Shown in pieces: positions 1-64,000 of a stretch of DNA of 64,000 nucleotides (within the stretch, counting starts at the first letter, position 1; each line of letters begins with the position of its first letter). The stretch comes from Gemmatimonadales bacterium (lineage in GTDB: Bacteria > Gemmatimonadota > Gemmatimonadetes > Gemmatimonadales > GWC2-71-9), in the NCBI GenBank assembly GCA_038205305.1, contig JBBRBZ010000001.1, positions 1,811 through 65,810 on the forward strand. Direction: 5' to 3'. Made by a program: the position numbers and the translations under genes. The notes under the pieces are model-generated. The model saw nothing but the letters and a program-made list of their open reading frames with translations. It was not told the origin of the DNA and searched no databases.

Positions 1-1578
1 TGTCAACGTGCGACGCTGGGCCAGTGCGAAGGATTCGATCCGCGCTGCCATGCCGGTCAGCGCGCGTCGCGTCTCCTCATCAATCGCATCGACAGCCGCT
101 CGAAGCGCTGCCGCGTCGACGATCAGGGGGCGTTGGCCGTCCCAACCGTCGAATTTTCTCGCGAAGCGTTCAAGCTCGCGATCGCCGCCCTTGCGTACCG
201 CGGCCACGATAGCCGATGCGCCTTCAAGAGTGGCCGCGTCAATCGCGCTCGGCGCCCGCGGTGGCAGCGCGTCCGACCGAACCCGACGCAGCGCGTCGAA
301 GGCAACCGGCGCGGGCGTTGCGGCGGGCTTGGCATCACCAGGGCGTCGGGTCACTCGCGTGGTGCGCGTATCGAGCTCGTGTTCCACATCGGCCAGTGTG
401 CAGCCGTGCGCCGCCAGCTTCACCATGGTGAAGTAGAGCACGTCGGCCGCTTCCGCGACCGCCGCTTCGGCAGTCGTCGTCGCCGCGAGTTCACCTGCTT
501 CCTCGACCAGCTTGCTGGCAAGGAGCGACGGAGTCTCCCACAGTCGCTGCGTGTAGGAGCCGGCGACCGCTTTCTGTCGGCGTGCGCGCAGGGTCGATTC
601 CAGGCCGGTCAAGCCTGGGGCGTCATTCCAGCAGGTGAGTGAGCCGGTGTGACAGAAGCCCGGATCGGCCTGACGCACCGTGAAGCGGATGGCATCGCGA
701 TCGCAGTCGAGGTCGACGCGCAGCAATTGTTGCGTGGCACCCGAGGTGGCGCCCTTCTCCCACACTCCCCTCCGACGCGAGTGGTAAATCCCGCGTCGCG
801 TTTCGATCGCCTGCGCCAGGCTCTCGCGGCTTGACCATGCCAGGCCCAGCGCGGTCCCCCGCTCATCGACCACCACCGTCGCGAAGAGTCCGTCGGCACG
901 ATCGGTGATCAGCGGGGCGGCCACCGCATCGGCCAGTGAAAGGTGACCGGTATAGAGTGCCATCCCCACTTGGGCATCGACGCCGAGGGCGTCGAGTGCC
1001 GCGATATCTTGGGCAGTGGTGACACCACCGGCGACGGTGATCCGCACGTTACCTGTTGCGGCTACCATCTGCTTTACCGCGGGCAGATCGATGCCAGCCA
1101 TCCGCCCTTCCCGCTCGACAAAGGTGAGCAGGAAGCCGCCCACCACGTCACGCAGTTCCACGATCCGGTCGAGCACACTACTCCCGGTCCGCGTGCGCCA
1201 ACCGTGCGTCACCACCTCGCCGTCGATCGCATCGAGCGCAGCGATCGTGCGCTCGCGGGGGAGGGCGCAAAGGAAGTCGGGCGTTGCGGCGGTCCCGATG
1301 ATGATCTTCGCGGCGCCCGCATCGAGCCAGAAGCGGGCACGGTCGAGATCGCGAATGCCGCCGCCGACGCGCACCGGAAACCGCCGGCAGAGCGGGGCGA
1401 GGAGCGCGCGTTGATCGCCCTCGCCCAGTGCAGCGTCGAGGTCGATCAGTGCCACTTCGCCGGCGATGGTGAATCGCTCGAGCCAATCCACCGGCGCGCC
1501 AGCCTCGAGCGCAAGATCGCGACCACCCACGAGTTGGACGGTCCGTCCCTTCGCAACATCGACTGATGGAATGATCAT
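1..1578 (-). CDS. Fused histidine-biosynthesis protein: HisA (ProFAR isomerase) + HisI (PR-AMP cyclohydrolase) + HisE (PR-ATP pyrophosphatase) + N-terminal part of HisD (histidinol dehydrogenase); 3' end runs off the window
   Basis: My own reverse-complement translation from ATG 1578..1576. The frame is absent from the ORF track because it never terminates inside the window. HisA: MIIPSVDVAKGRTVQLVGG...VRVGGGIRD. HisI: GLFATVVVDERGTALGLAWSSRESL...WEKGATSGATQQLLRVDLDCDRDAIRFTVRQADPGFCHTGSLTCW. HisE: SYTQRLWETPSLLASKLVEEAGELA...EAADVLYFTMVKLAAHG. HisD N-terminus: IVAAVRKGGDRELERFARKFDGW. ATGA overlap with the hisF stop. Confidence 0.85.
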   Translation of the reverse strand, partial: MIIPSVDVAKGRTVQLVGGRDLALEAGAPVDWLERFTIAGEVALIDLDAALGEGDQRALLAPLCRRFPVRVGGGIRDLDRARFWLDAGAAKIIIGTAATPDFLCALPRERTIAALDAIDGEVVTHGWRTRTGSSVLDRIVELRDVVGGFLLTFVEREGRMAGIDLPAVKQMVAATGNVRITVAGGVTTAQDIAALDALGVDAQVGMALYTGHLSLADAVAAPLITDRADGLFATVVVDERGTALGLAWSSRESLAQAIETRRGIYHSRRRGVWEKGATSGATQQLLRVDLDCDRDAIRFTVRQADPGFCHTGSLTCWNDAPGLTGLESTLRARRQKAVAGSYTQRLWETPSLLASKLVEEAGELAATTTAEAAVAEAADVLYFTMVKLAAHGCTLADVEHELDTRTTRVTRRPGDAKPAATPAPVAFDALRRVRSDALPPRAPSAIDAATLEGASAIVAAVRKGGDRELERFARKFDGWDGQRPLIVDAAALRAAVDAIDEETRRALTGMAARIESFALAQRRTLT

Positions 1579-2330
1579 GGCCGAATCTCCACTCCGCGTG
1601 AGGCCAGATACTGTTTGACTTCCGAAACCGTCGTGTCCCCGTCGTGAAACATCGAAGCGGCCAGCACCGCGTCCGCGCCGGCCGCGATGGCGTCAAAGAA
1701 ATCTTCCGCCGTGCGGGCCCCACCGGAGGCGATGACGGGCAGGCGGATGCGCTCGCTCACGGCAGCCACCAGTTCCAGATCGAAGCCACTCCGCGTGCCG
1801 TCGCGATCAATGCTGGTGAGCAGGATCTCTCCCGCCCCGCGCTGCTCCACTTCCATCGCCCACTCGACGGCGTCGCGAGCCGTGGCGTTCGCTCCGGAGT
1901 GGGAGAAGACCCGCCACGCCCTATCACCATCCCGAGCCGCGTCGATGGCGACGGTCACGCATTGCCGTCCGAACCGCGTGGCGAGTTCCGTGACCAGATC
2001 TGGACGCTCGATTGCGGCGGTGTTCACACCCACCTTGTCGGCGCCGGCATTCAGCAACGCCTCGGCGTCGGCGATGCTGCGCACGCCACCACCCACCGTG
2101 AGCGGAATGCGGAGCGTGGCGCGCACCTCGCGCACGGTGTCCAGCGCGTGGGCGCGCCCGTCCGGGGTGGCCGAGACATCGAGCAGCACGAGCTCATCGG
2201 CGCCCGAAAGGTCATAGGCGGCGGCGAGCCCACCCGGCGAGCCAGCATCGCGCAGGTCGCGGAACTGGCGACCCTTCACGACCCGACCATCGCGGGTGTC
2301 GAGGCAGGGAATGATGCGCCGAGTCAGCAT
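1575..2330 (-). CDS. hisF: Imidazole glycerol phosphate synthase, cyclase subunit HisF
   Basis: ORF 1575..2465 trimmed to Met46 ([20 protein letters not shown]...). HisF-typical RIIPCLD, GADKVGVNTAA and VIASGGA segments. Overlaps the hisH stop by 7 nt. Confidence 0.93.
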   Translation of the reverse strand: MLTRRIIPCLDTRDGRVVKGRQFRDLRDAGSPGGLAAAYDLSGADELVLLDVSATPDGRAHALDTVREVRATLRIPLTVGGGVRSIADAEALLNAGADKVGVNTAAIERPDLVTELATRFGRQCVTVAIDAARDGDRAWRVFSHSGANATARDAVEWAMEVEQRGAGEILLTSIDRDGTRSGFDLELVAAVSERIRLPVIASGGARTAEDFFDAIAAGADAVLAASMFHDGDTTVSEVKQYLASRGVEIRP

Positions 2331-2929
2331 GCCGCGCTCCATCGTGCCAGCAGACCCTCTCCCCACGCGCCGGAGAGCTCCGGGTGAAACTGGCAGGCCA
2401 GTTGTGTCCCACGTTCGAACGCCGCGATGAAGGGTCGACCATGCTCGCTTGAGGCCGCCAACCATGAAGCCGCCCCCTCGGTGAAGCAGTAGGAGTTGGC
2501 GAAGTAGGCGTAGCCGGGTTGCACGAACTGCATTCCCTCGGCGGGCTCCACGCGATTCCAGCCGATCTGGGGGAGCCGCACACCCGCCGGAAGTTTCCGA
2601 ACGACATTCGGGATCACGCCGAACCCCCCCACGAGACCGGATTCTTCGCTGGTGCGCGCCAGCAGCTGCATGCCGAGGCAGATCATCAACATCGGCTCCT
2701 TCGCCTGCAGCCGTTCCAGGAGCACGGTGTCCATGCCGGACTGCCGCAGCTGCTCGCGCGCAGCGCCAAAGGCACCGACACCCGGAAGCACCACCCGGCG
2801 GGCACGTCGGACATCGTCAGGCGTCCGCGCGATGACCGCGCGCAATCCGATCCGACCGAACGCCGCCACCACCGATGCAAGATTGGCGGTGCCGGTCGAG
2901 ACGATGCTCACGTCGGCGGCCGGCGTCAC
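2324..2929 (-). CDS. hisH: Imidazole glycerol phosphate synthase, glutamine amidotransferase subunit HisH
   Basis: ORF 2324..2929 with GTG start. VLPGVGAFG, catalytic-Cys context MICLGMQLL, and QFHPELS near the C-terminus. GTGA overlap with the hisB stop. Confidence 0.93.
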
Positions 2930-3513
2930 AGCGCCCCCTTGGTGCTGGGGATGTCGCCGCTCTCGGTGCGCCGCACGGCGACGCGGAGTGCGAGCGCCAC
3001 CGCCTTGAACGCCGCCTCTGCCCGGTGATGGTCGTTCTCCCCTGTGAGCACATCCACGTGAAGTGTCATCCGGGCCGCGGTCGCCAGCGAACGCAGCACA
3101 TGCGGGATGTTCTCACACGAGAGGGCACCGAGTCGTTCCCGTTCGAGACTGAGTTCGATCCGCGCGAAGGGACGCCCCGAGAAATCGACCACCGCACGGG
3201 CGAGCGCCTCATCGAGCGGCGCGTAGGCCGAGCCGAATCGGGTCAGGCTGCGACGATCACCCAGTGCCTCATCGAGCGCTGCACCGAGCACCAGGGCGCA
3301 GTCCTCTGCCGTGTGATGGTCGTCCACCTGGAGGTCGCCGGTGGCGCGCAGGGAGAGATCGAACCCGGCGTGCAGCGTGAGCGCCGTGAGCAGGTGGTCC
3401 AGGAAGCCGATGCCGGTGGTGATCTCGGCGGTGCCGGTGCCATCAAGCATGAGGGTCGCTTCGACGGTGGTCTCACGCGTGCGCCGCGTGATGGTGGCGG
3501 TACGCGGCATCAT
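2926..3513 (-). CDS. hisB: Imidazoleglycerol-phosphate dehydratase HisB (monofunctional, no HAD phosphatase domain)
   Basis: ORF 2926..3684 trimmed to Met58 ([21 protein letters not shown]...). IGPD motifs [17 protein letters not shown] and [13 protein letters not shown] overlap with the upstream stop. Confidence 0.92.
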
Positions 3514-5183
3514 GGCAGGACCTCTTCGAGAAGATTGGTGGATGGCAGAACCCACGCGGCGCCGGCGGCGCGCAACGTCGTGTCGAGCAGCTCTCCCGTG
3601 GACTGCGGTGGCAGTACGCCGACCGGGAGAGCTCCGGCCGCGCGCGCGGCCTGCACGTCGTCGGGCGTGTCGCCGATCATCCACGCGCGCGAGACGTCGA
3701 GGCGCCGCATCGCCTCCCCCACGGGGAATGGATCGGGTTTGAGCGGGCCATCATCGCGGGTGACACAGGTCGAGAAGCATTCCGTCAGGCCGAACCGCTC
3801 GAGGAATCGCTCGGCGTCGGCCCTGGGCCGGCCCGTCACGATGCCGAGCGGGAATCGCGACGCCAGATGCTCGAGCAGCTCTTGGCTCACCAGCAGCGTC
3901 TCGGACTCTCGAAGCCCCGGGCGGCCTGGTTCGCCCTGGTAGATCGATTCGAAGCGGCACTTCACCGTTGCGAGGGGAACCTCGGTGCCGCGGGCCTTCA
4001 GTAGATCGGTGGTGAGTTGCCAATCGTCGTTGGCGTGGCCGGCGGCTTTTGCTGCGGCGATGTCGGAGGGGAGGAGGGTCACGCCAAAGCTGGCGGCGGT
4101 CTCGATGATCGCCTGCCGGTATGAGGTGGTGACATCCGCCAGGACGCCGTCCATGTCGAACAGGAGCGTCTGGGGCGACAGGACCGTCCGAAGCGCCGCC
4201 TCAAGTTGGAACCATGTTTTATCGGTTACAGGACAGGTGATGCGTACCCAGTTGTCCTCCGCATCGGCGAGGAGGCGAACGGAGACCCCCATGCCGGCGA
4301 GGGCGTCGCGCAGCCACGCTGCGCGCGGTGGTCGGATACAGACAAAATTGGCCTCGCTGGGCAGGGGCTCGAGTGCCAGCTCTACAAGGAGCGCGGTGAG
4401 GCGAACGCGGTTTGCGATGATCGCCTCGCGAGTCGCCGCCCGCCCGGCGGGATCGTCTTTCACTGCCGCCAGGGCGCGGGCAAGCGACTCGGCCGCGATC
4501 GGGTAGGGATTACCCACGCGGCGCATCCATTCGATCACGTCGGGCGGCCCGGCAGCCCAGCCGACCCGGATGCCAGGAAGTCCCCACGCCTTGGAGAAGG
4601 TGCGGGTGACCACGATTCCCGGTTCGGCGAGCAGTGCGACGGTGGGGTCAGCCTCGGCGAATTCCACGTAGGCGAGATCCACCACGAGCAGCGCATCGGG
4701 AGCGGAGCGGGCGATCTCCCGCAACGCGTCGAGCGATGCGACGGCACCGGTGGGATTGTTGGGCGAAACGATGACGATCAACCGGGTGTTGTCGTTCACC
4801 TCTCGGAGCAGCTTCTCGACGGGCAGCGCACCTGTCGTCCACGCTACCTCCCGGATGGTGGCGCCCACGAGCCGAGCGTAGCGTGGCAGCATCTCGAAGG
4901 TGGGTGACGTGAGGATCACCTCGTCGCCGCGACTGAGCACGGCGCGGAACGCCCGCTCGAGCGCCTCGTCGGCGCCGGCGGTGACGAGGATCTGCGTGTC
5001 CGACACGCCAACCATCTGCGCCAAACGGGCGGCGAGGGCCCGGCTGTCGGGGTAGGGTGACATCGCCGTGTTGGCGAGATCGAGCGTGATCTGCCCTCCA
5101 GGCCGGGGAGCGCGGTACGCCGTGACGGCCGTGGCTGCGACGGATGGCCGTGGGCCCGAGGTGACCGTTGCGATACCAGTCAT
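3510..5183 (-). CDS. hisC: Histidinol-phosphate aminotransferase (HisC) fused to a C-terminal HAD-superfamily phosphatase domain
   Basis: ORF 3510..5183 (557 aa). N-terminal about 345 aa is a class-II aminotransferase: SPNNPTG, and [14 protein letters not shown] carrying the PLP lysine. C-terminal about 200 aa has HAD motifs I-IV: [34 protein letters not shown] overlap with the hisG stop. Confidence 0.9.
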
Positions 5184-6055
5184 GGCACGATCTGCGTCAA
5201 GGCGCTGACAATCAGGTCCGTGCCACCGCTTGCCTTCACCAGCGGGACAATGCGCGGCAGGTCGGCGCGCAACACCGCCGACTTGATCGCGAAGCCAGCA
5301 TCACCGTGGAGCATGGCGATGGTCGGTTCGCGCATGCAGGGCAGCACGGCACAGACCGCCTCAAGCCGGTCCGGCGTCACATTCACTTCCAGCATGACGC
5401 GCCGGCGGGCCTCGAGGACGGACCCGACCAGCATGGCCAGATCCTCGACCGCGGCGCGACGTGCGGGTTGGTCGAGAATCCGGCGATTGACAAAGAGCCG
5501 AGTGGAAGAGGTCATCAGGGTGTCGAAGATCGACAGCCCGTTGGCGGCGAGCGTCGCACCCGTGGCGGTATTGTCGACGATCAAGTCGGCGTCGTCGGGT
5601 GGAAAGACTTCGGTGGCACCGTAGGAGCGCACGAAAGTGGCGTCGAGTCCCAGCCGGGCGATCCATTGCCGGGTGAGGTTGGGATACTCCGAGGCGACAA
5701 CCAGGCCATCGCGCCGTCGCAGTTGGCCGCCGGTGAGCAGGGCGTCCGGAGCAGCGGCCACCAGCGAGACCGGGTCGAGTCCGGTGTCGAGGACCTCGAC
5801 GAGATCTGCCCCGAGCTCCGCGACCCAGTCGGCCCCGGCGAAGCCGGCATCGCGAGAACCCGCGGCGACCATCTCGATGATGTTCTGGGGCTTGAGGATC
5901 TTGACGTTGTAGCCACCGGCGATCGTCGGTCGGTATTCCCGACTGCCGGCGCGAACCTTCAATCCGGCCGCGTCGAGCAGCGTGAACAGTTCCGCCTGCA
6001 TGCGCCCCTTGGGCAGGGCAAGGCGAAGGGTGGTGGGCTCATCCTGTGGTGTCAT
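5180..6055 (-). CDS. hisG: ATP phosphoribosyltransferase HisG (long form with C-terminal regulatory domain)
   Basis: ORF 5180..6103 trimmed to Met17 (MTPQDEPTTLRLALPKGRM...), which has an AGAGGA Shine-Dalgarno 4 nt upstream. LALPKGR and DLIVDNTATGATL segments are typical of HisG. Confidence 0.9.
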   Translation of the reverse strand: MTPQDEPTTLRLALPKGRMQAELFTLLDAAGLKVRAGSREYRPTIAGGYNVKILKPQNIIEMVAAGSRDAGFAGADWVAELGADLVEVLDTGLDPVSLVAAAPDALLTGGQLRRRDGLVVASEYPNLTRQWIARLGLDATFVRSYGATEVFPPDDADLIVDNTATGATLAANGLSIFDTLMTSSTRLFVNRRILDQPARRAAVEDLAMLVGSVLEARRRVMLEVNVTPDRLEAVCAVLPCMREPTIAMLHGDAGFAIKSAVLRADLPRIVPLVKASGGTDLIVSALTQIVP

Positions 6056-6100
6056 GTCGTCCTCTGCGGCCCTGCCGGGCGGCGTCGGACTCCGGAAAGT

Positions 6101-6128
6101 CAAAACGCCGACCCAGAGGGGCCGGCGT
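6101..6128 (-). terminator. Candidate attenuator/intrinsic terminator between his leader peptide and hisG
   Basis: Minus-strand RNA ACGCCGGCCC-CUCU-GGGUCGGCGU: a 10-bp stem with one G-U pair and a 4-nt loop. It is followed by UUUG. It lies 37 nt after the leader stop and 46 nt before the hisG ATG. Confidence 0.6.
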
Positions 6129-6165
6129 TGTTGGTTTGGCGAACTGAACTACTCGCTCCGCAACA

Positions 6166-6225
6166 TCAGACCGCCCCGGGGACTCCGTGGTGATGGTGAT
6201 GATGGCGGTGTGAGGTGGTAAGCAT
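6166..6225 (-). CDS. Histidine-operon leader peptide (MLTTSHRHHHHHHGVPGAV*)
   Basis: Hand translation of the minus strand from ATG 6225..6223. There are 19 codons, and 7 of 8 consecutive codons (6210..6187) are His (CAC/CAT). Stop TGA at 6168..6166. Too short to appear in the ORF track. Confidence 0.7.
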   Translation of the reverse strand: MLTTSHRHHHHHHGVPGAV

Positions 6226-6231
6226 GGGCTC

Positions 6232-6260
6232 AATCTACACCACCCCCTGGGGTCTTGCAA
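6232..6260 (-). promoter_or_regulatory. Candidate sigma-70-type promoter of the his operon (-35 TTGCAA, 17-nt spacer, -10 TAGATT)
   Basis: On the minus strand, TTGCAA (6260..6255), a 17-nt spacer, then TAGATT (6237..6232). The -10 ends 6 nt before the leader-peptide ATG, implying a leaderless transcript. No SD is present. Confidence 0.45.
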
Positions 6261-6392
6261 GCCGACATGCTGGGCTGACCGGGGCCCAGGTGCGGGCATT
6301 CCGGGCCTCCACTGGCTAGATTGACCAGCTTGGACCAGTGGCGGTTGGGTGCCGCCACGCTTCACGCGAAATCCAATGGGAAGGACGGCTCG

Positions 6393-7835
6393 ATGACCGC
6401 GATGGCGCTGCCGGGGTGGGAACTCCCCCTGATCATTCAGGGGGGCATGGGTATCGCCGTCTCGGATTGGCGGTTGGCCCGGGCTGTGTCCACCCGGGGC
6501 CAGCTTGGCGTGGTGTCCGGCACCTGCATCGATTCCGTTCTGGTGCGTCGGCTTCAGGACGGCGATCTGGGCGGGCATATCCGGCGGGCGATGGCGGCGT
6601 TCCCCATTCCCGGGATTGCCGAGGATGCCCTGAAGCGGTTCTTCCGCCCAGAAGGGCGCGAACCGGGGACGCCCTACGCGCTGCTGCCGATGTATCGGCA
6701 GGTGGTCAGCCGGGCCCGCGAGGCGATCACCATGATGGCCTCGTTCGTGGAAGTCTATCTCGCGAAGGAAGGCCACCAGGGTCAGGTCGGTATCAACCTG
6801 CTGACCAAGATCCAGCGACCCAACATGGCCGCACTCTACGGCGCGCTGCTCGCCGGTGTCGATGTCGTCCTCATGGGCGCCGGTATTCCGCGCGAGATCC
6901 CCACCGTGCTTCGCAACTTGGCCGATCACCAGCCTGCCTCGCTGCGCTTCGATGTGGAGGAGACTGCGCGGGATGTGGTGGAGCACATCACCTTCGATCC
7001 GTCGCAGTACTACATCACCATGCCCGAGCCGGTGCGGGTGCCGAAGTTCCTGCCGATCGTCGCCAGCAACTCACTCGCCACCATGCTCGCCCGCAAGACC
7101 GTCGGCATCGATGGCTTCGTGGTCGAGGGGTGGACGGCGGGTGGGCACAATGCACCGCCGCGTGGTCCGGCGACCTTCAACGCGCGCGGAGAGCCGGTCT
7201 ACGGCGAGCGCGACATCGTCGACCTCCACCAGCTCGCCGAACTTGGTCTCCCGTTCTGGCTTGCCGGTGGACTCGGCTCACCGGAGCGACTGAAGGAGGC
7301 GCGCCGTGATGGTGCGGCCGGCATCCAGGTTGGCACCCTCTTCGCCTACAGCAACGAGTCGGGCTTCACCGCCGCGCTCAAGCGCGAGGTGCTTGAGAGC
7401 GCCAATCAGGGCAACGTCGATGTCACCACCGATCCGCGCGCCTCGCCGACCGGCTACCCCTTCAAGGTGGTGACGTGGAAGGGTCCCAATGGCGGCATGC
7501 CCAAGCGCGAACGGCTCTGCGACTTGGGCTACCTGCGCACCGCCTTCCGCGATCCGGAAAGCGGTCGGATCAACTATCGCTGCCCGAGCGAGCCGATCGA
7601 TGCCTTCCTCAAAAAGGGCGGCACCATCGAGGAGACGGTTGGCCGTCAGTGTCTCTGCAACGCGCTGATGTCCAACATCGGCTTGGCACAGGAACACGAC
7701 GACGGCACCGTCGAGCCACCGCTGCTCACCAGTGGCGATGACCTGATGCAGATCGGCCGCTTCCTGCAGGGACGGACGTCCTATGCTGCCGGTGACGTCA
7801 TCGACTACCTCCTCGGCGAGACCGCCAGCGCCTGA
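6393..7835 (+). CDS. Nitronate monooxygenase / 2-nitropropane dioxygenase-like FMN oxidoreductase (NMO/FabK-like family)
   Basis: ORF 6321..7835. I prefer ATG 6393 because GGAAGGA sits 7 nt upstream. IIQGGMGIAVS, VVLMGAGIPREIP and GFVVEGWTAGGHN are typical of the NMO TIM-barrel family. Confidence 0.8.
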   Translation: MTAMALPGWELPLIIQGGMGIAVSDWRLARAVSTRGQLGVVSGTCIDSVLVRRLQDGDLGGHIRRAMAAFPIPGIAEDALKRFFRPEGREPGTPYALLPMYRQVVSRAREAITMMASFVEVYLAKEGHQGQVGINLLTKIQRPNMAALYGALLAGVDVVLMGAGIPREIPTVLRNLADHQPASLRFDVEETARDVVEHITFDPSQYYITMPEPVRVPKFLPIVASNSLATMLARKTVGIDGFVVEGWTAGGHNAPPRGPATFNARGEPVYGERDIVDLHQLAELGLPFWLAGGLGSPERLKEARRDGAAGIQVGTLFAYSNESGFTAALKREVLESANQGNVDVTTDPRASPTGYPFKVVTWKGPNGGMPKRERLCDLGYLRTAFRDPESGRINYRCPSEPIDAFLKKGGTIEETVGRQCLCNALMSNIGLAQEHDDGTVEPPLLTSGDDLMQIGRFLQGRTSYAAGDVIDYLLGETASA

Positions 7836-7967
7836 ACCACGCCCGGCTGGTGCCGGAATCGATCTGTCATGTCGGCGTGGGGGATTTGTCATCTCCACGC
7901 CGTACTCTTGCCATACCCTCGGAGCGGCGTGATCGTATCGTGAGGGGACCTCTTCACGGAGCTCCCC

Positions 7968-8666
7968 ATGTTCGCTGTCCTGCCGGCCTCCACGCGCCCC
8001 GCTCCCGCTCATCCTGCCGTGCCATTGGCGGCCACCTTCTTGCATGCGGCACTGGTCGTCTTCGGCGTGGTGGCGACGCGCCAAGTCCTCGCCATTGATC
8101 TCCCGGTCGCGGCCCGCGATCCGCTGCCGCTATTCATCGCGCAGCACCAGCCCATGATACCGACGCCGTCCCGGGCAACCAGCTCCCGTGGGATCTCCGC
8201 TCCGGAGGCCACGCCTCCACGCCCTCTCACGGCCCCGGTCTTCACCCCGATCACCCTGCCTTCGCTCGCGATCGATCCGCCGAGTGCGACCATCGGCACG
8301 AGCCGTTCCTCGTCAGGACCGATCCCGGGAACACACGTCGGCGTCGAGAACACCGAGCCGGGCTCCGGGAGCTATCAGGTTGGCGAGGTGGATGTACCGG
8401 CGGAGCTGACCCGCGCCGTCACGCCGAACTACCCTCCGACGATGCGCGCCCTGGGGCGCTCCGGCGTGGTTCGGGTGCGCTATGTGGTGGACACCCTCGG
8501 GCGGGTCGAGGCGGGATCGGTGGTTGTGGTGGAGTCGTCGGGCGAGTCGTTCACAGGCTCGGCCACTGAGGCGGTAGCGACCATGCGATTTCGTCCTGCG
8601 CGGGTGCGGGGGCGGCCGGTCCGGCAACTGGTCGAGCAGGTGGTACGGTTCGCGATGCGGCCGTGA
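7968..8666 (+). CDS. TonB-family energy transducer (N-terminal TM anchor, Pro-rich linker, C-terminal TonB domain)
   Basis: ORF 7968..8666. Hydrophobic N-terminus and a P/S/T-rich middle. C-terminus VTPNYPPTMRALGRSGVVRVRYVVDTLGRVEAGSVVVVESSGESFTGSATEAVATMRFRPA matches the TonB_C pattern. Confidence 0.8.
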   Translation: MFAVLPASTRPAPAHPAVPLAATFLHAALVVFGVVATRQVLAIDLPVAARDPLPLFIAQHQPMIPTPSRATSSRGISAPEATPPRPLTAPVFTPITLPSLAIDPPSATIGTSRSSSGPIPGTHVGVENTEPGSGSYQVGEVDVPAELTRAVTPNYPPTMRALGRSGVVRVRYVVDTLGRVEAGSVVVVESSGESFTGSATEAVATMRFRPARVRGRPVRQLVEQVVRFAMRP

Positions 8667-8672
8667 GCCGCC

Positions 8673-9116
8673 TCAGCCGGAGCTCGAGTCGCTCCGGGCG
8701 CTGCGTCCGGTGATGCGCGGTGGCGTCATGGTCACGAAGACCTTGTTCCGACCGCCCTGGCTGTCGAGACGAGCATCCTGACAGGTGCCATCGAACTTCG
8801 GGCTCCCCCGCCGCGAGAGTCGGCAGACCAAGACGCTCCCTTGACCCATGGCCCACGAAAAGGTCAGCACGTCGTCCTTCAGCTTCACGTCGCTCATGCC
8901 GTAGTCGGGGTTGTTGGGCGAGCGCAGGGTGATGGTGATGTCCTTCCCCTTCTGCTGGACGATCCAAGTCGCCTGCACGCTGTCGACATCTTCGCTGAGT
9001 ATCCAGCCTCGCCAGCTGCCCGAGGCGATGCTGGAGGTGGCGGGGAGTTGTGCCGTAGCCAGAGCGGGCACGAGCGCGGTGACGAGCAGGAATGGCAGAA
9101 AGCGACCACGGGGCAT
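8673..9116 (-). CDS. Hypothetical secreted protein (signal peptide)
   Basis: ORF 8673..9116. N-terminus MPRGRFLPFLLVTALVPALATAQ looks like a signal peptide. Balanced amino-acid composition, unlike the Arg/Gly-rich shadow ORFs that overlap it. Confidence 0.6.
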   Translation of the reverse strand: MPRGRFLPFLLVTALVPALATAQLPATSSIASGSWRGWILSEDVDSVQATWIVQQKGKDITITLRSPNNPDYGMSDVKLKDDVLTFSWAMGQGSVLVCRLSRRGSPKFDGTCQDARLDSQGGRNKVFVTMTPPRITGRSARSDSSSG

Positions 9117-9173
9117 GCAGGGCTCCAGAAGGGCTGCCGGAATATGCGGCCGTGCGTGTCGGCGCGCGAGCCG

Positions 9174-9608
9174 CTAGTCGTCGTCGCGGCGGCGCCGCTC
9201 CCGCTTGATGGCGCCGCGCCGCTTCTTGTCGTCCAGGCGGGCCCGCTTCGCGGCCTTGCTCGGCTTGGTGGCGCGTCGAGTCCGGGGGACCACCATCGCC
9301 TTGGCAACGATCGCCCGAAAACGTTCGAGCGCCGCCTCCCGATTCCGCAACTGGCTGCGTTCTTCCTGGGCGACGATGCGCAACTGGCCACTGCTGTCGA
9401 GCCGCGGTGCGAGCCGCTGCAATAGCCACGCACGGGTCTCTTCCGGCAGCGAAAGCGAGCCGGCAAGATCCCACGTCAATTCAATGCGCGTGGAGGAGGT
9501 GTTGACGTGCTGCCCGCCGGGACCCCCGCTGCGGGTGGCCCGGAACGCGAGTTCGCTGCGCGGCACGCGCAGGGCGGGGGTCACCTCGATCCAGTCCGTC
9601 TCTGCCAT
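9174..9608 (-). CDS. arfB: Alternative ribosome-rescue factor ArfB (YaeJ; peptidyl-tRNA hydrolase with GGQ motif)
   Basis: ORF 9174..9608. SGGPGGQHVNTSSTRIEL, a GGQ release-factor-like domain, plus a basic K/R-rich C-terminal tail. Confidence 0.9.
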   Translation of the reverse strand: MAETDWIEVTPALRVPRSELAFRATRSGGPGGQHVNTSSTRIELTWDLAGSLSLPEETRAWLLQRLAPRLDSSGQLRIVAQEERSQLRNREAALERFRAIVAKAMVVPRTRRATKPSKAAKRARLDDKKRRGAIKRERRRRDDD

Positions 9609-9671
9609 GGCTCGACGCTAATCACGTCGCCGCAGGGGCGATAGAGGCCGCCCCCCGTTACGTTTTGATCG

Positions 9672-10304
9672 ATGCGCTGCCTCGGTCGGCTGGTCTTGGC
9701 GATTCTCCTCCTGCTGCTGGTCGCAGCGGGTTGGCTCTACCGCGACGAACTCACGCGGTGGCTGCGTGGTCGCCTCAATCCGGCGAGTCAAGCAGCCCGG
9801 ATCGGGCACCCCTCCGATGGAGCCATGCACTCGGCAATGCAGAAGGGCGACTCCCTGCTGCGCTTTCACCCCGACTCCGTGCTCCTCTCCCCCGATGAGA
9901 TGGCCTCCCTGATTGCATCCGGCGCACGATTCCTTCCCACCGGCGCGCTCGATTCGATCTCGGTCGAACTTGGCGACCGCACCATCCGCATGCGGACCCT
10001 GGTGCGCACCGCCAAGCTGCCGAAGCGACTGCTCGACTATCTCCCGGTCACCCCGGATTCCCTCGAGGAAGTCATCGCCAGCGGGACGCTCACGCCGGTT
10101 CGCTCTGGTGTCGCGGAGCTCGCCCTCACCCGCGTGCTGGTGCGCGGGCTGCCGGTGCCGAGCGAGCTGGTGGCGCGGATGGTCGGGAAGGTCACCGGTC
10201 GGGCCGACGATGGTCGCTTGGAAATTCTCTTGCCGTCAACGATCTCCGGCTTCCGGGTCCGGACCACTGGCGTGACGATCTATCGCAATGGCGGACGGCC
10301 GTGA
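9672..10304 (+). CDS. Hypothetical N-terminally membrane-anchored protein
   Basis: ORF 9672..10304. TM helix LGRLVLAILLLLLVAAGWL. Its stop overlaps the GTG start of the next gene (GTGA). Confidence 0.6.
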   Translation: MRCLGRLVLAILLLLLVAAGWLYRDELTRWLRGRLNPASQAARIGHPSDGAMHSAMQKGDSLLRFHPDSVLLSPDEMASLIASGARFLPTGALDSISVELGDRTIRMRTLVRTAKLPKRLLDYLPVTPDSLEEVIASGTLTPVRSGVAELALTRVLVRGLPVPSELVARMVGKVTGRADDGRLEILLPSTISGFRVRTTGVTIYRNGGRP

Positions 10305-11689
10305 AGGGCCACCTGCTCGTGGTGGACGACGAACGCTCGATTCGCGATGTCCTGGCCCAGGTGCTCGGATACGAAGGCTACGACGTGGTGACGGCGGGGT
10401 CGGGCGGGGAGGCGCTGACGCTGTTCCGCACGCGGCCGTTCGATCTCGTCCTGCTCGATGTGAAGATGCGGGGCATCGACGGCATCGAAACGCTGCACCA
10501 GTTGCGGCAACAGGATCCCGGTGCCCGCGTCGTGATGATCTCGGGGCACAGCAGCATCGCCACGGCGGTGCAGTCAGTGAAGGACGGGGCGTTCGACTTT
10601 CTGGAGAAGCCGCTCGACTCCGATCGTTTGCTGCTCACCATCAAACGAGCCCTCGAACACCGGGAGCTCGCTGGCGAAAATGCCCGGCTGCGCGAGGGAC
10701 TGGCCAAGGCCACCGACTCGCGCTTCGCGATGGTCGGGGAGAGTGCAGGACTCGCCAAGATCCGCGAGCTGGTGGGGCGGGTCGGTCCGACCAATGCCCG
10801 AGTGCTCATCACCGGCGAGAATGGCAGCGGCAAGGAACTCGTCGCGCGCGCGATCCATGAGGCCTCAATCCGCAAGGCCCGGCCCTTCGTCGAGGTCAAT
10901 TGCGCGGCGATTCCGAGCGAGCTGGTCGAGAGCGAACTCTTCGGACACACCAAGGGCGCCTTCACCGGAGCGACGGCGGACACCTCCGGCAAGTTCGAGG
11001 CGGCCGATCGCGGGACGCTCTTTCTCGACGAGATTGGCGACCTGGCACTGGCCGCCCAGGCGAAGATTCTCCGTGCCCTGCAGGAAGGAGTGATTCTCCG
11101 GGTCGGCGACAACAAGCCGATCATCGTGGATGTCCGCGTGATTGCCGCCACCAACCGCGACCTCGCCGATGAAATCGAGGCGGGGCGGTTCCGCGAAGAT
11201 CTCTACTTCCGGCTCAACGTGATGCCCATCCATGTGCCGCCGCTGCGGACCCGGCGGGGCGACATTCCCGCCCTGGTGGAACACTTCGTCCACTCCCTCG
11301 GCACCGGTCCCGGCATGACACCCAAGCTGTTCTCCGCGGAAGCACTCACGCTGCTCCAGCGCCGGCAGTGGCCGGGCAATGTGCGGGAGCTCCGGAACGC
11401 CGTCGAGCGGCTGCTGATCCTCTCCTCGGGGCTCGAAGTCACCGTGGAGGATATTCGGGCAGTGCTTCCCGCAGAAACCGGCTCGGCGCTCGATCCGGTG
11501 GAGTTCGCCGCCAGTGTGCGCGGCCGGACCCTCGCCGAGTTTCGGGACGACTCGGAGCGCGCCTATATCCTCGCGACCCTGCGCGAGTACCATTGGAACG
11601 TCTCGGAGGTCGCCCGCAGTCTCGGACTGCGGCGCTCGACCCTCTACAACAAGATGGAAAAGTTCGACCTCGGGAGGATTCCATCGTGA
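10301..11689 (+). CDS. Sigma-54-dependent response regulator (NtrC/AtoC family: REC + AAA+ + Fis-type HTH)
   Basis: ORF 10301..11689 with GTG start. Receiver LLVVDDE...LVLLDVKMRGIDG. AAA+ region with Walker A GENGSGKE, ESELFGHTKGAFTGA (GAFTGA loop) and RFREDLYFRLNV. C-terminal HTH ARSLGLRRSTLYNKM. Confidence 0.92.
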   Translation: MKGHLLVVDDERSIRDVLAQVLGYEGYDVVTAGSGGEALTLFRTRPFDLVLLDVKMRGIDGIETLHQLRQQDPGARVVMISGHSSIATAVQSVKDGAFDFLEKPLDSDRLLLTIKRALEHRELAGENARLREGLAKATDSRFAMVGESAGLAKIRELVGRVGPTNARVLITGENGSGKELVARAIHEASIRKARPFVEVNCAAIPSELVESELFGHTKGAFTGATADTSGKFEAADRGTLFLDEIGDLALAAQAKILRALQEGVILRVGDNKPIIVDVRVIAATNRDLADEIEAGRFREDLYFRLNVMPIHVPPLRTRRGDIPALVEHFVHSLGTGPGMTPKLFSAEALTLLQRRQWPGNVRELRNAVERLLILSSGLEVTVEDIRAVLPAETGSALDPVEFAASVRGRTLAEFRDDSERAYILATLREYHWNVSEVARSLGLRRSTLYNKMEKFDLGRIPS

Positions 11690-12150
11690 CGGACCCGCGC
11701 AATTGGGACAAAGAGCTCGACAAGATCGACAAGCTCATGACGGCCGACCGGACCGGGGCACCGTCGAGTGTACCCGCCAGGACGGCTGGTGCGCCCGGGC
11801 AGTCGGCACCGGCGCCGCGCGCGTCAGCGGGCGCGGGGGCCGTCGCCACTCGTCCGCGCGACACGATCGGCATCTGGTTGCGCGCGTTGCTTGGCCTGCT
11901 CGGTGCTGCGGCGCTGGCGTACTGGCCCTACAACAAGGCCTGCGGCACGACTCTGTACACCTACCTCGCCGGCGTCTCGGCCATCATCGGCATGGGCGTC
12001 TATACCATGCGTCATTCCTGGACTCACCGACGCGGCATTGCGCACATGGTGGGTCTCCTCGTGCTGTTCGCGGGCCTCGCGCTCGCGGCGGCTGAAATTC
12101 TCCCGCGCATTGGCTACGCGGCCACTGCCCTGACCTGGACCTGTCCTTGA
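11686..12150 (+). CDS. Hypothetical small membrane protein (3 predicted TM helices)
   Basis: ORF 11368..12150 trimmed to GTG 11686, which forms a GTGA overlap with the regulator stop. Hydrophobic segments IGIWLRALLGLLGAAALAYW, LYTYLAGVSAIIGMGVY and MVGLLVLFAGLALAAAEIL. Confidence 0.55.
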   Translation: MTDPRNWDKELDKIDKLMTADRTGAPSSVPARTAGAPGQSAPAPRASAGAGAVATRPRDTIGIWLRALLGLLGAAALAYWPYNKACGTTLYTYLAGVSAIIGMGVYTMRHSWTHRRGIAHMVGLLVLFAGLALAAAEILPRIGYAATALTWTCP

Positions 12151-12165
12151 CCTCCGAAATCATCC

Positions 12166-13656
12166 ATGGCTAAAACCTTCAAGAATTTCATCGACGGCCA
12201 GTGGGTTGCCCCCCAGGCCGGCAAGTATTTCACCAACCACAATCCCGCCGACACGCGGGACGTCATCGGTCGCTTTCCCGACTCGGGTGCTGCTGATCTG
12301 ACCCATGCGGTGCGTGCCGCTCGTGATGGCTTCGCGCTCTGGTCGCGCACGCCCGCGCCACTCCGTGGCGAGGTGCTGCGGCGGGTTGGTGACCTGATGA
12401 CCGCGCGGAAGGAGGAACTCGCCAACGCCATGACGCGCGAGATGGGCAAGGTCCTCGCCGAGACGCGCGGTGATGTGCAAGAGGGGATCGACACCGCCTA
12501 CTACGCCGCCACTGAGGGACGTCGACTCTTCGGCAAGACGGTGCCGTCGGAATTGCGTCGCAAGTGGGCGATGAGCGTGCGCCGTCCGATCGGTGTGGCC
12601 GGCCTGATCACGCCGTTCAACTTTCCGATGGCGATTCCGACTTGGAAGGCGTTTCCGGCCATCCTGTGCGGCAACTCCGTCATCTTCAAGCCGTCGGAGG
12701 ATGTGCCGCACTCCGGCCACTTGCTGGTGGAGATCCTGCTCGAGGCCGGACTCCCGCCCAGTGCGATCCAGCTCGTGCACGGCGGCGCCACGGTAGGGAA
12801 GGCGATGGTGGCCCATCCGTCCATTCCGCTGATCTCCTTCACCGGCTCGACCGAGACTGGGTCGAACATCGGCGAAGTCTGCGGCCGGATGCACAAGCGG
12901 CTCTCGCTCGAGATGGGCGGCAAGAACGCCATGATCGTGATGGACGATGCCGATCTCGATCTCGCCATCGACGGCGTGCTCTGGGGCGCCTTCGGGACCA
13001 CCGGCCAGCGCTGCACCGCCACCTCGCGGCTGATCATTCACCGCAAGGTGCACGACCGATTCGTGGCCAAGCTGATCGCCGCCACCGAGAAGCTGGTGCT
13101 TGGCGATGGACGCCAGCCCCGCACCCAAGTCGGCCCGTTGATCCACGAAGCGGCGCGCGAGAAAGTGGAGCGGTACGTCGAGATCGGTCGAAGCGAGGGC
13201 GCCGAGGTCGTGACCGGTGGTCAGCGCCCGCGTGGCGCCAAGACAGCGAACGGCTACTTCTATCGTCCCACCATCTTCACCGGGGTCAAGCCCGGCTCCC
13301 GCTTGGCGATGGAGGAGATCTTCGGTCCGGTCCTCAGCGTCATCCAGGTCAACTCCTATGACCAGGCGGTCAAGGTCAACAATGAGGTGAAGTACGGCCT
13401 GTCGAGTTCCCTCTACACCCGCGACGTGAACCTGGCGTTTCGGGGGATGGAGGACCTGCAGAACGGCATCACCTACATCAACGCGCCGACCATCGGTGCC
13501 GAGGCGCACCTGCCGTTCGGTGGCGTGAAGCAGACCGGCAACGGACACCGCGAGGGCGGCTGGGAAGTCTACGACTTCTACTCGGAGACCAAGGTCTGCT
13601 ACGTCGACTTCTCCGGATCGCTGCAGCGCGCGCAGATCGATACGTACGACGTCTGA
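12166..13656 (+). CDS. NAD(P)+-dependent aldehyde dehydrogenase family protein
   Basis: ORF 12166..13656. ITPFNFP, FKPSE, LEMGGKNA (catalytic Glu) and GQRCTATSR (catalytic Cys) are ALDH hallmarks. Confidence 0.92.
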   Translation: MAKTFKNFIDGQWVAPQAGKYFTNHNPADTRDVIGRFPDSGAADLTHAVRAARDGFALWSRTPAPLRGEVLRRVGDLMTARKEELANAMTREMGKVLAETRGDVQEGIDTAYYAATEGRRLFGKTVPSELRRKWAMSVRRPIGVAGLITPFNFPMAIPTWKAFPAILCGNSVIFKPSEDVPHSGHLLVEILLEAGLPPSAIQLVHGGATVGKAMVAHPSIPLISFTGSTETGSNIGEVCGRMHKRLSLEMGGKNAMIVMDDADLDLAIDGVLWGAFGTTGQRCTATSRLIIHRKVHDRFVAKLIAATEKLVLGDGRQPRTQVGPLIHEAAREKVERYVEIGRSEGAEVVTGGQRPRGAKTANGYFYRPTIFTGVKPGSRLAMEEIFGPVLSVIQVNSYDQAVKVNNEVKYGLSSSLYTRDVNLAFRGMEDLQNGITYINAPTIGAEAHLPFGGVKQTGNGHREGGWEVYDFYSETKVCYVDFSGSLQRAQIDTYDV

Positions 13657-13749
13657 GAGGAGAACAGAGAACAGAGAACGGAGAACCGAGGACGGAGGGT
13701 GTCCCCTCCAATCTCCGTTCTCCGTTCTCCGTTCTCCAACTTCCGTCCA
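13657..13749. repeat. Long imperfect inverted repeat whose arms are tandem heptamers (GGAGAAC x ~6 / GTTCTCC x ~7); probable terminator hairpin
   Basis: Read directly. Left arm 13657..13699 is gaGGAGAACAGAGAACAGAGAACGGAGAACCGAGGACGGAGGG. The loop is tgtc. Right arm 13704..13749 is CCCTCCAATCTCCGTTCTCCGTTCTCCGTTCTCCAACTTCCGTCCA. It starts 1 nt after the ALDH stop codon. Confidence 0.8.
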
Positions 13750-13834
13750 CCTTCTTGCGCATTCTGGCAGTGTGTGGGTACGCTTCTTCACACTCCGGCA
13801 CAATTGAAGTTCCGTCACACACGAGGTTCGTGTC

Positions 13835-14704
13835 ATGCGACCATTGCGAGTCGGCATCGGTAGTCGCGGCAACGGGTCCGACGAGGGCTCACTCGACGTC
13901 TACCTGCACGACATTGCACGGTTTCCGCTCATCACGCAGGCAGATGAAGTCCGCCTCGCGCAGCGCATCCATCAGGGCGACGACGAGGCGCTCGACACGC
14001 TGGTCCGCAGCAACCTCCGCTTCGTGGTCTCCGTCGCCAAGAAGTACCAGAATCAGGGTGTCTCGCTCGCCGACCTGATCAACGAGGGCAACCTCGGCCT
14101 GATCCGCGCCGCCCATAAGTTCGACGAGACCAAGAATATCAAGTTCATCTCCTACGCCGTCTGGTGGATCCGGCAGTCGATCCTCCAGGCGCTCGCCGAG
14201 CAGTCGCGCATCGTGCGCGTGCCCCTCAATCGCGCCGGCTTGCTCCACCGGATCAGCAAGCGGGCGGCGGCCCTCCAGCAGGAACTTGGGCGGGCGCCGA
14301 CCGCCACCGAAATCGCCGAGGGGATGGACCTTGGGGTCGAGGAGATCGAGCACACCATGGCGATTTCCCAGGTCCACCTCTCGCTGGACTCCCCCCTCAC
14401 CCCCGGCGAGGAGAATCGCCTGCTCGACTATCTCCCCGACGCCCTGGACCGCGGCTCCGATGCCGTGGCCATGGATCATGCGCTTTCCGAGAGTATCGAG
14501 ACCGTCTTCAAGTCGCTCCGGGAACGGGAGGTCCGCATCCTCCGGATGTATTTCGGCATGGATTCCCCTGAGCCGCTCACCCTCGAGGAAATCGGCGAGA
14601 TCCTGGGGATCACCCGCGAACGGGTGCGACAGATCAAGGAGAAGGCGCTGGTCCGGCTCCGCCACGCCGGCGAGGCGCAGGCGCTGGCGGCGTTTCTCGG
14701 ATAG
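13835..14704 (+). CDS. RNA polymerase sigma-70 family factor, RpoD/SigA-like (short form, regions 1.2-4)
   Basis: ORF 13835..14704. LDVYLHDIARFPLIT (region 1.2), NLRFVVSVAKKY and DLINEGNLGLIRAAHKFD (region 2), FISYAVWWIRQSI, and LTLEEIGEILGITRERVRQIKEKAL (region 4.2). Confidence 0.9.
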   Translation: MRPLRVGIGSRGNGSDEGSLDVYLHDIARFPLITQADEVRLAQRIHQGDDEALDTLVRSNLRFVVSVAKKYQNQGVSLADLINEGNLGLIRAAHKFDETKNIKFISYAVWWIRQSILQALAEQSRIVRVPLNRAGLLHRISKRAAALQQELGRAPTATEIAEGMDLGVEEIEHTMAISQVHLSLDSPLTPGEENRLLDYLPDALDRGSDAVAMDHALSESIETVFKSLREREVRILRMYFGMDSPEPLTLEEIGEILGITRERVRQIKEKALVRLRHAGEAQALAAFLG

Positions 14705-14713
14705 TATTGGGGC

Positions 14714-15217
14714 ATGGCAAGCAATTCCTCATTCGATATCTCGACCGGCGTCGACCTGCAGGAAGTTGACAATGCGGTCAATCAGGCCGAGAAGGAGATC
14801 GCCCAACGCTACGACTTCAAGGGCACCCGATGCACGATCGCCTTTGATCGGGCCAAGGGGACCATCGCGCTCCACGCCGATGATGACTTCCGCATGGAAC
14901 CGCTGCTTGAAGCGGTGCGCGGCCGCCTGATCAAGCGGGGCGTACCGGTCAAGAACCTGAAGATCGGCGATCGCGTGCCCGGGGCGGGCAGCTCCGTGCA
15001 CGTCGAGGTCACGCTGGCCCAGGGCATCCCTACCGAAACCGCCAAGAAGATCCAGAAGGCCATCAAGGAAAACGGCTTCAAGAAGGTGCAGGCCGCCATC
15101 CAGGGCGACGAGCTCCGCGTCACCTCGCCTTCGCGCGACGAGCTGCAGGCCGTGATGGCGTTTCTTCGCAGCCAGGATTTCGACGTGGAGCTTTCGTTCG
15201 GCAACTTCCGCGGGTGA
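14714..15217 (+). CDS. yajQ: YajQ-family nucleotide (c-di-GMP)-binding protein (UPF0234)
   Basis: ORF 14714..15217. SSFDISTGVDLQEVDNAVNQAEKEIAQRYDFKG at the N-terminus and FGNFRG at the C-terminus are characteristic of YajQ. Confidence 0.88.
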   Translation: MASNSSFDISTGVDLQEVDNAVNQAEKEIAQRYDFKGTRCTIAFDRAKGTIALHADDDFRMEPLLEAVRGRLIKRGVPVKNLKIGDRVPGAGSSVHVEVTLAQGIPTETAKKIQKAIKENGFKKVQAAIQGDELRVTSPSRDELQAVMAFLRSQDFDVELSFGNFRG

Positions 15218-16461
15218 ACAGACACCGCCGGGCGGCGCTCGCGATCGCGGTGGCCCTCAGTGCCGGATCGTGTGTCCCCCAGGAACAGCCCCAGGATGTG
15301 CAGCCCGTTGCGGCGCGATCTCCCGGCCCCGAGGTTCGCATCGGACTCGTGGTCGATGCACCGAAGGTGACCATCGGCGGCGCGGGCGCCCTCAGCATCA
15401 TTGATCCGGATGAAGGGCCCATCTACCAGCTCCCTGCGCAGACGACCGTGGTGGTCGGACCACGGCCGAATGCGATCGGCCTGATCGATGTCTCGCCCAC
15501 CCTGGTTCGGCGGCTCCTCGTGGTCAGTGCGGTCGACAGCGAGGCGCCGGTGCGTGTGAATGGACGCGACTACCGAGGCACCCTCGAACTGCGCCGAGGT
15601 GTGAATGGTGTCGTGGTCGTCAATCGGATCGGACTCGAGGCCTACATCACTGGGGTGGTGGGCGCGGAGATGGGTCGGCGCGCACCGGGTGAGGAGGAGG
15701 CGCTCAAAGCGCAGGCGGTGGTGTCTCGCACCTATGCGCTTCGCAACAGCGGTCGCTACGCCGCCCAGGGATTCGACCTGATGGCCGACGTGAGTGATCA
15801 GGCCTATGCCGGCATTGCCAACGAGAATCCGATGGCCACCGCGGCGGTGGAGGCGACCCGTGGCGAGATCCTGACCTACAACGGCGCGCCCATCGATGCC
15901 TTCTATTTTTCCACCTGTGCCGGGCGCACCGAGGATGGCTCCTCCGTCTTCAGCGGGGCCAGCCGTCCCTACCTGCGCTCGGTTGATGACCACGACCCGG
16001 CCGGCATCGCCTGGTGCGCCGCCTCGCCCCGCTTTCGCTGGAGTGAGAGTTGGACCAGGGCCGAGCTCACGGCCATCCTCAAACAGACCCTCCCGGCCAA
16101 CAACCTGCCGGCGAACTCGGCCACCGACCTCACCGAGATGCGGGTTCTCTCGCGCACGGCCAGCGGCCGCATCGCGGCGCTGGAGTTGTCCGGCCGCTCG
16201 GCCCGAACCACCCTGCGGGGGCAGGTCATCCGGCGAGTGCTCGCCCCTACCGGCGGGGGGATCCTGCGGAGTAACGACTTCACGGTGCGACTCTCCCGGG
16301 CCGGGGGAAAGATCGAGCGGATCGACATCGATGGGCGCGGCAACGGCCATGGCGTGGGGATGTGCCAGTGGGGGGCCGTCGGACGGTCCCGAGCCGGGGA
16401 GATCTACCCCCACATCCTGAGCAGCTACTTTCCGGGTACGGAACTGCAGCGCGCATTCTGA
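15214..16461 (+). CDS. SpoIID/LytB-domain protein (peptidoglycan lytic transglycosylase / amidase enhancer family), lipoprotein-like N-terminus
   Basis: ORF 15214..16461 with GTG start overlapping the yajQ stop (GTGA). LEAYITGVVGAEM, ALKAQAVVSRTYAL, DQAYAG and FYFSTCAGRTED are SpoIID-domain motifs. N-terminus ALSAGSC. Confidence 0.85.
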   Translation: MNRHRRAALAIAVALSAGSCVPQEQPQDVQPVAARSPGPEVRIGLVVDAPKVTIGGAGALSIIDPDEGPIYQLPAQTTVVVGPRPNAIGLIDVSPTLVRRLLVVSAVDSEAPVRVNGRDYRGTLELRRGVNGVVVVNRIGLEAYITGVVGAEMGRRAPGEEEALKAQAVVSRTYALRNSGRYAAQGFDLMADVSDQAYAGIANENPMATAAVEATRGEILTYNGAPIDAFYFSTCAGRTEDGSSVFSGASRPYLRSVDDHDPAGIAWCAASPRFRWSESWTRAELTAILKQTLPANNLPANSATDLTEMRVLSRTASGRIAALELSGRSARTTLRGQVIRRVLAPTGGGILRSNDFTVRLSRAGGKIERIDIDGRGNGHGVGMCQWGAVGRSRAGEIYPHILSSYFPGTELQRAF

Positions 16462-16478
16462 ACGAACGAGGGTGAGTG

Positions 16479-17489
16479 ATGACCGAACGGATACGGCTGG
16501 GCATCGTGGGCGCCGGGGCGGCGACCCAGGTCGGGCATTTGCCAGCGCTGAAGCGACTGAAGGAAATCCAGGTCGTCGGCATCTGCGACAATGACCTGGC
16601 CAAGGCGCGCGCCCTTGCTGACCGCTTCGCGATTCCCGACGTCTTCTCAGACATCCAGGAACTGGTGGAGTTTGAGCAGCTCGACGCGCTGCTGGTGTGC
16701 ACGCCGAGTCACCTGCACGAGTCGCACGTGATGGCGGGATTGAGCTCCAAGCTGCATGTCTTCGTCGAACGCCCTCTCGGCATGACCGCGGCCGGGGCGA
16801 CGAAACTCGTCAAAGCGGCGCAGCGCCACGATCGCGTGGTGATGGTGGGCGCCAACCATCGCTACCGTCCCGATGTGCAGCAGATCCGCGCTTGCGTGCA
16901 GAACGGCGAGCTGGGCGATCTTGAATCGATTCGCGCCTGGTGGTTCATGGCCAGGGCGGGGCGTGCCTCGATGGGATGGCGCCAGAAGCGCGAGTTCTCC
17001 GGCGGCGGAGCAATGCTCGACCTCGGGCTCGGCATGCTCGACCTCTCGCTCTGGCTTACCGGCTTTGCCCCGGCCGCGCGGGCCTCGGCCGTCTTCCCGA
17101 CACGCGGCCGAGAGAAGGGCGTGGAGCCATCTGGCACGGCGATGGTCGCCCTCGAGAACGGCGCGGCGATCCACCTCGACGTGTCGTGGCGATTCGTCGG
17201 CCCGGGCGAGCGCTACGGCCTCGCGATCCGGGGCGCCCGCGGCTCGGCGCGCATCAACCCGCTGACGATCTGGAAAGATTTCCACGGCGTGCCGCAGGAT
17301 GTCGCCCAGTCGGGTGCCCACTCGCGGGAGACGCCATTTGCGCTCGGTGCCCGAGCGCAGTGGGCCCACTTTGCCGCGGTCGTGCGCGGCGATGTCAAGG
17401 CGCCCGACCTCGCCGAGCAGGTGACCGTCCTCAAGGTGATGGAGGCGATCTACGCCTCGGCAGAGCAGGGGAAGGACGTCGCGCTGTGA
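16479..17489 (+). CDS. Gfo/Idh/MocA-family NAD(P)-dependent oxidoreductase
   Basis: ORF 16476..17489. ATG 16479 is preferred over GTG 16476 (GAGGGTGAG lies upstream). IRLGIVGAGAATQVGHLPAL Rossmann N-terminus, then ALLVCTPSHLH...VFVERPL. Confidence 0.85.
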   Translation: MTERIRLGIVGAGAATQVGHLPALKRLKEIQVVGICDNDLAKARALADRFAIPDVFSDIQELVEFEQLDALLVCTPSHLHESHVMAGLSSKLHVFVERPLGMTAAGATKLVKAAQRHDRVVMVGANHRYRPDVQQIRACVQNGELGDLESIRAWWFMARAGRASMGWRQKREFSGGGAMLDLGLGMLDLSLWLTGFAPAARASAVFPTRGREKGVEPSGTAMVALENGAAIHLDVSWRFVGPGERYGLAIRGARGSARINPLTIWKDFHGVPQDVAQSGAHSRETPFALGARAQWAHFAAVVRGDVKAPDLAEQVTVLKVMEAIYASAEQGKDVAL

Positions 17490-18754
17490 CCGGGGGGGCA
17501 CGGCGCCTGCTGCTCCTGTTGCTCCTGGTTGTGCCCCACCTTGCCGCCCAGCAATCGGTGCGTCCCGACGGCACGAATCTCCAGGTCTTCCTGCTGACCA
17601 TGGGACCCGGTGAGCACATCGATGCGCGCTTCGGCCACAGTGCCATCTGGATCCATGACAGCGTCACCAAGCAGGACCGGATCTACAACTACGGCACCTT
17701 CGATCCCGGTGAGGGCGCGGCGAATTTTCTGGCCTTCGCGGGACGCTTCGCGATGGGGCGGCCCCGCTACTGGCTCGGCGTGCTCGACATGCCGCAGACA
17801 TTGAACATCTACACCCACTTCCGCCGGAATCTCCAGCAGCAGGAACTCGACCTCTTGCCCGCGCAGCGTGCCGAGCTCGCCCAACGGCTCGCGACCAACG
17901 CGCTCGAAGCCAATCGCTACTACATCTACGATTACTACCGTGACAACTGCGCGACGCGCGTGCGTGACATGCTCGACACCGTCATTGCCGGGGCGCTGCA
18001 TCGTGCGACCGTCGGCAAGCCGGCTGAGGGCTCGCTCCGCTTTCATTCGCTGCGCTCCGTTGCCAACAGCAAGCTGCTCTTTTTCGGGATTGATGCCGGT
18101 CTCGGGACGCCCGTCGACGGGCACCTCGACCAGTGGGACGAAATGTTCCTGCCGGAGAAGATCCAGGAACGGGTGCGCGAGATCCGGGTGCCGGGCGCCG
18201 ACGGACGCGAGGTGCCGCTGGTGAAAGCCGAAGGGCGGATTCTGGAGTTCAACGAGTTCCACGTGCAGCCGGCGCCACCGGACTGGGATGCCCTCTGGCT
18301 GGGGCTCAGTGCGGTCCTGGCGCTGCTGATCGCCACCGGGCGACTGCTCGGTGCGGCCGGTCTACCGGGACGTGCGCTGGGGATGCTCTGGTCGCTGGCG
18401 ATGGGAGTGGCTGGCTTGACGCTCTGCTTCCTCTGGTTCATCTCGGCGCACGTGGCGACGATGTGGAACCTGAATCTCTTCTACCTCTCTCCGCTCGCGC
18501 TGCTGATGGCCGTCGGCGCGGGGCGGGGGATGCACCGCCGCCCACACCGAGTCGTGGCGTGGGCGGCGGTGATCGTAGTCGGTTCCGTCGTGGTCGGGCT
18601 GGTGATGACGCTGATCGGGGCACAGCAGAATCAGCCGATTGCCGAGCTCACGGCGCTGCCGACGCTGGTGACCGGGCTCGGTGTGGTGCAGCGCTTCATC
18701 CGCCGACCCGCCGGAGTGCTGCCGACGCCTCGCTCAGCGTTGGAGCCTGCTTGA
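17486..18754 (+). CDS. DUF4105 (Lnb N-terminal-like) periplasmic domain protein with C-terminal multi-TM region
   Basis: ORF 16940..18754 trimmed to GTG 17486 (GTGA overlap with the upstream stop). The 5' 182 codons overlap the Gfo gene and are Arg/Gly-rich. Signal-like LLLLLLLVVPHLAAQ. FGHSAIWI, YNYGTFD and YDYYRDNCATRVRD fit DUF4105. There are 4-5 hydrophobic helices at the C-terminus. Confidence 0.75.
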   Translation: MTGGARRLLLLLLLVVPHLAAQQSVRPDGTNLQVFLLTMGPGEHIDARFGHSAIWIHDSVTKQDRIYNYGTFDPGEGAANFLAFAGRFAMGRPRYWLGVLDMPQTLNIYTHFRRNLQQQELDLLPAQRAELAQRLATNALEANRYYIYDYYRDNCATRVRDMLDTVIAGALHRATVGKPAEGSLRFHSLRSVANSKLLFFGIDAGLGTPVDGHLDQWDEMFLPEKIQERVREIRVPGADGREVPLVKAEGRILEFNEFHVQPAPPDWDALWLGLSAVLALLIATGRLLGAAGLPGRALGMLWSLAMGVAGLTLCFLWFISAHVATMWNLNLFYLSPLALLMAVGAGRGMHRRPHRVVAWAAVIVVGSVVVGLVMTLIGAQQNQPIAELTALPTLVTGLGVVQRFIRRPAGVLPTPRSALEPA

Positions 18755-19367
18755 TGGCGGCGCGGTAAGCGTCCGCCGCCTTCGCCCGATCGCCCGCCTC
18801 CTCATAGCGGAGGCCCTGCCCAAGACTCACGATGGCCTCAACCGGTGTGGTGCCGCGATCAGCGGCCTTCCGCGAACCTCCGAGTTCAGACCGTGTGCCC
18901 AGCCCAATCGCGAGGTCGCTCACCGACTCGGCCAGCTGCTCCCGCTTGGTGTGACCCGCGTCGGCGCGGATCACCGCGACGGCATCGCCCGTCGCGGCGT
19001 TCAGCAGCCGCGCTTCGACACGGAGGTCGCCGTACTGGTCGAGCAGTGTCCCCACCACCAGATACTTGGCGCCGGCCTGGGTGGCGGCGGCCCGAGCCGC
19101 CGAGATGTCCACCCGGCCCCTCCGGGCGCTGCCGCTCGCCGCCAGAGGCACCACCCGGGCGTCGGAGTGGCTGCTGATCTCGTTGCCCAGCATGACGGAG
19201 AGGGCCCGAGCGATGGCGTCGTAGTCCGCTCGGGGAAGTCCGACGGAGCCGTCGGTCTCGAACCCGGCGATGCCAACCACGGCCTGAGAGGCCGCCGTGG
19301 CCGGGCTTCCGGCCAGTGTGATTGACGCAAGTCCAGCGACCACAACGGTTTGGAAGAACTTCGGCAT
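18696..19367 (-). CDS. Secreted protein with LpoB/FlgO (TolB-N-like) domain and short C-terminal TPR-like segment
   Basis: ORF 18696..19367. Signal peptide [33 protein letters not shown]...[29 protein letters not shown] is the pattern of COG5616/LpoB-like domains. Confidence 0.6.
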
Positions 19368-19426
19368 ACCTGCTCCTGAACGAAGAGAACGGGACTGCTC
19401 TTTGGAGACGAATCGGGGGGGCCGGC

Positions 19427-19455
19427 TTGGACGGTGGGGCCGCTGGTCCTATATT
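19427..19455 (+). promoter_or_regulatory. Candidate sigma-70-type promoter of the rpmE-prfA operon (-35 TTGGAC, 17 nt, -10 TATATT)
   Basis: TTGGAC at 19427..19432, a 17-nt spacer, then TATATT at 19450..19455. It lies about 55 nt upstream of the rpmE GTG, and the -10 is an AT-rich hexamer in an otherwise GC-rich intergenic region. Confidence 0.45.
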
Positions 19456-19509
19456 GCAAGGCTATCGTGGATCCTATTGGTGGACCACGGCATACGAGAA
19501 GAGGATATT

Positions 19510-19734
19510 GTGAAGCCGAATCTGCACCCTGTCTATCAGACGATCACCGCCCACTGCCAGTGTGGCAACACCTTCGAGACGCGCAGCACGGTCGGGTCGA
19601 TCAGCGTCGAAGTCTGTGCCCAGTGCCACCCGTACTTCACTGGCAAGCAGCGGCTTGTCGACACCGCTGGACGCATCGACCGGTTCCGCCGCAAGTACGC
19701 CACGGAAGCCGTCGAACCCGTCGCCAAGAGCTGA
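19510..19734 (+). CDS. rpmE: 50S ribosomal protein L31 (Zn-ribbon, Cys-containing form)
   Basis: ORF 19297..19734 trimmed to GTG 19510 (GAGGA lies 5 nt upstream). [28 protein letters not shown]...[16 protein letters not shown]. Confidence 0.92.
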
Positions 19735-19738
19735 GCCG

Positions 19739-20797
19739 ATGGACAGCCGACTCCGCCAGGCGCTCGCGCGGGCGGAGGAGGTGACGCAGCTGCTGGGCGA
19801 TCCGACACTTTCCAAGGATCCTGCCCGTCTGAAGTCGCTCGGCCGCGAACACGCCCGGTCTGTCCCGATCGTGCGCGCGGCCGAAAAGCTGTTCCGGGCC
19901 GAACGCGAACTCGCCGAGGCCCGCGACGCGGCCAACGCAGCTGATGCCGAATTGGTCGCCATGGCGAAGGAAGATCTCGCCCGCCTCCCCGACGAAATCG
20001 CCTTACTCCAGTCCGAGTTGCGTGAGTTGCTCCTGCCGCGCGATCCTCACGACGAGCGCGACGTCATCGTGGAAATCCGCGCCGGGACCGGCGGCGATGA
20101 GGCCGGGCTCTTCGCGGCCGAGCTGCTGCGGATGTACACCCGCTTCGCGGAGCGGCATGGCTTGAACGTGGAGCCCATGGAAATCCACGACGGGACGCTC
20201 GGCGGCATCAAGGAGGCCGTCGTGGCGATTCGGGGCAACGGTGCCTACGGCTTGCTGCGACATGAGAGTGGCGTGCATCGCGTGCAGCGCGTGCCGGCGA
20301 CGGAGACCCAGGGACGCATCCACACCTCGGCTGCCACCGTGGCGGTGCTTCCCGAGGCGGAGGAAGTTGACGTGAAAATCGATCCGCAGGACCTGCGCAT
20401 CGACGTCTTCCGTTCCTCCGGGCCTGGCGGCCAGAGCGTCAACACCACCGATTCCGCCGTGCGCATCACCCACCTGCCGACCGGCATCGTCGTGTCGCAG
20501 CAGGACCAGAAGTCTCAGCTGCAGAACAAACTCAAGGGGATGGAAGTACTGCGGGCGCGCATTCTCGATCGGATGATCTCTGCGCAGGAGGCGGCGCGGT
20601 CGGCCACTCGACGTGCCATGGTCGGCACCGGCGATCGGTCTGGGAAGATCCGCACCTACAACTTCCCGCAGAGCCGGGTCACCGATCACCGCGTGAACTT
20701 CTCGGTGCACAACCTGGCCGACGTGATGGACGGCAAGATCGACCCGATCGTCGCCGCCCTGCGCACGGCGGCACAGCAGGAAGATGAACGGAGTTGA
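19739..20797 (+). CDS. prfA: Peptide chain release factor 1
   Basis: ORF 19562..20797 trimmed to ATG 19739. RVPATETQGRIHTSAATVAVLPE (PxT-type codon recognition region) and SSGPGGQSVNTTDSAVRITHLPTG (GGQ). Confidence 0.95.
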   Translation: MDSRLRQALARAEEVTQLLGDPTLSKDPARLKSLGREHARSVPIVRAAEKLFRAERELAEARDAANAADAELVAMAKEDLARLPDEIALLQSELRELLLPRDPHDERDVIVEIRAGTGGDEAGLFAAELLRMYTRFAERHGLNVEPMEIHDGTLGGIKEAVVAIRGNGAYGLLRHESGVHRVQRVPATETQGRIHTSAATVAVLPEAEEVDVKIDPQDLRIDVFRSSGPGGQSVNTTDSAVRITHLPTGIVVSQQDQKSQLQNKLKGMEVLRARILDRMISAQEAARSATRRAMVGTGDRSGKIRTYNFPQSRVTDHRVNFSVHNLADVMDGKIDPIVAALRTAAQQEDERS

Positions 20798-20801
20798 CCT
20801 G

Positions 20802-21644
20802 ATGCCGACGCTCCGTGACCTGCTCGCCGAGGCGCGTGAGGCGCTCGGCGCTGCCGGCATTGGCGATGCGCGGCGTGAGGCACTCCATCTCTGGTCGGCG
20901 ATCGATGGCCGTCAACCCGGCGCGGTGCTGCTCGGCGACGACATGTCGGTGAGCGATGAGACCGCGTTGCGATTTCGGCAACTGGTCGAGCGACGCCTTG
21001 GTGGCGAGCCACTGGCGTATGTCACCGGCACGATGGACTTCCGGCACCTCACCCTGCGGTCCGACCCGCGGGCGCTGATTCCGCGCCCCGAGACGGAGGG
21101 GCTGGTGGAGGTGGCGTTACAATGCATGGAGCGGGGAGTGGCGGCCGACGTCGGGACGGGAACCGGAGCCATCGCCTTGGCGCTTCGTCAGGAAGGTCGC
21201 TTCGACCAGCTGTTCGGTACCGACCTTTCCCGGGACGCCTTGATGCTTGCGGCGGAGAATGCGTCACGGACCGGCCTCGAGGTTACCTGGCTCGAAGGCG
21301 ACCTGCTGGAGCCGCTGGCAGGCCGTCGGCTCGACCTGCTGGTGTCGAATCCGCCCTACCTGACCGAGGCCGAGTATCGCGACCTGGACGCTTCGGTGCG
21401 AGACTTCGAGCCGGCGCTGGCGCTCTGGTCCGGAGCAGATGGGATGGCTGCCATCGAACGACTCGTCGCCGGCGGCATGGGGCTGGTGGCACCCGGAGGA
21501 TGGCTGGTGCTGGAAGTGGACGCGCGTCGCGCGGATCTCTCGGCGCGCCTGGCGGTGCAGCGTGGCTGGCTCGCGGTGGAAGTGCTCGATGACCTGTTTG
21601 GACGCCCCCGGTACGTCCGGGCGCAGCAGAGGAGCAGCGAATGA
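20802..21644 (+). CDS. prmC: Release-factor glutamine N5-methyltransferase PrmC (HemK)
   Basis: ORF 20784..21644. ATG 20802 is preferred (GGAG lies 9 nt upstream, just after the prfA stop). DVGTGTGAIALAL SAM motif and the VSNPPY catalytic motif. Confidence 0.9.
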   Translation: MPTLRDLLAEAREALGAAGIGDARREALHLWSAIDGRQPGAVLLGDDMSVSDETALRFRQLVERRLGGEPLAYVTGTMDFRHLTLRSDPRALIPRPETEGLVEVALQCMERGVAADVGTGTGAIALALRQEGRFDQLFGTDLSRDALMLAAENASRTGLEVTWLEGDLLEPLAGRRLDLLVSNPPYLTEAEYRDLDASVRDFEPALALWSGADGMAAIERLVAGGMGLVAPGGWLVLEVDARRADLSARLAVQRGWLAVEVLDDLFGRPRYVRAQQRSSE

Positions 21645-21991
21645 TCGATGAGAAAGCGCAAGAGCTCGGCCGCCTGATCGGGCAGGCCAACGAATACCAG
21701 ACCCTTCGCCGCGCGGAGCTGGCGCTGCGTGACGATCCCGAGGCCCAGACGCGGTTGGAAACCATCTCCCGCCTCACCCGCGACTTTGACCAGCTCGTCG
21801 CAGAGGGCGGTACGCCTGACGATGCCGCCGCGCAGCAATACGAGACCACGCTCAAGGAGTTCGAACTCTCCAGCGTGGGGCAGGCCTATCTGGTGGCGCG
21901 CGCGAATGTTGACAAGCTGATGTCCCGCGTCAATCAGGCGATCGGCGAGGGGATGGAACGCGGCGCCACCAGCGGCATCATCACGCTCTGA
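21641..21991 (+). CDS. YlbF/YmcA-like helical protein (UPF0342-like)
   Basis: ORF 21641..21991 with ATGA overlap with prmC. Helical, with KAQELGRLIGQANEYQTLRRAELALRDDPEAQ resembling the YlbF/YmcA family. Family assignment is tentative. Confidence 0.55.
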   Translation: MIDEKAQELGRLIGQANEYQTLRRAELALRDDPEAQTRLETISRLTRDFDQLVAEGGTPDDAAAQQYETTLKEFELSSVGQAYLVARANVDKLMSRVNQAIGEGMERGATSGIITL

Positions 21992-22629
21992 TGACCCACG
22001 GGTTCTTCCTCGTGCTTGAGGGACCCGAGGGCGCCGGGAAGACCACCCTGGCCCGCTCACTCACGTCACGGATGCTTGAGGACGGCCTCGATCCGGTGAC
22101 AGTTCGCGAGCCAGGCGGCACCACCGTCGCCGAGACGCTGCGGGCGGAGCTGCTCAGCCCTGGCCGCACATGGACGCCGGAGATGGAGCTCCTCTACATG
22201 ACGGCCGCACGGGCCGACCTCGTCACCAAGGTGATCCGGCCGGCGCTCGAGGCGGGAAAGGTGGTCTTGTCCGATCGGTACGACCTGTCGACGTTCGCCT
22301 ATCAGGGGGCGGGGCGCGGGCTGCCAATGGAGCACGTCCGCTGGGTCAACCGCTGTGCCACCGGGGGACTGGTGCCGGATGTCACGCTGGTGCTCGATCT
22401 CGCCCCCGAAGTCGGGCGGGAACGGCAGCGCGCGGCGGGCAAGGGTGCGGACCGGATGGAGCAGGAAGGGGTCGCCTTCCACGATCGCGTCGCGGCGGCC
22501 TACTTGGCTGCGACCGGGGCAGGGGTGCATCATTTGAAGGCGGCGGCGTCACCCGAGCAGGTGCTCGAAGCGGCGTGGAGCTGCCTGAGTTCAGTCGATC
22601 CGGAAACGTTTCGGCCGCGAAACGAGTAG
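21991..22629 (+). CDS. tmk: Thymidylate (dTMP) kinase
   Basis: ORF 21991..22629. FFLVLEGPEGAGKTT P-loop, REPGGT, and DRYDLSTFAYQG. Confidence 0.92.
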   Translation: MTHGFFLVLEGPEGAGKTTLARSLTSRMLEDGLDPVTVREPGGTTVAETLRAELLSPGRTWTPEMELLYMTAARADLVTKVIRPALEAGKVVLSDRYDLSTFAYQGAGRGLPMEHVRWVNRCATGGLVPDVTLVLDLAPEVGRERQRAAGKGADRMEQEGVAFHDRVAAAYLAATGAGVHHLKAAASPEQVLEAAWSCLSSVDPETFRPRNE

Positions 22630-22680
22630 GGTAGAGCTCGTCGTCGCCGTTCATACTTGCAGGGAATCTCTGGGGGAGTC

Positions 22681-24270
22681 ATGAAGAAGCGTTGGGGCCT
22701 GATCATGTTCGTCGCGGCGATTTCGTTCTTCAGTGGTGGCTGGCTGCTGCGTGGCGCCAGCGCCAAGAGCAACACGATCGCCGGCCCCGAGCTCCTGGGA
22801 AGGGTGCTCCAGTTCGTCACCGAGTACTACGTCGATTCCATTCCGGCGGACTCCGTCTATCACATGGCGGCCGCGGGCACCCTCGCAGAATTGAACGATC
22901 CCTATTCCGGGCTCGAGGAAGGCGAGGACTACCGCCAGCTCACTGAAGTGATCTCCGGCAACTACGGCGGCCTCGGCATGCAGATCGATGTCCGCGGCGG
23001 CTGGATCACCATCGTCGCTCCGCTCCCCGAGACCCCCGCCGCGCGGGCCGGAGTCGAGGCAGGTGATCAGATCATCGAGGTCGATGGCAAGTCGACGCAG
23101 GGCATCTCGCAGGAGAACGCGCTCAAGGTGCTGCGCGGCACGCCGGGCAGCACGGTCTCGCTCAAGATCCATCGCCCAGGTTTCACCACCCCGCTGCCAT
23201 TCAGCCTCAAGCGCGAGCTGATCCACAATCGTTCGGTCCAGCCGGGCACCATGCTCGAGAACGGGATCGGCTATGTCTCGCTGGTGAGCGTCAGTGACAG
23301 CTCCGCGCGTGAGCTGAGCCGCGAGATCGACAGCCTCATCCCCAGAGGACTCAAGGGACTGATTCTCGATCTCCGCAACAATCCCGGCGGCTCGCTCGAT
23401 CAGGGTGCCGCGGTCTCCGATGTCTTCCTCGATCCAGGGGCGAAGATCGTTTCGACTCACGGTCGCTTCGCGGAGATGAACAAGGAGTTCTCCGACAAGG
23501 CGACGCAGAAGTACGGTGGCCTCCCGGTGGTGGTGCTGGTCAACGAGTTCTCCGCCAGTGCCGCCGAGATCATCGCCGGGGCGTTGCAGGACAACGATCG
23601 CGCGGTGGTCGTCGGGGTGCCGACGTTCGGGAAGGGGCTCGTGCAGTCGTTCTGGACTCTCGGCCCTGGAGCGGGCCTGAAGCTCACGACTGGGCGCTGG
23701 TTCACGCCGAGCGGGCGCACCATCCAGCGCACGGCGAAGAGCCAGGCGGAGCAGTATCGGTTGGCGGAGCTCCAGGCGAGCGGAAAGGACACCTCCGCCA
23801 AGCCGCTGCCGACGTTCAAGACCATCAGTGGCCGACTCGTGAAGGGGGGCGGTGGCATCGTGCCTGACCGGATCGTCCGTAGCGACACGCTCACCGATGG
23901 CGAAAAGAATTTCGCGAAGGCAATCGGCACGAACGTCACGGCCTACCGGGACGCCCTCACCGCGACCGCGCTTGAGGTGAAGGCAAAAAACGACGTTACG
24001 TCCGAAAGCTTCAAGGTGACGCCGGCCATGCGTCAGTCGTTGATTGACCGACTCAAGACCAAGGGCGTCGCCCTGACCCCAGAAGAGGTGTCGGACGGTT
24101 CGGCCCTGGTGGACGAACAGCTCTCCTGGGAGATCTCGCGCTACGTCTTCGGCCGCGAGGCCGAACTGCGCCGTCGCAATTCCGATGATCCGCAGGTCCA
24201 CGCGGCGCTCGAGTTGCTGCGCAAGGCGACCACTCCGCGCGGGCTGCTGGCGGAAGTCGCGGGGCAGTGA
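22681..24270 (+). CDS. ctpA: Carboxy-terminal processing protease (S41 family, PDZ domain)
   Basis: ORF 22657..24270 trimmed to ATG 22681 (GGGGGAG upstream). PDZ region GGLGMQI...PAARAGVEAGDQIIEVDG. S41 core LILDLRNNPGGSL, FSASAAEIIAGALQD and TFGKGLVQS. Confidence 0.9.
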   Translation: MKKRWGLIMFVAAISFFSGGWLLRGASAKSNTIAGPELLGRVLQFVTEYYVDSIPADSVYHMAAAGTLAELNDPYSGLEEGEDYRQLTEVISGNYGGLGMQIDVRGGWITIVAPLPETPAARAGVEAGDQIIEVDGKSTQGISQENALKVLRGTPGSTVSLKIHRPGFTTPLPFSLKRELIHNRSVQPGTMLENGIGYVSLVSVSDSSARELSREIDSLIPRGLKGLILDLRNNPGGSLDQGAAVSDVFLDPGAKIVSTHGRFAEMNKEFSDKATQKYGGLPVVVLVNEFSASAAEIIAGALQDNDRAVVVGVPTFGKGLVQSFWTLGPGAGLKLTTGRWFTPSGRTIQRTAKSQAEQYRLAELQASGKDTSAKPLPTFKTISGRLVKGGGGIVPDRIVRSDTLTDGEKNFAKAIGTNVTAYRDALTATALEVKAKNDVTSESFKVTPAMRQSLIDRLKTKGVALTPEEVSDGSALVDEQLSWEISRYVFGREAELRRRNSDDPQVHAALELLRKATTPRGLLAEVAGQ

Positions 24271-25109
24271 CCCCAGCCGTCGCCGTCGTCGGCGCAGGGC
24301 GCGTCGGGCTCACGCTCGCACGCGCCCTCGTGCTATCCGGCACGCCGGTGCGGCTGCTGGTGCGCCACAGTCGCCGGCTGCCTGAGGGGGTGCCCGAACC
24401 AGAGACTCGCTGGGCAGCTGGCCTCGCCGCCTCGACCGTGGTGATAGTTGCCGTTCCCGATGATGCCATCGCCTCGGTCGCGGCGCAGCTCGCCACAGAC
24501 GGCGACGTGGGCCCGACTCACGTGGTACTGCACACTTCGGGACGGCACGGGAGCGAGGTGCTCTCGCGCTTGGCTGCCTCCGGCGCCGCTCTGGGGTCGC
24601 TGCACCCACTCCAGACCTTCGCGGACGTCCGAGGTGACCCGCAGGCGCTCGCGGGGACCCCTGCGGTGGTGGAGGGCTCCCCAGAGGCAGTTCGGGCCGC
24701 TCGACGCATCGCAGAGGGATTGGGGATGGCGCCCATCATCGAGATGTCGGCCGCGGGCAAGCCGCTGTACCACGCCGCGGCAGTCTTCTCCTCGAATTTC
24801 GTGGTGGCGCTCGCGGCGGTGGCCGAGCGGCTCGCAACCGAGGCCGGGGCTGGGGCCGCCTCCGGGCAACTGTTCCACGCGCTGCTCTCTGGCACCGTCC
24901 GCAACCTTGCCAACGACGATCCAGCGACCGCCCTCACCGGTCCCATCCGTCGGGGGGACGTGGGCACCGTCGCGGCGCACCTGCACGCGCTGAGCGGCTC
25001 CGATCGGTCGCTCTACATCGCCCTGGCGAAGGAAACGCTGCGCCTGGCACGCACGAGTGGCCTCGAGGAGAGCGAGGCCAGGCGGATGGAGCGGCTGTTG
25101 AACGAGTAG
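24267..25109 (+). CDS. Rossmann-fold NAD(P)-binding protein, DUF2520 family (ProC/ketopantoate-reductase-like)
   Basis: ORF 24267..25109 with GTG start overlapping the ctpA stop (GTGA). VAVVGAGRVGLTLA dinucleotide-binding motif. C-terminal half YHAAAVFSSNFVVAL...GPIRRGD fits DUF2520. Confidence 0.7.
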   Translation: MTPAVAVVGAGRVGLTLARALVLSGTPVRLLVRHSRRLPEGVPEPETRWAAGLAASTVVIVAVPDDAIASVAAQLATDGDVGPTHVVLHTSGRHGSEVLSRLAASGAALGSLHPLQTFADVRGDPQALAGTPAVVEGSPEAVRAARRIAEGLGMAPIIEMSAAGKPLYHAAAVFSSNFVVALAAVAERLATEAGAGAASGQLFHALLSGTVRNLANDDPATALTGPIRRGDVGTVAAHLHALSGSDRSLYIALAKETLRLARTSGLEESEARRMERLLNE

Positions 25110-25120
25110 CGGGCGCGGCG

Positions 25121-25795
25121 CTACTGCGAGACGATGCGCACGCCGGCCGGCGGGACGAACTTGAACTTCTCCGGGGCGACCCCGACGTTGGGCTGGACCC
25201 GCGAGAAAGTCAGTTCACGGATCTGCAGCGGTTCGACGATGCGCAGCTTGTGCGGCAGGTTGTCGGTGCGGGCAAACCAGATCGTCGCGCTGCGGAAGTT
25301 CATGTCCTTCCGGATGGGCTCCAGCTTCACCGCATCACATTGCACGCCGTCGATCACCTCGGCCTTCTCGTACGAAATCTGGTAGCGGTCCGCCGCGTCA
25401 TCCAGGAAATATCCCATGAAATTCGCACCGTAGACCGGGCCGGTGGGCCGGGCATACTCCTGGGCGACCTTGGGGTAGTCGCTGGGGGTGTAGACGATCA
25501 TTCGCTGGCCATCAATGGCGATGAGATCGCCGGCGGGATCGGACCAGCGCATGGCGAACTTGTTGTCGCCGGACTGGTAGAGCGTCCCCTTGGAGTCACG
25601 GGTTCCCATGCCGGGAGCGTCGTCGATCAGGCGCTGGCGGAAGTCGGCCTGCAACCCGCTCAGGTTCCGGTAGATGCGCGCCGCGCGATTGACGATGGCG
25701 ATGGCGTCGTCGTTGTTCACGGCCTGGGCGCGGGTCGCCACCGGCCACACCAGCAGCGCAGCGAGTGCGATGCCGCCTGCGAGCAGGGACTTCAT
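25121..25795 (-). CDS. LolA-like outer-membrane lipoprotein carrier family protein
   Basis: ORF 25121..25795. Signal peptide, then [10 protein letters not shown]...[15 protein letters not shown]...[10 protein letters not shown], typical of LolA-fold proteins. Confidence 0.7.
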
Positions 25796-26832
25796 GCCGG
25801 GCTCGGGACGGGCGCGGCAATCGTACGGCCGATCACCTCGGCAATGGCCCCGACGTCGCGCATCATCCGCTCGAACTCTTCAGGATAGAGGCTCTGCGCC
25901 CCATCGGAGAGTGCCCGTTCCGGATTGGGGTGCACCTCGATGAGCAGCCCGTCGGCGCCGGCCGCGACCGCGGCGCGCGCCATGGCGGGCACCATGTCAC
26001 GATGGCCGGTGCCGTGGCTCGGATCGGCCACGATCGGCAGGTGCGACAATCCGTGCACCACCGCGATGGCGGCGATGTCGAAGAGATTGCGCGTGGCCGT
26101 GTCGAAGGAGCGAATGCCGCGCTCGCAGAGAATCACGTCAGGGTTGCCTTCGGCCAGGATGTATTCGGCCGAGAGGAGGAGCTCGACGATCGTGGCGGCG
26201 AGTCCGCGCTTGAGGAGGATCGGCTTGCGGAGCCGACCGCATTCCTTGAGCAGTGGATAGTTCTGCATGCTGCGCGCCCCGATCTGGATGATGTCCGCCA
26301 CCTCGGCCACGGCCTCGAGCCCTTCGAGGTCCATCGCTTCGGTGACGATCATCAGCCCGGTTTCGGCACGCGCCATGGCCAACAGCTCCAGCCCGCGGAC
26401 TCCCATCCCTTGGAAGGAGTAGGGCGACGAACGGGGCTTGAACGCGCCACCACGGAGCACGGTGGCTCCGGCGGCCCGCACCTGACGGGCAGAGAGGAGG
26501 ATCTGCTCCTCGCTCTCCACTGAGCAGGGGCCCGCCATGATGATGACTTCTCGTCCGCCCACGGTGGAACCGTCGGGGAGGGGCACCCGGGTGGGCTCGG
26601 GCTTCCATTCCCGGGAGACCTGCTTGTAGGGCTTGGAGACGTGAATAATCTCGGCGACCCCGGCCATGCCGGCGACCAGCGAGGAGTCCACGCGGCCATC
26701 GTTCCCGACCAGGCCGACGGTGGTGCGCTGACGGCCTGGCATGGGGCGGGCTTCGTAGCCCATCCCGGCGATGACGCTGACCACACCGGCGATGTCCGCG
26801 GGTGTGGCATCGGGCTTCATGACAATCAACAT
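25792..26832 (-). CDS. 3-deoxy-7-phosphoheptulonate (DAHP) synthase, type I-beta with N-terminal ferredoxin-like regulatory domain
   Basis: ORF 25792..26832. [10 protein letters not shown]... is the regulatory domain. The catalytic core is [40 protein letters not shown] and PSHGTG. Confidence 0.92.
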
Positions 26833-26864
26833 GGGTGGAGTCTAACCGGGGAAATGGGCGAAAG

Positions 26865-29800
26865 TCAGGCGGCGGCGGTCTGGTCGCCGTGCTCGCTCAG
26901 CTTGACCCCGACGATGGTGGACACCCCCGGTTCCTGCATGGTGACGCCGTAGACGCTGTCGGCGGCCTGCATCGTCCGCGGGTTGTGGGTGATGACCAGG
27001 AACTGGGTGTCCTTCTTGAACTCGTCGAGGAGCAGCAGGAACCGGCCGACGTTGGCATCGTCGAGCGGGGCGTCCACTTCGTCCATGAGACAGAAGGGGC
27101 TCGGCTTGGTCAGGTAGATCGAGAAGAGCAGCGACACCGCCACCAGCGTCCGTTCTCCTGACGAGAGGAGATGGATGCGCTGGGTCCGCTTGCCGCGGGG
27201 CGCGGCATGGATCTCAATCTCGGATTCGAGCGGGTCGTCCGGGTCGCTGAGCCGCAGCTCGCACTCGCCGCCGCCGAAGAGCGTCTGGAAGACGTTCACG
27301 AAGTTGTCGCGGACCGCGTTGAAGGTCTCGAGGAAGAGCGCCCGCGCGGTGCCGTCGATTTCGTGGATGGCTTGGAGCAGCGACTGCCGTGCTGCCACCA
27401 GATCGTCACGCTGGGTCTGAAGGAAGGTCACGCGCTTGCTCTCCTCGGCGTGCTCCTCAATGGCGAGCGGATTGACGGGTCCGATCGATTCGAGTGAGCT
27501 GATGATTCGCTCCGCCTCGATCTCCAGACTCTCGAGGTCGAGGTCGAGCAACGGGGCGGTGTTGACCAGTTCCTCGAAGGTCTGCCGCCATTCGGTCTCG
27601 ACCCGCTCGACGATGCGGCTGCGCTGTGCCTTCGCCTCGGCGACACCCAGTTCGAGACGATGATGCTCCTCGGCGAGTGCCTCGACCTCCCGACGCGCCT
27701 CGGTGAGGGTGATCTCGGTCTCGTTCAGCTGCGCTTCGGCCGCGTGCTGTGCCGTCTCGGCTTCGGCATTGGCCGACTGCAACGCGGCGACGTGGCTCGC
27801 CCGTTCCTCGCGCGCGGCCTGCCACCGGGCGCGCTGCGCCTCGAGGGTCGTCGCATCGGCGAGCAGCCGGTCGATCTCCTCCGTGCGCGCGCGGCCACTT
27901 GCTTCCGCCTCGCTGATGACCTGCTTGGTGCGGGTCATCGCATCGGCGGCCGCGCGCAGTCGGGCGCTGATGTGCGCTTCCTGCACCTGCCACTGCGACC
28001 GTTCCTCGCGCGCCCGTTCCTGCTCGGCGTCGAGTGCCGCGAGCGCGAGTCGTCCCGCGACGAGGCCTTCGTCGAGCTGGGTCCGTTGACGAGTGCCGTC
28101 GGTGAGCGCGTGGTCGACCTCACCGAGCCGGGCTTCGGCACGGGCGAGCCGTTCGCCGAGTCGATCGAGCTGAGTGGTGAGTTCGGTGAGCTCGCGATCG
28201 AGGTTGGCTACCCGGCGCGCCAGATCCTCGCGAGCGGCGATGGCCTGTCGCTCCGTCTCGCGCAGGCGATCGGCGGCCTGCTGTGCCTGCTCGGCTGCGG
28301 CCTCGAGCTGCGCCAGCTCCGCGGCCGTTTCGCTGCGGCGGGCGTCGGCCTGCGCGAGTGTGACGGTGCCCCGCTCGACCTCGCGGGCCAGGCTCTTGAG
28401 TTCGGCCCGGCGCCGAAGCGGGCCCGAGGCCGCGGCCGGACCGGTCAGGTAGATCACGCCATTGGGCCGACGCAGGGCATGTCCCGCGGTGTCGAGGACT
28501 TCGGAGCCGCCGACCAGCGCACTCACCCACGATGCGGCGAGCGGATCGATGCGGAGTCGGCTGTCGACCGCTGCCTGGGCGGCGTGCGGTCCCGGAGCCA
28601 CCGGCAACAGGATGAGCGTGCCGGGGCGTTCCTCGGCATGCCACGCCTGCACCGCCTGGGCGGTGGCCGTGTCGCGCACCAGCACCGCATTGAGGAAATC
28701 GCCCAGCAACTGCTCGCCCAGTTCGGCCTGGTCGCCTTCGGTGGAGATGAAATCCGACAGCGGTCCGAGCACGCCGTCACCGAACCGAGCCCGATTGGCG
28801 AGCAGGGCGGCGGCGGCCGGGGCGAGTCCGACGCGGTCGCGTTCCAGCGCCTCGAGGGCGGCACGGCGGGCGGCCAGCTTGGCCAGGTCTTCCTCGAGCG
28901 CGCGTCGCTCCGCCAGCTCCCGCGCTTCCCGATCGCGCGTCTCACGCAACCGCAGTCGCGCCTGTTCTGCGACGGTGGTGCCGTGGCGGGTCGCGTCGCT
29001 CTCGCGCTCGGCCGTGGCGCGCGCCTCGGTGAGACGCTCGCCGGTGGCCTGCCGTTCCTGAGTGAGTTGCGTCTGGTGTGTTGCTTCCTGCGCCATTCGC
29101 TCGCGAAGGGATGCCAGCTCGCCCTCGAGCGCGGTGCGTTCGCCTTCGAGCGAGCGCAGTTGCTGCGCGGCCTGCTGCAATTCCTGCTCGAGCGCGCGCA
29201 CCGTCTCGCGTTGTGCGGCGAGGCGGGTGCGGACGGATTCCTCCTCCGATGCGCGGCCGGCCAGCTCCGCCTGCACGCGTTCGTGCTCGACGCCGGCGCT
29301 CTCATGCTCCGACGTGGCGCTGATCGATTCGCGCTGGGCCTGCTGGAGCCGGATCTCGAGCTCACTGCGCTCGGCCGCCGCGCGACTGCGGCGCTCGGCC
29401 GCGTTGGCCAGACGTTCGGCGGCAACGGCCAGGTCGCCGTCGAGGCGACCGAGTTCCACGCGCGAGGCCGCGAGATCTTCAGCCACCGTGGTCCGATGAC
29501 GCTCGGCGGCGTTGCGCTCGTGGGCTGCCGTCTCCCGACTCGCCTCGGTGGTGGCGAGGCGCTCACGGGCTTCGGGAAGGAGGGCGGTGAGTTCGGCGTG
29601 ACGCCGTTCAAACGTCTCGGCATCCTCGGTGAGCTGATCAAGCTTGCGGCGGGCGAGTGTGATCGTGACGGCGAACTTCTCCTCGGTGAGCGCGGAATGC
29701 CGCTCGGTCTTTCCCTTCTGGCGCGCCAGCGACCGCAACTGCGATTGCACCTCGGCAATCAGGTCTTCGAGCCGCTGGAGATCGGCGGCCGTCTCCTCGA

Positions 29801-30341
29801 GGCGCCGCGCGGTGGTGTGGCGGCGATCGCGGTAGAGTCCGACGCCGGCGGCCTCTTCGAAGAGCGACCGACGTTCGTCGGCACGATCGGAGAGCAGCAG
29901 GTCGATCATCTTCGCTTCGATCACCACGCCGGCATCGCTGCCGAGGCCGGTGCCCCGGAGCAGATCCTGGATGTCGCGCAGCCGCACGGGCGAGTTGTTG
30001 AGCAGGTAATCGCTCTGTCCCGACCGTGAGAGTCGGCGGGTCACCACCACCTCAGTGTACGGCGTGGGCAGGTCGCCGGCTGAATTGTCGAGATAGAGCG
30101 AGACCTGGGTCACGTTCACCGGGCGCCGCGTGGCGGCCCCCTGGAAGATCACATCCTCCATCTTGCCACCGCGGAGCAGGCGCGCGGACTGCTCGCCGAG
30201 GACCCAGCGGACGGCATCGGAGACATTCGACTTGCCGCAGCCATTGGGGCCCACGATGCAGGTCACGCCCTCCTCGAAGGAGAGCGACACGGTATCGGCA
30301 AACGACTTGAAGCCGGACAGTTCGAGCCGGGTAAGCTTCAT
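26865..30341 (-). CDS. smc: Chromosome segregation protein SMC
   Basis: ORF 26865..30413 trimmed to Met25 (MKLTRLELSGFKSFAD). Walker A GPNGCGKSN, long coiled coils, a hinge, the signature LSSGERTL and Walker B FCLMDEVDAPLD. Confidence 0.95.
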   Translation of the reverse strand: MKLTRLELSGFKSFADTVSLSFEEGVTCIVGPNGCGKSNVSDAVRWVLGEQSARLLRGGKMEDVIFQGAATRRPVNVTQVSLYLDNSAGDLPTPYTEVVVTRRLSRSGQSDYLLNNSPVRLRDIQDLLRGTGLGSDAGVVIEAKMIDLLLSDRADERRSLFEEAAGVGLYRDRRHTTARRLEETAADLQRLEDLIAEVQSQLRSLARQKGKTERHSALTEEKFAVTITLARRKLDQLTEDAETFERRHAELTALLPEARERLATTEASRETAAHERNAAERHRTTVAEDLAASRVELGRLDGDLAVAAERLANAAERRSRAAAERSELEIRLQQAQRESISATSEHESAGVEHERVQAELAGRASEEESVRTRLAAQRETVRALEQELQQAAQQLRSLEGERTALEGELASLRERMAQEATHQTQLTQERQATGERLTEARATAERESDATRHGTTVAEQARLRLRETRDREARELAERRALEEDLAKLAARRAALEALERDRVGLAPAAAALLANRARFGDGVLGPLSDFISTEGDQAELGEQLLGDFLNAVLVRDTATAQAVQAWHAEERPGTLILLPVAPGPHAAQAAVDSRLRIDPLAASWVSALVGGSEVLDTAGHALRRPNGVIYLTGPAAASGPLRRRAELKSLAREVERGTVTLAQADARRSETAAELAQLEAAAEQAQQAADRLRETERQAIAAREDLARRVANLDRELTELTTQLDRLGERLARAEARLGEVDHALTDGTRQRTQLDEGLVAGRLALAALDAEQERAREERSQWQVQEAHISARLRAAADAMTRTKQVISEAEASGRARTEEIDRLLADATTLEAQRARWQAAREERASHVAALQSANAEAETAQHAAEAQLNETEITLTEARREVEALAEEHHRLELGVAEAKAQRSRIVERVETEWRQTFEELVNTAPLLDLDLESLEIEAERIISSLESIGPVNPLAIEEHAEESKRVTFLQTQRDDLVAARQSLLQAIHEIDGTARALFLETFNAVRDNFVNVFQTLFGGGECELRLSDPDDPLESEIEIHAAPRGKRTQRIHLLSSGERTLVAVSLLFSIYLTKPSPFCLMDEVDAPLDDANVGRFLLLLDEFKKDTQFLVITHNPRTMQAADSVYGVTMQEPGVSTIVGVKLSEHGDQTAAA

Positions 30342-30449
30342 TGCATCACAGGAATGGGGTAGCCGCAGGCGGTACCACCCAGCCCGAGAGGGGGGGTGAT
30401 CCGGAAGGCGCAAAGATAGCGGTGGGCGGCCCGAATCGCAGGGCCTCGA

Positions 30450-31895
30450 TCAGGTGCCGCCGGCACCCGCCGTGACGATGAAATATGAGCGTCCCAGCCG
30501 CTTGCCGACCGCATCGGCCTCGTCCCGGGTGGGGTAGGGACCAACGACCACGCGATACCCCTGTTCAGGGCTCTCAGGATCGAGCACCTGGGACGGGAAG
30601 CCGCCATCCTTGAGCTGCTGGGAGAGCGCCTTGGCCCAGTCCTGGTTCTGGGAGGAGGAGACTTGGATGAAGAAACCGGTCTGGGCGCCGGCTGTCTTGC
30701 CAGCGACCGGGGTCTTGCCGACCGCAACCGGTGGGGCGGTACTGCCGGGCAGCGGAATGACGCTGTCCGGACGGACGGTCGGAGTCGTCGCCACCGCTGC
30801 CGGCGGCGAGAAGTCCAGGGCCGCGGACTTGGGCACCCAGGCGAGTGGAACGAAGAGATCATCGGCCGCGCCAGTGAGCCGGGCCGTCTGGGGAAGTTTG
30901 GGCGTGGTGAGGTCCAGGCTGACGACGTCCTTGTCCCGCCGGAGCAGGAGATTCTTTCCCGCAGTCACCGCCGGCAGATCGTCTTGCCACGGGGTAATGA
31001 CCGTCGTGACGATCGACCAGCCGGTGGCATCGATCACCCAGACCGAGTCGGTCTTGCCGTTGCGAGCGAGCAGCCAGCGCCCGGTACGATCCATCCGCAG
31101 GGCGGAGGCGGTGCCGGAGAGGGGCAGGGTGGCCACCTCGCTTCCGGTGAAGCGGTCGAACGCGACGATGTCCTTTGCCTGCCGTGCGATGTAGATCCGG
31201 TGCCCCGAAGGCGAGAAGACAGCATGCAGTGGCGTGCCGCTCACGGAGAGCAGTTTCGGCGGCCTCGCGCCGGACGGATCGACCAGCTCGAGCCCATTCG
31301 GGGTGATGACGGTGAAGAGTTCGCCGTAGAGTGTGACGGAGACTTCGCCCTTCGGAATCTTGATCCGACGACGTTCACCATCGTCACCGATGACCTGCGC
31401 CATGCCATCGTCGTGGGCGATGGCCACCACCTGGGAGCCGGGGCCTCGCACCAATTTGACGTTGCCCGCGATCAGCGAAGCGCGGTAGGTCTGCAAGGTC
31501 CGGTCACTGAGCCGGACCGCCTGATGCGTCGAGTCGAACCCGAACACCTCGCCGCTGGCTGTCCCGCTGAAGTCCTTGGCCTGCACTGACTGGGTGCAAC
31601 AGCGCCCCGCGAGGAGATCCAGATTGATCAGCCGCCCCGAGGGATCGACCGCGTACACTGTCCGGTCCGCCAGACTCGTCGCGAGCGTTCGTTCAATCGG
31701 CGGCACGCCCGGAATGCGATAGTCGATCGTGGTACGCAGGTCCGGTCGGAAGAGCGTGGCAGTGCCACCACTGCGGGGCAGTCGCAGCACGGACTCGCCC
31801 GTCATCGGCTCCGGTGCGAGTGGCTGCACCTTGGGAGTGGAGTCGCTGCAGCCGAGCATAGCGGCGACCACGACCGCAGCAAACACGTGCCGCAC
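30450..31895 (-). CDS. Lipoprotein with central beta-propeller-like region and C-terminal SPOR (septal peptidoglycan-binding) domain
   Basis: ORF 30450..31895. Lipobox AAMLGCS. C-terminus GFFIQVSSSQNQDWAKALSQQLKDGGFPSQV...GYRVVVGPYPTRDEADAVGKRL matches the SPOR pattern. Confidence 0.75.
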   Translation of the reverse strand: MRHVFAAVVVAAMLGCSDSTPKVQPLAPEPMTGESVLRLPRSGGTATLFRPDLRTTIDYRIPGVPPIERTLATSLADRTVYAVDPSGRLINLDLLAGRCCTQSVQAKDFSGTASGEVFGFDSTHQAVRLSDRTLQTYRASLIAGNVKLVRGPGSQVVAIAHDDGMAQVIGDDGERRRIKIPKGEVSVTLYGELFTVITPNGLELVDPSGARPPKLLSVSGTPLHAVFSPSGHRIYIARQAKDIVAFDRFTGSEVATLPLSGTASALRMDRTGRWLLARNGKTDSVWVIDATGWSIVTTVITPWQDDLPAVTAGKNLLLRRDKDVVSLDLTTPKLPQTARLTGAADDLFVPLAWVPKSAALDFSPPAAVATTPTVRPDSVIPLPGSTAPPVAVGKTPVAGKTAGAQTGFFIQVSSSQNQDWAKALSQQLKDGGFPSQVLDPESPEQGYRVVVGPYPTRDEADAVGKRLGRSYFIVTAGAGGT

Positions 31896-31906
31896 GATGC
31901 GCCCGC

Positions 31907-34900
31907 TCAGAAGACCGGCCCGAACGAGATGGTCCAGTACGGCTTCACGCCTGGGCGCTGCAACGGCTTGGTGTAGTCGAATCGCAGGATGACGAAGCCG
32001 AACAGGTTGATTCTCGCCGAGCCACCGATGGAGGTGAGTGGCACCCGGATGGCAGAGACGGACGATCCGGCCGGACGCGAGAACCGCACGCTGCTGCTGT
32101 CATCCCACGCGACGCCGGCATCAAAGAAGGCGGCCAGTTCCACCGGGGGCACCGCGGCGGGCCAGAAGCCGCGACCCGGTGTGATCACCGGGACGCGAAT
32201 CTCGGCGTTCGCCACGGCGATCGACGTGCCCACCAGCTGGTCGAGCGCGGTGCAGCCGGTGGCGGAGTTCGGATCGACTTGGGTCACCGCGCATTCATTC
32301 CGCGAATACGAGCCGCTGGTCTGGCCGCGGATCAGGTCGGGATAGCCCAGGAACATCTTGAACTGGTACGCATCGCGACCGGTCCGACCGTAGTACAGCG
32401 CGCGGGTGGCCAGCGTGAATGGCCCGAAGAGCTTGTCGTAGCGACGATAGTCGCCGACCAGCTGGGTGTAGCGCCAGCCGCCCAGCGTCGGCGTGATCTC
32501 GAACCGGGAGCGACGGCCCAGCATCGGTCCGATGTAGCCGCTCAACGAATTGTCGAAGACGTACGCAACGGACGGCTGCACCATGCCGACGTTCTGCAGG
32601 CCGATCCGCTGGGTGTACGGATCCTGGGTCAGCAGGCCGCTGCTCGGATCGAACGGCTCGAGCAGGTTGAGGATCGCGTCGTCAAGGTCGGTCACGGCGA
32701 AGCCAGCCTCCATGCGCTTGAAGCGCGAGAGCGGATAGATCGCCTGGACGAACGCTGAGCGGAGCACCAGACGTCGATACTGCTGGACGTAGGTGTTCTC
32801 GAATGCACTGGGACCCTCGATGATCCCGCTGCCCTGATAGAAGTAGTATGGCGTCTGCGAGAGGCCGGCCACCCAGTTCACCCGGTGGGACAGGTTCGCG
32901 TACGCGGCGAACACCTGGGCCTCATCGATGCGGCCATTCACGTAGCCGCTGAAGGCCAGCTGGTGCGAGCCGAGCATGTCGGAGAGCGACACCGACGTGC
33001 CGCCGAAGAAGCCGCGGCCGAAATTGTCCCGGGTGTAGCCGATGCTCGGCCGCGCAACGTAATCGGGCGTGAAGTGCACCTTGTAATCGCGCTGCGTGAA
33101 GGTCGCCGTGTCGGGCAACCCGAGCAGGGTCGAGTCCATCAGCTGCCGGATGGACACCGCGGCATAGGCTCGCTGCGCCACGGTCAGGGGCGAGACCGAG
33201 TCGGCCCGTCGGAAGCCCTGTGCCGAGCGGTAGATGGCGCTGTTGTTGCCGACCGTACTGTCGATGGGTGCCAACCGCCCGCTCGTGTCGCTCATCGCCA
33301 CCGAGACCGGCCGTGGGCGCCAGGGCTCCTTCTTCAGGCTGCGCGGATCGGGGAGCACGTAGACGTTGTAGTCGCCCTTCTCGTAGTAGACGTAGGCAAG
33401 CTTGTCCGCCTTGGGCGCCCACGACAGGATCGGCGACAGCGGCGTGATGCCCTGCGCGCCGGTGAAGAGATTGGTGAGCTGGTAGATCTCGCTGTTGGCC
33501 AGATCATAGAGGTAGATGTTGCTCACGCCGTCGCGATCGGAGACGAAGGCGAGCGACTTGCCGTCCGGTGCCCACTGCGGGTCCGTATTCTTGCCGTACT
33601 CCATTCCCTTCAGTGCGTCGATCCGCCCGGTGTCGAGGTGGTAGAGCGCCAGCCGGAAGTTGCCGATTTCCAGGGTCTGGAAGTTGGTCTCCGGACCGCG
33701 ATCGGTGGTGAAGGCGATGGTGCTGCCATCGGGCGACCACTGCGGATGGAAGTCAGCGTACTTGTCGTTGGTGAGCCGGGTGAGATTCTTCCCGTCGCGA
33801 TCGATCAGGAAGAGATCGGAGAGCCCGCCATCGTAGCCGGTGAAGACCAGGCGCTTGCCGTCGGGACTCCAGGCGGGCGTGGTCACCCCGCTCAATTCCA
33901 GGGTGATGTGATTCACTTCCTTGTTGCGCTTCACGTCGAGGATGACGATGTCGTCCTTGGGGCCGCGCTTGGCCGCGAACGCCAGGTACTTCCCGTCGGG
34001 CGACCAGCTGGCCGACGAGTTGATGAAGCGGAACGTCTCGTAGTTGGAGCTCCAGCTCGACTTGAGGAGCCGGCGAATCGGCTTGCCAGAGGTGCCATCC
34101 GCCAGCCAGAGGTCCACGAAGTAGAAATTCTTCTCCGAGAAGTAGGCAACCTGCGATCCGTCCGGTGACAGGGCGGGCGCCAAGTGCAGCGTGCCGTCAC
34201 TGCGCTCCTTGGTGAGCAGTGCCTGCGACACGGCCGATGCCTTCACCCGCGTGTCAAGCTCGGGGAGGTACTCCTTCTGCACCGCATCCCGCCACTGGTC
34301 GCCCAGCTGTCGGAAGTCGAGGCCGATCACCCGCCGGAAGGCCGCCTCGAGCGTGCCGGTGCGCGAGTTCTGGAGGATCGTGGCGATCGCCTCATCGCCC
34401 CACCGTTGACCGATGTAGGTCACGATGGCCTGACCGAACCGGTACGGAAAGATCCGCGGGTCGGTCTCGAGTTGCTTGATGGTCGGCAGCTTCCCCTCGG
34501 CCGCAGCGTCACGCAGCCACATCGCGGTATTCGCGTCGATCTTGCCGATCGAGAAGTACTCCGCCATTCCCTCGACGAACCAGAGCGGCGGATTGATGGC
34601 CATGATGGTCTGAATGCCACCGCCTGCCCGGCCACCGGACCAGACATCGTACTGGAACTGGTGGGTCATTTCGTGCTGCAGCACGTGCTCCACGTCGGCA
34701 TAGGAGCCGGTGAGCGGCAGCACGTTGCGGTGCTTCAGGAAGTCGGTGAAGCCACCGGTCCCCTCGCCGACCTCTTCGTCGGAAATCGTGGTCTGGACGA
34801 AATCGGAGTGCGACGCGTAGAGCACGATCGGCTTCCGCTCGCGGAACTGGTGCCGCAGCACCAGCGACAATCGCGCGTAGGACCGCTCGGCCATCCGGGC

Positions 34901-35077
34901 GACGTCATAGGCCGCCTCGCGCTCGACGGGGTAGTAGTAAACATCGAAGTGCTCGGTCTCGAGCACCTTGAAATCGAATTTGGTGTACTGGACCTTGTTC
35001 TGCCCGAAGTACTGGGCCGACACTGCTCGCGGAGCGAGGAGCAGGGCGATCGCGGAGAGCCAGGCGAGTTTGCGCAT
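31907..35077 (-). CDS. Giant outer-membrane protein: N-terminal gluzincin-like (HExxH) domain + TolB-type PD40 beta-propeller repeats + C-terminal Omp85/surface-antigen-like beta-barrel
   Basis: ORF 31907..35143 trimmed to Met23 (MRKLAWLSAIALLLAPRAVSAQ signal peptide). HVLQHEMTHQF, then WFVEGMAEYF. Repeated SPDG motifs (ALSPDGSQVAYF, ASWSPDGKYLAF, PAWSPDGKRLVF, PQWSPDGSTIAF, PQWAPDGKSLAF). The C-terminal about 400 aa is alternating beta-strand-like and ends ...YWTISFGPVF with a terminal Phe. Confidence 0.8.
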   Translation of the reverse strand: MRKLAWLSAIALLLAPRAVSAQYFGQNKVQYTKFDFKVLETEHFDVYYYPVEREAAYDVARMAERSYARLSLVLRHQFRERKPIVLYASHSDFVQTTISDEEVGEGTGGFTDFLKHRNVLPLTGSYADVEHVLQHEMTHQFQYDVWSGGRAGGGIQTIMAINPPLWFVEGMAEYFSIGKIDANTAMWLRDAAAEGKLPTIKQLETDPRIFPYRFGQAIVTYIGQRWGDEAIATILQNSRTGTLEAAFRRVIGLDFRQLGDQWRDAVQKEYLPELDTRVKASAVSQALLTKERSDGTLHLAPALSPDGSQVAYFSEKNFYFVDLWLADGTSGKPIRRLLKSSWSSNYETFRFINSSASWSPDGKYLAFAAKRGPKDDIVILDVKRNKEVNHITLELSGVTTPAWSPDGKRLVFTGYDGGLSDLFLIDRDGKNLTRLTNDKYADFHPQWSPDGSTIAFTTDRGPETNFQTLEIGNFRLALYHLDTGRIDALKGMEYGKNTDPQWAPDGKSLAFVSDRDGVSNIYLYDLANSEIYQLTNLFTGAQGITPLSPILSWAPKADKLAYVYYEKGDYNVYVLPDPRSLKKEPWRPRPVSVAMSDTSGRLAPIDSTVGNNSAIYRSAQGFRRADSVSPLTVAQRAYAAVSIRQLMDSTLLGLPDTATFTQRDYKVHFTPDYVARPSIGYTRDNFGRGFFGGTSVSLSDMLGSHQLAFSGYVNGRIDEAQVFAAYANLSHRVNWVAGLSQTPYYFYQGSGIIEGPSAFENTYVQQYRRLVLRSAFVQAIYPLSRFKRMEAGFAVTDLDDAILNLLEPFDPSSGLLTQDPYTQRIGLQNVGMVQPSVAYVFDNSLSGYIGPMLGRRSRFEITPTLGGWRYTQLVGDYRRYDKLFGPFTLATRALYYGRTGRDAYQFKMFLGYPDLIRGQTSGSYSRNECAVTQVDPNSATGCTALDQLVGTSIAVANAEIRVPVITPGRGFWPAAVPPVELAAFFDAGVAWDDSSSVRFSRPAGSSVSAIRVPLTSIGGSARINLFGFVILRFDYTKPLQRPGVKPYWTISFGPVF

Positions 35078-35106
35078 GGGTGGGACCTCCCGTCCGGCGC
35101 GGACGG

Positions 35107-35469
35107 TCACGTTTCGGAGAAGAGCGCTGGTGCGTCCTGCCACAGGCGTTCAAGCTGGTAGAACGCCCTGGTCTCCGGGTGGAACAGGTGAACGACGACA
35201 TCCACGAAGTCGAGCAGGACCCAGCGGCCACCAGTCAGGCCTTCTACATGATGCGCCGGATGTCCGCTCGTGTCCATCATCCGCTGTACCCCATCCGCCA
35301 GCCCGCGCACGTGTGCATCGGAGGTGCCGGACGCGATCACGAAAAAATCGGCGAAATCGTTGAGTCCCCTGAGGTCCAGTACGAGAATACTGACGCCTTT
35401 CCGATCTTCGATCGCGGCGACCAGTGGCTGCACCTGCCGGGGCAACCGTGCCAACGTGCCGCTGCTCAT
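35107..35469 (-). CDS. rsfS: Ribosome silencing factor RsfS (iojap-like)
   Basis: ORF 35107..35469. KGVSILVLDLRGLNDFADFFVIASGTSDAHV...WVLLDFVDVVVHLFHPETRAFYQLERLW is the RsfS signature. Confidence 0.92.
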   Translation of the reverse strand: MSSGTLARLPRQVQPLVAAIEDRKGVSILVLDLRGLNDFADFFVIASGTSDAHVRGLADGVQRMMDTSGHPAHHVEGLTGGRWVLLDFVDVVVHLFHPETRAFYQLERLWQDAPALFSET

Positions 35470-35606
35470 CGGTACCGGGTCCGCTGGCTGAAGTGCATGT
35501 CTGCCAGATGAAGGATGGAATACCCGATCAGAGGGAACGCATCAGCGTGGTGATTTGAGACAGTCTCCACTGTGCAGAATGAGACGCCGAGACGGCACAC
35601 TGATGG

Positions 35607-35641
35607 CACGGGAAGGGAGACGGTCTGGCTCCCTTCTCGTG
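35607..35641 (-). terminator. Strong GC-rich hairpin downstream of rplI (terminator candidate, no U-tract)
   Basis: Minus-strand RNA CACGAGAAGGGAG-CCAGACCGU-CUCCCUUCCCGUG: a 13-bp stem with one A-C mismatch. It begins about 50 nt after the rplI stop. Confidence 0.45.
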
Positions 35642-35689
35642 ACACAGGGCGGCGCGTGCTGGTGGGGGGCACTGGGGCGGCAGGGCCGA

Positions 35690-36139
35690 TCAGCTCTCGG
35701 CCGTCACGTTCACCTTGACGTCCGCGTGCACGTCGTGATGCAGCCGGACCACGACCGTGTGGAAGCCGAGGTGCTTGAGCGGGTGCTCGAGCTCGATCTT
35801 CCGTTTGTCCACCGTCAGGCCCTTGGTGGCGAGCTGCTCGGCGATATCGCCCGAGGTGATTGACCCGAAGAGCTTGCCATCCTCACCGGCCTTGGCGGTG
35901 AAGCTCAGCGCGACCGCGCCCAGCTGCAGCGCGAACTTCTCGGCCTCGGCGCGCTCTGCGGCCGCCTGGGCGTCGCGGGCCTTGCTCTCGGCGGCGATGC
36001 GCTTCTTGTTGCCCTCGGTGGCCTCGAATGCCAGTCCGCGGGGCAGCAGGAAATTCCGGCCGTAGCCGGGCTTTACCCGCACCATGTCACCCGCCTTGCC
36101 GAGGGAGGGGACGCTCGTGCGAAGAATCAGTTCCATCAT
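35690..36139 (-). CDS. rplI: 50S ribosomal protein L9
   Basis: C-terminal part of ORF 35690..37078, starting at ATG 36139 (ATGA overlap with the upstream stop). MMELILRTSVPSLGKAGDMVRVKPGYGRNFLLPRGLA is the canonical L9 N-terminus. Confidence 0.93.
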   Translation of the reverse strand: MMELILRTSVPSLGKAGDMVRVKPGYGRNFLLPRGLAFEATEGNKKRIAAESKARDAQAAAERAEAEKFALQLGAVALSFTAKAGEDGKLFGSITSGDIAEQLATKGLTVDKRKIELEHPLKHLGFHTVVVRLHHDVHADVKVNVTAES

Positions 36140-37113
36140 GGTGATACTCCTTTGGGCGGCTGCAGTCGCCGCCGAATGTCGAGCCAGGTGTCGGCCACTC
36201 CCATCACGAGCCATCCACCAAAGGCCAATGGTAGAACCAGCAATGCCGTCAGGGCGATCTTGAACAGTGGCGGCGCGGGAAACATCGCCAAGGCGTACCG
36301 GGTGATCGCCAGACCGCGCGCCCAATAGAGCGCCCCCAGCACGAAGAGTACATTCGAGCCGATCACCCCGATCGGTTCGGGCAGCGTGAACAGCGTCAAT
36401 CCCAGTCCACCAATCAGCCCCCACACCAGCTGATCGTTGAACCGCAGCCGACTGACCGGTGGTGAGGGCACCCCCATCGGCCGCTGGGCGATCCGGTGAT
36501 ACCAGAGCCAGGCGATCCATCCGCCCACCAGTGCCCCGACCACCAGGATGCCGGGGTAGAGCCCGCTCATCGCATGGACGTAGGCCGAGAGTTGCGCCTC
36601 CCGTCCCGCTCGTGCCGCTGCCGACATTCCATCCAGCGTGGCCTGGTCGTACGGCGTCGGGGGGAGCGACAACCCACCCGGGTAGGCGCGGTATCCCTCC
36701 CAGAGCATGGTCACCACCGCCGCGCGAATGCCCGCGAAATGGATTCCGAGGTGGGCACTCCAGCCGATGGTCACGGCGCTCGCCCCGGCCGCTGCCAGAA
36801 TGAGCTTGTCCGCCAGACTGCGCAGTCCCAGCAGAGCGGTGACCAGCAGCGATCCGGCAAACGCGATCGCCATCGCCCTGCTGGTCTGTTCGATCACCGT
36901 CGCATCGCTCCGCAACACCAGGGTCACGATCGCCGCCATGGCGATGATGCCCAGCCATTCCTCCCGATGCCGCGGTCGTGACACCGCCAGCAGGCAGAGC
37001 AGGGGTGCTGCCACGAACAGGATGGCCCCCGGCGGCCCGGCCACAATGAATCCGGCCGTCACCAGAACGGTCGGCCACGGGGAGCGGCGCCCGGTCGAGC
37101 CGGGCACCGCCAA
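36136..37113 (-). CDS. DUF2232 (YybS-like) polytopic membrane protein embedded in the rpsF-rpsR-rplI operon
   Basis: ORF 36136..37113 with about 8 hydrophobic helices. Its position between rpsR and rplI mirrors yybS of Firmicutes. Confidence 0.7.
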   Translation of the reverse strand: MAVPGSTGRRSPWPTVLVTAGFIVAGPPGAILFVAAPLLCLLAVSRPRHREEWLGIIAMAAIVTLVLRSDATVIEQTSRAMAIAFAGSLLVTALLGLRSLADKLILAAAGASAVTIGWSAHLGIHFAGIRAAVVTMLWEGYRAYPGGLSLPPTPYDQATLDGMSAAARAGREAQLSAYVHAMSGLYPGILVVGALVGGWIAWLWYHRIAQRPMGVPSPPVSRLRFNDQLVWGLIGGLGLTLFTLPEPIGVIGSNVLFVLGALYWARGLAITRYALAMFPAPPLFKIALTALLVLPLAFGGWLVMGVADTWLDIRRRLQPPKGVSP

Positions 37114-37121
37114 CGGAATGG

Positions 37122-37343
37122 TCAGCCCGCGAATCCCTTGATGTACGGTAGGAGCGCCATCTGGCGCGCCCGCTTGACCGCCGTGCTCAACTGCCGCTGA
37201 TGCCGGGCACAGGTGCCGGACAGGCGGCTCGGGAGAATCTTGCCTCGTTCAGTCAGGAATCGGCTGAGGAGACGCTCATCCTTGAAGTCGACGACATGTA
37301 CGCCGGACTCGCAGATGGCACAGGTCTTCTGTTGGCGAGCCAT
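37122..37343 (-). CDS. rpsR: 30S ribosomal protein S18
   Basis: ORF 37122..37343. [50 protein letters not shown]. Confidence 0.95.
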
Positions 37344-37681
37344 CAGTCCTCTTCCTCCCCATCCTTGGCGCTGGGCGTCGGGGCCATCTGGGCGCCCTCG
37401 TCAAGCACGATGAGATGACGGAGCAACCCTTCGTCGAGCTTCATCGCGCGCTCGAACTCTGGGAGGCTCTGCGCCTCGGCTTCAAACTTGGCGATCACGT
37501 AGTACCCGGTCTCCTTCCCCGCGATGGGGTAGGCCAAGGTCCGCTTGCCCCAGGTCGTCAGCGCAATCGCGCTGTCGCCCTGCTGCGGAAGCAGTGCGTG
37601 AAATCGCTCGAGTTTCTCGGTGATGGCAGTCTCTTCGAGAGCAGAATCGAAGATGTAAACCGCCTCATAGGTACGGCCCAT
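37343..37681 (-). CDS. rpsF: 30S ribosomal protein S6 (acidic C-terminal tail)
   Basis: ORF 37343..37687. ATG 37681 is preferred over GTG 37687 (AAGGAAGG lies 5 nt upstream). [13 protein letters not shown]...[10 protein letters not shown]. Confidence 0.93.
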
Positions 37682-37811
37682 CGGCACCTTCCTTCGGACT
37701 GGAGACGCCCCGGCGCTGGTGCGGCAGCTGGAGAGGATAACTGTAGGGGCGGCAAAGATATCCGGGTCGGGCAGCGGAGGCCAGTGGGCTCCCTCCGGCG
37801 GCCGGATTCCC

Positions 37812-38222
37812 TCAGCGCCGGTGGCAGCCGCTGTCGGCGACGGCGACCTCCGCCTTGGTCAGCGTCAGCCAGTCCTCCGGGCCGGGTGGGGAGTCCAGGC
37901 GGACATGGAATCCTTGATTGGTCCGGCGATCGACCTGGAGGAGGGTGACCCCCTTCAGGTAGGTGAAGTACTGGCGGCCCGCCGTATCGCGCTTTTCGAG
38001 GGCGATCCCGAGGCAACCGGGCGAGCGGTTGGAGTGGCCCACCTGGCCGATGAGGAGGCTGGCGCCGAGCGAGGGCACCCGGACCTGAACCGTGGCACCC
38101 TGATGGAGCAGGGAATCCTGCCGCGGCGGCTGGACGCGCGGGGGTGGTGCGGGATCGGCGGTCTGGGCCGCGAGCGGGGAGGCGCTCGCCAGGATCGCGG
38201 CAATCAGGGGAAAGTGACGCAT
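37812..38222 (-). CDS. Hypothetical secreted protein
   Basis: ORF 37812..38222. Signal peptide MRHFPLIAAILASASPLAAQ. No recognisable family. Confidence 0.55.
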   Translation of the reverse strand: MRHFPLIAAILASASPLAAQTADPAPPPRVQPPRQDSLLHQGATVQVRVPSLGASLLIGQVGHSNRSPGCLGIALEKRDTAGRQYFTYLKGVTLLQVDRRTNQGFHVRLDSPPGPEDWLTLTKAEVAVADSGCHRR

Positions 38223-38275
38223 GGCTGTAGTCTAGGCGGGAGGCGGGGTCGCCGACCAGCGCCCGGTCACGCGGC

Positions 38276-39031
38276 TCAGTGGCTGATGGCGGGCTGCCAC
38301 GGCAGGCCGTCCCATGAGACCGTGAGCCGGTGACTGCTGATTCCGAGACGAGGGGCGCGAAGGCCGAAGATGGTGCGCCGGCCGGTCGCGAATTTGGCCG
38401 ACGCCACCCCGAGCGCCGCGCCAGCCACGACGTCGCTGGTCCAGTGGGCATCCTGCGCCACCCGGGCCCACGCCGTGCCGGTGGCCAGGGCGTAAAGGCC
38501 GACGCGCGCCCAGGGGCGGTGGATCGCATCGCCGAGCGCGGTGGCAAACGCGAACGCCACGGTGGTGTGCCCCGACGGGAAGGACGCCTTCCCGGAGAAC
38601 GGCGCAAAGTCGTCTCCGGCACGATCGGGATCGTTGTACGGTCGTTCCCGACCCACGATGAGCTTCAGCCCCTGCACCGCGATTGTCGCGGCAGCCACCG
38701 ACGCCGTGGTCTCGAGGGCGGCGTGTGTGAGGGCGCGTTGATGCGCCACCAGCCCGACGATCGCCAGCACGCCCACAGTGGGTCCGATGATGGTGACGGT
38801 GCCGAAGCGTGCCAGGTCGTTGGCGGTGCTGAGTCGATCGGCGGAGGGATGTTCCTGTAGGTCATGCGCGATGGCCGCATCGAGCAGTGAGGCTGCGGCG
38901 ACGAGCCCGGTCGCTGCGGCGACGACTGGCCAGCGAATGGGAGGTGGGGAGGACGCCCTGGTCGATTGGGACGTTGCCGAGCGTGCCGCGAGCAGAAGGA
39001 GGAGGCTCACGGCACGCCACCGGCCAGACAT
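38276..39031 (-). CDS. PAP2-family (phosphatidic acid / undecaprenyl-PP-type) membrane phosphatase
   Basis: ORF 38276..39070 trimmed to Met14 (39031), which overlaps the upstream stop by 1 nt. PAP2 motifs KLIVGRERP, FPSGHT and AQDAHWTSDV. Confidence 0.85.
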   Translation of the reverse strand: MSGRWRAVSLLLLLAARSATSQSTRASSPPPIRWPVVAAATGLVAAASLLDAAIAHDLQEHPSADRLSTANDLARFGTVTIIGPTVGVLAIVGLVAHQRALTHAALETTASVAAATIAVQGLKLIVGRERPYNDPDRAGDDFAPFSGKASFPSGHTTVAFAFATALGDAIHRPWARVGLYALATGTAWARVAQDAHWTSDVVAGAALGVASAKFATGRRTIFGLRAPRLGISSHRLTVSWDGLPWQPAISH

Positions 39032-40179
39032 CAATGGCTCGGCGCGAGCTTGAGCCAGCGCACTTCCCACGGTTCGCCCTCGGTGGGGCGGTGCACCAGC
39101 ATCGAATCGCCGGCGAAGAGCACCACCCTCGTGCGGCGCGGGAGCTGGAATTGCCCCAGCAACTTTCCGTCTGCGTCAATGTGGTAGCAGGTGACGGAAT
39201 CGTGCGTCGGGCTGATCGCGCCGACGGCGAGAAAGTCGCCCTTCCGGCTGGCAGCGATGCCGCTGATGGCCGGGAAGTACCGTGCCGTACGGTTGGAGAT
39301 GGTGTCCACCTGCTCCGGCGTCAGTCCTTCGCTGGTGCCGGTGGCCAGGGCCTCGGCGCGTCGGGCGGCCATATCGGCCGGCGTGATCTCCGGTCCGGGG
39401 AAGTCACCTGTGATGGTCCACCGCTCGTGCCCCTTCGCGTCGCTGCCGTGGAGGACAAATCGGTCCGCCGGACTCCAGACGAAGTCGCCGGCCCGATCGA
39501 CGCCAAAGCTTGGCCAGGCTGGGAAGAACGGCGGCAGGCCGAGCCGAACCGAGTCTGCCATGGTGAGCCAGGGAAGCACCAGCCGCATGACCGGGGTGCC
39601 GCTCGTGTCGGTCGCTGCGCCGAGCACATCCACCTCGAAACGCATTCCCGGTGCCCCTGCAATGGGGCGAATCCGTTCGAGCAGGATCAGGTCGCTGGCG
39701 AAGCCGCGATTGAACACACCGCTGATCTGCGGCAGCGCCGTCGGCTTCTCGAGGTGGCCGGCCGAGTTGTAGTGCAGCAGGCGATCCTCGCCACCCGTCA
39801 CGAGGACGCGGTATCCCGAGCCCTCCTTCGCCACAGCGAGCGCCACAACCGGCGCCTGCTGCTCGCCATCAGTGGTGCCGAGTTCGAGCGCGGTGGTGTC
39901 GGTGCCGCTCCAGATCATCACCGGTCGCCCCGGTTCCCACAGGGCGAAGTGCGTATCGTCGAGCCAGTTGCCGAACGCGGCACCGAGCGGGCAACTGCCC
40001 CGACCGTCGGCCTCGCAGAGTCGGCGACCCTCGGTAATGGTTTTGTGTGGCAACGAATCAAGTGTGGCTTGCGTGATGACGGTGACGACCGGCGTCACGG
40101 AAGCCTTCCCGCAGCCCCCCAGAGCGAACGCGAGGCAGGCGACGCCGCTGGTGAACGTGGCAGCAATCCGGGGAAACAT
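39031..40179 (-). CDS. Hypothetical lipoprotein (beta-propeller-like)
   Basis: ORF 39031..40320 trimmed to Met48 (MFPRIAATFTSGVACLAFALGGCG, with lipobox LGGC). No confident family. Confidence 0.6.
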   Translation of the reverse strand: MFPRIAATFTSGVACLAFALGGCGKASVTPVVTVITQATLDSLPHKTITEGRRLCEADGRGSCPLGAAFGNWLDDTHFALWEPGRPVMIWSGTDTTALELGTTDGEQQAPVVALAVAKEGSGYRVLVTGGEDRLLHYNSAGHLEKPTALPQISGVFNRGFASDLILLERIRPIAGAPGMRFEVDVLGAATDTSGTPVMRLVLPWLTMADSVRLGLPPFFPAWPSFGVDRAGDFVWSPADRFVLHGSDAKGHERWTITGDFPGPEITPADMAARRAEALATGTSEGLTPEQVDTISNRTARYFPAISGIAASRKGDFLAVGAISPTHDSVTCYHIDADGKLLGQFQLPRRTRVVLFAGDSMLVHRPTEGEPWEVRWLKLAPSH

Positions 40180-40223
40180 GAGGTCCCTTCCCATCACAAG
40201 AGGTGGTTCGGTGGGGCTCGGCA

Positions 40224-41321
40224 TCAGGAACTGAAGCGGAAGAGCATGACATCGCCGTCCTGCACGACGTATTCCTTCCCCTCGGCACGCGAGAGCCCCT
40301 GCTCCCGGGCCGGCTTCCAACCTCCGACGCGGACGAAATCGGCATACGCCACGGTTTCCGCGCGGATGAATCCCTTCTCGAAATCACTGTGGATGACGCC
40401 AGCGGCTTCGGGTCCCTTGGCGCCACGCCGCACCGTCCATGCGCGCACTTCCTTTTCGCCCGCGGTGAAGTAACTCTGCAAGCCAAGCAGGTGGTAGGCG
40501 GCTGCCGCAAGGCGATCGAGTCCGGATTCATGGACCCCGAGCGATTCGAGGAAGTCGGCGCGATCCTCCTGGGGCAACTCGGCGAGCTCCGCCTCCACCT
40601 TCGCGGAGAAGATCACCAGCTCCGCCGACTCTCCTTCGGCGGCAATCGCGGCACGCAGGCGTTCCACGGCGGCGTTGCCACCTTGGAGTTCATCCTCGCG
40701 CACGTTGGCCGCATACAGCACCGGCTTGGAGGTGAGCAGGTTGAAACTTTGGTAGCTCGCGCGCTCTTCCTCGGTCGGCTCCACGCTTCGCGCCAGACGG
40801 CCTTCGCTGAGCGCCTCCACCAGTCGTTCGAGCAGCCCCTTCTCCAGCTTCGCCTGCGCGTCGCCCGACTTGGCTGCCCGCTGCGCCTTGTCGAGTCGCT
40901 TCTCGACCGAGGCCAGATCGGCGAGCCCGAGCTCCGTGTTGATCACGCCGCGGTCGCGGACCGGATCGACCGCGCCCATGACGTGCTGGATGTCATCGTC
41001 GGTGAAGCAGCGGACCACGTGCACCACCGCATCGACCTCGCGAATGTTGGCGAGGAACTGGTTGCCCAGCCCTTCACCCTGGCTGGCACCTGCCACCAGT
41101 CCCGCAATGTCGACGAACTGCACTGTGGCCGGTACCGTGCGTTCCGGATGCACGAACTTCGCGATTTCGGCGAGTCGTGGATCGGGCACCTCAACGACGC
41201 CGGTGTTCGGTTCGATGGTGGCGAAGGGATAGTTCGCGACCAGGGCACCAGCGGAGGTCAGCGCGTTGAAGAGCGTGGACTTGCCGACGTTGGGGAGACC
41301 GACGATACCGAGAGAGAGCAT
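40224..41321 (-). CDS. ychF: Redox-regulated ribosome-binding ATPase YchF (Obg-family)
   Basis: ORF 40224..41321. GIVGLPNVGKSTLFNALT, DIAGLVAGASQGEGLGNQFL, and the C-terminal TGS-like region GDVMLFRF. Confidence 0.95.
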   Translation of the reverse strand: MLSLGIVGLPNVGKSTLFNALTSAGALVANYPFATIEPNTGVVEVPDPRLAEIAKFVHPERTVPATVQFVDIAGLVAGASQGEGLGNQFLANIREVDAVVHVVRCFTDDDIQHVMGAVDPVRDRGVINTELGLADLASVEKRLDKAQRAAKSGDAQAKLEKGLLERLVEALSEGRLARSVEPTEEERASYQSFNLLTSKPVLYAANVREDELQGGNAAVERLRAAIAAEGESAELVIFSAKVEAELAELPQEDRADFLESLGVHESGLDRLAAAAYHLLGLQSYFTAGEKEVRAWTVRRGAKGPEAAGVIHSDFEKGFIRAETVAYADFVRVGGWKPAREQGLSRAEGKEYVVQDGDVMLFRFSS

Positions 41322-41357
41322 GGAACCTTGCTGTGAGTCGTGGATAGAGGGAGGCGG

Positions 41358-41390
41358 GGGTGGTGGGCCGCCGGGGGCGACCCACCACCC
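41358..41390 (-). terminator. Perfect 10-bp GC-rich hairpin between hppA and ychF (terminator candidate)
   Basis: GGGTGGTGGG, a 13-nt loop, then CCCACCACCC (41358..41390). It lies 6 nt downstream of the hppA stop. No U-tract. Confidence 0.45.
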
Positions 41391-41395
41391 GTGTG

Positions 41396-43459
<2,064 letters not shown>

Positions 43460-43475
43460 GGAGTGGTCCTGGTGA

Positions 43476-44048
43476 TTAGGTCACGGGATTGAAATCGTTC
43501 ATGGCGCGCTCGATACCGTGCGCCAGCCAGCATTCTACCGCTTCGGTCATCGCTTGCAGGGTGCCCTCGAGCGCCTGCCGCTCCGTGGAAGTCTGCTTCC
43601 CCAGCACCCAGTCCGCCAAACTGTCGTATTCCGGGGGCTTGGCCCCGACCCCGATCCGGAGCCGCGGATAGTCCTGCCGCCGCAGCGCCGCCTCGATGCT
43701 CTTCAGTCCGTTGTGGCCGCCGGGAGTGCCCGCGCCACGGAGGCGAAACCGCCCCGGGGGAAGAGCCACATCGTCCACCAGCACGAGCAGGTCCTCGGCC
43801 GGATTCCATGACGGTGAGCGGAGCCCCCGCAGGGCATCGCCACTCAGGTTCATGAACGTCGTCGGCTTCAATAAACGAACCGGGACGCCGCGAAGCGTCC
43901 CGGAGGTCATCACCGCCTGATCACCGCGCTTGAATGGGCCGAAGCCCCACTGCGCGGCAAGGTGGTCCACCAGCAGGAAGCCGGCGTTGTGACGCGTGCG
44001 GTCGTACTCGGGCCCGGGGTTGCCGAGCCCCACGATCGCCTTGGCCAC
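43476..44048 (-). CDS. pth: Peptidyl-tRNA hydrolase
   Basis: ORF 43476..44048. [20 protein letters not shown], and GHNGLKSI. Confidence 0.95.
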
Positions 44049-44711
44049 CTACGCTCCGGTGCTGTCGGCTCCGACCTCGCCTTCCTCGCCCTTGCCCTTC
44101 TTGATGACCTCGGGCTCGGCGCCGGTCGGCACGGTGACGGCGGCGACCTCGGCACGCGTGACCACGACCGAGACAACCGAGACGGTCGCGTCGTTCATGA
44201 TCTCGCCCTTGGCCACCTTGATGTCGCCGATGTGAATCGCGTGGTTGACCATGAGGTCGGTGACGTCGATCTCGATGTGATCCGGGATGTCCGCCGGGAG
44301 CACCTTGAGCGAGATGCGGTGCAGGTGGTGATCCAGCACGCCACCCTGGTTGCGCACCCCTTCGGCCGTGCCGACGATGTGCACCGGGATCTCGACGACG
44401 ATCGGCTCGTTCTCGGTGATGGCGTAGAGATCGAGGTGGATCACGTCGCTGCGACGGACCGGGTTGCGCTGGACCTCACGCACCAGGGCGCGCACTGGGA
44501 CGGTGCCGTCGATGGTCACGTCGAGCAGCGCTGCCTCGCCACCAATCACCTCGAGCAGCTTGCCGAGTTCGGTATGAACGACCGCGAGCGAACGCGATGG
44601 CATGCCGTGGCCATAGATGGTCGCGGGGACCTTGCCCGCGCGACGCAGGGCCCGTGCGGCACCCTTCCCAGTTTTGTCGCGAGACTCCGCGGCGAGCTTC
44701 ACAAGCTGCAT
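44049..44711 (-). CDS. rplY: 50S ribosomal protein L25 / general stress protein Ctc (long form)
   Basis: ORF 44049..44711. RDKTGKGAARALRRAGKVPATIYGHG, and the Ctc-type C-terminal extension. Confidence 0.9.
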   Translation of the reverse strand: MQLVKLAAESRDKTGKGAARALRRAGKVPATIYGHGMPSRSLAVVHTELGKLLEVIGGEAALLDVTIDGTVPVRALVREVQRNPVRRSDVIHLDLYAITENEPIVVEIPVHIVGTAEGVRNQGGVLDHHLHRISLKVLPADIPDHIEIDVTDLMVNHAIHIGDIKVAKGEIMNDATVSVVSVVVTRAEVAAVTVPTGAEPEVIKKGKGEEGEVGADSTGA

Positions 44712-44728
44712 ACTGCCTCCGTCCTGCG

Positions 44729-45682
44729 TTATTCGAACAGCGCGCTGACCGACTGCTCGCTATGCGTGTATCCGATCGCCTTGGCCAGCAGTCCCGACAC
44801 CGTCAGCACCTTGAGCTGCGGGAAGTGTCGATCGGCCGGGATCGCGATGGTATCGGTCACCGCGATCTCCTTGACGGGCGACTTCGACAGCCGCTCCACC
44901 GCCGGCCCCGAGAGCAGGGCATGGGTGGCACAGATGTAGATGTCGTTGGCGCCCAATTCCTTCAGTGCCAGCACGGCTTCCGCCATGGTCCCGCCGGTAT
45001 CGATCATGTCGTCGGGGATGATGCAGTCCTTCCCCTCGACATCCCCCACCACGTGCACGGCTTCGATCGTGTTGGCGGCGGCCCGGCGCTTGTCGATGAT
45101 CGCCAGCGAGCCGTTCAACCGCTTGGCGAAGCCGCGTGCCATCTTCGCGGAGCCGACATCGGCCGCCACCACCGCCAGATTCTCGAGGTTCATGCCACGG
45201 TAGTGGTTGATGAACACCGGGGCCGCATAGAGGTGATCGACCGGCAGGTCGAAGAACCCCTGCAACTGATGCTGGTGAAAATCGATCGCCAGCACCCGGT
45301 CGGCCCCTGCCGCCGACACCATGTTTGCCATCAGCTTCGCGCTGATCGCCACCCGCCCTTGGTCCTTTCGGTCCTGGCGGGCGTAACCGAAGTACGGAAT
45401 CACCGCCGTGATCCGGGCGGCGCTGGCCCGACGCGCCGCATCCATCAGCAGCAGCAGTTCCAGCAGGTTCTCCGCCGGGGGATTCGTGGGATTGATGATG
45501 TAGACGTCCCGACCGCGGACATTCTCATCGATCCGGACGAAGATCTCCCCATCGGCAAATCGGCGACTCGTCGCCTTGCAGAGCTGGGTCTCCAGCTGCC
45601 GGGCGATCTCTTCGGCGAGCGGCCGGTTGGCCGACCCACTGAGGAGCATCAAGGGCTTCGAGGTCACGGACGAATCAGCCAT
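44729..45682 (-). CDS. prs: Ribose-phosphate pyrophosphokinase (PRPP synthetase)
   Basis: ORF 44729..45682. FADGEIFVRI, VIPYFGYARQDRK, and the PRPP-binding loop IIPDDMIDTGGT. Confidence 0.95.
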   Translation of the reverse strand: MADSSVTSKPLMLLSGSANRPLAEEIARQLETQLCKATSRRFADGEIFVRIDENVRGRDVYIINPTNPPAENLLELLLLMDAARRASAARITAVIPYFGYARQDRKDQGRVAISAKLMANMVSAAGADRVLAIDFHQHQLQGFFDLPVDHLYAAPVFINHYRGMNLENLAVVAADVGSAKMARGFAKRLNGSLAIIDKRRAAANTIEAVHVVGDVEGKDCIIPDDMIDTGGTMAEAVLALKELGANDIYICATHALLSGPAVERLSKSPVKEIAVTDTIAIPADRHFPQLKVLTVSGLLAKAIGYTHSEQSVSALFE

Positions 45683-45810
45683 AACAATAGCCCGGAAAGA
45701 TAGTTAGGAAGGGTCGGACCGGGCAACGGGAGGGAGTCGCCGATGGGTAAAATTCATGCGGGGGTGTCCTTCGGGTTTTCTGCGGGTACCCGGCGGCGAG
45801 AGGTCGAGCA

Positions 45811-45881
45811 TTCCCCCTCGTGGATTCGAACCACGATTCGCAGCTCCAAAGGCTGCTGTCCTGCCATTGGACGAAGGGGGA
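45811..45881 (-). tRNA. tRNA-Gln (anticodon UUG), 71 nt, CCA not encoded
   Basis: Hand-folded cloverleaf on the minus strand: TCCCCCT TC GTCC AATGGCA GGAC A GCAGC CTTTGGA GCTGC GAAT CGTGG TTCGAAT CCACG AGGGGGA A. It has a 7-bp acceptor stem, 4-bp D stem, 5-bp anticodon stem with loop CU-UUG-GA, and a 5-bp T stem with a TTCGAAT loop. Confidence 0.9.
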
Positions 45882-45980
45882 GCAGGGCCGGAATATGGCC
45901 GGGACCGTTCCGTCACGGAAGAGTGAGACCCTCACGCCGTCACGGTTGGGACCAGTGTGGGGAGGACGGTCTCGGCGCGC

Positions 45981-47135
45981 TCACTGGATCCGCAGCACGC
46001 GAAGGAGCGTGACGGCAAGCAGCATCAGCGTCGCCAGTGACAGCGTGACGGTCAGCACCACGCGAGGCCCCACGCGGCGGAGTGTTTTGAGGTCGACGCC
46101 GAGCCCCAAGGCGGCCATCGCTCCCACCGTGAGCCAAGTGGACAGCTCGCGGGTCGGGGCGACCCAACTGGTCGGGATCACCCCGGTCGACCGCAGGCCG
46201 GCGAGTGCGAGGAAGCCGATGATGAACCAGGGCACGAAGCGTGTCAGCCGAAAGGGTGGCTGGGTGCCGTTGCGTGCATCGGTCACGGTGTCGCGATGGC
46301 GGAGCGCAAAGAACAGCACGACCGGGCCGAGCATCAGGACCCGCACCAGCTTGACGAGTGTGCCGACCTGGCCGGAGAGCACGCTCACCGGGAACGCCGC
46401 CGCCAACACCTGCGGCACCGCGTAGACCGAGAGACCGGCGAGCACACCGTACTGGTAATCGCTGAGCCCGAGGGGACCCATCAGCAGGGGCAGACCGAGC
46501 ACGACGACCACGCCGAGGATCGCCGTGAAGGCAATCGACGAGGCGACGTGTTCCTTCTTCGCGCCGATCACCGGTGCGATCGCGGCGATGGCGGAGTTAC
46601 CGCAGATCGAATTGCCGCAGGCCACGAGAATTGCCAGCCGGTTCGGCAGGCCAAGCAGACGCCCGATGCCGTAACCGCTCGCGATGGAGAGGACCACCAG
46701 CAGGACGATCCCGACCGCCAGCGCGGGACCTGCCTCAAGCAGCAGGGGCAAATTGACCGAGGCCCCGAGCAGGACGATCGCCAGCTCGAGCACCTCCTTC
46801 GCCGTGAAGTCGATGCCGACCTGCGCCCGGTCCGGTGTGGCCCACATCGTCCGCACGATCATGCCGACCAGGATCGCGACGACCAGCCCCTCAATCACCG
46901 GGTGGCCCAAGAGTCGTGTCTCGATGGCAGCGATACCGATCGAGACGATCGCCACGACGCTCGCGAGGATGACGCCGGGGAGGAGCCTCCGGACGCGCAC
47001 GCCAGCGGGAGGGACGAGGCGCGCCGAAAGGCCGGTGCGGAAGGGGGCGGCGGCGAGGGTCTGGCTGGCTGACACGTGACTGGCTCCGGCTCGGGTCATC
47101 TTCGGTTGCCGGAATCCTCGTTCGCCAGAGGTCAT
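45981..47135 (-). CDS. yeiH: YeiH/UPF0324-family putative exporter (polytopic membrane protein)
   Basis: ORF 45981..47135; the start is uncertain and Met13 at 47099 is also possible. GNSICGNSAIAA and about 10 TM helices are typical of the YeiH family. It is divergent from a LysR gene, as in yeiE-yeiH. Confidence 0.8.
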   Translation of the reverse strand: MTSGERGFRQPKMTRAGASHVSASQTLAAAPFRTGLSARLVPPAGVRVRRLLPGVILASVVAIVSIGIAAIETRLLGHPVIEGLVVAILVGMIVRTMWATPDRAQVGIDFTAKEVLELAIVLLGASVNLPLLLEAGPALAVGIVLLVVLSIASGYGIGRLLGLPNRLAILVACGNSICGNSAIAAIAPVIGAKKEHVASSIAFTAILGVVVVLGLPLLMGPLGLSDYQYGVLAGLSVYAVPQVLAAAFPVSVLSGQVGTLVKLVRVLMLGPVVLFFALRHRDTVTDARNGTQPPFRLTRFVPWFIIGFLALAGLRSTGVIPTSWVAPTRELSTWLTVGAMAALGLGVDLKTLRRVGPRVVLTVTLSLATLMLLAVTLLRVLRIQ

Positions 47136-47156
47136 GCGTCAAAGACATTTATTCTA

Positions 47157-47173
47157 TTAATCCATTACATTAA
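47157..47173. promoter_or_regulatory. Candidate LysR-type operator (TTAAT-N7-ATTAA, T-N11-A architecture) in AT-rich divergent promoter region
   Basis: Read directly: TTAATCCATTACATTAA. It sits inside a markedly AT-rich 41-bp gap (47136..47176) between the divergent yeiH-like and LysR genes. Confidence 0.45.
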
Positions 47174-47176
47174 GTT

Positions 47177-48064
47177 ATGACTCTCAACGTCAATGCTCTC
47201 CGCGTCTTTCTCGCCGTCGTCGAGCAGGGTGGTTTCACGCGAGCGAGCGCCACCCTCCATCTCAGTCAGCCGGCGGTCTCCAAGGCGGTGCGCGGTCTCG
47301 AGCAGAGCGTCGGGATGCCGCTCCTCGAACGGGGACCCCGGTCGGTTCACCCCACCGAAGCGGGGCTGGCGCTCCTCGAGCGCGCGCGCGAACTGTTCGC
47401 CGTCGAACGCACCGCCGAGGAGGAGCTCCGGGCGCTCCGCGGGCTCGAACGCGGCGTGCTCCGGGTCGGCGCCAGCACCACCATCGCGACCTGGCTGCTC
47501 CCCCCGATCCTCGGTGCCTTCCAGGCGCGCCACCCAGGGATCGCGCTCCGGGTCACCAGCGGCAACAGCCGCAGGGTCGCGCGGAGCCTCGCCCAGCGGC
47601 GACTCGATGTGGCGCTTGTTGAGGGACCGGTCGAAGACCCCAGGTTCGAGGTCGAACCTTGGCGGGACGATGACCTGATGATCATCGCGCCGCCCGATCA
47701 CCCGCTCGCGAAGCGAGGGCGACGCGTCTCGCTCGCAGCGCTGGCCCGCGAGCCGTTCGTCATGCGCGAGCGGGGCTCCGGCACGCGCGAAGTCGCGGAG
47801 GCGGCATTCGATGCCGTCGGCCTGGTGCCATCCGTTGCGCTGATCCTCGACAGCACCGAGGCCGTGAAGCAGGCGGTGGCCGCTGGCTTGGGTCTCGCCG
47901 CCGTGTCGCGCGCTGCGGCCGCCGATCAGCTCGCCCTCGGTCGCCTCACGGAGCTCCCGGTCAGCGGACTCTCCCTTCCGCGACGACTCTCGATCCTGCG
48001 GCTTGCCGGTCGGCGGCAGAGCGCGCCAGCACTTGCGTTCGAACGGCTGCTGGAGGAGGGGTGA
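47177..48064 (+). CDS. LysR-family transcriptional regulator (YeiE-like by context)
   Basis: ORF 47177..48064. N-terminal wHTH LRVFLAVVEQGGFTRASATLHLSQPAVSKAVRGLE, plus a LysR substrate-binding domain. Confidence 0.9.
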   Translation: MTLNVNALRVFLAVVEQGGFTRASATLHLSQPAVSKAVRGLEQSVGMPLLERGPRSVHPTEAGLALLERARELFAVERTAEEELRALRGLERGVLRVGASTTIATWLLPPILGAFQARHPGIALRVTSGNSRRVARSLAQRRLDVALVEGPVEDPRFEVEPWRDDDLMIIAPPDHPLAKRGRRVSLAALAREPFVMRERGSGTREVAEAAFDAVGLVPSVALILDSTEAVKQAVAAGLGLAAVSRAAAADQLALGRLTELPVSGLSLPRRLSILRLAGRRQSAPALAFERLLEEG

Positions 48065-48092
48065 GTCGTGGTGTGTGGGCTAGATCGTGCGA

Positions 48093-48947
48093 CTACGCTG
48101 TGGCGGTGCGCACCAAGGTGCCGTGCTTGGGCCCAAGTTGCATGGCGGCGTCGTCGCGGTCGCGCACGTTCCGGTAGACGGCAAAGAGCGTCGAACCCGA
48201 TCCCGTCATCCGACAGAGCAGGGGGGCGGTGTGGGCGAGCGCCTCGAACGCCGCACGCACTTCCGGCATGCGGCCGAACACCACTGACTCGAAATCATTG
48301 CCGGCCAACCGGGCGACATCACTCCAGTTGCCGAGGACATCGAGGTCGAGCGCGACCGCGCCCCGACCACCGTCGCGGGAGCGCACCTCGTCCACCCAGG
48401 CGTACGCCTCAGCGGTTGGGACCGGCGTCGTTGGCACCACCAGCAGCACCGGCATGGAGAGGAGGGCCGGCAGCCGGAGCATCCGCTGGCCGCGACCCCA
48501 GGCCAGTGCCAGTGGCGCCTCGCTCAAGAAGAACGGCACATCGGCACCGAGGCGGTGCGCCATGTTGAAGAGCTCGGCCCGCGGGACGGCCTGATGGGCG
48601 AGGGCGTTGAGGGCGAGCAGCGCCGCGGCCGCATCGCTCGACCCGCCACCCAAGCCGGCGCCGGCGGGTATCCGCTTGGTGAGCTGCATCGCGACACCGA
48701 AGCGACGTCCAGTGGCGTTGAGCACCACCTCGGCGGCACGCCAGGCGAGGTTCTGCTCCACCGCGCCGACATCGGCGCCCTCGACTTCCAGCGAAATTCC
48801 AGCGTCGGTGCGTTCGACCGCGAGTGTGTCGGCGAGGCCCACGCGGCAGAAGAGGGTCTCGATGTTGTGGTAGCCGCTTTCTTCGCGCGCCAGCACTCGG
48901 AGAAAGAGGTTCACCTTCGCGGGACAGTCGAAGGTGAGGGTGCTCAC
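48093..48947 (-). CDS. ispE: 4-diphosphocytidyl-2-C-methyl-D-erythritol kinase (MEP pathway)
   Basis: ORF 48093..49424 trimmed to GTG 48947 (GTGA overlap with the upstream stop). CPAKVNLFLRV, KRIPAGAGLGGGSSDAAAAL (GHMP kinase motif) and MTGSGSTLF. Confidence 0.9.
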   Translation of the reverse strand: MSTLTFDCPAKVNLFLRVLAREESGYHNIETLFCRVGLADTLAVERTDAGISLEVEGADVGAVEQNLAWRAAEVVLNATGRRFGVAMQLTKRIPAGAGLGGGSSDAAAALLALNALAHQAVPRAELFNMAHRLGADVPFFLSEAPLALAWGRGQRMLRLPALLSMPVLLVVPTTPVPTAEAYAWVDEVRSRDGGRGAVALDLDVLGNWSDVARLAGNDFESVVFGRMPEVRAAFEALAHTAPLLCRMTGSGSTLFAVYRNVRDRDDAAMQLGPKHGTLVRTATA

Positions 48948-49975
48948 GTGCCCGGCTCCCCGGCGTGCGGCACCCGGAGGTGCACGCCGCTCTTGGCGGC
49001 GGAGTAGACGCCCATGAGAACGATGGGGAGGAAGGTCGCCACCTGAAAGATCGTGGCGCAGGCGACCGCGCGCTCCTCGGGGACATGGAAGAGTGGCCCG
49101 AGCGTCTTGGCGAAGACCACTTGGAACACCCCCACGTATCCCGGACCTTGCGGGAGCGAGATGCCGATCATCAACGCACCCTGGAGGATCAGGGCGCCGG
49201 TGAAGGGCACGTCGAAGTCGAACGCGCGGAAGGCAGCGTAGAACGCCGATGCGTTGATCAGCCAGATCACGAAGGTCCAGCCGATGACGGGCGCTGATCG
49301 GCGCACGTCGCGCAGTGCCTCGAGGCCAACGAGGACCCGCTCCGCGAACGCATGCAGAGCGTACCCGATGCGATTGCTCGGCAGGATCCACCGCGCGAGT
49401 TGCAAGGTGCGATCCCGCTGCCAAGCGGCAATGATTGCTGCGGCGAGTGCGACGAGGCAGACGACACCTATGCGGACGGCGATCACGCTGACCGGCGTGG
49501 TACCACCGAGCGTCAGGTCCGAAGGGAACGACGACGCGACCAGCGCCCCACCCAGCAGAAGGATCACCATCAGGGCGTCGAGGACCCGCTCGATGGCGAT
49601 CGACGAGAGGGCCGAAGCAAACGAGACTGGCGCCAGTCGCGAAATTGCCATGACCCGCAGCACTTCACCGGCGCGGAACGGGAGCACGTTGTTGGCCGCG
49701 AACCCGATCGAGATGGCTCGCCACATCGGGAGCGGTGGCACCCGACCACCGCCATCCTCGTGGAGGAGCAATTGCCACCGCGGCACCCGCAGGACGAACG
49801 GAATGGTCGCCAGCACCACGGCGATCGCCATCGGCACCGGGTGCGCCGACAGCATGTCGTGCCAGATGTCGATTAGCCGGTACTTGTGGAACGCCCACCA
49901 GATCATCGCCGCAGTGACGGCGAGGCCGAAGCCGAGTTGCAGCGCGCGCGCGCCGCGACGATCAGTGGCTGGCAC
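48944..49975 (-). CDS. UPF0104 / lysylphosphatidylglycerol-synthase-TM-region-like (flippase-like) membrane protein
   Basis: ORF 48944..50107. The start is uncertain; I use GTG 49975, giving a 14-nt overlap with the upstream gene. FVLRVPRWQLLL and GFAANNVLPFRAGEVLR are typical of the UPF0104 family. About 8 TM helices. Confidence 0.7.
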   Translation of the reverse strand: MPATDRRGARALQLGFGLAVTAAMIWWAFHKYRLIDIWHDMLSAHPVPMAIAVVLATIPFVLRVPRWQLLLHEDGGGRVPPLPMWRAISIGFAANNVLPFRAGEVLRVMAISRLAPVSFASALSSIAIERVLDALMVILLLGGALVASSFPSDLTLGGTTPVSVIAVRIGVVCLVALAAAIIAAWQRDRTLQLARWILPSNRIGYALHAFAERVLVGLEALRDVRRSAPVIGWTFVIWLINASAFYAAFRAFDFDVPFTGALILQGALMIGISLPQGPGYVGVFQVVFAKTLGPLFHVPEERAVACATIFQVATFLPIVLMGVYSAAKSGVHLRVPHAGEPGT

Positions 49976-51776
49976 GCGCGAGCGGGACGAGGTCCAGCAG
50001 TTCGGAGAGGCAGGGGCGCAGTTGATCGAGTGACACGTCGGGAGCCTCAAGGAGTTGGTACAGTTCGCTGCGCACTTCGTCGATACGCTGCCACGCGGAC
50101 TCGCCACGGTAGCTGAGGGACTCCACCGGCAGGATCTGCATGGCGATCAGCCCCTCGAGCGAGGGTGAGTCGTCGGTCGCACCCAGCGCGAGCTCGGTGT
50201 CACGCCGATACGCCAGCTCGAGCACTCCTGGCTCGCCCTCCGCCAGCGCAGGGATGACCGGTGGCGCGGGTTCATCCGGCGCGAGTGAGGCGATCGAGAC
50301 GATCTCTTCAACGTCGTCGTCCTCCTCCGGCGCGAGCGAAGCGATCGACACCACGTCGAGTTCCTCCTCCACTTCCACTGGCGCGAGCGAACCAATCGAC
50401 ACCACGTCGATCTCCTCGTCCACCACCGCGTCGGCGATCGTCTCCTCGAAGCCAAGGTCCGCGATCGGCACGACGGGCTCGTCGGACCCGTCGTCCGCTG
50501 CCGGAGCTTCTGCATAGGCGAGCGAGGTGATCGACACCACCCGCTCGGTGCCACCGAGTTCGACGGTGATGAGCCGCGCGGCGAGCTGGTCGCGCTCGCG
50601 GGCACGAGCGGGTCCATCTGCCTGGCCACCCGAGTCGACCAGGAAGCGTCCGCATTCGCGCAGCATCTTCACGAAGGCCTCTGGCTCGCGGACTGCGATG
50701 CCGTCCCCAATGGCGGAGGTGATCGCCTCGACCAGCGGCGAGAGGAAACGGCCCGTCCCGCCGCGCGGTGGCATCGTGGCCAAGGTGCGATGCAACACGA
50801 AGAGGCGCAGGTCGCGGATCGCGGTGGTGGGCACCTGCGACAGCGCGTCGGCGGTGAGCAGCAGGTGGTCGCCGACGGAAATCAGTTCCACCGGAACCGG
50901 AGCGCCCTCGCTTCCGGCGGTCGGGAGTGTCCCGCGCCGGACAATCGCTTCCATGCCGTCGGGAGCGAGTGCCTCGATCGGCACCACGTCGCGTTCGACG
51001 GCGTAGCTCTCAAGCAGCCGAGCGGCGAGCCGGTCCACCTCGGCCAGCGGTGCCACCCTGCCGGTCTCGGCCACCGACCGAGCCATGGCGGCCAGCGCGT
51101 GGGCGGCATCGGCGAAGACGGCGCCGACATCGGGTGGTGGCGGGACGTCGGCGAGCAGCGTCCGGGTGGCGACCTCCATCGCGTCGAGCAGCTCGGGGAG
51201 CGGCGAGAGTTCGGCCGAGGCGTGGAGGCCGCGGAGCGATTGCATCCGCTCGAGCACTGCGGCAAGCGCGGCCGGCGGCGGCAACGGCGCCAAGGCCCTC
51301 GCCGCCTGCTCCAGCGAGCCGGCGATCAGGGCCGACTCTCGGGCGATGAAGGCGCGCACGCCGGGCGTGAGGGCGGGGGTGGCGGACACCGGGTTGGCAA
51401 GGGACTGCCCGCCAGCAACCCGATCAAGACGATCGGCGAGGCCGAGTGCCATGCGATCGTCGCTCGCCTCCCAGCTCGTCGCGCGGGTGACCAGCGTCTT
51501 GAGGGTTTCGAGCCCTTCGCGCCAGGCGGTCCGGGCGTCGGGTTCCCAAGCGAGGGCGTTGTCCCGCACCTGCCGCGCCATTGCTTCGAGCCCGGCGGCG
51601 GCACGGGCGAAGGTGCCCAGCCCGGCCATCAGTGATGCACCCCGGAGCGCCCGGGCCCCGCGCACCAGACGCTCAGCGTCGGGGACATCGCGGGCAAGGG
51701 TGAGCGGCTCGAGCTCCGCCAGGTACTCGCGGGCTTCCAGCGCAAAGAATTCGGCCCGACGGGCGGCACCACTCAC
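49962..51776 (-). CDS. Hypothetical protein with two His-less Hpt-like helical modules and an acidic region carrying reiterated VV(S/P)IxSLAP motifs
   Basis: ORF 49962..52013 trimmed to GTG 51776 (GTGA overlap with the pdxJ stop). FFALEAREYLAELEPL...LVRGARALRGASLMAGLGTF resembles a CheA-P1/Hpt helix, but Arg occupies the phospho-His position. A second module, LERMQSLRGLHASAEL, has Gln there. There are six VV(S/P)IxxLAP-like motifs. Confidence 0.65.
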   Translation of the reverse strand: MSGAARRAEFFALEAREYLAELEPLTLARDVPDAERLVRGARALRGASLMAGLGTFARAAAGLEAMARQVRDNALAWEPDARTAWREGLETLKTLVTRATSWEASDDRMALGLADRLDRVAGGQSLANPVSATPALTPGVRAFIARESALIAGSLEQAARALAPLPPPAALAAVLERMQSLRGLHASAELSPLPELLDAMEVATRTLLADVPPPPDVGAVFADAAHALAAMARSVAETGRVAPLAEVDRLAARLLESYAVERDVVPIEALAPDGMEAIVRRGTLPTAGSEGAPVPVELISVGDHLLLTADALSQVPTTAIRDLRLFVLHRTLATMPPRGGTGRFLSPLVEAITSAIGDGIAVREPEAFVKMLRECGRFLVDSGGQADGPARARERDQLAARLITVELGGTERVVSITSLAYAEAPAADDGSDEPVVPIADLGFEETIADAVVDEEIDVVSIGSLAPVEVEEELDVVSIASLAPEEDDDVEEIVSIASLAPDEPAPPVIPALAEGEPGVLELAYRRDTELALGATDDSPSLEGLIAMQILPVESLSYRGESAWQRIDEVRSELYQLLEAPDVSLDQLRPCLSELLDLVPLARASH

Positions 51777-52498
51777 GGACGGACTTCGGTCAGGAGGCGC
51801 TTCATTTCCCGAACCGCGGGACCGATACCGGTGAACAGCGCTCGGCTGACGATACTGTGTCCGATGTTGAGCTCCTCGATTTGGGGGATACTGGCCACCG
51901 GTTGGACATTCCGGTAGGTCAGGCCGTGGCCCGCGTGGACCGCCAGCCCGAGTTCTTGGGCCAGCCGGGCGGCCTCCCGCAGCTCGTCGAGCGCCGCCGG
52001 GCCGTCCTGCCACCGATGGGAGTATCGGCCGGTGTGGAGCTCAATCGCGGGAACCCCGAGGTCGGCCGCGCCGCGGATGGCGTCGGGGGCCGGATCGATG
52101 AAGAGCGAGATGTGGCACCCCGCCGCCTTCAAGCGTTCTATAGCGTGGTTCAGGCGAGCGGGATCCCGCGTGAGGTCGAGGCCCCCTTCGGTGGTGACCT
52201 CCTCCCGCCGTTCCGGAACCAGAGTGACCTGGTAGGGCTTCAGCCCGCAGGCGATCGCGACGATCTCCTCACTGATGCCGAGTTCCAGGTTGCAGATGGT
52301 TTGGACCCCGCGCGCGATGGTCACGGCATCATGGTCCTGAATGTGCCGACGATCCTCCCGGAGGTGGATCGTGATGCCGTCGGCGCCATGGGCCTCGGCC
52401 TCCCGGGCGGCGAGCAGCGGATCAGGTTCGTCCGTCTTGCGCGCTTCCCGGATGGTCGCCACATGATCGACGTTTACATAGAAGCGTAGCGGTCGCAT
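51773..52498 (-). CDS. pdxJ: Pyridoxine 5'-phosphate synthase
   Basis: ORF 51773..52498. VNVDHVATIREAR, ITIHLREDRRHI, and ELHTGRY. Confidence 0.95.
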   Translation of the reverse strand: MRPLRFYVNVDHVATIREARKTDEPDPLLAAREAEAHGADGITIHLREDRRHIQDHDAVTIARGVQTICNLELGISEEIVAIACGLKPYQVTLVPERREEVTTEGGLDLTRDPARLNHAIERLKAAGCHISLFIDPAPDAIRGAADLGVPAIELHTGRYSHRWQDGPAALDELREAARLAQELGLAVHAGHGLTYRNVQPVASIPQIEELNIGHSIVSRALFTGIGPAVREMKRLLTEVRP

Positions 52499-52551
52499 TC
52501 AGGGGTGTCGGTGGGTACGTTTCCGCGGTCCAACCCGTCAGGAGAGTTGCC

Positions 52552-53007
52552 ATGCATCTTCACAAGTCCCTCGTCTTGGTTGGCTGTCTGGTGACGATCT
52601 CGCCAGCGGTGCTGCTGGGGCAGGTCGTCAAGGCGAAAAGTGCCTCCGCTGCTGTAGAGGAGTATATCCAGGCGGCGGCGGACAGCAATCTGAAGCGGAT
52701 GCCCGAACTCTTCGGCACCGACAAGGGTTCGGCTGCCAATGTGGGGCTTCCCGGCGGCGGGCTCGAGAAGCGGATGATCTTCACCCAGGCCTGGCTGGCG
52801 CACACGTCGGTCCGCGCCCTCTCCGAGCTCAATGGGGCGAAATCCAACGAGCGCATCGTCACCACCGAGATCGCTCGCAACGGATGCAAGGTGGTGGTCC
52901 CCGTGATCGCCGTGAATAGCAAGTCCGATGGCTGGCTGGTCCGCAACCTGGACCTCGACCTGGTGAAGCTCACCTGCCAGACGCCCGGCGGGAACTCTGG
53001 CCGCTGA
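52552..53007 (+). CDS. Hypothetical lipoprotein
   Basis: ORF 52552..53007. MHLHKSLVLVGCLV has a lipobox-like LVGC. No confident family. Confidence 0.55.
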   Translation: MHLHKSLVLVGCLVTISPAVLLGQVVKAKSASAAVEEYIQAAADSNLKRMPELFGTDKGSAANVGLPGGGLEKRMIFTQAWLAHTSVRALSELNGAKSNERIVTTEIARNGCKVVVPVIAVNSKSDGWLVRNLDLDLVKLTCQTPGGNSGR

Positions 53008-53045
53008 TCGGTTGTTGAAGCATGTGATGGGCCGAGCGTGACGCA

Positions 53046-53435
53046 CTATTCGGTCAGCTCGATCAGGATGCCGCTGGTGGACTTCGGATGCAGGAACGCA
53101 ATGCGGCGTCCGCCGGCACCGCTGCGGGGCAGTTCATCCACCAGCTGGTAGCCCCGCTCACGGCACAAGGCGAGCGCTGCGTCGAGGTCGCCCACTCGGT
53201 AGCAGATATGATGGATCCCGGGTCCGCGCCGGGCGAGAAACTTCGCGATCGGAGAATCGTCGCGCAGCGGTTCGAGCAGCTCCACTTCGGCGCCCTCGAA
53301 ATGCAGGTGCACAATGCGGGCCCCGTCAGCTTCTTCGGGACCGCGAATGGGGACGTCGAGGACGTCGCGGTAGAACTGGAGCGCCTCCTCGACATTCGTC
53401 ACGGCGACGCCGATATGCGCGATGCTCGGCTTCAT
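53046..53435 (-). CDS. mce: Methylmalonyl-CoA epimerase (VOC/glyoxalase-fold)
   Basis: ORF 53046..53531 trimmed to Met33 (53435). IAHIGVAVTNVEEALQFY, VELLEPLRDDSPIAKFL, GIHHICYRV and AFLHPKSTSGILIELTE. Confidence 0.85.
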   Translation of the reverse strand: MKPSIAHIGVAVTNVEEALQFYRDVLDVPIRGPEEADGARIVHLHFEGAEVELLEPLRDDSPIAKFLARRGPGIHHICYRVGDLDAALALCRERGYQLVDELPRSGAGGRRIAFLHPKSTSGILIELTE

Positions 53436-53478
53436 GACTTGGGAACCTAACACGGGAATACGGGGAGCGGTGAACGCA

Positions 53479-53811
53479 ATGAGCGAAAATCTGGTGGCAG
53501 TTACCGATGCGACGTTCGATGGCGAGGTCACTCAGGCCGGCGGCCTGGTCTTGGTGGACTTCTGGGCCGCGTGGTGCGGGCCGTGTCGGGCGATCGCTCC
53601 GACCCTCGAGGCCTTGGCCAAGGACTACCAGGGGCGCCTGAAGATCGGCAAGCTCGACGTTGACGCCAACCAGGCGACCTCGATGCGGTTCAATGTGCGG
53701 TCAATTCCGACCATCCTCTTCTTCAAGGATGGCAAGCACGTGGACACTGTGGTGGGTGCCATGCCGCGTCCCGCCCTCGAGGCGAAGATCACGCAGCACC
53801 TCTCGGCCTGA
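53479..53811 (+). CDS. trxA: Thioredoxin
   Basis: ORF 53422..53811 trimmed to ATG 53479. VLVDFWAAWCGPCRAIAP carries the WCGPC active site. Confidence 0.95.
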   Translation: MSENLVAVTDATFDGEVTQAGGLVLVDFWAAWCGPCRAIAPTLEALAKDYQGRLKIGKLDVDANQATSMRFNVRSIPTILFFKDGKHVDTVVGAMPRPALEAKITQHLSA

Positions 53812-53892
53812 CGTGACCGGGTGAACGGGCCGCTCGACGGCCCGGATGCAGCACAGGGTGGCGCCGGACTCCGGCGCCACTTTCTTTCAGGG

Positions 53893-54735
53893 ATGCCCGC
53901 CGGAACCCTCTACGTCGTCGCGACACCCCTCGGTCACCTCGGTGACCTCTCGGCGCGCGCGTCCGAGGTGCTCCGCACCGTCGATACCGTGGCCGCCGAG
54001 GATACCCGCCACTCGCGGCGCCTGTTGTCGGCCATCGACGCGCATCCGCGACTGATTTCCTATCATGCCCATTCTGCGGACTCGCGGGCCGAATCGGTGC
54101 TGGCGATCCTGACCGAGGGGCGCGACGTCGCCCTGGTGACCGATGCCGGCACCCCGGCAATCAGTGATCCCGGGTTTGAACTTGTGGCTCTGGCGCGGGC
54201 AGCCGGGATCCCCGTCGTGCCGATTCCCGGGCCCTCCGCTGTGGCCACGGCCCTCTCCGCCTCCGGCCTCCCCGGCGACCGCTACCTCTTTCTGGGTTTC
54301 CTGCCTCGGAAAGGGGCGACTCGGCGTCGCCTTGTGGAACGGGCCGCGACCGAGCCGTGGAGCGTGGTCTTCTTCGAAGCGCCGGGTCGGCTGGCGGAAT
54401 TGCTCGCTGACCTCATGGAGCAGTGTGGACCAGACCGGCATGCCGTGGTGGCGCGCGAGTTGACCAAGATCTACGAGGAGTTCCGCCACGACACGTTGCA
54501 GGCACTTCATACGTATTACGAGGGATCGATGCCGCGCGGCGAGGTGACGGTGGTGCTCGCCGGCGCCACCGAGGCCGAACTCGCCGAACCCGCCCCCGAT
54601 CCTGCCGCGATCACCCTGGTCATTCGCGAACTGCTCAGCGCCGGCCGCACACGGAAGGATGCTGCCAAGGAAGTGGCCACTCGATTCGGTCTTGCACGCA
54701 ATGATGCCTACCGCATGGTGACCGAGGAACCATGA
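53893..54735 (+). CDS. rsmI: 16S rRNA (cytidine1402-2'-O)-methyltransferase RsmI
   Basis: ORF 53821..54735 trimmed to Met25. GTLYVVATPLGHLGDLSARA, AAEDTRHSRRLL, DAGTPAISDPG and GPSAVATALSASGLP. Confidence 0.9.
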   Translation: MPAGTLYVVATPLGHLGDLSARASEVLRTVDTVAAEDTRHSRRLLSAIDAHPRLISYHAHSADSRAESVLAILTEGRDVALVTDAGTPAISDPGFELVALARAAGIPVVPIPGPSAVATALSASGLPGDRYLFLGFLPRKGATRRRLVERAATEPWSVVFFEAPGRLAELLADLMEQCGPDRHAVVARELTKIYEEFRHDTLQALHTYYEGSMPRGEVTVVLAGATEAELAEPAPDPAAITLVIRELLSAGRTRKDAAKEVATRFGLARNDAYRMVTEEP

Positions 54736-55409
54736 CGGCGCGCTCGCTCCTCGCGTTCGCCGCGCTTGCTTTCGCTCCGATCACCCTCGGCGCGCAGGCC
54801 GAGCTGCTGCCGACATTCACCATTGGCCGGTTGCACTACGACGGCGGGGGCGACTGGTATGCCAATCCGTCGTCGCTCCCGAACCTCCTGGCTGCCGTGC
54901 GCGAGCGCACCACCCTGAAGACCGCGACGCGCGAGATCACGGTGCGGCTCACCGATCCCGAACTCTGGGATGTGCCCTACCTCCACGTGACCGGTCATGG
55001 CAACATCCACTTCAGCGACGAGGAGATCAAGATCCTTCGTCGCTGGCTGCTGCAGGGCGGTTTCCTGCACGTCGATGACAACTATGGCCTAGACGAGTCG
55101 TTCCGTCGCGAGGTCGCCCGGCTCTTTCCCGATCACCCCTTGGTCGAAGTCCCGCTTGATCATCCGATCTACCACCTGGTGTACGACCTCCCGCAGGGCC
55201 TTCCCAAGATCCATGAACACGACGGCAAGCCGGCGCAGGGGTTTGGCATCTTCGTCGGAGGGCGGCTGGTTCTGTTCTACTCCTATGAGAGTGACCTCGG
55301 CAACGGGTGGGAGGATCCCGACGTCTATCACGATCCCCCGGAGAAGCACGAGGCCGCGTTGCGCATGGGGGTGAATCTCTTTGCCTATGCCGTGGGGTGG
55401 GGCGGATGA
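54732..55409 (+). CDS. DUF4159-family secreted protein (GATase1/ThuA-like fold family)
   Basis: ORF 54732..55409 with ATGA overlap with rsmI. Signal peptide, then GRLHYDGGGDWYANPSSLPNLL and PYLHVTGHGNIHFSDEE, which match my recollection of DUF4159. Confidence 0.7.
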   Translation: MTARSLLAFAALAFAPITLGAQAELLPTFTIGRLHYDGGGDWYANPSSLPNLLAAVRERTTLKTATREITVRLTDPELWDVPYLHVTGHGNIHFSDEEIKILRRWLLQGGFLHVDDNYGLDESFRREVARLFPDHPLVEVPLDHPIYHLVYDLPQGLPKIHEHDGKPAQGFGIFVGGRLVLFYSYESDLGNGWEDPDVYHDPPEKHEAALRMGVNLFAYAVGWGG

Positions 55410-58400
55410 GCGAGCCGATGCTCGATCGTGCGCTTGACGAGGCCGCGCGCCCGCTTCGCGGGAGCAGTGGCCTGGCGCGGGTCCTGAGCGGCGTGGCCGC
55501 AGCGATCCTGTTGCTGGCGATGGCGGCGTGGTTCGGTCGTGCCGGGATGCTTGGCCCGTGGTGGGTGCTGCTGGTCTGGCTGCTCGTCGTGGCCTTGCTC
55601 GGGACCGGGTTGGTGCTTGCCCGACGCGCGATCGGTCGGCTGGGGCCGTGGCATGTGGGGGCGCTGCTCGAGCGGCAGGGCGCGTGGCGTCAGGGCGCGT
55701 TGACCACGGTGCTTGATGACGCAGCGCCCAACACAAGCACCGAGTTGCACCAGGTCGCCGCGGCACGGCAGGCGGCCGAGGTCAGGCAACGTGCGCCCGA
55801 AGCGCTGCAGCCGGTGGTCACCGGACAGGTGCACCTGGCCCGTCGCGTCGGTGCGATTGGGCTGATGAGTCTCGTCGCGCTCGTCGCCGCGCGCCCGACG
55901 GTCGGTGCGTCGGCTGGACTGTGGGACGTGTCTGGGGCGTGGATGGCGATCACCGCGCCCGTGGGGCTCGAGGCGCTGCACGATACGGTCGCGCTCGGCG
56001 AACCGGCCGTACTCCACCTGCATGCGAGCGGGCGTCGTGTGGCGACGCTCTTCACCCGGGCACCCGGTGAAGGGTGGCAGGCGACCGAGGTGGCGCTCGA
56101 TGGTGATGGTCGCGCCGCCCTCACGACGCCGCCACTCACCGCCGAACTGGTCGCCCGCGCCGAGGCTGGCGGTCACCGCTCCAAAGAAGTGCGGGTGGGG
56201 GTGCGTCTCGGCGCATTTCTCGGATCGTTTACCGTCACGGCGAAGTATCCCGCCTACCTCGGGCTCGAGAGTGAGGCACTTCCCGTTGGTGGTGACACGC
56301 TTGTCATTCCTGAGGGCACTCGACTCGAGATTGTGGGCCGAGCCACCGCGACGCTCGCGAGCGTTGCTCTGGATGGGCCACCGGGACATGTGACGCTAGT
56401 GGTCGAGGGCGGTGCCTTTCACGGTGACGTCACGCCGCGTGTGTCGGGCGAGTGGCGCCTGACGGTGGTTCCCACCAATGGCGTGAAGTTGGAGGGGGAG
56501 ATGCCGGTGCTGCCGCTTCGGGTGGTGCCCGACAGCGCGCCGACGGTGGAGATCCCGGTGCCCGGTGGTGACACGGTGGCGACTCCCGCGATGCGACTTC
56601 CGCTCGTGGTGGCGATACGCGACGACCACGGCCTGAGCGCTGCGGCGATCGAGTGGCGCATCGGCAGCAAGAGCGTGGCCGGCAGGCAGTCACTGACGCT
56701 ACCGCCAAGCGAAGGCGATCGCGCGCTCGTCACCACCACCCTCGATTTGACGGCGCTCGGGTTGAAACCCGGCGACACGCTCCACTATTCGGCGACCGGC
56801 ACCGATAACGCGCCGGCGCATCATGTCGGTCGGTCCAAGGAGTTCCTGCTCCGCATTCCGGATGCCGAGGAACAGCGGGCGGCGCAGGACCGGGCCACCG
56901 CGAGGACCGGCGGGGCGATCGATTCGCTGGCTGCGACGGCGAAGCGACTGCAGCGCACCACCGAGGATCTGGCGCAGGAACGTTCCCGCGCAGCGCAGCA
57001 GTCGATGGGCGAAGCACCGAAGGATCCGCTGGCGCTCGACGCGGCCAGAAAGGGCGAGGCGGTCGCGCAGCAGCAGGACAAGCTGATGAAGGATGCGGAG
57101 AAGCTGGCGCAATCGGTGGAAGAATTGCGGCAGGCTGCCGAGCGACAGGGACTGGCCGACTCCACTCTCGTCGCGCGTCTTGCCGAGGTCCGCAAGCTGC
57201 TCGATCAGGCGATGAGTCCCGAGCTCAAGGCGAAGCTTGCCACGCTGCAGCAGTCGCTCAAGGATCTCGATGCCGACCGGACGCAGAGCGCATTGCAGGA
57301 TCTCGCCAAGGCGCAGGCGCAACTCAAGGACGCCCTCGAGCAGGCCAAGGAACTCTTCACGCGCGCGGCACTCGAGAGCGATCTCGGCAACATGGCCAAG
57401 GAGGCGAAGGCGCTCTCCGACAAGCAGAAGGAGCTGAACGCCGAACGTCAGCTTCCGGGCAGCGGCCGAAGCCCGGCGCAGCAGGAGCAACAGCAGCAGC
57501 TCGCCCAGCGCGCCGACTCACTGGGCGCGGCACTCGATCGTTCCGCTGAGAAGGTGCCGGCGCAGAACACCAAGCAGGGGCTGCAGCAGTCGGCTCAGCA
57601 GGCCAAGGGCGCGGCCTCGAAGATGCGCGACGCGTCGAAGGCAACCAAGGACGGCGACCAGCAGAAAGCGCAGCAGTCAGGTGCGGGTGCCCAGAAGGAG
57701 CTCGAGCGGCTCGACGAGAAGATCCGCGAACAGCGCGAACAGATGCAGGCGCAGATGCGGAAAGAGGTGACGGTGGGACTCGAGCGCGCCCTGCAGGAGA
57801 CGTCCCGATTGGCACAGCGGCAGGTGCAGCTGGCGCAGTCCTTCGAGCGTGGAGCGCTGGCGACCCAATCGCGCATCGAGCAGGGGTTGCTCGAGGAGGG
57901 CGTCGGGAAGGTGATGCAGCAGGTCAATGATCTCGCCGGCAAGAACGCCCTGGTCACGCCCAAGGCCGCGGCGGCGCTCGCGGCGGCGCGCGAGATGATG
58001 CGGGCGGCGGTGGACGCCGTCGCGACGGCGAGTCCCGACTTCCGGCAGGCGGGCGAGCAATCGAGCGATGCAGTGGACGCCCTGGCAGTCGCCGCCTACC
58101 AGTTGCTGTCGGCCAAGGACAAGGTCGACGGTTCGGAGTCGGGCAGCGGGATGAAAGAGGCGATGGACCAGATGCAGAAGATGGCCGGCCAGCAGGGTCA
58201 ATTGGCGCAGCAGGGCGAGGGGATGGTGCAGCGGGGGCAGAGCAGTATGGAACAGCTGATGCAGATGGCGATGCAGCAGCGCGCGCTCTCGCAGCAGCTC
58301 GACCGGATGCGCGCCGGCGGCATGATGCCCGGCGCCGGCGAGATGGCGCGAGAAGCCAAGCAGCTGGCGCGGACGATCGAGGCCGGCCGCCTGACCCAAG

Positions 58401-58675
58401 AGACGGCGGACCGGCAGCAGCATTTGTTCAAGAAGATGCTCGATGCCGGACGCACTCTTCAGGGTGAAGAAGACGACGAGAACAAGGCGCGGCAGAGCAC
58501 CACCGCGAAGGACGCGGCCGCGAAGACTCCGGCCCTGCTCGATCCGCGCATCCGCAGCGGGCAGGGTGACATCCGGCTGCCGGGCTGGGAGACGCTACAG
58601 CGGTTGTCGCCGGAGGATCGTCGCCGGGTGATCGACTACTTCCGCCGACTCACCGATGGCGGGGGCTCTCGATGA
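55406..58675 (+). CDS. Giant membrane-anchored protein (2 N-terminal TM helices, beta-rich middle, ~550-aa Gln/Ala/Lys/Glu-rich coiled coil); DUF4175-like
   Basis: ORF 55307..58675 trimmed to ATG 55406 (ATGA overlap with the upstream stop). TM pair at aa about 25-75. VVPDSAPTVEIPVPGGD...VVAIRDDHGLSAAAIEW is a beta-sandwich-like segment. The C-terminal half is heptad-like and Q-rich. The DUF4175 assignment is from memory and unverified. Confidence 0.7.
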   Translation: MSEPMLDRALDEAARPLRGSSGLARVLSGVAAAILLLAMAAWFGRAGMLGPWWVLLVWLLVVALLGTGLVLARRAIGRLGPWHVGALLERQGAWRQGALTTVLDDAAPNTSTELHQVAAARQAAEVRQRAPEALQPVVTGQVHLARRVGAIGLMSLVALVAARPTVGASAGLWDVSGAWMAITAPVGLEALHDTVALGEPAVLHLHASGRRVATLFTRAPGEGWQATEVALDGDGRAALTTPPLTAELVARAEAGGHRSKEVRVGVRLGAFLGSFTVTAKYPAYLGLESEALPVGGDTLVIPEGTRLEIVGRATATLASVALDGPPGHVTLVVEGGAFHGDVTPRVSGEWRLTVVPTNGVKLEGEMPVLPLRVVPDSAPTVEIPVPGGDTVATPAMRLPLVVAIRDDHGLSAAAIEWRIGSKSVAGRQSLTLPPSEGDRALVTTTLDLTALGLKPGDTLHYSATGTDNAPAHHVGRSKEFLLRIPDAEEQRAAQDRATARTGGAIDSLAATAKRLQRTTEDLAQERSRAAQQSMGEAPKDPLALDAARKGEAVAQQQDKLMKDAEKLAQSVEELRQAAERQGLADSTLVARLAEVRKLLDQAMSPELKAKLATLQQSLKDLDADRTQSALQDLAKAQAQLKDALEQAKELFTRAALESDLGNMAKEAKALSDKQKELNAERQLPGSGRSPAQQEQQQQLAQRADSLGAALDRSAEKVPAQNTKQGLQQSAQQAKGAASKMRDASKATKDGDQQKAQQSGAGAQKELERLDEKIREQREQMQAQMRKEVTVGLERALQETSRLAQRQVQLAQSFERGALATQSRIEQGLLEEGVGKVMQQVNDLAGKNALVTPKAAAALAAAREMMRAAVDAVATASPDFRQAGEQSSDAVDALAVAAYQLLSAKDKVDGSESGSGMKEAMDQMQKMAGQQGQLAQQGEGMVQRGQSSMEQLMQMAMQQRALSQQLDRMRAGGMMPGAGEMAREAKQLARTIEAGRLTQETADRQQHLFKKMLDAGRTLQGEEDDENKARQSTTAKDAAAKTPALLDPRIRSGQGDIRLPGWETLQRLSPEDRRRVIDYFRRLTDGGGSR

Positions 58676-60417
58676 GGGGGACGCACGCACTCTGCTTGGT
58701 CATCTCGCTGCTCGCGCCGGCTTCCGCGGTGGCGCAGGTGCTGCCGGCCGGGGCCACTCCCTTGCAGCGTGCGCTCATGGCGGAGCGCAAGAATGCTTTT
58801 GCCGACGCGGCGAAGATCTACAGCGACATCCTCGCGACCAAGCCGGCCGAGACCACGGCACTGTTCGGCATGGAGCGGGTGCTCGGGCCGATTGATCGCT
58901 CCGCCGAGATGGTCCCGCTGATCCAGAAGGCGCTCACGATCGATTCCACCGGTGTCGGCATCCTGCAGATCGCCGTGCGCGTCTTCACCCGGTCCGCTCG
59001 CCCCGACCTCGCCCGCCACTATGTCCTCCGCTGGGCGAGTCTGGCGCCGGAGAATCCGGCGCCCTTCCAGGAGTGGTCGTCGGCCGCTGCCGAAATGCGC
59101 GATCGCGTGACGGCACGCGCCGCCCTTGACCTTGGCAGGCAACGGCTCACCGACAAGACCGCCCTCTCCCCTGACATCGCCCAGATGATGCAATCCGAGG
59201 GGAACGTCGCCGGCGCGGCGCGGGAATGGGCGCTCGCCGTGAAAGTCACGCCGGAGTACCGCAGTGGCGCCGCGATGCTGCTTGGTCAGGTGCCCAATGC
59301 CCAGCGAAGTGTGGTGCGGCAGGTGCTCCAGGACGGCACGATGGAAAGCCGGCAGCTGCTCGCGCTCATCGAGCTCGGCTGGGGGAACATCACCGATGGT
59401 ACTGCGCTGGTTCGGACGGCGCTCCCTCCGAAGGCCGACGATGCCGCCGACTTTCTCAGTTCGGCGATCGACCTGTTGCACGGCCGAGAGGATAGGCCGG
59501 CAAACCTTGCCAAGGGCGCGCTGCTGGAGGCACTGGCCCAGCGACAGGCAGGCGAAGAGGCCGTGCGAACGCGCCTCGAGGCCGCCCGCGGCTATGCCGA
59601 CGCGGGAGCGGAGCGCGATGCCCGACGGCTGCTCGGCTTGGTTTCCTCTGATCCGATGGCGCCCGCGGGAACCTCTGGGGCAGCATCGGCTGCGATGCTG
59701 GGCGTGCTGTTGGCGGAGGGGAAGGCGGCGGAAGCCGAGCAGGTGCTGGCCAAGCTCTCGCCGACGCTCACCATGGATGACCGTGACCGGGAGACGCGTC
59801 GGGTTGCGATGGCCTACGCCAAGACGGGCGACTTCGCTCGTGCCGAGGCGATGATCGTGGCCGATTCGAGCACGGCGGGGTTCGATCTCCGTGGCAGGCT
59901 CCGTCTCTTCGCCGGTGATCTTGCGGCGGCCAGCGAACTCCTCAAGGCCGCTGGTCCCTACGATGACGATCACGAGCATGCGGTGCAACGCGTGACGCTG
60001 TTGGTGCTGCTGCAAGCGGCGGGCAAGGATTCGTTGCCGGCCCTGGGAACGGCGCTTTTGGCGCTGGAGCGGGGCGACTCGGCGCAAGCGCTGAAAGGGA
60101 TACTCGAGGTCGCGGGGCAGCTCACGCCGTCCGGCGCTGCCGAGGCGCACCTGCTCGCTGGGCAGCTCTCGCTCGCCCGCGGCGATACCGCCAAGGCGTT
60201 GGGCTTGTTCAAGCTCGCCGACGACAGTCTAGTGCCTGGTGTGGCCCCCGCTGCACGCTTCCAGGTCGCGCGGATCACCGCGGCCGCGGGACATCGTGCC
60301 GACGCGACGACGCTGCTCGAGCGACTGATCGTCGACTACCCGGAGAGCGCGGTGGTGCCGGAGGCGCGGCGACTCCGCGACACCCTCCGTGGTGCAATTC
60401 CCGCGGGAGGCGGCTGA
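58672..60417 (+). CDS. Secreted TPR-like / all-alpha repeat protein
   Basis: ORF 58672..60417 with ATGA overlap upstream. Signal peptide LCLVISLLAPASAVAQ. Ala/Leu-rich helical repeats throughout. Confidence 0.65.
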   Translation: MRGTHALCLVISLLAPASAVAQVLPAGATPLQRALMAERKNAFADAAKIYSDILATKPAETTALFGMERVLGPIDRSAEMVPLIQKALTIDSTGVGILQIAVRVFTRSARPDLARHYVLRWASLAPENPAPFQEWSSAAAEMRDRVTARAALDLGRQRLTDKTALSPDIAQMMQSEGNVAGAAREWALAVKVTPEYRSGAAMLLGQVPNAQRSVVRQVLQDGTMESRQLLALIELGWGNITDGTALVRTALPPKADDAADFLSSAIDLLHGREDRPANLAKGALLEALAQRQAGEEAVRTRLEAARGYADAGAERDARRLLGLVSSDPMAPAGTSGAASAAMLGVLLAEGKAAEAEQVLAKLSPTLTMDDRDRETRRVAMAYAKTGDFARAEAMIVADSSTAGFDLRGRLRLFAGDLAAASELLKAAGPYDDDHEHAVQRVTLLVLLQAAGKDSLPALGTALLALERGDSAQALKGILEVAGQLTPSGAAEAHLLAGQLSLARGDTAKALGLFKLADDSLVPGVAPAARFQVARITAAAGHRADATTLLERLIVDYPESAVVPEARRLRDTLRGAIPAGGG

Positions 60418-61706
60418 TGCGGCGACGTGAATTTCTGCAGGCCGGTGTCGCGGTCGGGAGTGGGCTCTGGTTGCCGAGGGCTCGCGCTCGGCGCGAACCC
60501 CGGCGTGCCGCCTGGTACCTGGTGCCGATGGACGATGCCCAGGACGATCATCTCAAGGCCTATGGCCTCGCCTTTCGATCGTTGGCGCGCGGCGAAAGAG
60601 GCGAGTGGTTTCTGAACTACCGCGGCGGCAGCTTCATCGTGCCGGCCTCCGATGAGCTCAAACGCGATGCGGCCCTCACGGGTGTCTCGCTGGAGAGCAC
60701 GGACGATGCCGCGATCACCACGATCAAGGGGCAGATCCAAGCGAGCAACATGGACGCGATCCCGCTCGAGAAGACGCCGCGCGTTGCCGTCTATTCGCCG
60801 CCGGGCGCGCAGCCGTGGGACGATGCCGTCACGATGGTGCTCGAGTATGCCGGGATCAAGTACGACCGGATCTGGGACTTCGAGGTCATTGGCGACAAGC
60901 TGAAGGACTACGACTGGCTGCACCTGCACCACGAGGACTTTACCGGTCAGTATTCGAAGTTCGTGGTCAATTACGCCGGCGCCCCGTGGCTGCAGGCGAT
61001 GATGGAACTGCAGCGCGGCGCGGCCTCGTCGCTCGGCTTCGCCAACGTGCCCGCGCTCAAGCGTGCCGTGGCGCAGCGAATCGCCGCCTTCGTGGAGCGC
61101 GGCGGTTTTCTTTTCGCGATGTGCACCGCGACCGAGACGCTCGACCTCGCGCTGGCGAGTGAAGGGGTGGACATCGCTGCCGCCTATTCCGATGGCACGC
61201 CGATGGACCCCCAGGCGTCTTCCAAGATGGACTGGAGCAAGGCACTGGCATTCCAGAACGCTCAGCTCGAACTCTCGCCGTCGCTCGCCGTCTTCAGCGA
61301 TATTGACGGCCATCAGGTGAACAGCAGCGACCGCCAGCCACTCGGCGCTTTCGACCTGTTCAACTTCTCGGCCAAGATCGATCCCGTGGCCACCATGCTG
61401 GTGCAGAACCATCGGCAGGTAATTCCGGACTTCTACGGGCTGACCACCTCGTTCCGCCGGCGCGTGATCAAGCCCGGCGTGATCGTGCTGGCCGACGAAC
61501 CGGGCGCGCCTTGGGTCAAGTACATTCATGGAGAACATGGCAAGGGCACGTGGACCTTCTTCGGCGGCCACGATCCTGAGGATCCGCAACACGCCGTTGG
61601 CGACGCACCGACCGACCTGTCGCTTCACCCGCACTCTCCGGGTTATCGACTGATTCTCAACAACGTACTCTTTCCCGCCGCGAAGAAGAAGGAATTGAAA
61701 ACCTGA
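60417..61706 (+). CDS. Tat-signal exported protein, putative GATase1/ThuA-like fold
   Basis: ORF 60417..61706 with a 1-nt TGATG overlap. MRRREFLQAGVAVG is a twin-arginine motif. RVAVYSPPGAQPWDDAVTMVLEYAGIKYD...DYDWLHLHHEDFTGQY resembles class-I amidotransferase-like sheets. The fold assignment is tentative. Confidence 0.65.
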   Translation: MRRREFLQAGVAVGSGLWLPRARARREPRRAAWYLVPMDDAQDDHLKAYGLAFRSLARGERGEWFLNYRGGSFIVPASDELKRDAALTGVSLESTDDAAITTIKGQIQASNMDAIPLEKTPRVAVYSPPGAQPWDDAVTMVLEYAGIKYDRIWDFEVIGDKLKDYDWLHLHHEDFTGQYSKFVVNYAGAPWLQAMMELQRGAASSLGFANVPALKRAVAQRIAAFVERGGFLFAMCTATETLDLALASEGVDIAAAYSDGTPMDPQASSKMDWSKALAFQNAQLELSPSLAVFSDIDGHQVNSSDRQPLGAFDLFNFSAKIDPVATMLVQNHRQVIPDFYGLTTSFRRRVIKPGVIVLADEPGAPWVKYIHGEHGKGTWTFFGGHDPEDPQHAVGDAPTDLSLHPHSPGYRLILNNVLFPAAKKKELKT

Positions 61707-61735
61707 ACGACCGCATCTCCCCCGCAGTCCGGGAT

Positions 61736-64000
61736 GTGATCCGGCGCGAAGTACGATCCGCTGGCGGCAACGAAGTCTCCTTCGTCGCCACCGCCGACGA
61801 GGCGGGGCTGTTGCTCACGGCCCGCGCGGTCGCGCGTGGCACAGTCGACTGCGTGCTGGCCCTTCCCGGCATAGCCAAGCGCGGCGAGATGCTCCTGCAC
61901 AACCACCCCGGCGGCAACCTCGAGCCCTCGATGGCGGACCTCTCCATCGCCGCACGCGCCCACGACGACGGTATTGGCTTCGGCATCGTCGACAACGACG
62001 GGGCACGACTTTACGTCGTGGTCGAGATCCCGCGCGCCCGCCCGATCGTCCGGCTCGACCCCTTCGAGGTCATCGCCCAGTTCGCCGAAGACGGCCCGAT
62101 CGCCAGGGAAATGGGAAGCTACGAGGATCGGCAGAGCCAGCGCGATCTGGCTGCCTACCTCGTTGATGCCTACAACGACGGCGGCGTGCTGATGCTCGAG
62201 GCGGGCACCGGGGTGGGGAAGTCGTTCGCGTATCTTGTGCCGGCGCTGGCGTGGGCGCGAGCAAACGGCGAACGCACCGTCATCAGCACCAACACCATCA
62301 ACCTGCAGGAACAGTTGGTGGGGAAGGACCTGCCGTTGCTGCGCCGGGCGCTCGGTGATGACGAGTATCAGCCTTCCTTCGCGCTGCTCAAGGGGTGGCG
62401 GAACTATCTCTGCCGCGCTCGCCTTGAGACCGCCCTCGCGAGTCAGCAGTCGCTGCTCGAGGCGAACAAACACGACGAACTGGTGGACATTGCCGCCTGG
62501 GCCGGCCACACCACTGACGGCACCTTGGCGGACCTGCCGGTGCCGCCGTCACCGGATGTGTGGGACGAAGTGGCCGCTGAGCCCGACCTCTGTCCAAGGC
62601 TGCGCTGCCGCCATTTCGACAACTGCTTCGTCTTTCAAGCCAGACGGCGCGCCGCCCAGGCCGATGTGGTGGTGGTGAACCACCATCTCCTCGCCGCCGA
62701 TCTCGCGGTCCGTCGTGCATCCGACAATTGGGAAGAAGCCGCCGTGCTTCCTGCCTATCAGCGATTGATTCTCGACGAGGCGCATCATCTGGAGGACATC
62801 GCGGCCGGGCACCTTGGCGTGCACGTCACCAGCCGCGGGGTGCGTCGGCTGCTCAATCGCCTCGAACGGAGCGGCAAGGGGCTGATCCCGGCGCTGCAGC
62901 ACGATCTGGCTGCTGCGCAGGATTTGTTGAGCCGGGCGTCGCTCGACCTGGTACGCGAACGGCTGCTGCCCGCGGTAATGACGGCGCGGCGTGCCGAGGA
63001 GTCGCTCTTTCTCCGGTTGGCGGACTTCGTCTCATCGGCGGGAACAATGCAGGTACGGCTGGATGATGAGTTCGGTACCAATCCGATCTGGGAGGAGGGA
63101 CTTCGTCGGGAACTCGATGCGGCGATCCTTTCCTTCAACGGCATTGCCGAAGTGATCGAGACCGTGGCGGATCGACTTGCGCAGGTGGATCTCACCGAAC
63201 GGCGGAGCCAGCTGCTCAATGAGTGTCGTGGCGTCACTCGTCGTTTCGAGGCCCTGGTCGATGGCCTCAACGCCACGCTGCGCCCCGGAACGGGCCGGCC
63301 ACCCGACGTGCGCTGGGTGGAACGGAGTGGTCCGAAGGGGCAGACGCTGCAACTCGCCTCCGTGCCACTCGACCTGGCGCCGATGCTCCGCGAACTGTTG
63401 TTCGACAAGCTCGGTACGGTCGGACTCACCAGCGCGACGCTCGCCGCCGGCAACGATTTCGGCTTCTTGGCGTCGCGCATCGGGTTGAGCGGGGAAGGCT
63501 CGCCCTTGACGGTGCAGCAGATTTTCCCGTCGCCGTTCAACTACGCCGAACATTGCCTCCTGGGCGTGCCCGACGACATCCCCGATCCTCGGGAGGATGA
63601 GGCATCCCACGATGCTGCGGTAGCCCAGGTGGTGCACGACCTGGCTTGGGCGAGCGACGGTGGCATCTTCGCGCTCTTCACCTCCCACGCTGCCCTCCGG
63701 CGCGTCGGGGCGATGGTGCGATCGGACTTGGGGGGACGGTTCCCGATCCTGATTCAGGGCGAGGGGCAGCGCGACCACCTGCTCCGTCGCTTTCGCGAGG
63801 CTGGCAACGCGATTCTGCTTGGAACGGACTCGTTCTGGGAGGGCGTCGACGTACCGGGACGAGCACTGCGTGCGCTCGTCATCGCCAAGCTACCTTTCAA
63901 GGTGCCCTCCGAGCCGCTCACGGCGGCTCGACTGGAGCGTCTCGCCGAGCAGGGGGAGGATGGTTTCTTTGGTTATCTCCTTCCCCACGCGGCGCTGAAG
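61736..64000 (+). CDS. DinG/XPD-family Fe-S ATP-dependent DNA helicase with N-terminal RadC-like JAB/MPN+ (JAMM) domain; 3' end runs off the window
   Basis: My own translation of the open frame 61580..64000, which is not in the ORF track because it is unterminated. GTG 61736 is the first canonical start; CTG 61703 has GAAGGA 9 nt upstream. JAMM motif GEMLLHNHPGGNLEPSMADL. Helicase Walker A LEAGTGVGKSF, the DEAH box ILDEAHHL, and four Cys (YLCRA, LCPRLRCRHFDNC). C-terminal LGTDSFWEGVDVPG. Confidence 0.85.
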   Translation, partial: MIRREVRSAGGNEVSFVATADEAGLLLTARAVARGTVDCVLALPGIAKRGEMLLHNHPGGNLEPSMADLSIAARAHDDGIGFGIVDNDGARLYVVVEIPRARPIVRLDPFEVIAQFAEDGPIAREMGSYEDRQSQRDLAAYLVDAYNDGGVLMLEAGTGVGKSFAYLVPALAWARANGERTVISTNTINLQEQLVGKDLPLLRRALGDDEYQPSFALLKGWRNYLCRARLETALASQQSLLEANKHDELVDIAAWAGHTTDGTLADLPVPPSPDVWDEVAAEPDLCPRLRCRHFDNCFVFQARRRAAQADVVVVNHHLLAADLAVRRASDNWEEAAVLPAYQRLILDEAHHLEDIAAGHLGVHVTSRGVRRLLNRLERSGKGLIPALQHDLAAAQDLLSRASLDLVRERLLPAVMTARRAEESLFLRLADFVSSAGTMQVRLDDEFGTNPIWEEGLRRELDAAILSFNGIAEVIETVADRLAQVDLTERRSQLLNECRGVTRRFEALVDGLNATLRPGTGRPPDVRWVERSGPKGQTLQLASVPLDLAPMLRELLFDKLGTVGLTSATLAAGNDFGFLASRIGLSGEGSPLTVQQIFPSPFNYAEHCLLGVPDDIPDPREDEASHDAAVAQVVHDLAWASDGGIFALFTSHAALRRVGAMVRSDLGGRFPILIQGEGQRDHLLRRFREAGNAILLGTDSFWEGVDVPGRALRALVIAKLPFKVPSEPLTAARLERLAEQGEDGFFGYLLPHAALK

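Follow-up and report, generated by a model that had tools for sequence, protein, structure and literature searches.

A probable histidine-sensing attenuator on a predicted leaderless transcript upstream of hisG in a Gemmatimonadales bacterium and its relatives in other phyla

The histidine operon hisG-hisC/HAD-hisB-hisH-hisF of a Gemmatimonadales bacterium is likely under the control of a transcription attenuator in which a translating ribosome senses histidine; the transcript that carries it is probably leaderless or nearly so. The operon and its leader lie on the minus strand of the window, by which we mean the whole 64-kb stretch of DNA that was analysed (64,000 nucleotides; all coordinates are window positions). 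An earlier note on this DNA had proposed attenuation of the hisL type, and computational support for that proposal comes from a conserved His micro-ORF, a covarying terminator and several tests of the antiterminator. The transcription start, termination at the hairpin, stalling of the ribosome and the response to histidine are each predictions that we draw from sequence comparison and folding models. The mechanism is of a known kind; the leaderless form, recurring in multiple phyla, is apparently a new and uncatalogued variant of it.

In the mechanism we propose, transcription would start at the A of the leader AUG or within ~3 nt of it, and a ribosome would load on this 5'-terminal AUG without a Shine-Dalgarno (SD) sequence. 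When His-tRNA is plentiful the ribosome would reach the UGA that lies within region 2 (GGGGCGGUCUGAUGUUGCGG) and cover that region, leaving region 3 free to pair with region 4; the resulting 11-bp hairpin and its U-rich tail would then end transcription about 45-50 nt upstream of hisG. When His-tRNA is scarce the ribosome would instead stall in the run of seven His codons and leave region 2 exposed, and region 2 would capture CAACA and the terminator 5' arm once these have been transcribed, so that the terminator is blocked and RNA polymerase continues into hisG. If the leader were not translated at all, region 1 (the His run) would pair with region 2 and the terminator would form by default. 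The features on which this scheme draws are collected in Table 1.

Table 1. Position of the predicted leader elements and of the downstream his genes in the window
Feature	Position	Strand	Remarks
Putative -35 hexamer, TTGCAA	6260..6255	minus	4/6 match to TTGACA
Putative -10 hexamer, TAGATT (TANNNT)	6237..6232	minus	17-nt spacer from -35; 6 nt (gagccc) before leader ATG
Leader peptide ORF, MLTTSHRHHHHHHGVPGAV followed by stop	6225..6166	minus	19 codons + TGA; ATG at 6225, TGA at 6168..6166
His codon run (regulatory; region 1)	6210..6187	minus	7 His in 8 codons
Region 2, GGGGCGGUCUGAUGUUGCGG	6177..6158	minus	Contains leader stop; predicted 5' strand of antiterminator
Region 3, CAACA + ACGCCGGCCCC	6133..6118	minus	Predicted 3' strand of antiterminator; overlaps terminator 5' arm
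Terminator hairpin (3:4), AACGCCGGCCC / GGGTCGGCGTT	6129..6104	minus	11 bp, loop CUCU; G+C-rich; flagged by terminator scan
U-rich tail, UUUUGACUUU	6105..6096	minus	First two U overlap last two stem pairs
Region 5, ACGCCGCCCGG	6085..6075	minus	Near copy of region 3; from full-length minimum-free-energy folds; can pair with terminator 3' arm
hisG Shine-Dalgarno, GAGGA	6064..6060	minus	
hisG, ATP phosphoribosyltransferase, long form	6055..5180	minus	291 aa; TIGR00070 138.5 bits; HisG C-terminal domain TIGR03455 67.7 bits
hisC::HAD fusion	5183..3510	minus	NCBIfam/Pfam matches
hisB	about 3528..2926	minus	NCBIfam/Pfam matches
hisH	2929..2324	minus	NCBIfam/Pfam matches
hisF	about 2333..1575	minus	NCBIfam/Pfam matches

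The leader ORF and its promoter

The 19-codon, His-rich ORF that the earlier note had placed upstream of hisG is indeed present on the minus strand, and a longer version of it is excluded because an in-frame TAG (within the -10 hexamer) sits four codons before its ATG. The note had also suggested looking for a His-run micro-ORF before hisG in relatives, and among the 80 genomes whose HisG is closest, about 50 proved to carry one. At 45 loci His micro-ORFs ending about 75-145 nt upstream of hisG were identified directly, and a covariance model of the leader (described below) recovered five more. The arrangement they share consists of an ATG-started ORF, a stop codon in a conserved GG.UGAUGG segment and a terminator hairpin that covaries and is followed by a run rich in T. 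In the 44 leaders that were aligned the ORFs have 15-24 codons with 3-9 His and lie upstream of hisG, and a leader ORF rich in codons for the end product of its pathway is characteristic of ribosome-mediated transcription attenuators; the start codon is ATG in 44 of the 45 identified leaders and GTG in the other.

The promoter was described in the earlier note as good. Its two hexamers, the spacer between them and the distance to the ATG are all as described, but just 8 of 12 consensus positions match and a sigma-70 scan did not flag it; we find the window's promoter credible because its position is conserved in relatives. A -35 hexamer with at least five of six matches to TTGACA begins 35-39 nt upstream of the leader ATG in 33 of the 44 homologous leaders, versus 2.5% of random positions, although the window's own -35 fails this five-of-six test that 33 relatives pass. 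A TANNNT hexamer ending 6-10 nt upstream of the ATG, combined with a -35 (at least 4/6) at 16-19 nt spacing, is found at 24 of 45 leaders; random positions show this geometry at a rate of 0.2%, and ATGs taken as a whole at 0.8%. The close relative L081 retains both hexamers (cTTGCcA and TAGAcT) while the bases between -10 and ATG diverge.

Absence of an SD sequence and an AUG start are traits of leaderless mRNAs, and leaderless initiation strongly prefers ATG. No SD-like core was found before the window's leader ATG, and across the family such cores precede 3 of 45 leaders versus 35 of 45 hisG starts in the same loci. Judged by this promoter-to-ATG geometry the leader transcript is probably leaderless or nearly so, and the same reading in the earlier note gains support from the fixed -35/-10 distance across phyla together with the rarity of SD-like cores before the leaders. 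The attenuator could also be real and its transcript not leaderless, with a start further upstream, within 6226..6390, and SD-independent initiation on a short 5' UTR. The weak match of the window's -35/-10 to consensus and its failure to be flagged would fit such a start, as would the ~165 nt of intergenic DNA free before the divergent NMO gene and the -10-to-ATG gap, whose range of 6-10 nt across the family would therefore leave a 5' UTR of 1-3 nt in some members; we nevertheless give an upstream start little credence, given that across phyla the hexamers hold their distance from the ATG 10 to 100 times more often than background, that L081 preserves both of them though the bases separating its -10 from the ATG differ, that 42 of 45 leaders lack an SD-like core though hisG of the same organisms has one, and that ATG stands at 44 of 45 leader starts. 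To our knowledge, leaderless mRNAs have hardly been characterised in Gemmatimonadota, Acidobacteriota, Planctomycetota and Myxococcota, and a literature search on leaderless mRNAs in Gemmatimonas found nothing relevant.

Terminator and alternative pairings

Attenuators of this class also have an intrinsic terminator, a G+C-rich stem plus a U tract, after the leader ORF and ahead of the first structural gene, and one is predicted here. The hairpin drawn in the earlier note as ACGCCGGCCC / CTCT / GGGTCGGCGT (6128..6105), 37 nt past the leader stop, is present and extends to 11 bp; it is followed by TTTTGACTTT. Among the 44 aligned sequences 90.9% of the terminator cells are paired, with compensatory changes in 9 of the 11 pairs, and 0 of 500 shuffles reach the observed covariation, while shifted controls are 20-55% paired. 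RNAalifold, run on the raw MAFFT alignment, recovered the consensus terminator stem and no other helix; the other helices needed explicit structures. The T fraction in the 10 nt past the last stem G/C is 0.61 (39 leaders) compared with 0.17 loci-wide. The window's own U tract is interrupted (UUUUGACUUU), and imperfect U tracts occur in many family members.

The hairpin pattern ACGCCGRCC..GGYCGGCGT is widespread in metagenomes. In a sample taken among the matches listed, we examined 80 loci, and in 76 of them a His ORF was missing on the upstream side and hisG on the downstream side; L098 alone had both, and L113 had hisG without a detected His ORF. The hairpin is thus a common G+C-rich terminator-like palindrome in metagenomes, and its cross-phylum conservation in his leaders is therefore not diagnostic alone. 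A simple scan gave one terminator-like hairpin in 2.5 kb versus 0.9 expected from shuffled sequence, which is to say about one per 2.5 kb by chance. These numbers would suit a different explanation, namely that the His-rich micro-ORF encodes a functional small peptide (e.g. metal-binding) or is a chance ORF, and that the hairpin is a commonplace structure that has nothing to do with histidine sensing. Such an explanation has to face the co-occurrence of ORF, His run and hairpin specifically upstream of hisG in about 50 genomes, as well as a peptide whose sequence is unconserved outside the His run. What is conserved is the His run and the RNA block GG.UGAUGG, and since that block is translated in differing frames (L011, L021, L026, L028) the apparent likeness of the peptide C-termini is a property of the RNA.

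Whole-leader searches point the same way. Under the covariance model his-linked loci score 41-97 bits and so stand apart from hairpin-only loci (at most 34 bits, mostly from the hairpin portion); applied to the metagenome hairpin loci the model gave, among the matches listed, full-length matches for L098 (73 bits) and L113 (41 bits) only. In the 64-kb window it scored the leader at 97.4 bits and everything else at 21.9 bits or less, and as the alignment behind the model includes the window's own leader, the informative part of this result is the lack of a second strong match. One match at 38741..38848 (19.6 bits), inside a coding region and with no His run, was rejected as chance. While a single hairpin matches chance expectation, the combination of elements exceeds it, since on both strands of the 64-kb window this is the sole short ORF in which an amino-acid run comes together with a -10 element at a distance of 6 nt before the ORF and a terminator after it. 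We hold a small peptide or a chance ORF to be very improbable and attenuation to be the better account of the leader.

The alternative pairings 1:2, 2:3 and 3:4, raised in the earlier note, are supported by constrained folding, partner-swap tests and pair counts, but its version of the 2:3 pairing was incomplete. Corrected, region 2 comprises GGGGCGG..UGAUGUUG, extends across the stop codon and pairs with CAACA plus the terminator 5' arm. The family consensus of region 2 is CGGGGCnGGnTGATGGTG; 41 of 44 leaders have their stop codon within this block, and 28 of 44 have it at the block's UGA.

We folded the leader with ribosome-covered regions constrained, as the note had proposed, and the models predict contrasting pairing of region 3 for a stalled ribosome and for one at the stop codon. 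If the ribosome is placed on a middle His codon, the terminator 5' arm in the window's nascent RNA is predicted to have 9 of its 11 nt paired upstream (-22.6 kcal/mol); if it is placed on the stop codon, the upstream pairing of this arm amounts to -2.4 kcal/mol. Across the family the former position gives predicted pairings of region 2 that take in 6-11 nt of the terminator 5' arm and have energies of -20 to -43 kcal/mol, L077 being an outlier at -62.7 kcal/mol, and the latter yields 0 to -10 kcal/mol in every locus except L009 (-15.4). Ribosome-free RNA folds as 1:2 + 3:4, and in the minimum-free-energy fold of the window's leader the His run pairs with 6177..6158. In silico, the leaders have the class feature of an antiterminator that excludes the terminator and whose 5' strand would be exposed by a stalled ribosome and covered by a terminating one. 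For this family the window's 2:3 pairing is on the weak side (about -19 to -23 kcal/mol), and in an equilibrium fold with the ribosome masking the His codons its terminator still forms (11/11 pairs). The switch to antitermination would thus have to depend on kinetics, as in classical attenuators.

Two comparative tests bear on these pairings, both with statistics (swaps here, shuffles here and above) that ignore shared ancestry among the sequences. First, partner swaps gave native energies of -25.1 versus -22.5 kcal/mol swapped for 2:3 and of -23.2 versus -20.1 kcal/mol for 1:2 (permutation p < 1e-4 in each case). When the swap was restricted to the antiterminator's variable part (2b:3a), its result was borderline (p = 0.059), because fixed-length slices miss register shifts between clades. 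Second, the antiterminator columns are 73% paired versus 34-56% in shifted controls, with 4 of 500 shuffles reaching the observed value; this column-based covariation of 2:3 is just moderate because the antiterminator register varies between clades. Covarying 2:3 pairs include UGUUG:CAACA in the window and UGAUGG:CCAUCA in most loci, with further variants CCGUGU:ACACGG (L019, L022), GUGGUG:CGCCAC (L018, L027) and GGCGUC:GACGCC (L055).

Translation of hisG and distribution of the leader

The gene that the earlier note had called hisG, downstream of the hairpin, is identified as such by TIGR00070 and the HisG C-terminal domain, with its ATG at 6055, and the hisG-first operon order of the window is also found in L082 to L084. 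Region 5 lies between the terminator and hisG, and its role, judged from folding models, is uncertain. The same His leader might act wholly or partly on hisG translation, the hairpin and region 5 refolding so as to mask or unmask the SD, with no termination or partial termination. Full-length folds of the window, L081, L082 and several more loci do pair the terminator 3' arm with 6085..6075, and forcing the terminator makes an upstream GUCC pair with GGAC of the hisG SD. In the window's clade the antiterminator state goes with a more open SD (a rise from 0.42 to 0.64, from 0.43 to 0.83 and from 0.28 to 0.72), but over 29 loci its predicted accessibility is alike in both states (0.52 vs 0.57, Wilcoxon p = 0.20), and the His run has region 2 as its partner, not the hisG SD. 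The imperfect U tracts noted above would fit a translational switch, and translational attenuation is shown by mycobacterial leaderless micro-ORFs (bioRxiv 10.1101/834739). The T-rich tail is strongly conserved all the same (0.61 vs 0.17), which counts against SD sequestration because intrinsic terminators need such a tail and SD sequestrators do not. We consider control at the level of hisG translation unlikely and retain transcription attenuation as the main reading. Unmasking of the hisG SD by a 4:5 pairing is rejected as a family-wide feature by the same comparison of 29 loci and is suggestive in the window's clade only. In some clades, the window's included, the models leave room for a possible second layer, in which the terminator 3' arm may re-pair with the region 3 copy and open the hisG ribosome-binding site; if so, translational control would be added to transcriptional.

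By bin label the leader was found in 10/10 Gemmatimonadota, 9/9 Acidobacteriota, 12/14 Planctomycetota and a minority of Myxococcota, with single carrier bins labelled Eisenbacteria, Krumholzibacteriia, Fimbriimonadia and others, so that the design recurs in bins of at least five named phyla. One of the carriers is L066 (Acidobacteria bacterium Mor1, CP011806). As a tentative interpretation of this pattern, we regard it as possible that there is a single widespread family of leaderless His attenuators that has accompanied one particular long-form hisG through at least five phyla, either by ancient inheritance or by horizontal transfer.

Comparison with known systems and significance

The leader element belongs to no existing Rfam family, as all Rfam matches in its region are sub-threshold. 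The RF00514 (His_leader) model reached 16.1 bits over minus-strand positions 6103..6205 (E = 6), short of its gathering score of 49, and thus detects no homology in sequence or structure. A search of 5800..6600 at E up to 10 returned only Thr_leader (17 bits) and His_leader (16 bits), both below threshold, and no T-box, and the whole window at gathering thresholds returned one tRNA, no His_leader and no T-box. Histidine T-box leaders are known from Firmicutes and from hisDCB of Corynebacterium glutamicum. They are RNA switches that act in cis and govern termination before his genes according to the charging of His-tRNA, as the window leader is predicted to do, but they bind uncharged tRNA directly and have no leader peptide.

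The closest parallel in design is hisL of Escherichia coli, Salmonella and other Gammaproteobacteria. Both have seven His codons in a short ORF immediately before hisG, and the window leader is predicted to share the intrinsic terminator downstream of the leader ORF, the three mutually exclusive pairings with the His codons as part of region 1, and the logic in which the stalled ribosome exposes the antiterminator strand. Unlike His_leader, the window leader has no SD and, with a -10 that ends 6 nt before the ATG, is predicted to have essentially no 5' UTR. Its stop codon, unlike that of hisL, is embedded in region 2; its family conserves the blocks GG.UGAUGG and CCAUCA-ACGCCGGCC; and the hosts are Gemmatimonadota, Acidobacteriota, Planctomycetota and Myxococcota, with the operon hisG, hisC::HAD, hisB, hisH, hisF.

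Leaderless regulatory micro-ORFs are documented in mycobacteria, for example the polycysteine LL-sORF Ms5788A (bioRxiv 10.1101/834739; Mol Microbiol 2020), which likewise senses tRNA charging via ribosome stalling. A translational attenuator of the Ms5788A kind would be expected to act on the SD, and no family-wide SD effect was found. Unlike in Ms5788A, the His run here is predicted to pair with region 2 (6177..6158) and not with GAGGA (6064..6060), the conserved elements include a canonical terminator and its U-rich tail, and the amino acid and the phyla differ. His leader peptides are also described in Firmicutes, before hisZ/hisS in the Bacillus cereus group, Peptostreptococcaceae and Erysipelotrichales (PMC2965389, PMC9413887). 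They were likewise recognised by comparative genomics, as short His ORFs with terminator/antiterminator hairpins, and were described lineage by lineage with 3-5 His codons; a leaderless arrangement is not reported in the available portions of these papers.

The earlier note had called its finding noteworthy. The leaderless, multi-phylum form does appear new, but leaderless micro-ORFs (bioRxiv 10.1101/834739) and His leaders outside enterobacteria, as in Firmicutes (PMC2965389, PMC9413887), had been documented already. Our literature search found no prior description of such a His leader in these phyla, though an earlier mention in Vitreschak et al. 2004 is possible. That study reportedly included attenuators outside Proteobacteria.

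The element leaves our understanding of how attenuation works unchanged. Gemmatimonadota, Acidobacteriota, Planctomycetota and Myxococcota are abundant in soil and water, and we know of almost no characterised gene regulation in them. Documented ribosome-mediated attenuation is concentrated in Proteobacteria, Firmicutes and Actinobacteria (PMC2965389, PMC9413887), and the predicted element would extend it to these four phyla. A new RNA family entry would be justified, and a practical annotation rule for the carrier phyla follows from the design: a His micro-ORF, a GG.UGAUGG block and a ACGCCGGCC hairpin upstream of hisG. The conserved promoter-to-AUG geometry predicts leaderless translation in the carrier phyla. 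Since the switch needs ribosome loading on a 5'-terminal AUG, the element would be a compact natural reporter of leaderless translation, and if the single-family reading is true, translation from a 5'-terminal AUG would be both functional and regulatory in Gemmatimonadota, Acidobacteriota, Planctomycetota and Myxococcota.

The his leader and the operon it precedes

Re-reading of the sequence bore out both the coordinates and the description that an earlier note had given for the leader ORF, its His codons, the hairpin and hisG (see the table). The upstream neighbour of the leader is a divergent NMO-family gene, so the hairpin cannot be that gene's terminator. The nearest named HisG relatives of the window are Gemmatimonadales bins. 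The protein from the operon's second gene is a fusion of an Aminotran_1_2 domain (residues 44-322) with a TIGR01548-like HAD-family hydrolase domain (residues 339-518), and may unite histidinol-phosphate aminotransferase and the histidinol-phosphate phosphatase step in one protein; the same fusion, of 555 aa, comes next after hisG in the relatives L082 to L084. The stretch of the window operon from hisG to hisB contains no hisD. At gathering threshold, a tRNA gene (45811..45881, minus strand) is all that Rfam recognises in the 64-kb window.

Features of the predicted His attenuator and the downstream operon
Feature	Position	Strand	Remarks
Putative -35 TTGCAA	6260..6255	minus	read from sequence
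Putative -10 TAGATT	6237..6232	minus	17 nt from TTGCAA; 6 nt from leader ATG
Leader ORF MLTTSHRHHHHHHGVPGAV	ATG 6225 to TGA 6168..6166	minus	read from sequence
His run (region 1)	6210..6187	minus	7 His within 8 codons
Region 2 GGGGCGGUCUGAUGUUGCGG	6177..6158	minus	complementary to CAACA + terminator 5' arm
Region 3, CAACA + terminator 5' arm	6133..6118	minus	partner of region 2
Hairpin AACGCCGGCCC / CUCU / GGGUCGGCGUU	6129..6104	minus	36-37 nt past leader stop
Tail UUGACUUU		minus	directly 3' of hairpin
Near copy of region 3 / terminator 5' arm, ACGCCGCCCGG	6085..6075	minus	full-length folds
GAGGA	6064..6060	minus	precedes hisG ATG at 6055
hisG	6055..5180	minus	product matches TIGR00070 + HisG C-terminal domain
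hisC::HAD fusion	3510..5183	minus	HisC-like/HAD, 557 aa; second operon gene, downstream of hisG
hisB, hisH, hisF		minus	downstream of hisG

Considered singly, the promoter, the hairpin and the fold are each weak evidence. The promoter, previously called good, does have the hexamers and spacing described, but it matches the consensus at 8 of 12 positions and is not flagged by a sigma-70 scan; one terminator-like hairpin is expected per 2.5 kb of shuffled sequence, and the fold z-score is -2.1. Nevertheless, the ORF at 6225 is the only one in the 64-kb window to combine an amino-acid run, a -10 a few nucleotides upstream and a terminator downstream. R1, a covariance model of the whole leader built from 44 leaders with the window's own among them, has a single strong match in the window, at 6086..6225 on the minus strand, which scores 97.4 bits; the second-best (21.9 bits) is the reverse complement of the hairpin.

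Conservation of the leader and its predicted terminator

HisG homologues were aligned, and the comparison drew on the 80 genomes whose HisG proteins were closest. The earlier note had proposed checking relatives for a His-run micro-ORF upstream of hisG, and a strict pattern detected one ending about 75-145 nt before hisG in 37 loci; relaxing the pattern raised this to 45, to which R1 adds five (L016, L060, L023, L077 and L046). The L046 match, full-length but weaker (3363..3503, 37 bits), is placed some 500 nt before hisG, farther than usual. By bin label, carriers comprise 10 of 10 Gemmatimonadota/Gemmatimonadales, 9 of 9 Acidobacteriota, 12 of 14 Planctomycetota/Phycisphaerae, a minority of Myxococcota, 'Deltaproteobacteria' and Bradymonadia, and single bins of Eisenbacteria, Krumholzibacteriia, Fimbriimonadia and Thermodesulfobacteriota; bins labelled Sumerlaeota or Alphaproteobacteria among the 80 genomes yielded no leader. 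L001 (JANYLP010000095.1), a 4.3-kb contig from a bin named 'Coriobacteriia bacterium', encodes a HisG that shares 81% identity with that of the window and carries almost the same leader, MLIHAHRHHAHHHGVSGAV; the contig is probably Gemmatimonadales-like and was placed in the wrong bin. The label of L015 ('uncultured Enterobacteriaceae') likewise looks wrong.

Leaders have medians of 19 codons (range 15-24) and 6 His (range 3-9). Outside the His run the peptide is unconserved, and conservation is at the RNA level, with the family consensus ATG..(CAY)n..CGGGGCnGGnTGATGGTG....CCAnCAACGCCGGCCCC-loop-GGCCGGCGTTnTTGnTTT. Indeed, L011, L021, L026 and L028 retain the GGnUGAUGG block in another reading frame with the stop farther on, so the apparent conservation of a '...GAG-stop' peptide reflects RNA constraint.

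In the terminator stem, 90.9% of cells are paired across 44 sequences, with changes on both sides in 9 of 11 pairs and one inner pair occurring as G-C, G-U or A-U. None of 500 shuffles reached these statistics, and shifted controls were 20-55% paired. The 10 nt past the last stem G/C are 61% T, against 17% over the loci as a whole; conserved stem and T-rich tail together are the sequence signature of an intrinsic terminator. As controls we analysed 80 metagenome loci (L085 to L164), among the matches listed, all with ACGCCGRCC-loop-GGYCGGCGT. This sequence is abundant in metagenomes, and 76 of the 80 loci lack both an upstream His ORF and a downstream hisG; L098 alone has both, and L113 has hisG only. 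These two gave full-length R1 matches (73 and 41 bits, respectively). Weaker full-length matches occur in L140 (274..409, 34 bits) and L132 (225..334, 31 bits). The hairpin sequence itself looks like a generic G+C-rich terminator, possibly bidirectional.

A predicted antiterminator and kinetic switch

When nascent RNA up to the loop was folded with a ribosome masked at a middle His codon, region 2 paired with 9 of 11 nt of the 5' arm in the window (-22.6 kcal/mol) and with 6-11 nt across the family (-20 to -43 kcal/mol; outlier L077, -62.7). Moving the ribosome to the stop codon left the window's nascent RNA nearly unstructured (-2.4 kcal/mol), with 0 to -10 kcal/mol in the family except L009 (-15.4), and RNA without a mask formed the His run:region 2 pairing plus the terminator. 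The 1:2, 2:3 and 3:4 pairings (region 4 being the terminator 3' arm) that had been thought conceivable are thus obtained in predicted folds, although 2:3 is larger than originally stated, region 2 pairing with CAACA too. Of 44 leaders, 41 have their stop codon within region 2, 28 of them as the UGA of UGAUGG, so that a ribosome terminating there would directly cover the antiterminator strand.

The 2:3 pairing covaries: UGUUG:CAACA in the window and its close relative L081, UGAUGG:CCAUCA in most loci, CCGUGU:ACACGG in L019 and L022, GUGGUG:CGCCAC in L018 and L027, and GGCGUC:GACGCC in L055. In a partner-swap test on 40 non-redundant sequences, with kinship ignored, native partners were more stable than swapped ones for both 2:3 (-25.1 vs -22.5 kcal/mol) and 1:2 (-23.2 vs -20.1 kcal/mol; permutation p < 1e-4 for each). 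Column support in the raw MAFFT alignment is moderate because the register varies among clades: antiterminator columns are 73% paired (34-56% when shifted), with double changes in 10 of 11 pairs, a level reached by 4 of 500 shuffles, again with kinship ignored. In constrained folds of the window sequence the terminator still wins at equilibrium, so the switch would have to work kinetically, like the trp and his attenuators.

Full-length mRNA folds contain a long alternative hairpin between the terminator 3' arm and the near copy of region 3 (6075..6114, minus strand), found also in L081, L082, L018, L019 and L033. In the window's clade the hisG Shine-Dalgarno is predicted to be more open with this hairpin than in the terminator state; across 29 loci the effect was not significant (p = 0.20). 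We leave this pairing outside the proposed mechanism, as unexplained.

A probable leaderless start and relation to known attenuators

In 24 of 45 leaders the ATG follows the end of a TANNNT by 6-10 nt, with a -35 (at least 4/6) spaced 16-19 nt from it; control rates are 0.2% for random positions and 0.8% for ATGs in general. Most of the others combine TTGAC in the same place with a CANNNT -10, and across the family 33 of 44 leaders have a TTGACA match of at least 5/6 starting 35-39 nt before the ATG (background 2.5%). In L017 and L070 this geometry fits given the first of two in-frame ATGs. The start codon is ATG in 44 of 45 leaders. No Shine-Dalgarno precedes the window leader, as first reported, and a core of that kind (GGAG, GAGG or AGGA) precedes just 3 of 45 leader ATGs, whereas hisG at these loci has one in 35 of 45 cases. 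An in-frame TAG within the window's -10 hexamer, four codons before the leader ATG, makes a longer ORF impossible. Since sigma-70 promoters usually start transcription 7 nt after the -10, the 6-nt gap places the predicted start at the A of AUG, and the conserved promoter-ATG geometry makes it likely that the leader 5' UTR measures 0-3 nt. The window and L081 (94% HisG identity) share an identical 3' spacer half, AGGGGGTGGTG (6238..6250, minus strand), while the bases from -10 to ATG differ; a site where a protein binds over the promoter could explain this, as could plain recent shared descent.

In function, the window element is predicted to be an attenuator of the hisL type. It falls outside Rfam His_leader, scoring 16 bits where the threshold is 49, and it lacks the Shine-Dalgarno-led leader typical of that family. 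Reports of His leader peptides come from Gammaproteobacteria and some Firmicutes (PMC2965389, PMC9413887), and PMC4833913 cites a conference paper on Actinobacteria. Leaderless regulatory micro-ORFs are documented in mycobacteria (bioRxiv 10.1101/834739), where they act on translation, whereas the window element is terminator-based. We found no prior description in Gemmatimonadota, Acidobacteriota, Planctomycetota or Myxococcota in the part of the literature covered.

Taken together, the original observation is confirmed, and its reading as leaderless hisL-type attenuation is supported in silico. The mechanism is already known; what is new is the predicted leaderless architecture and a conserved, apparently uncatalogued multi-phylum family. 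For the specialist this is a solid and useful comparative result, and no surprise.
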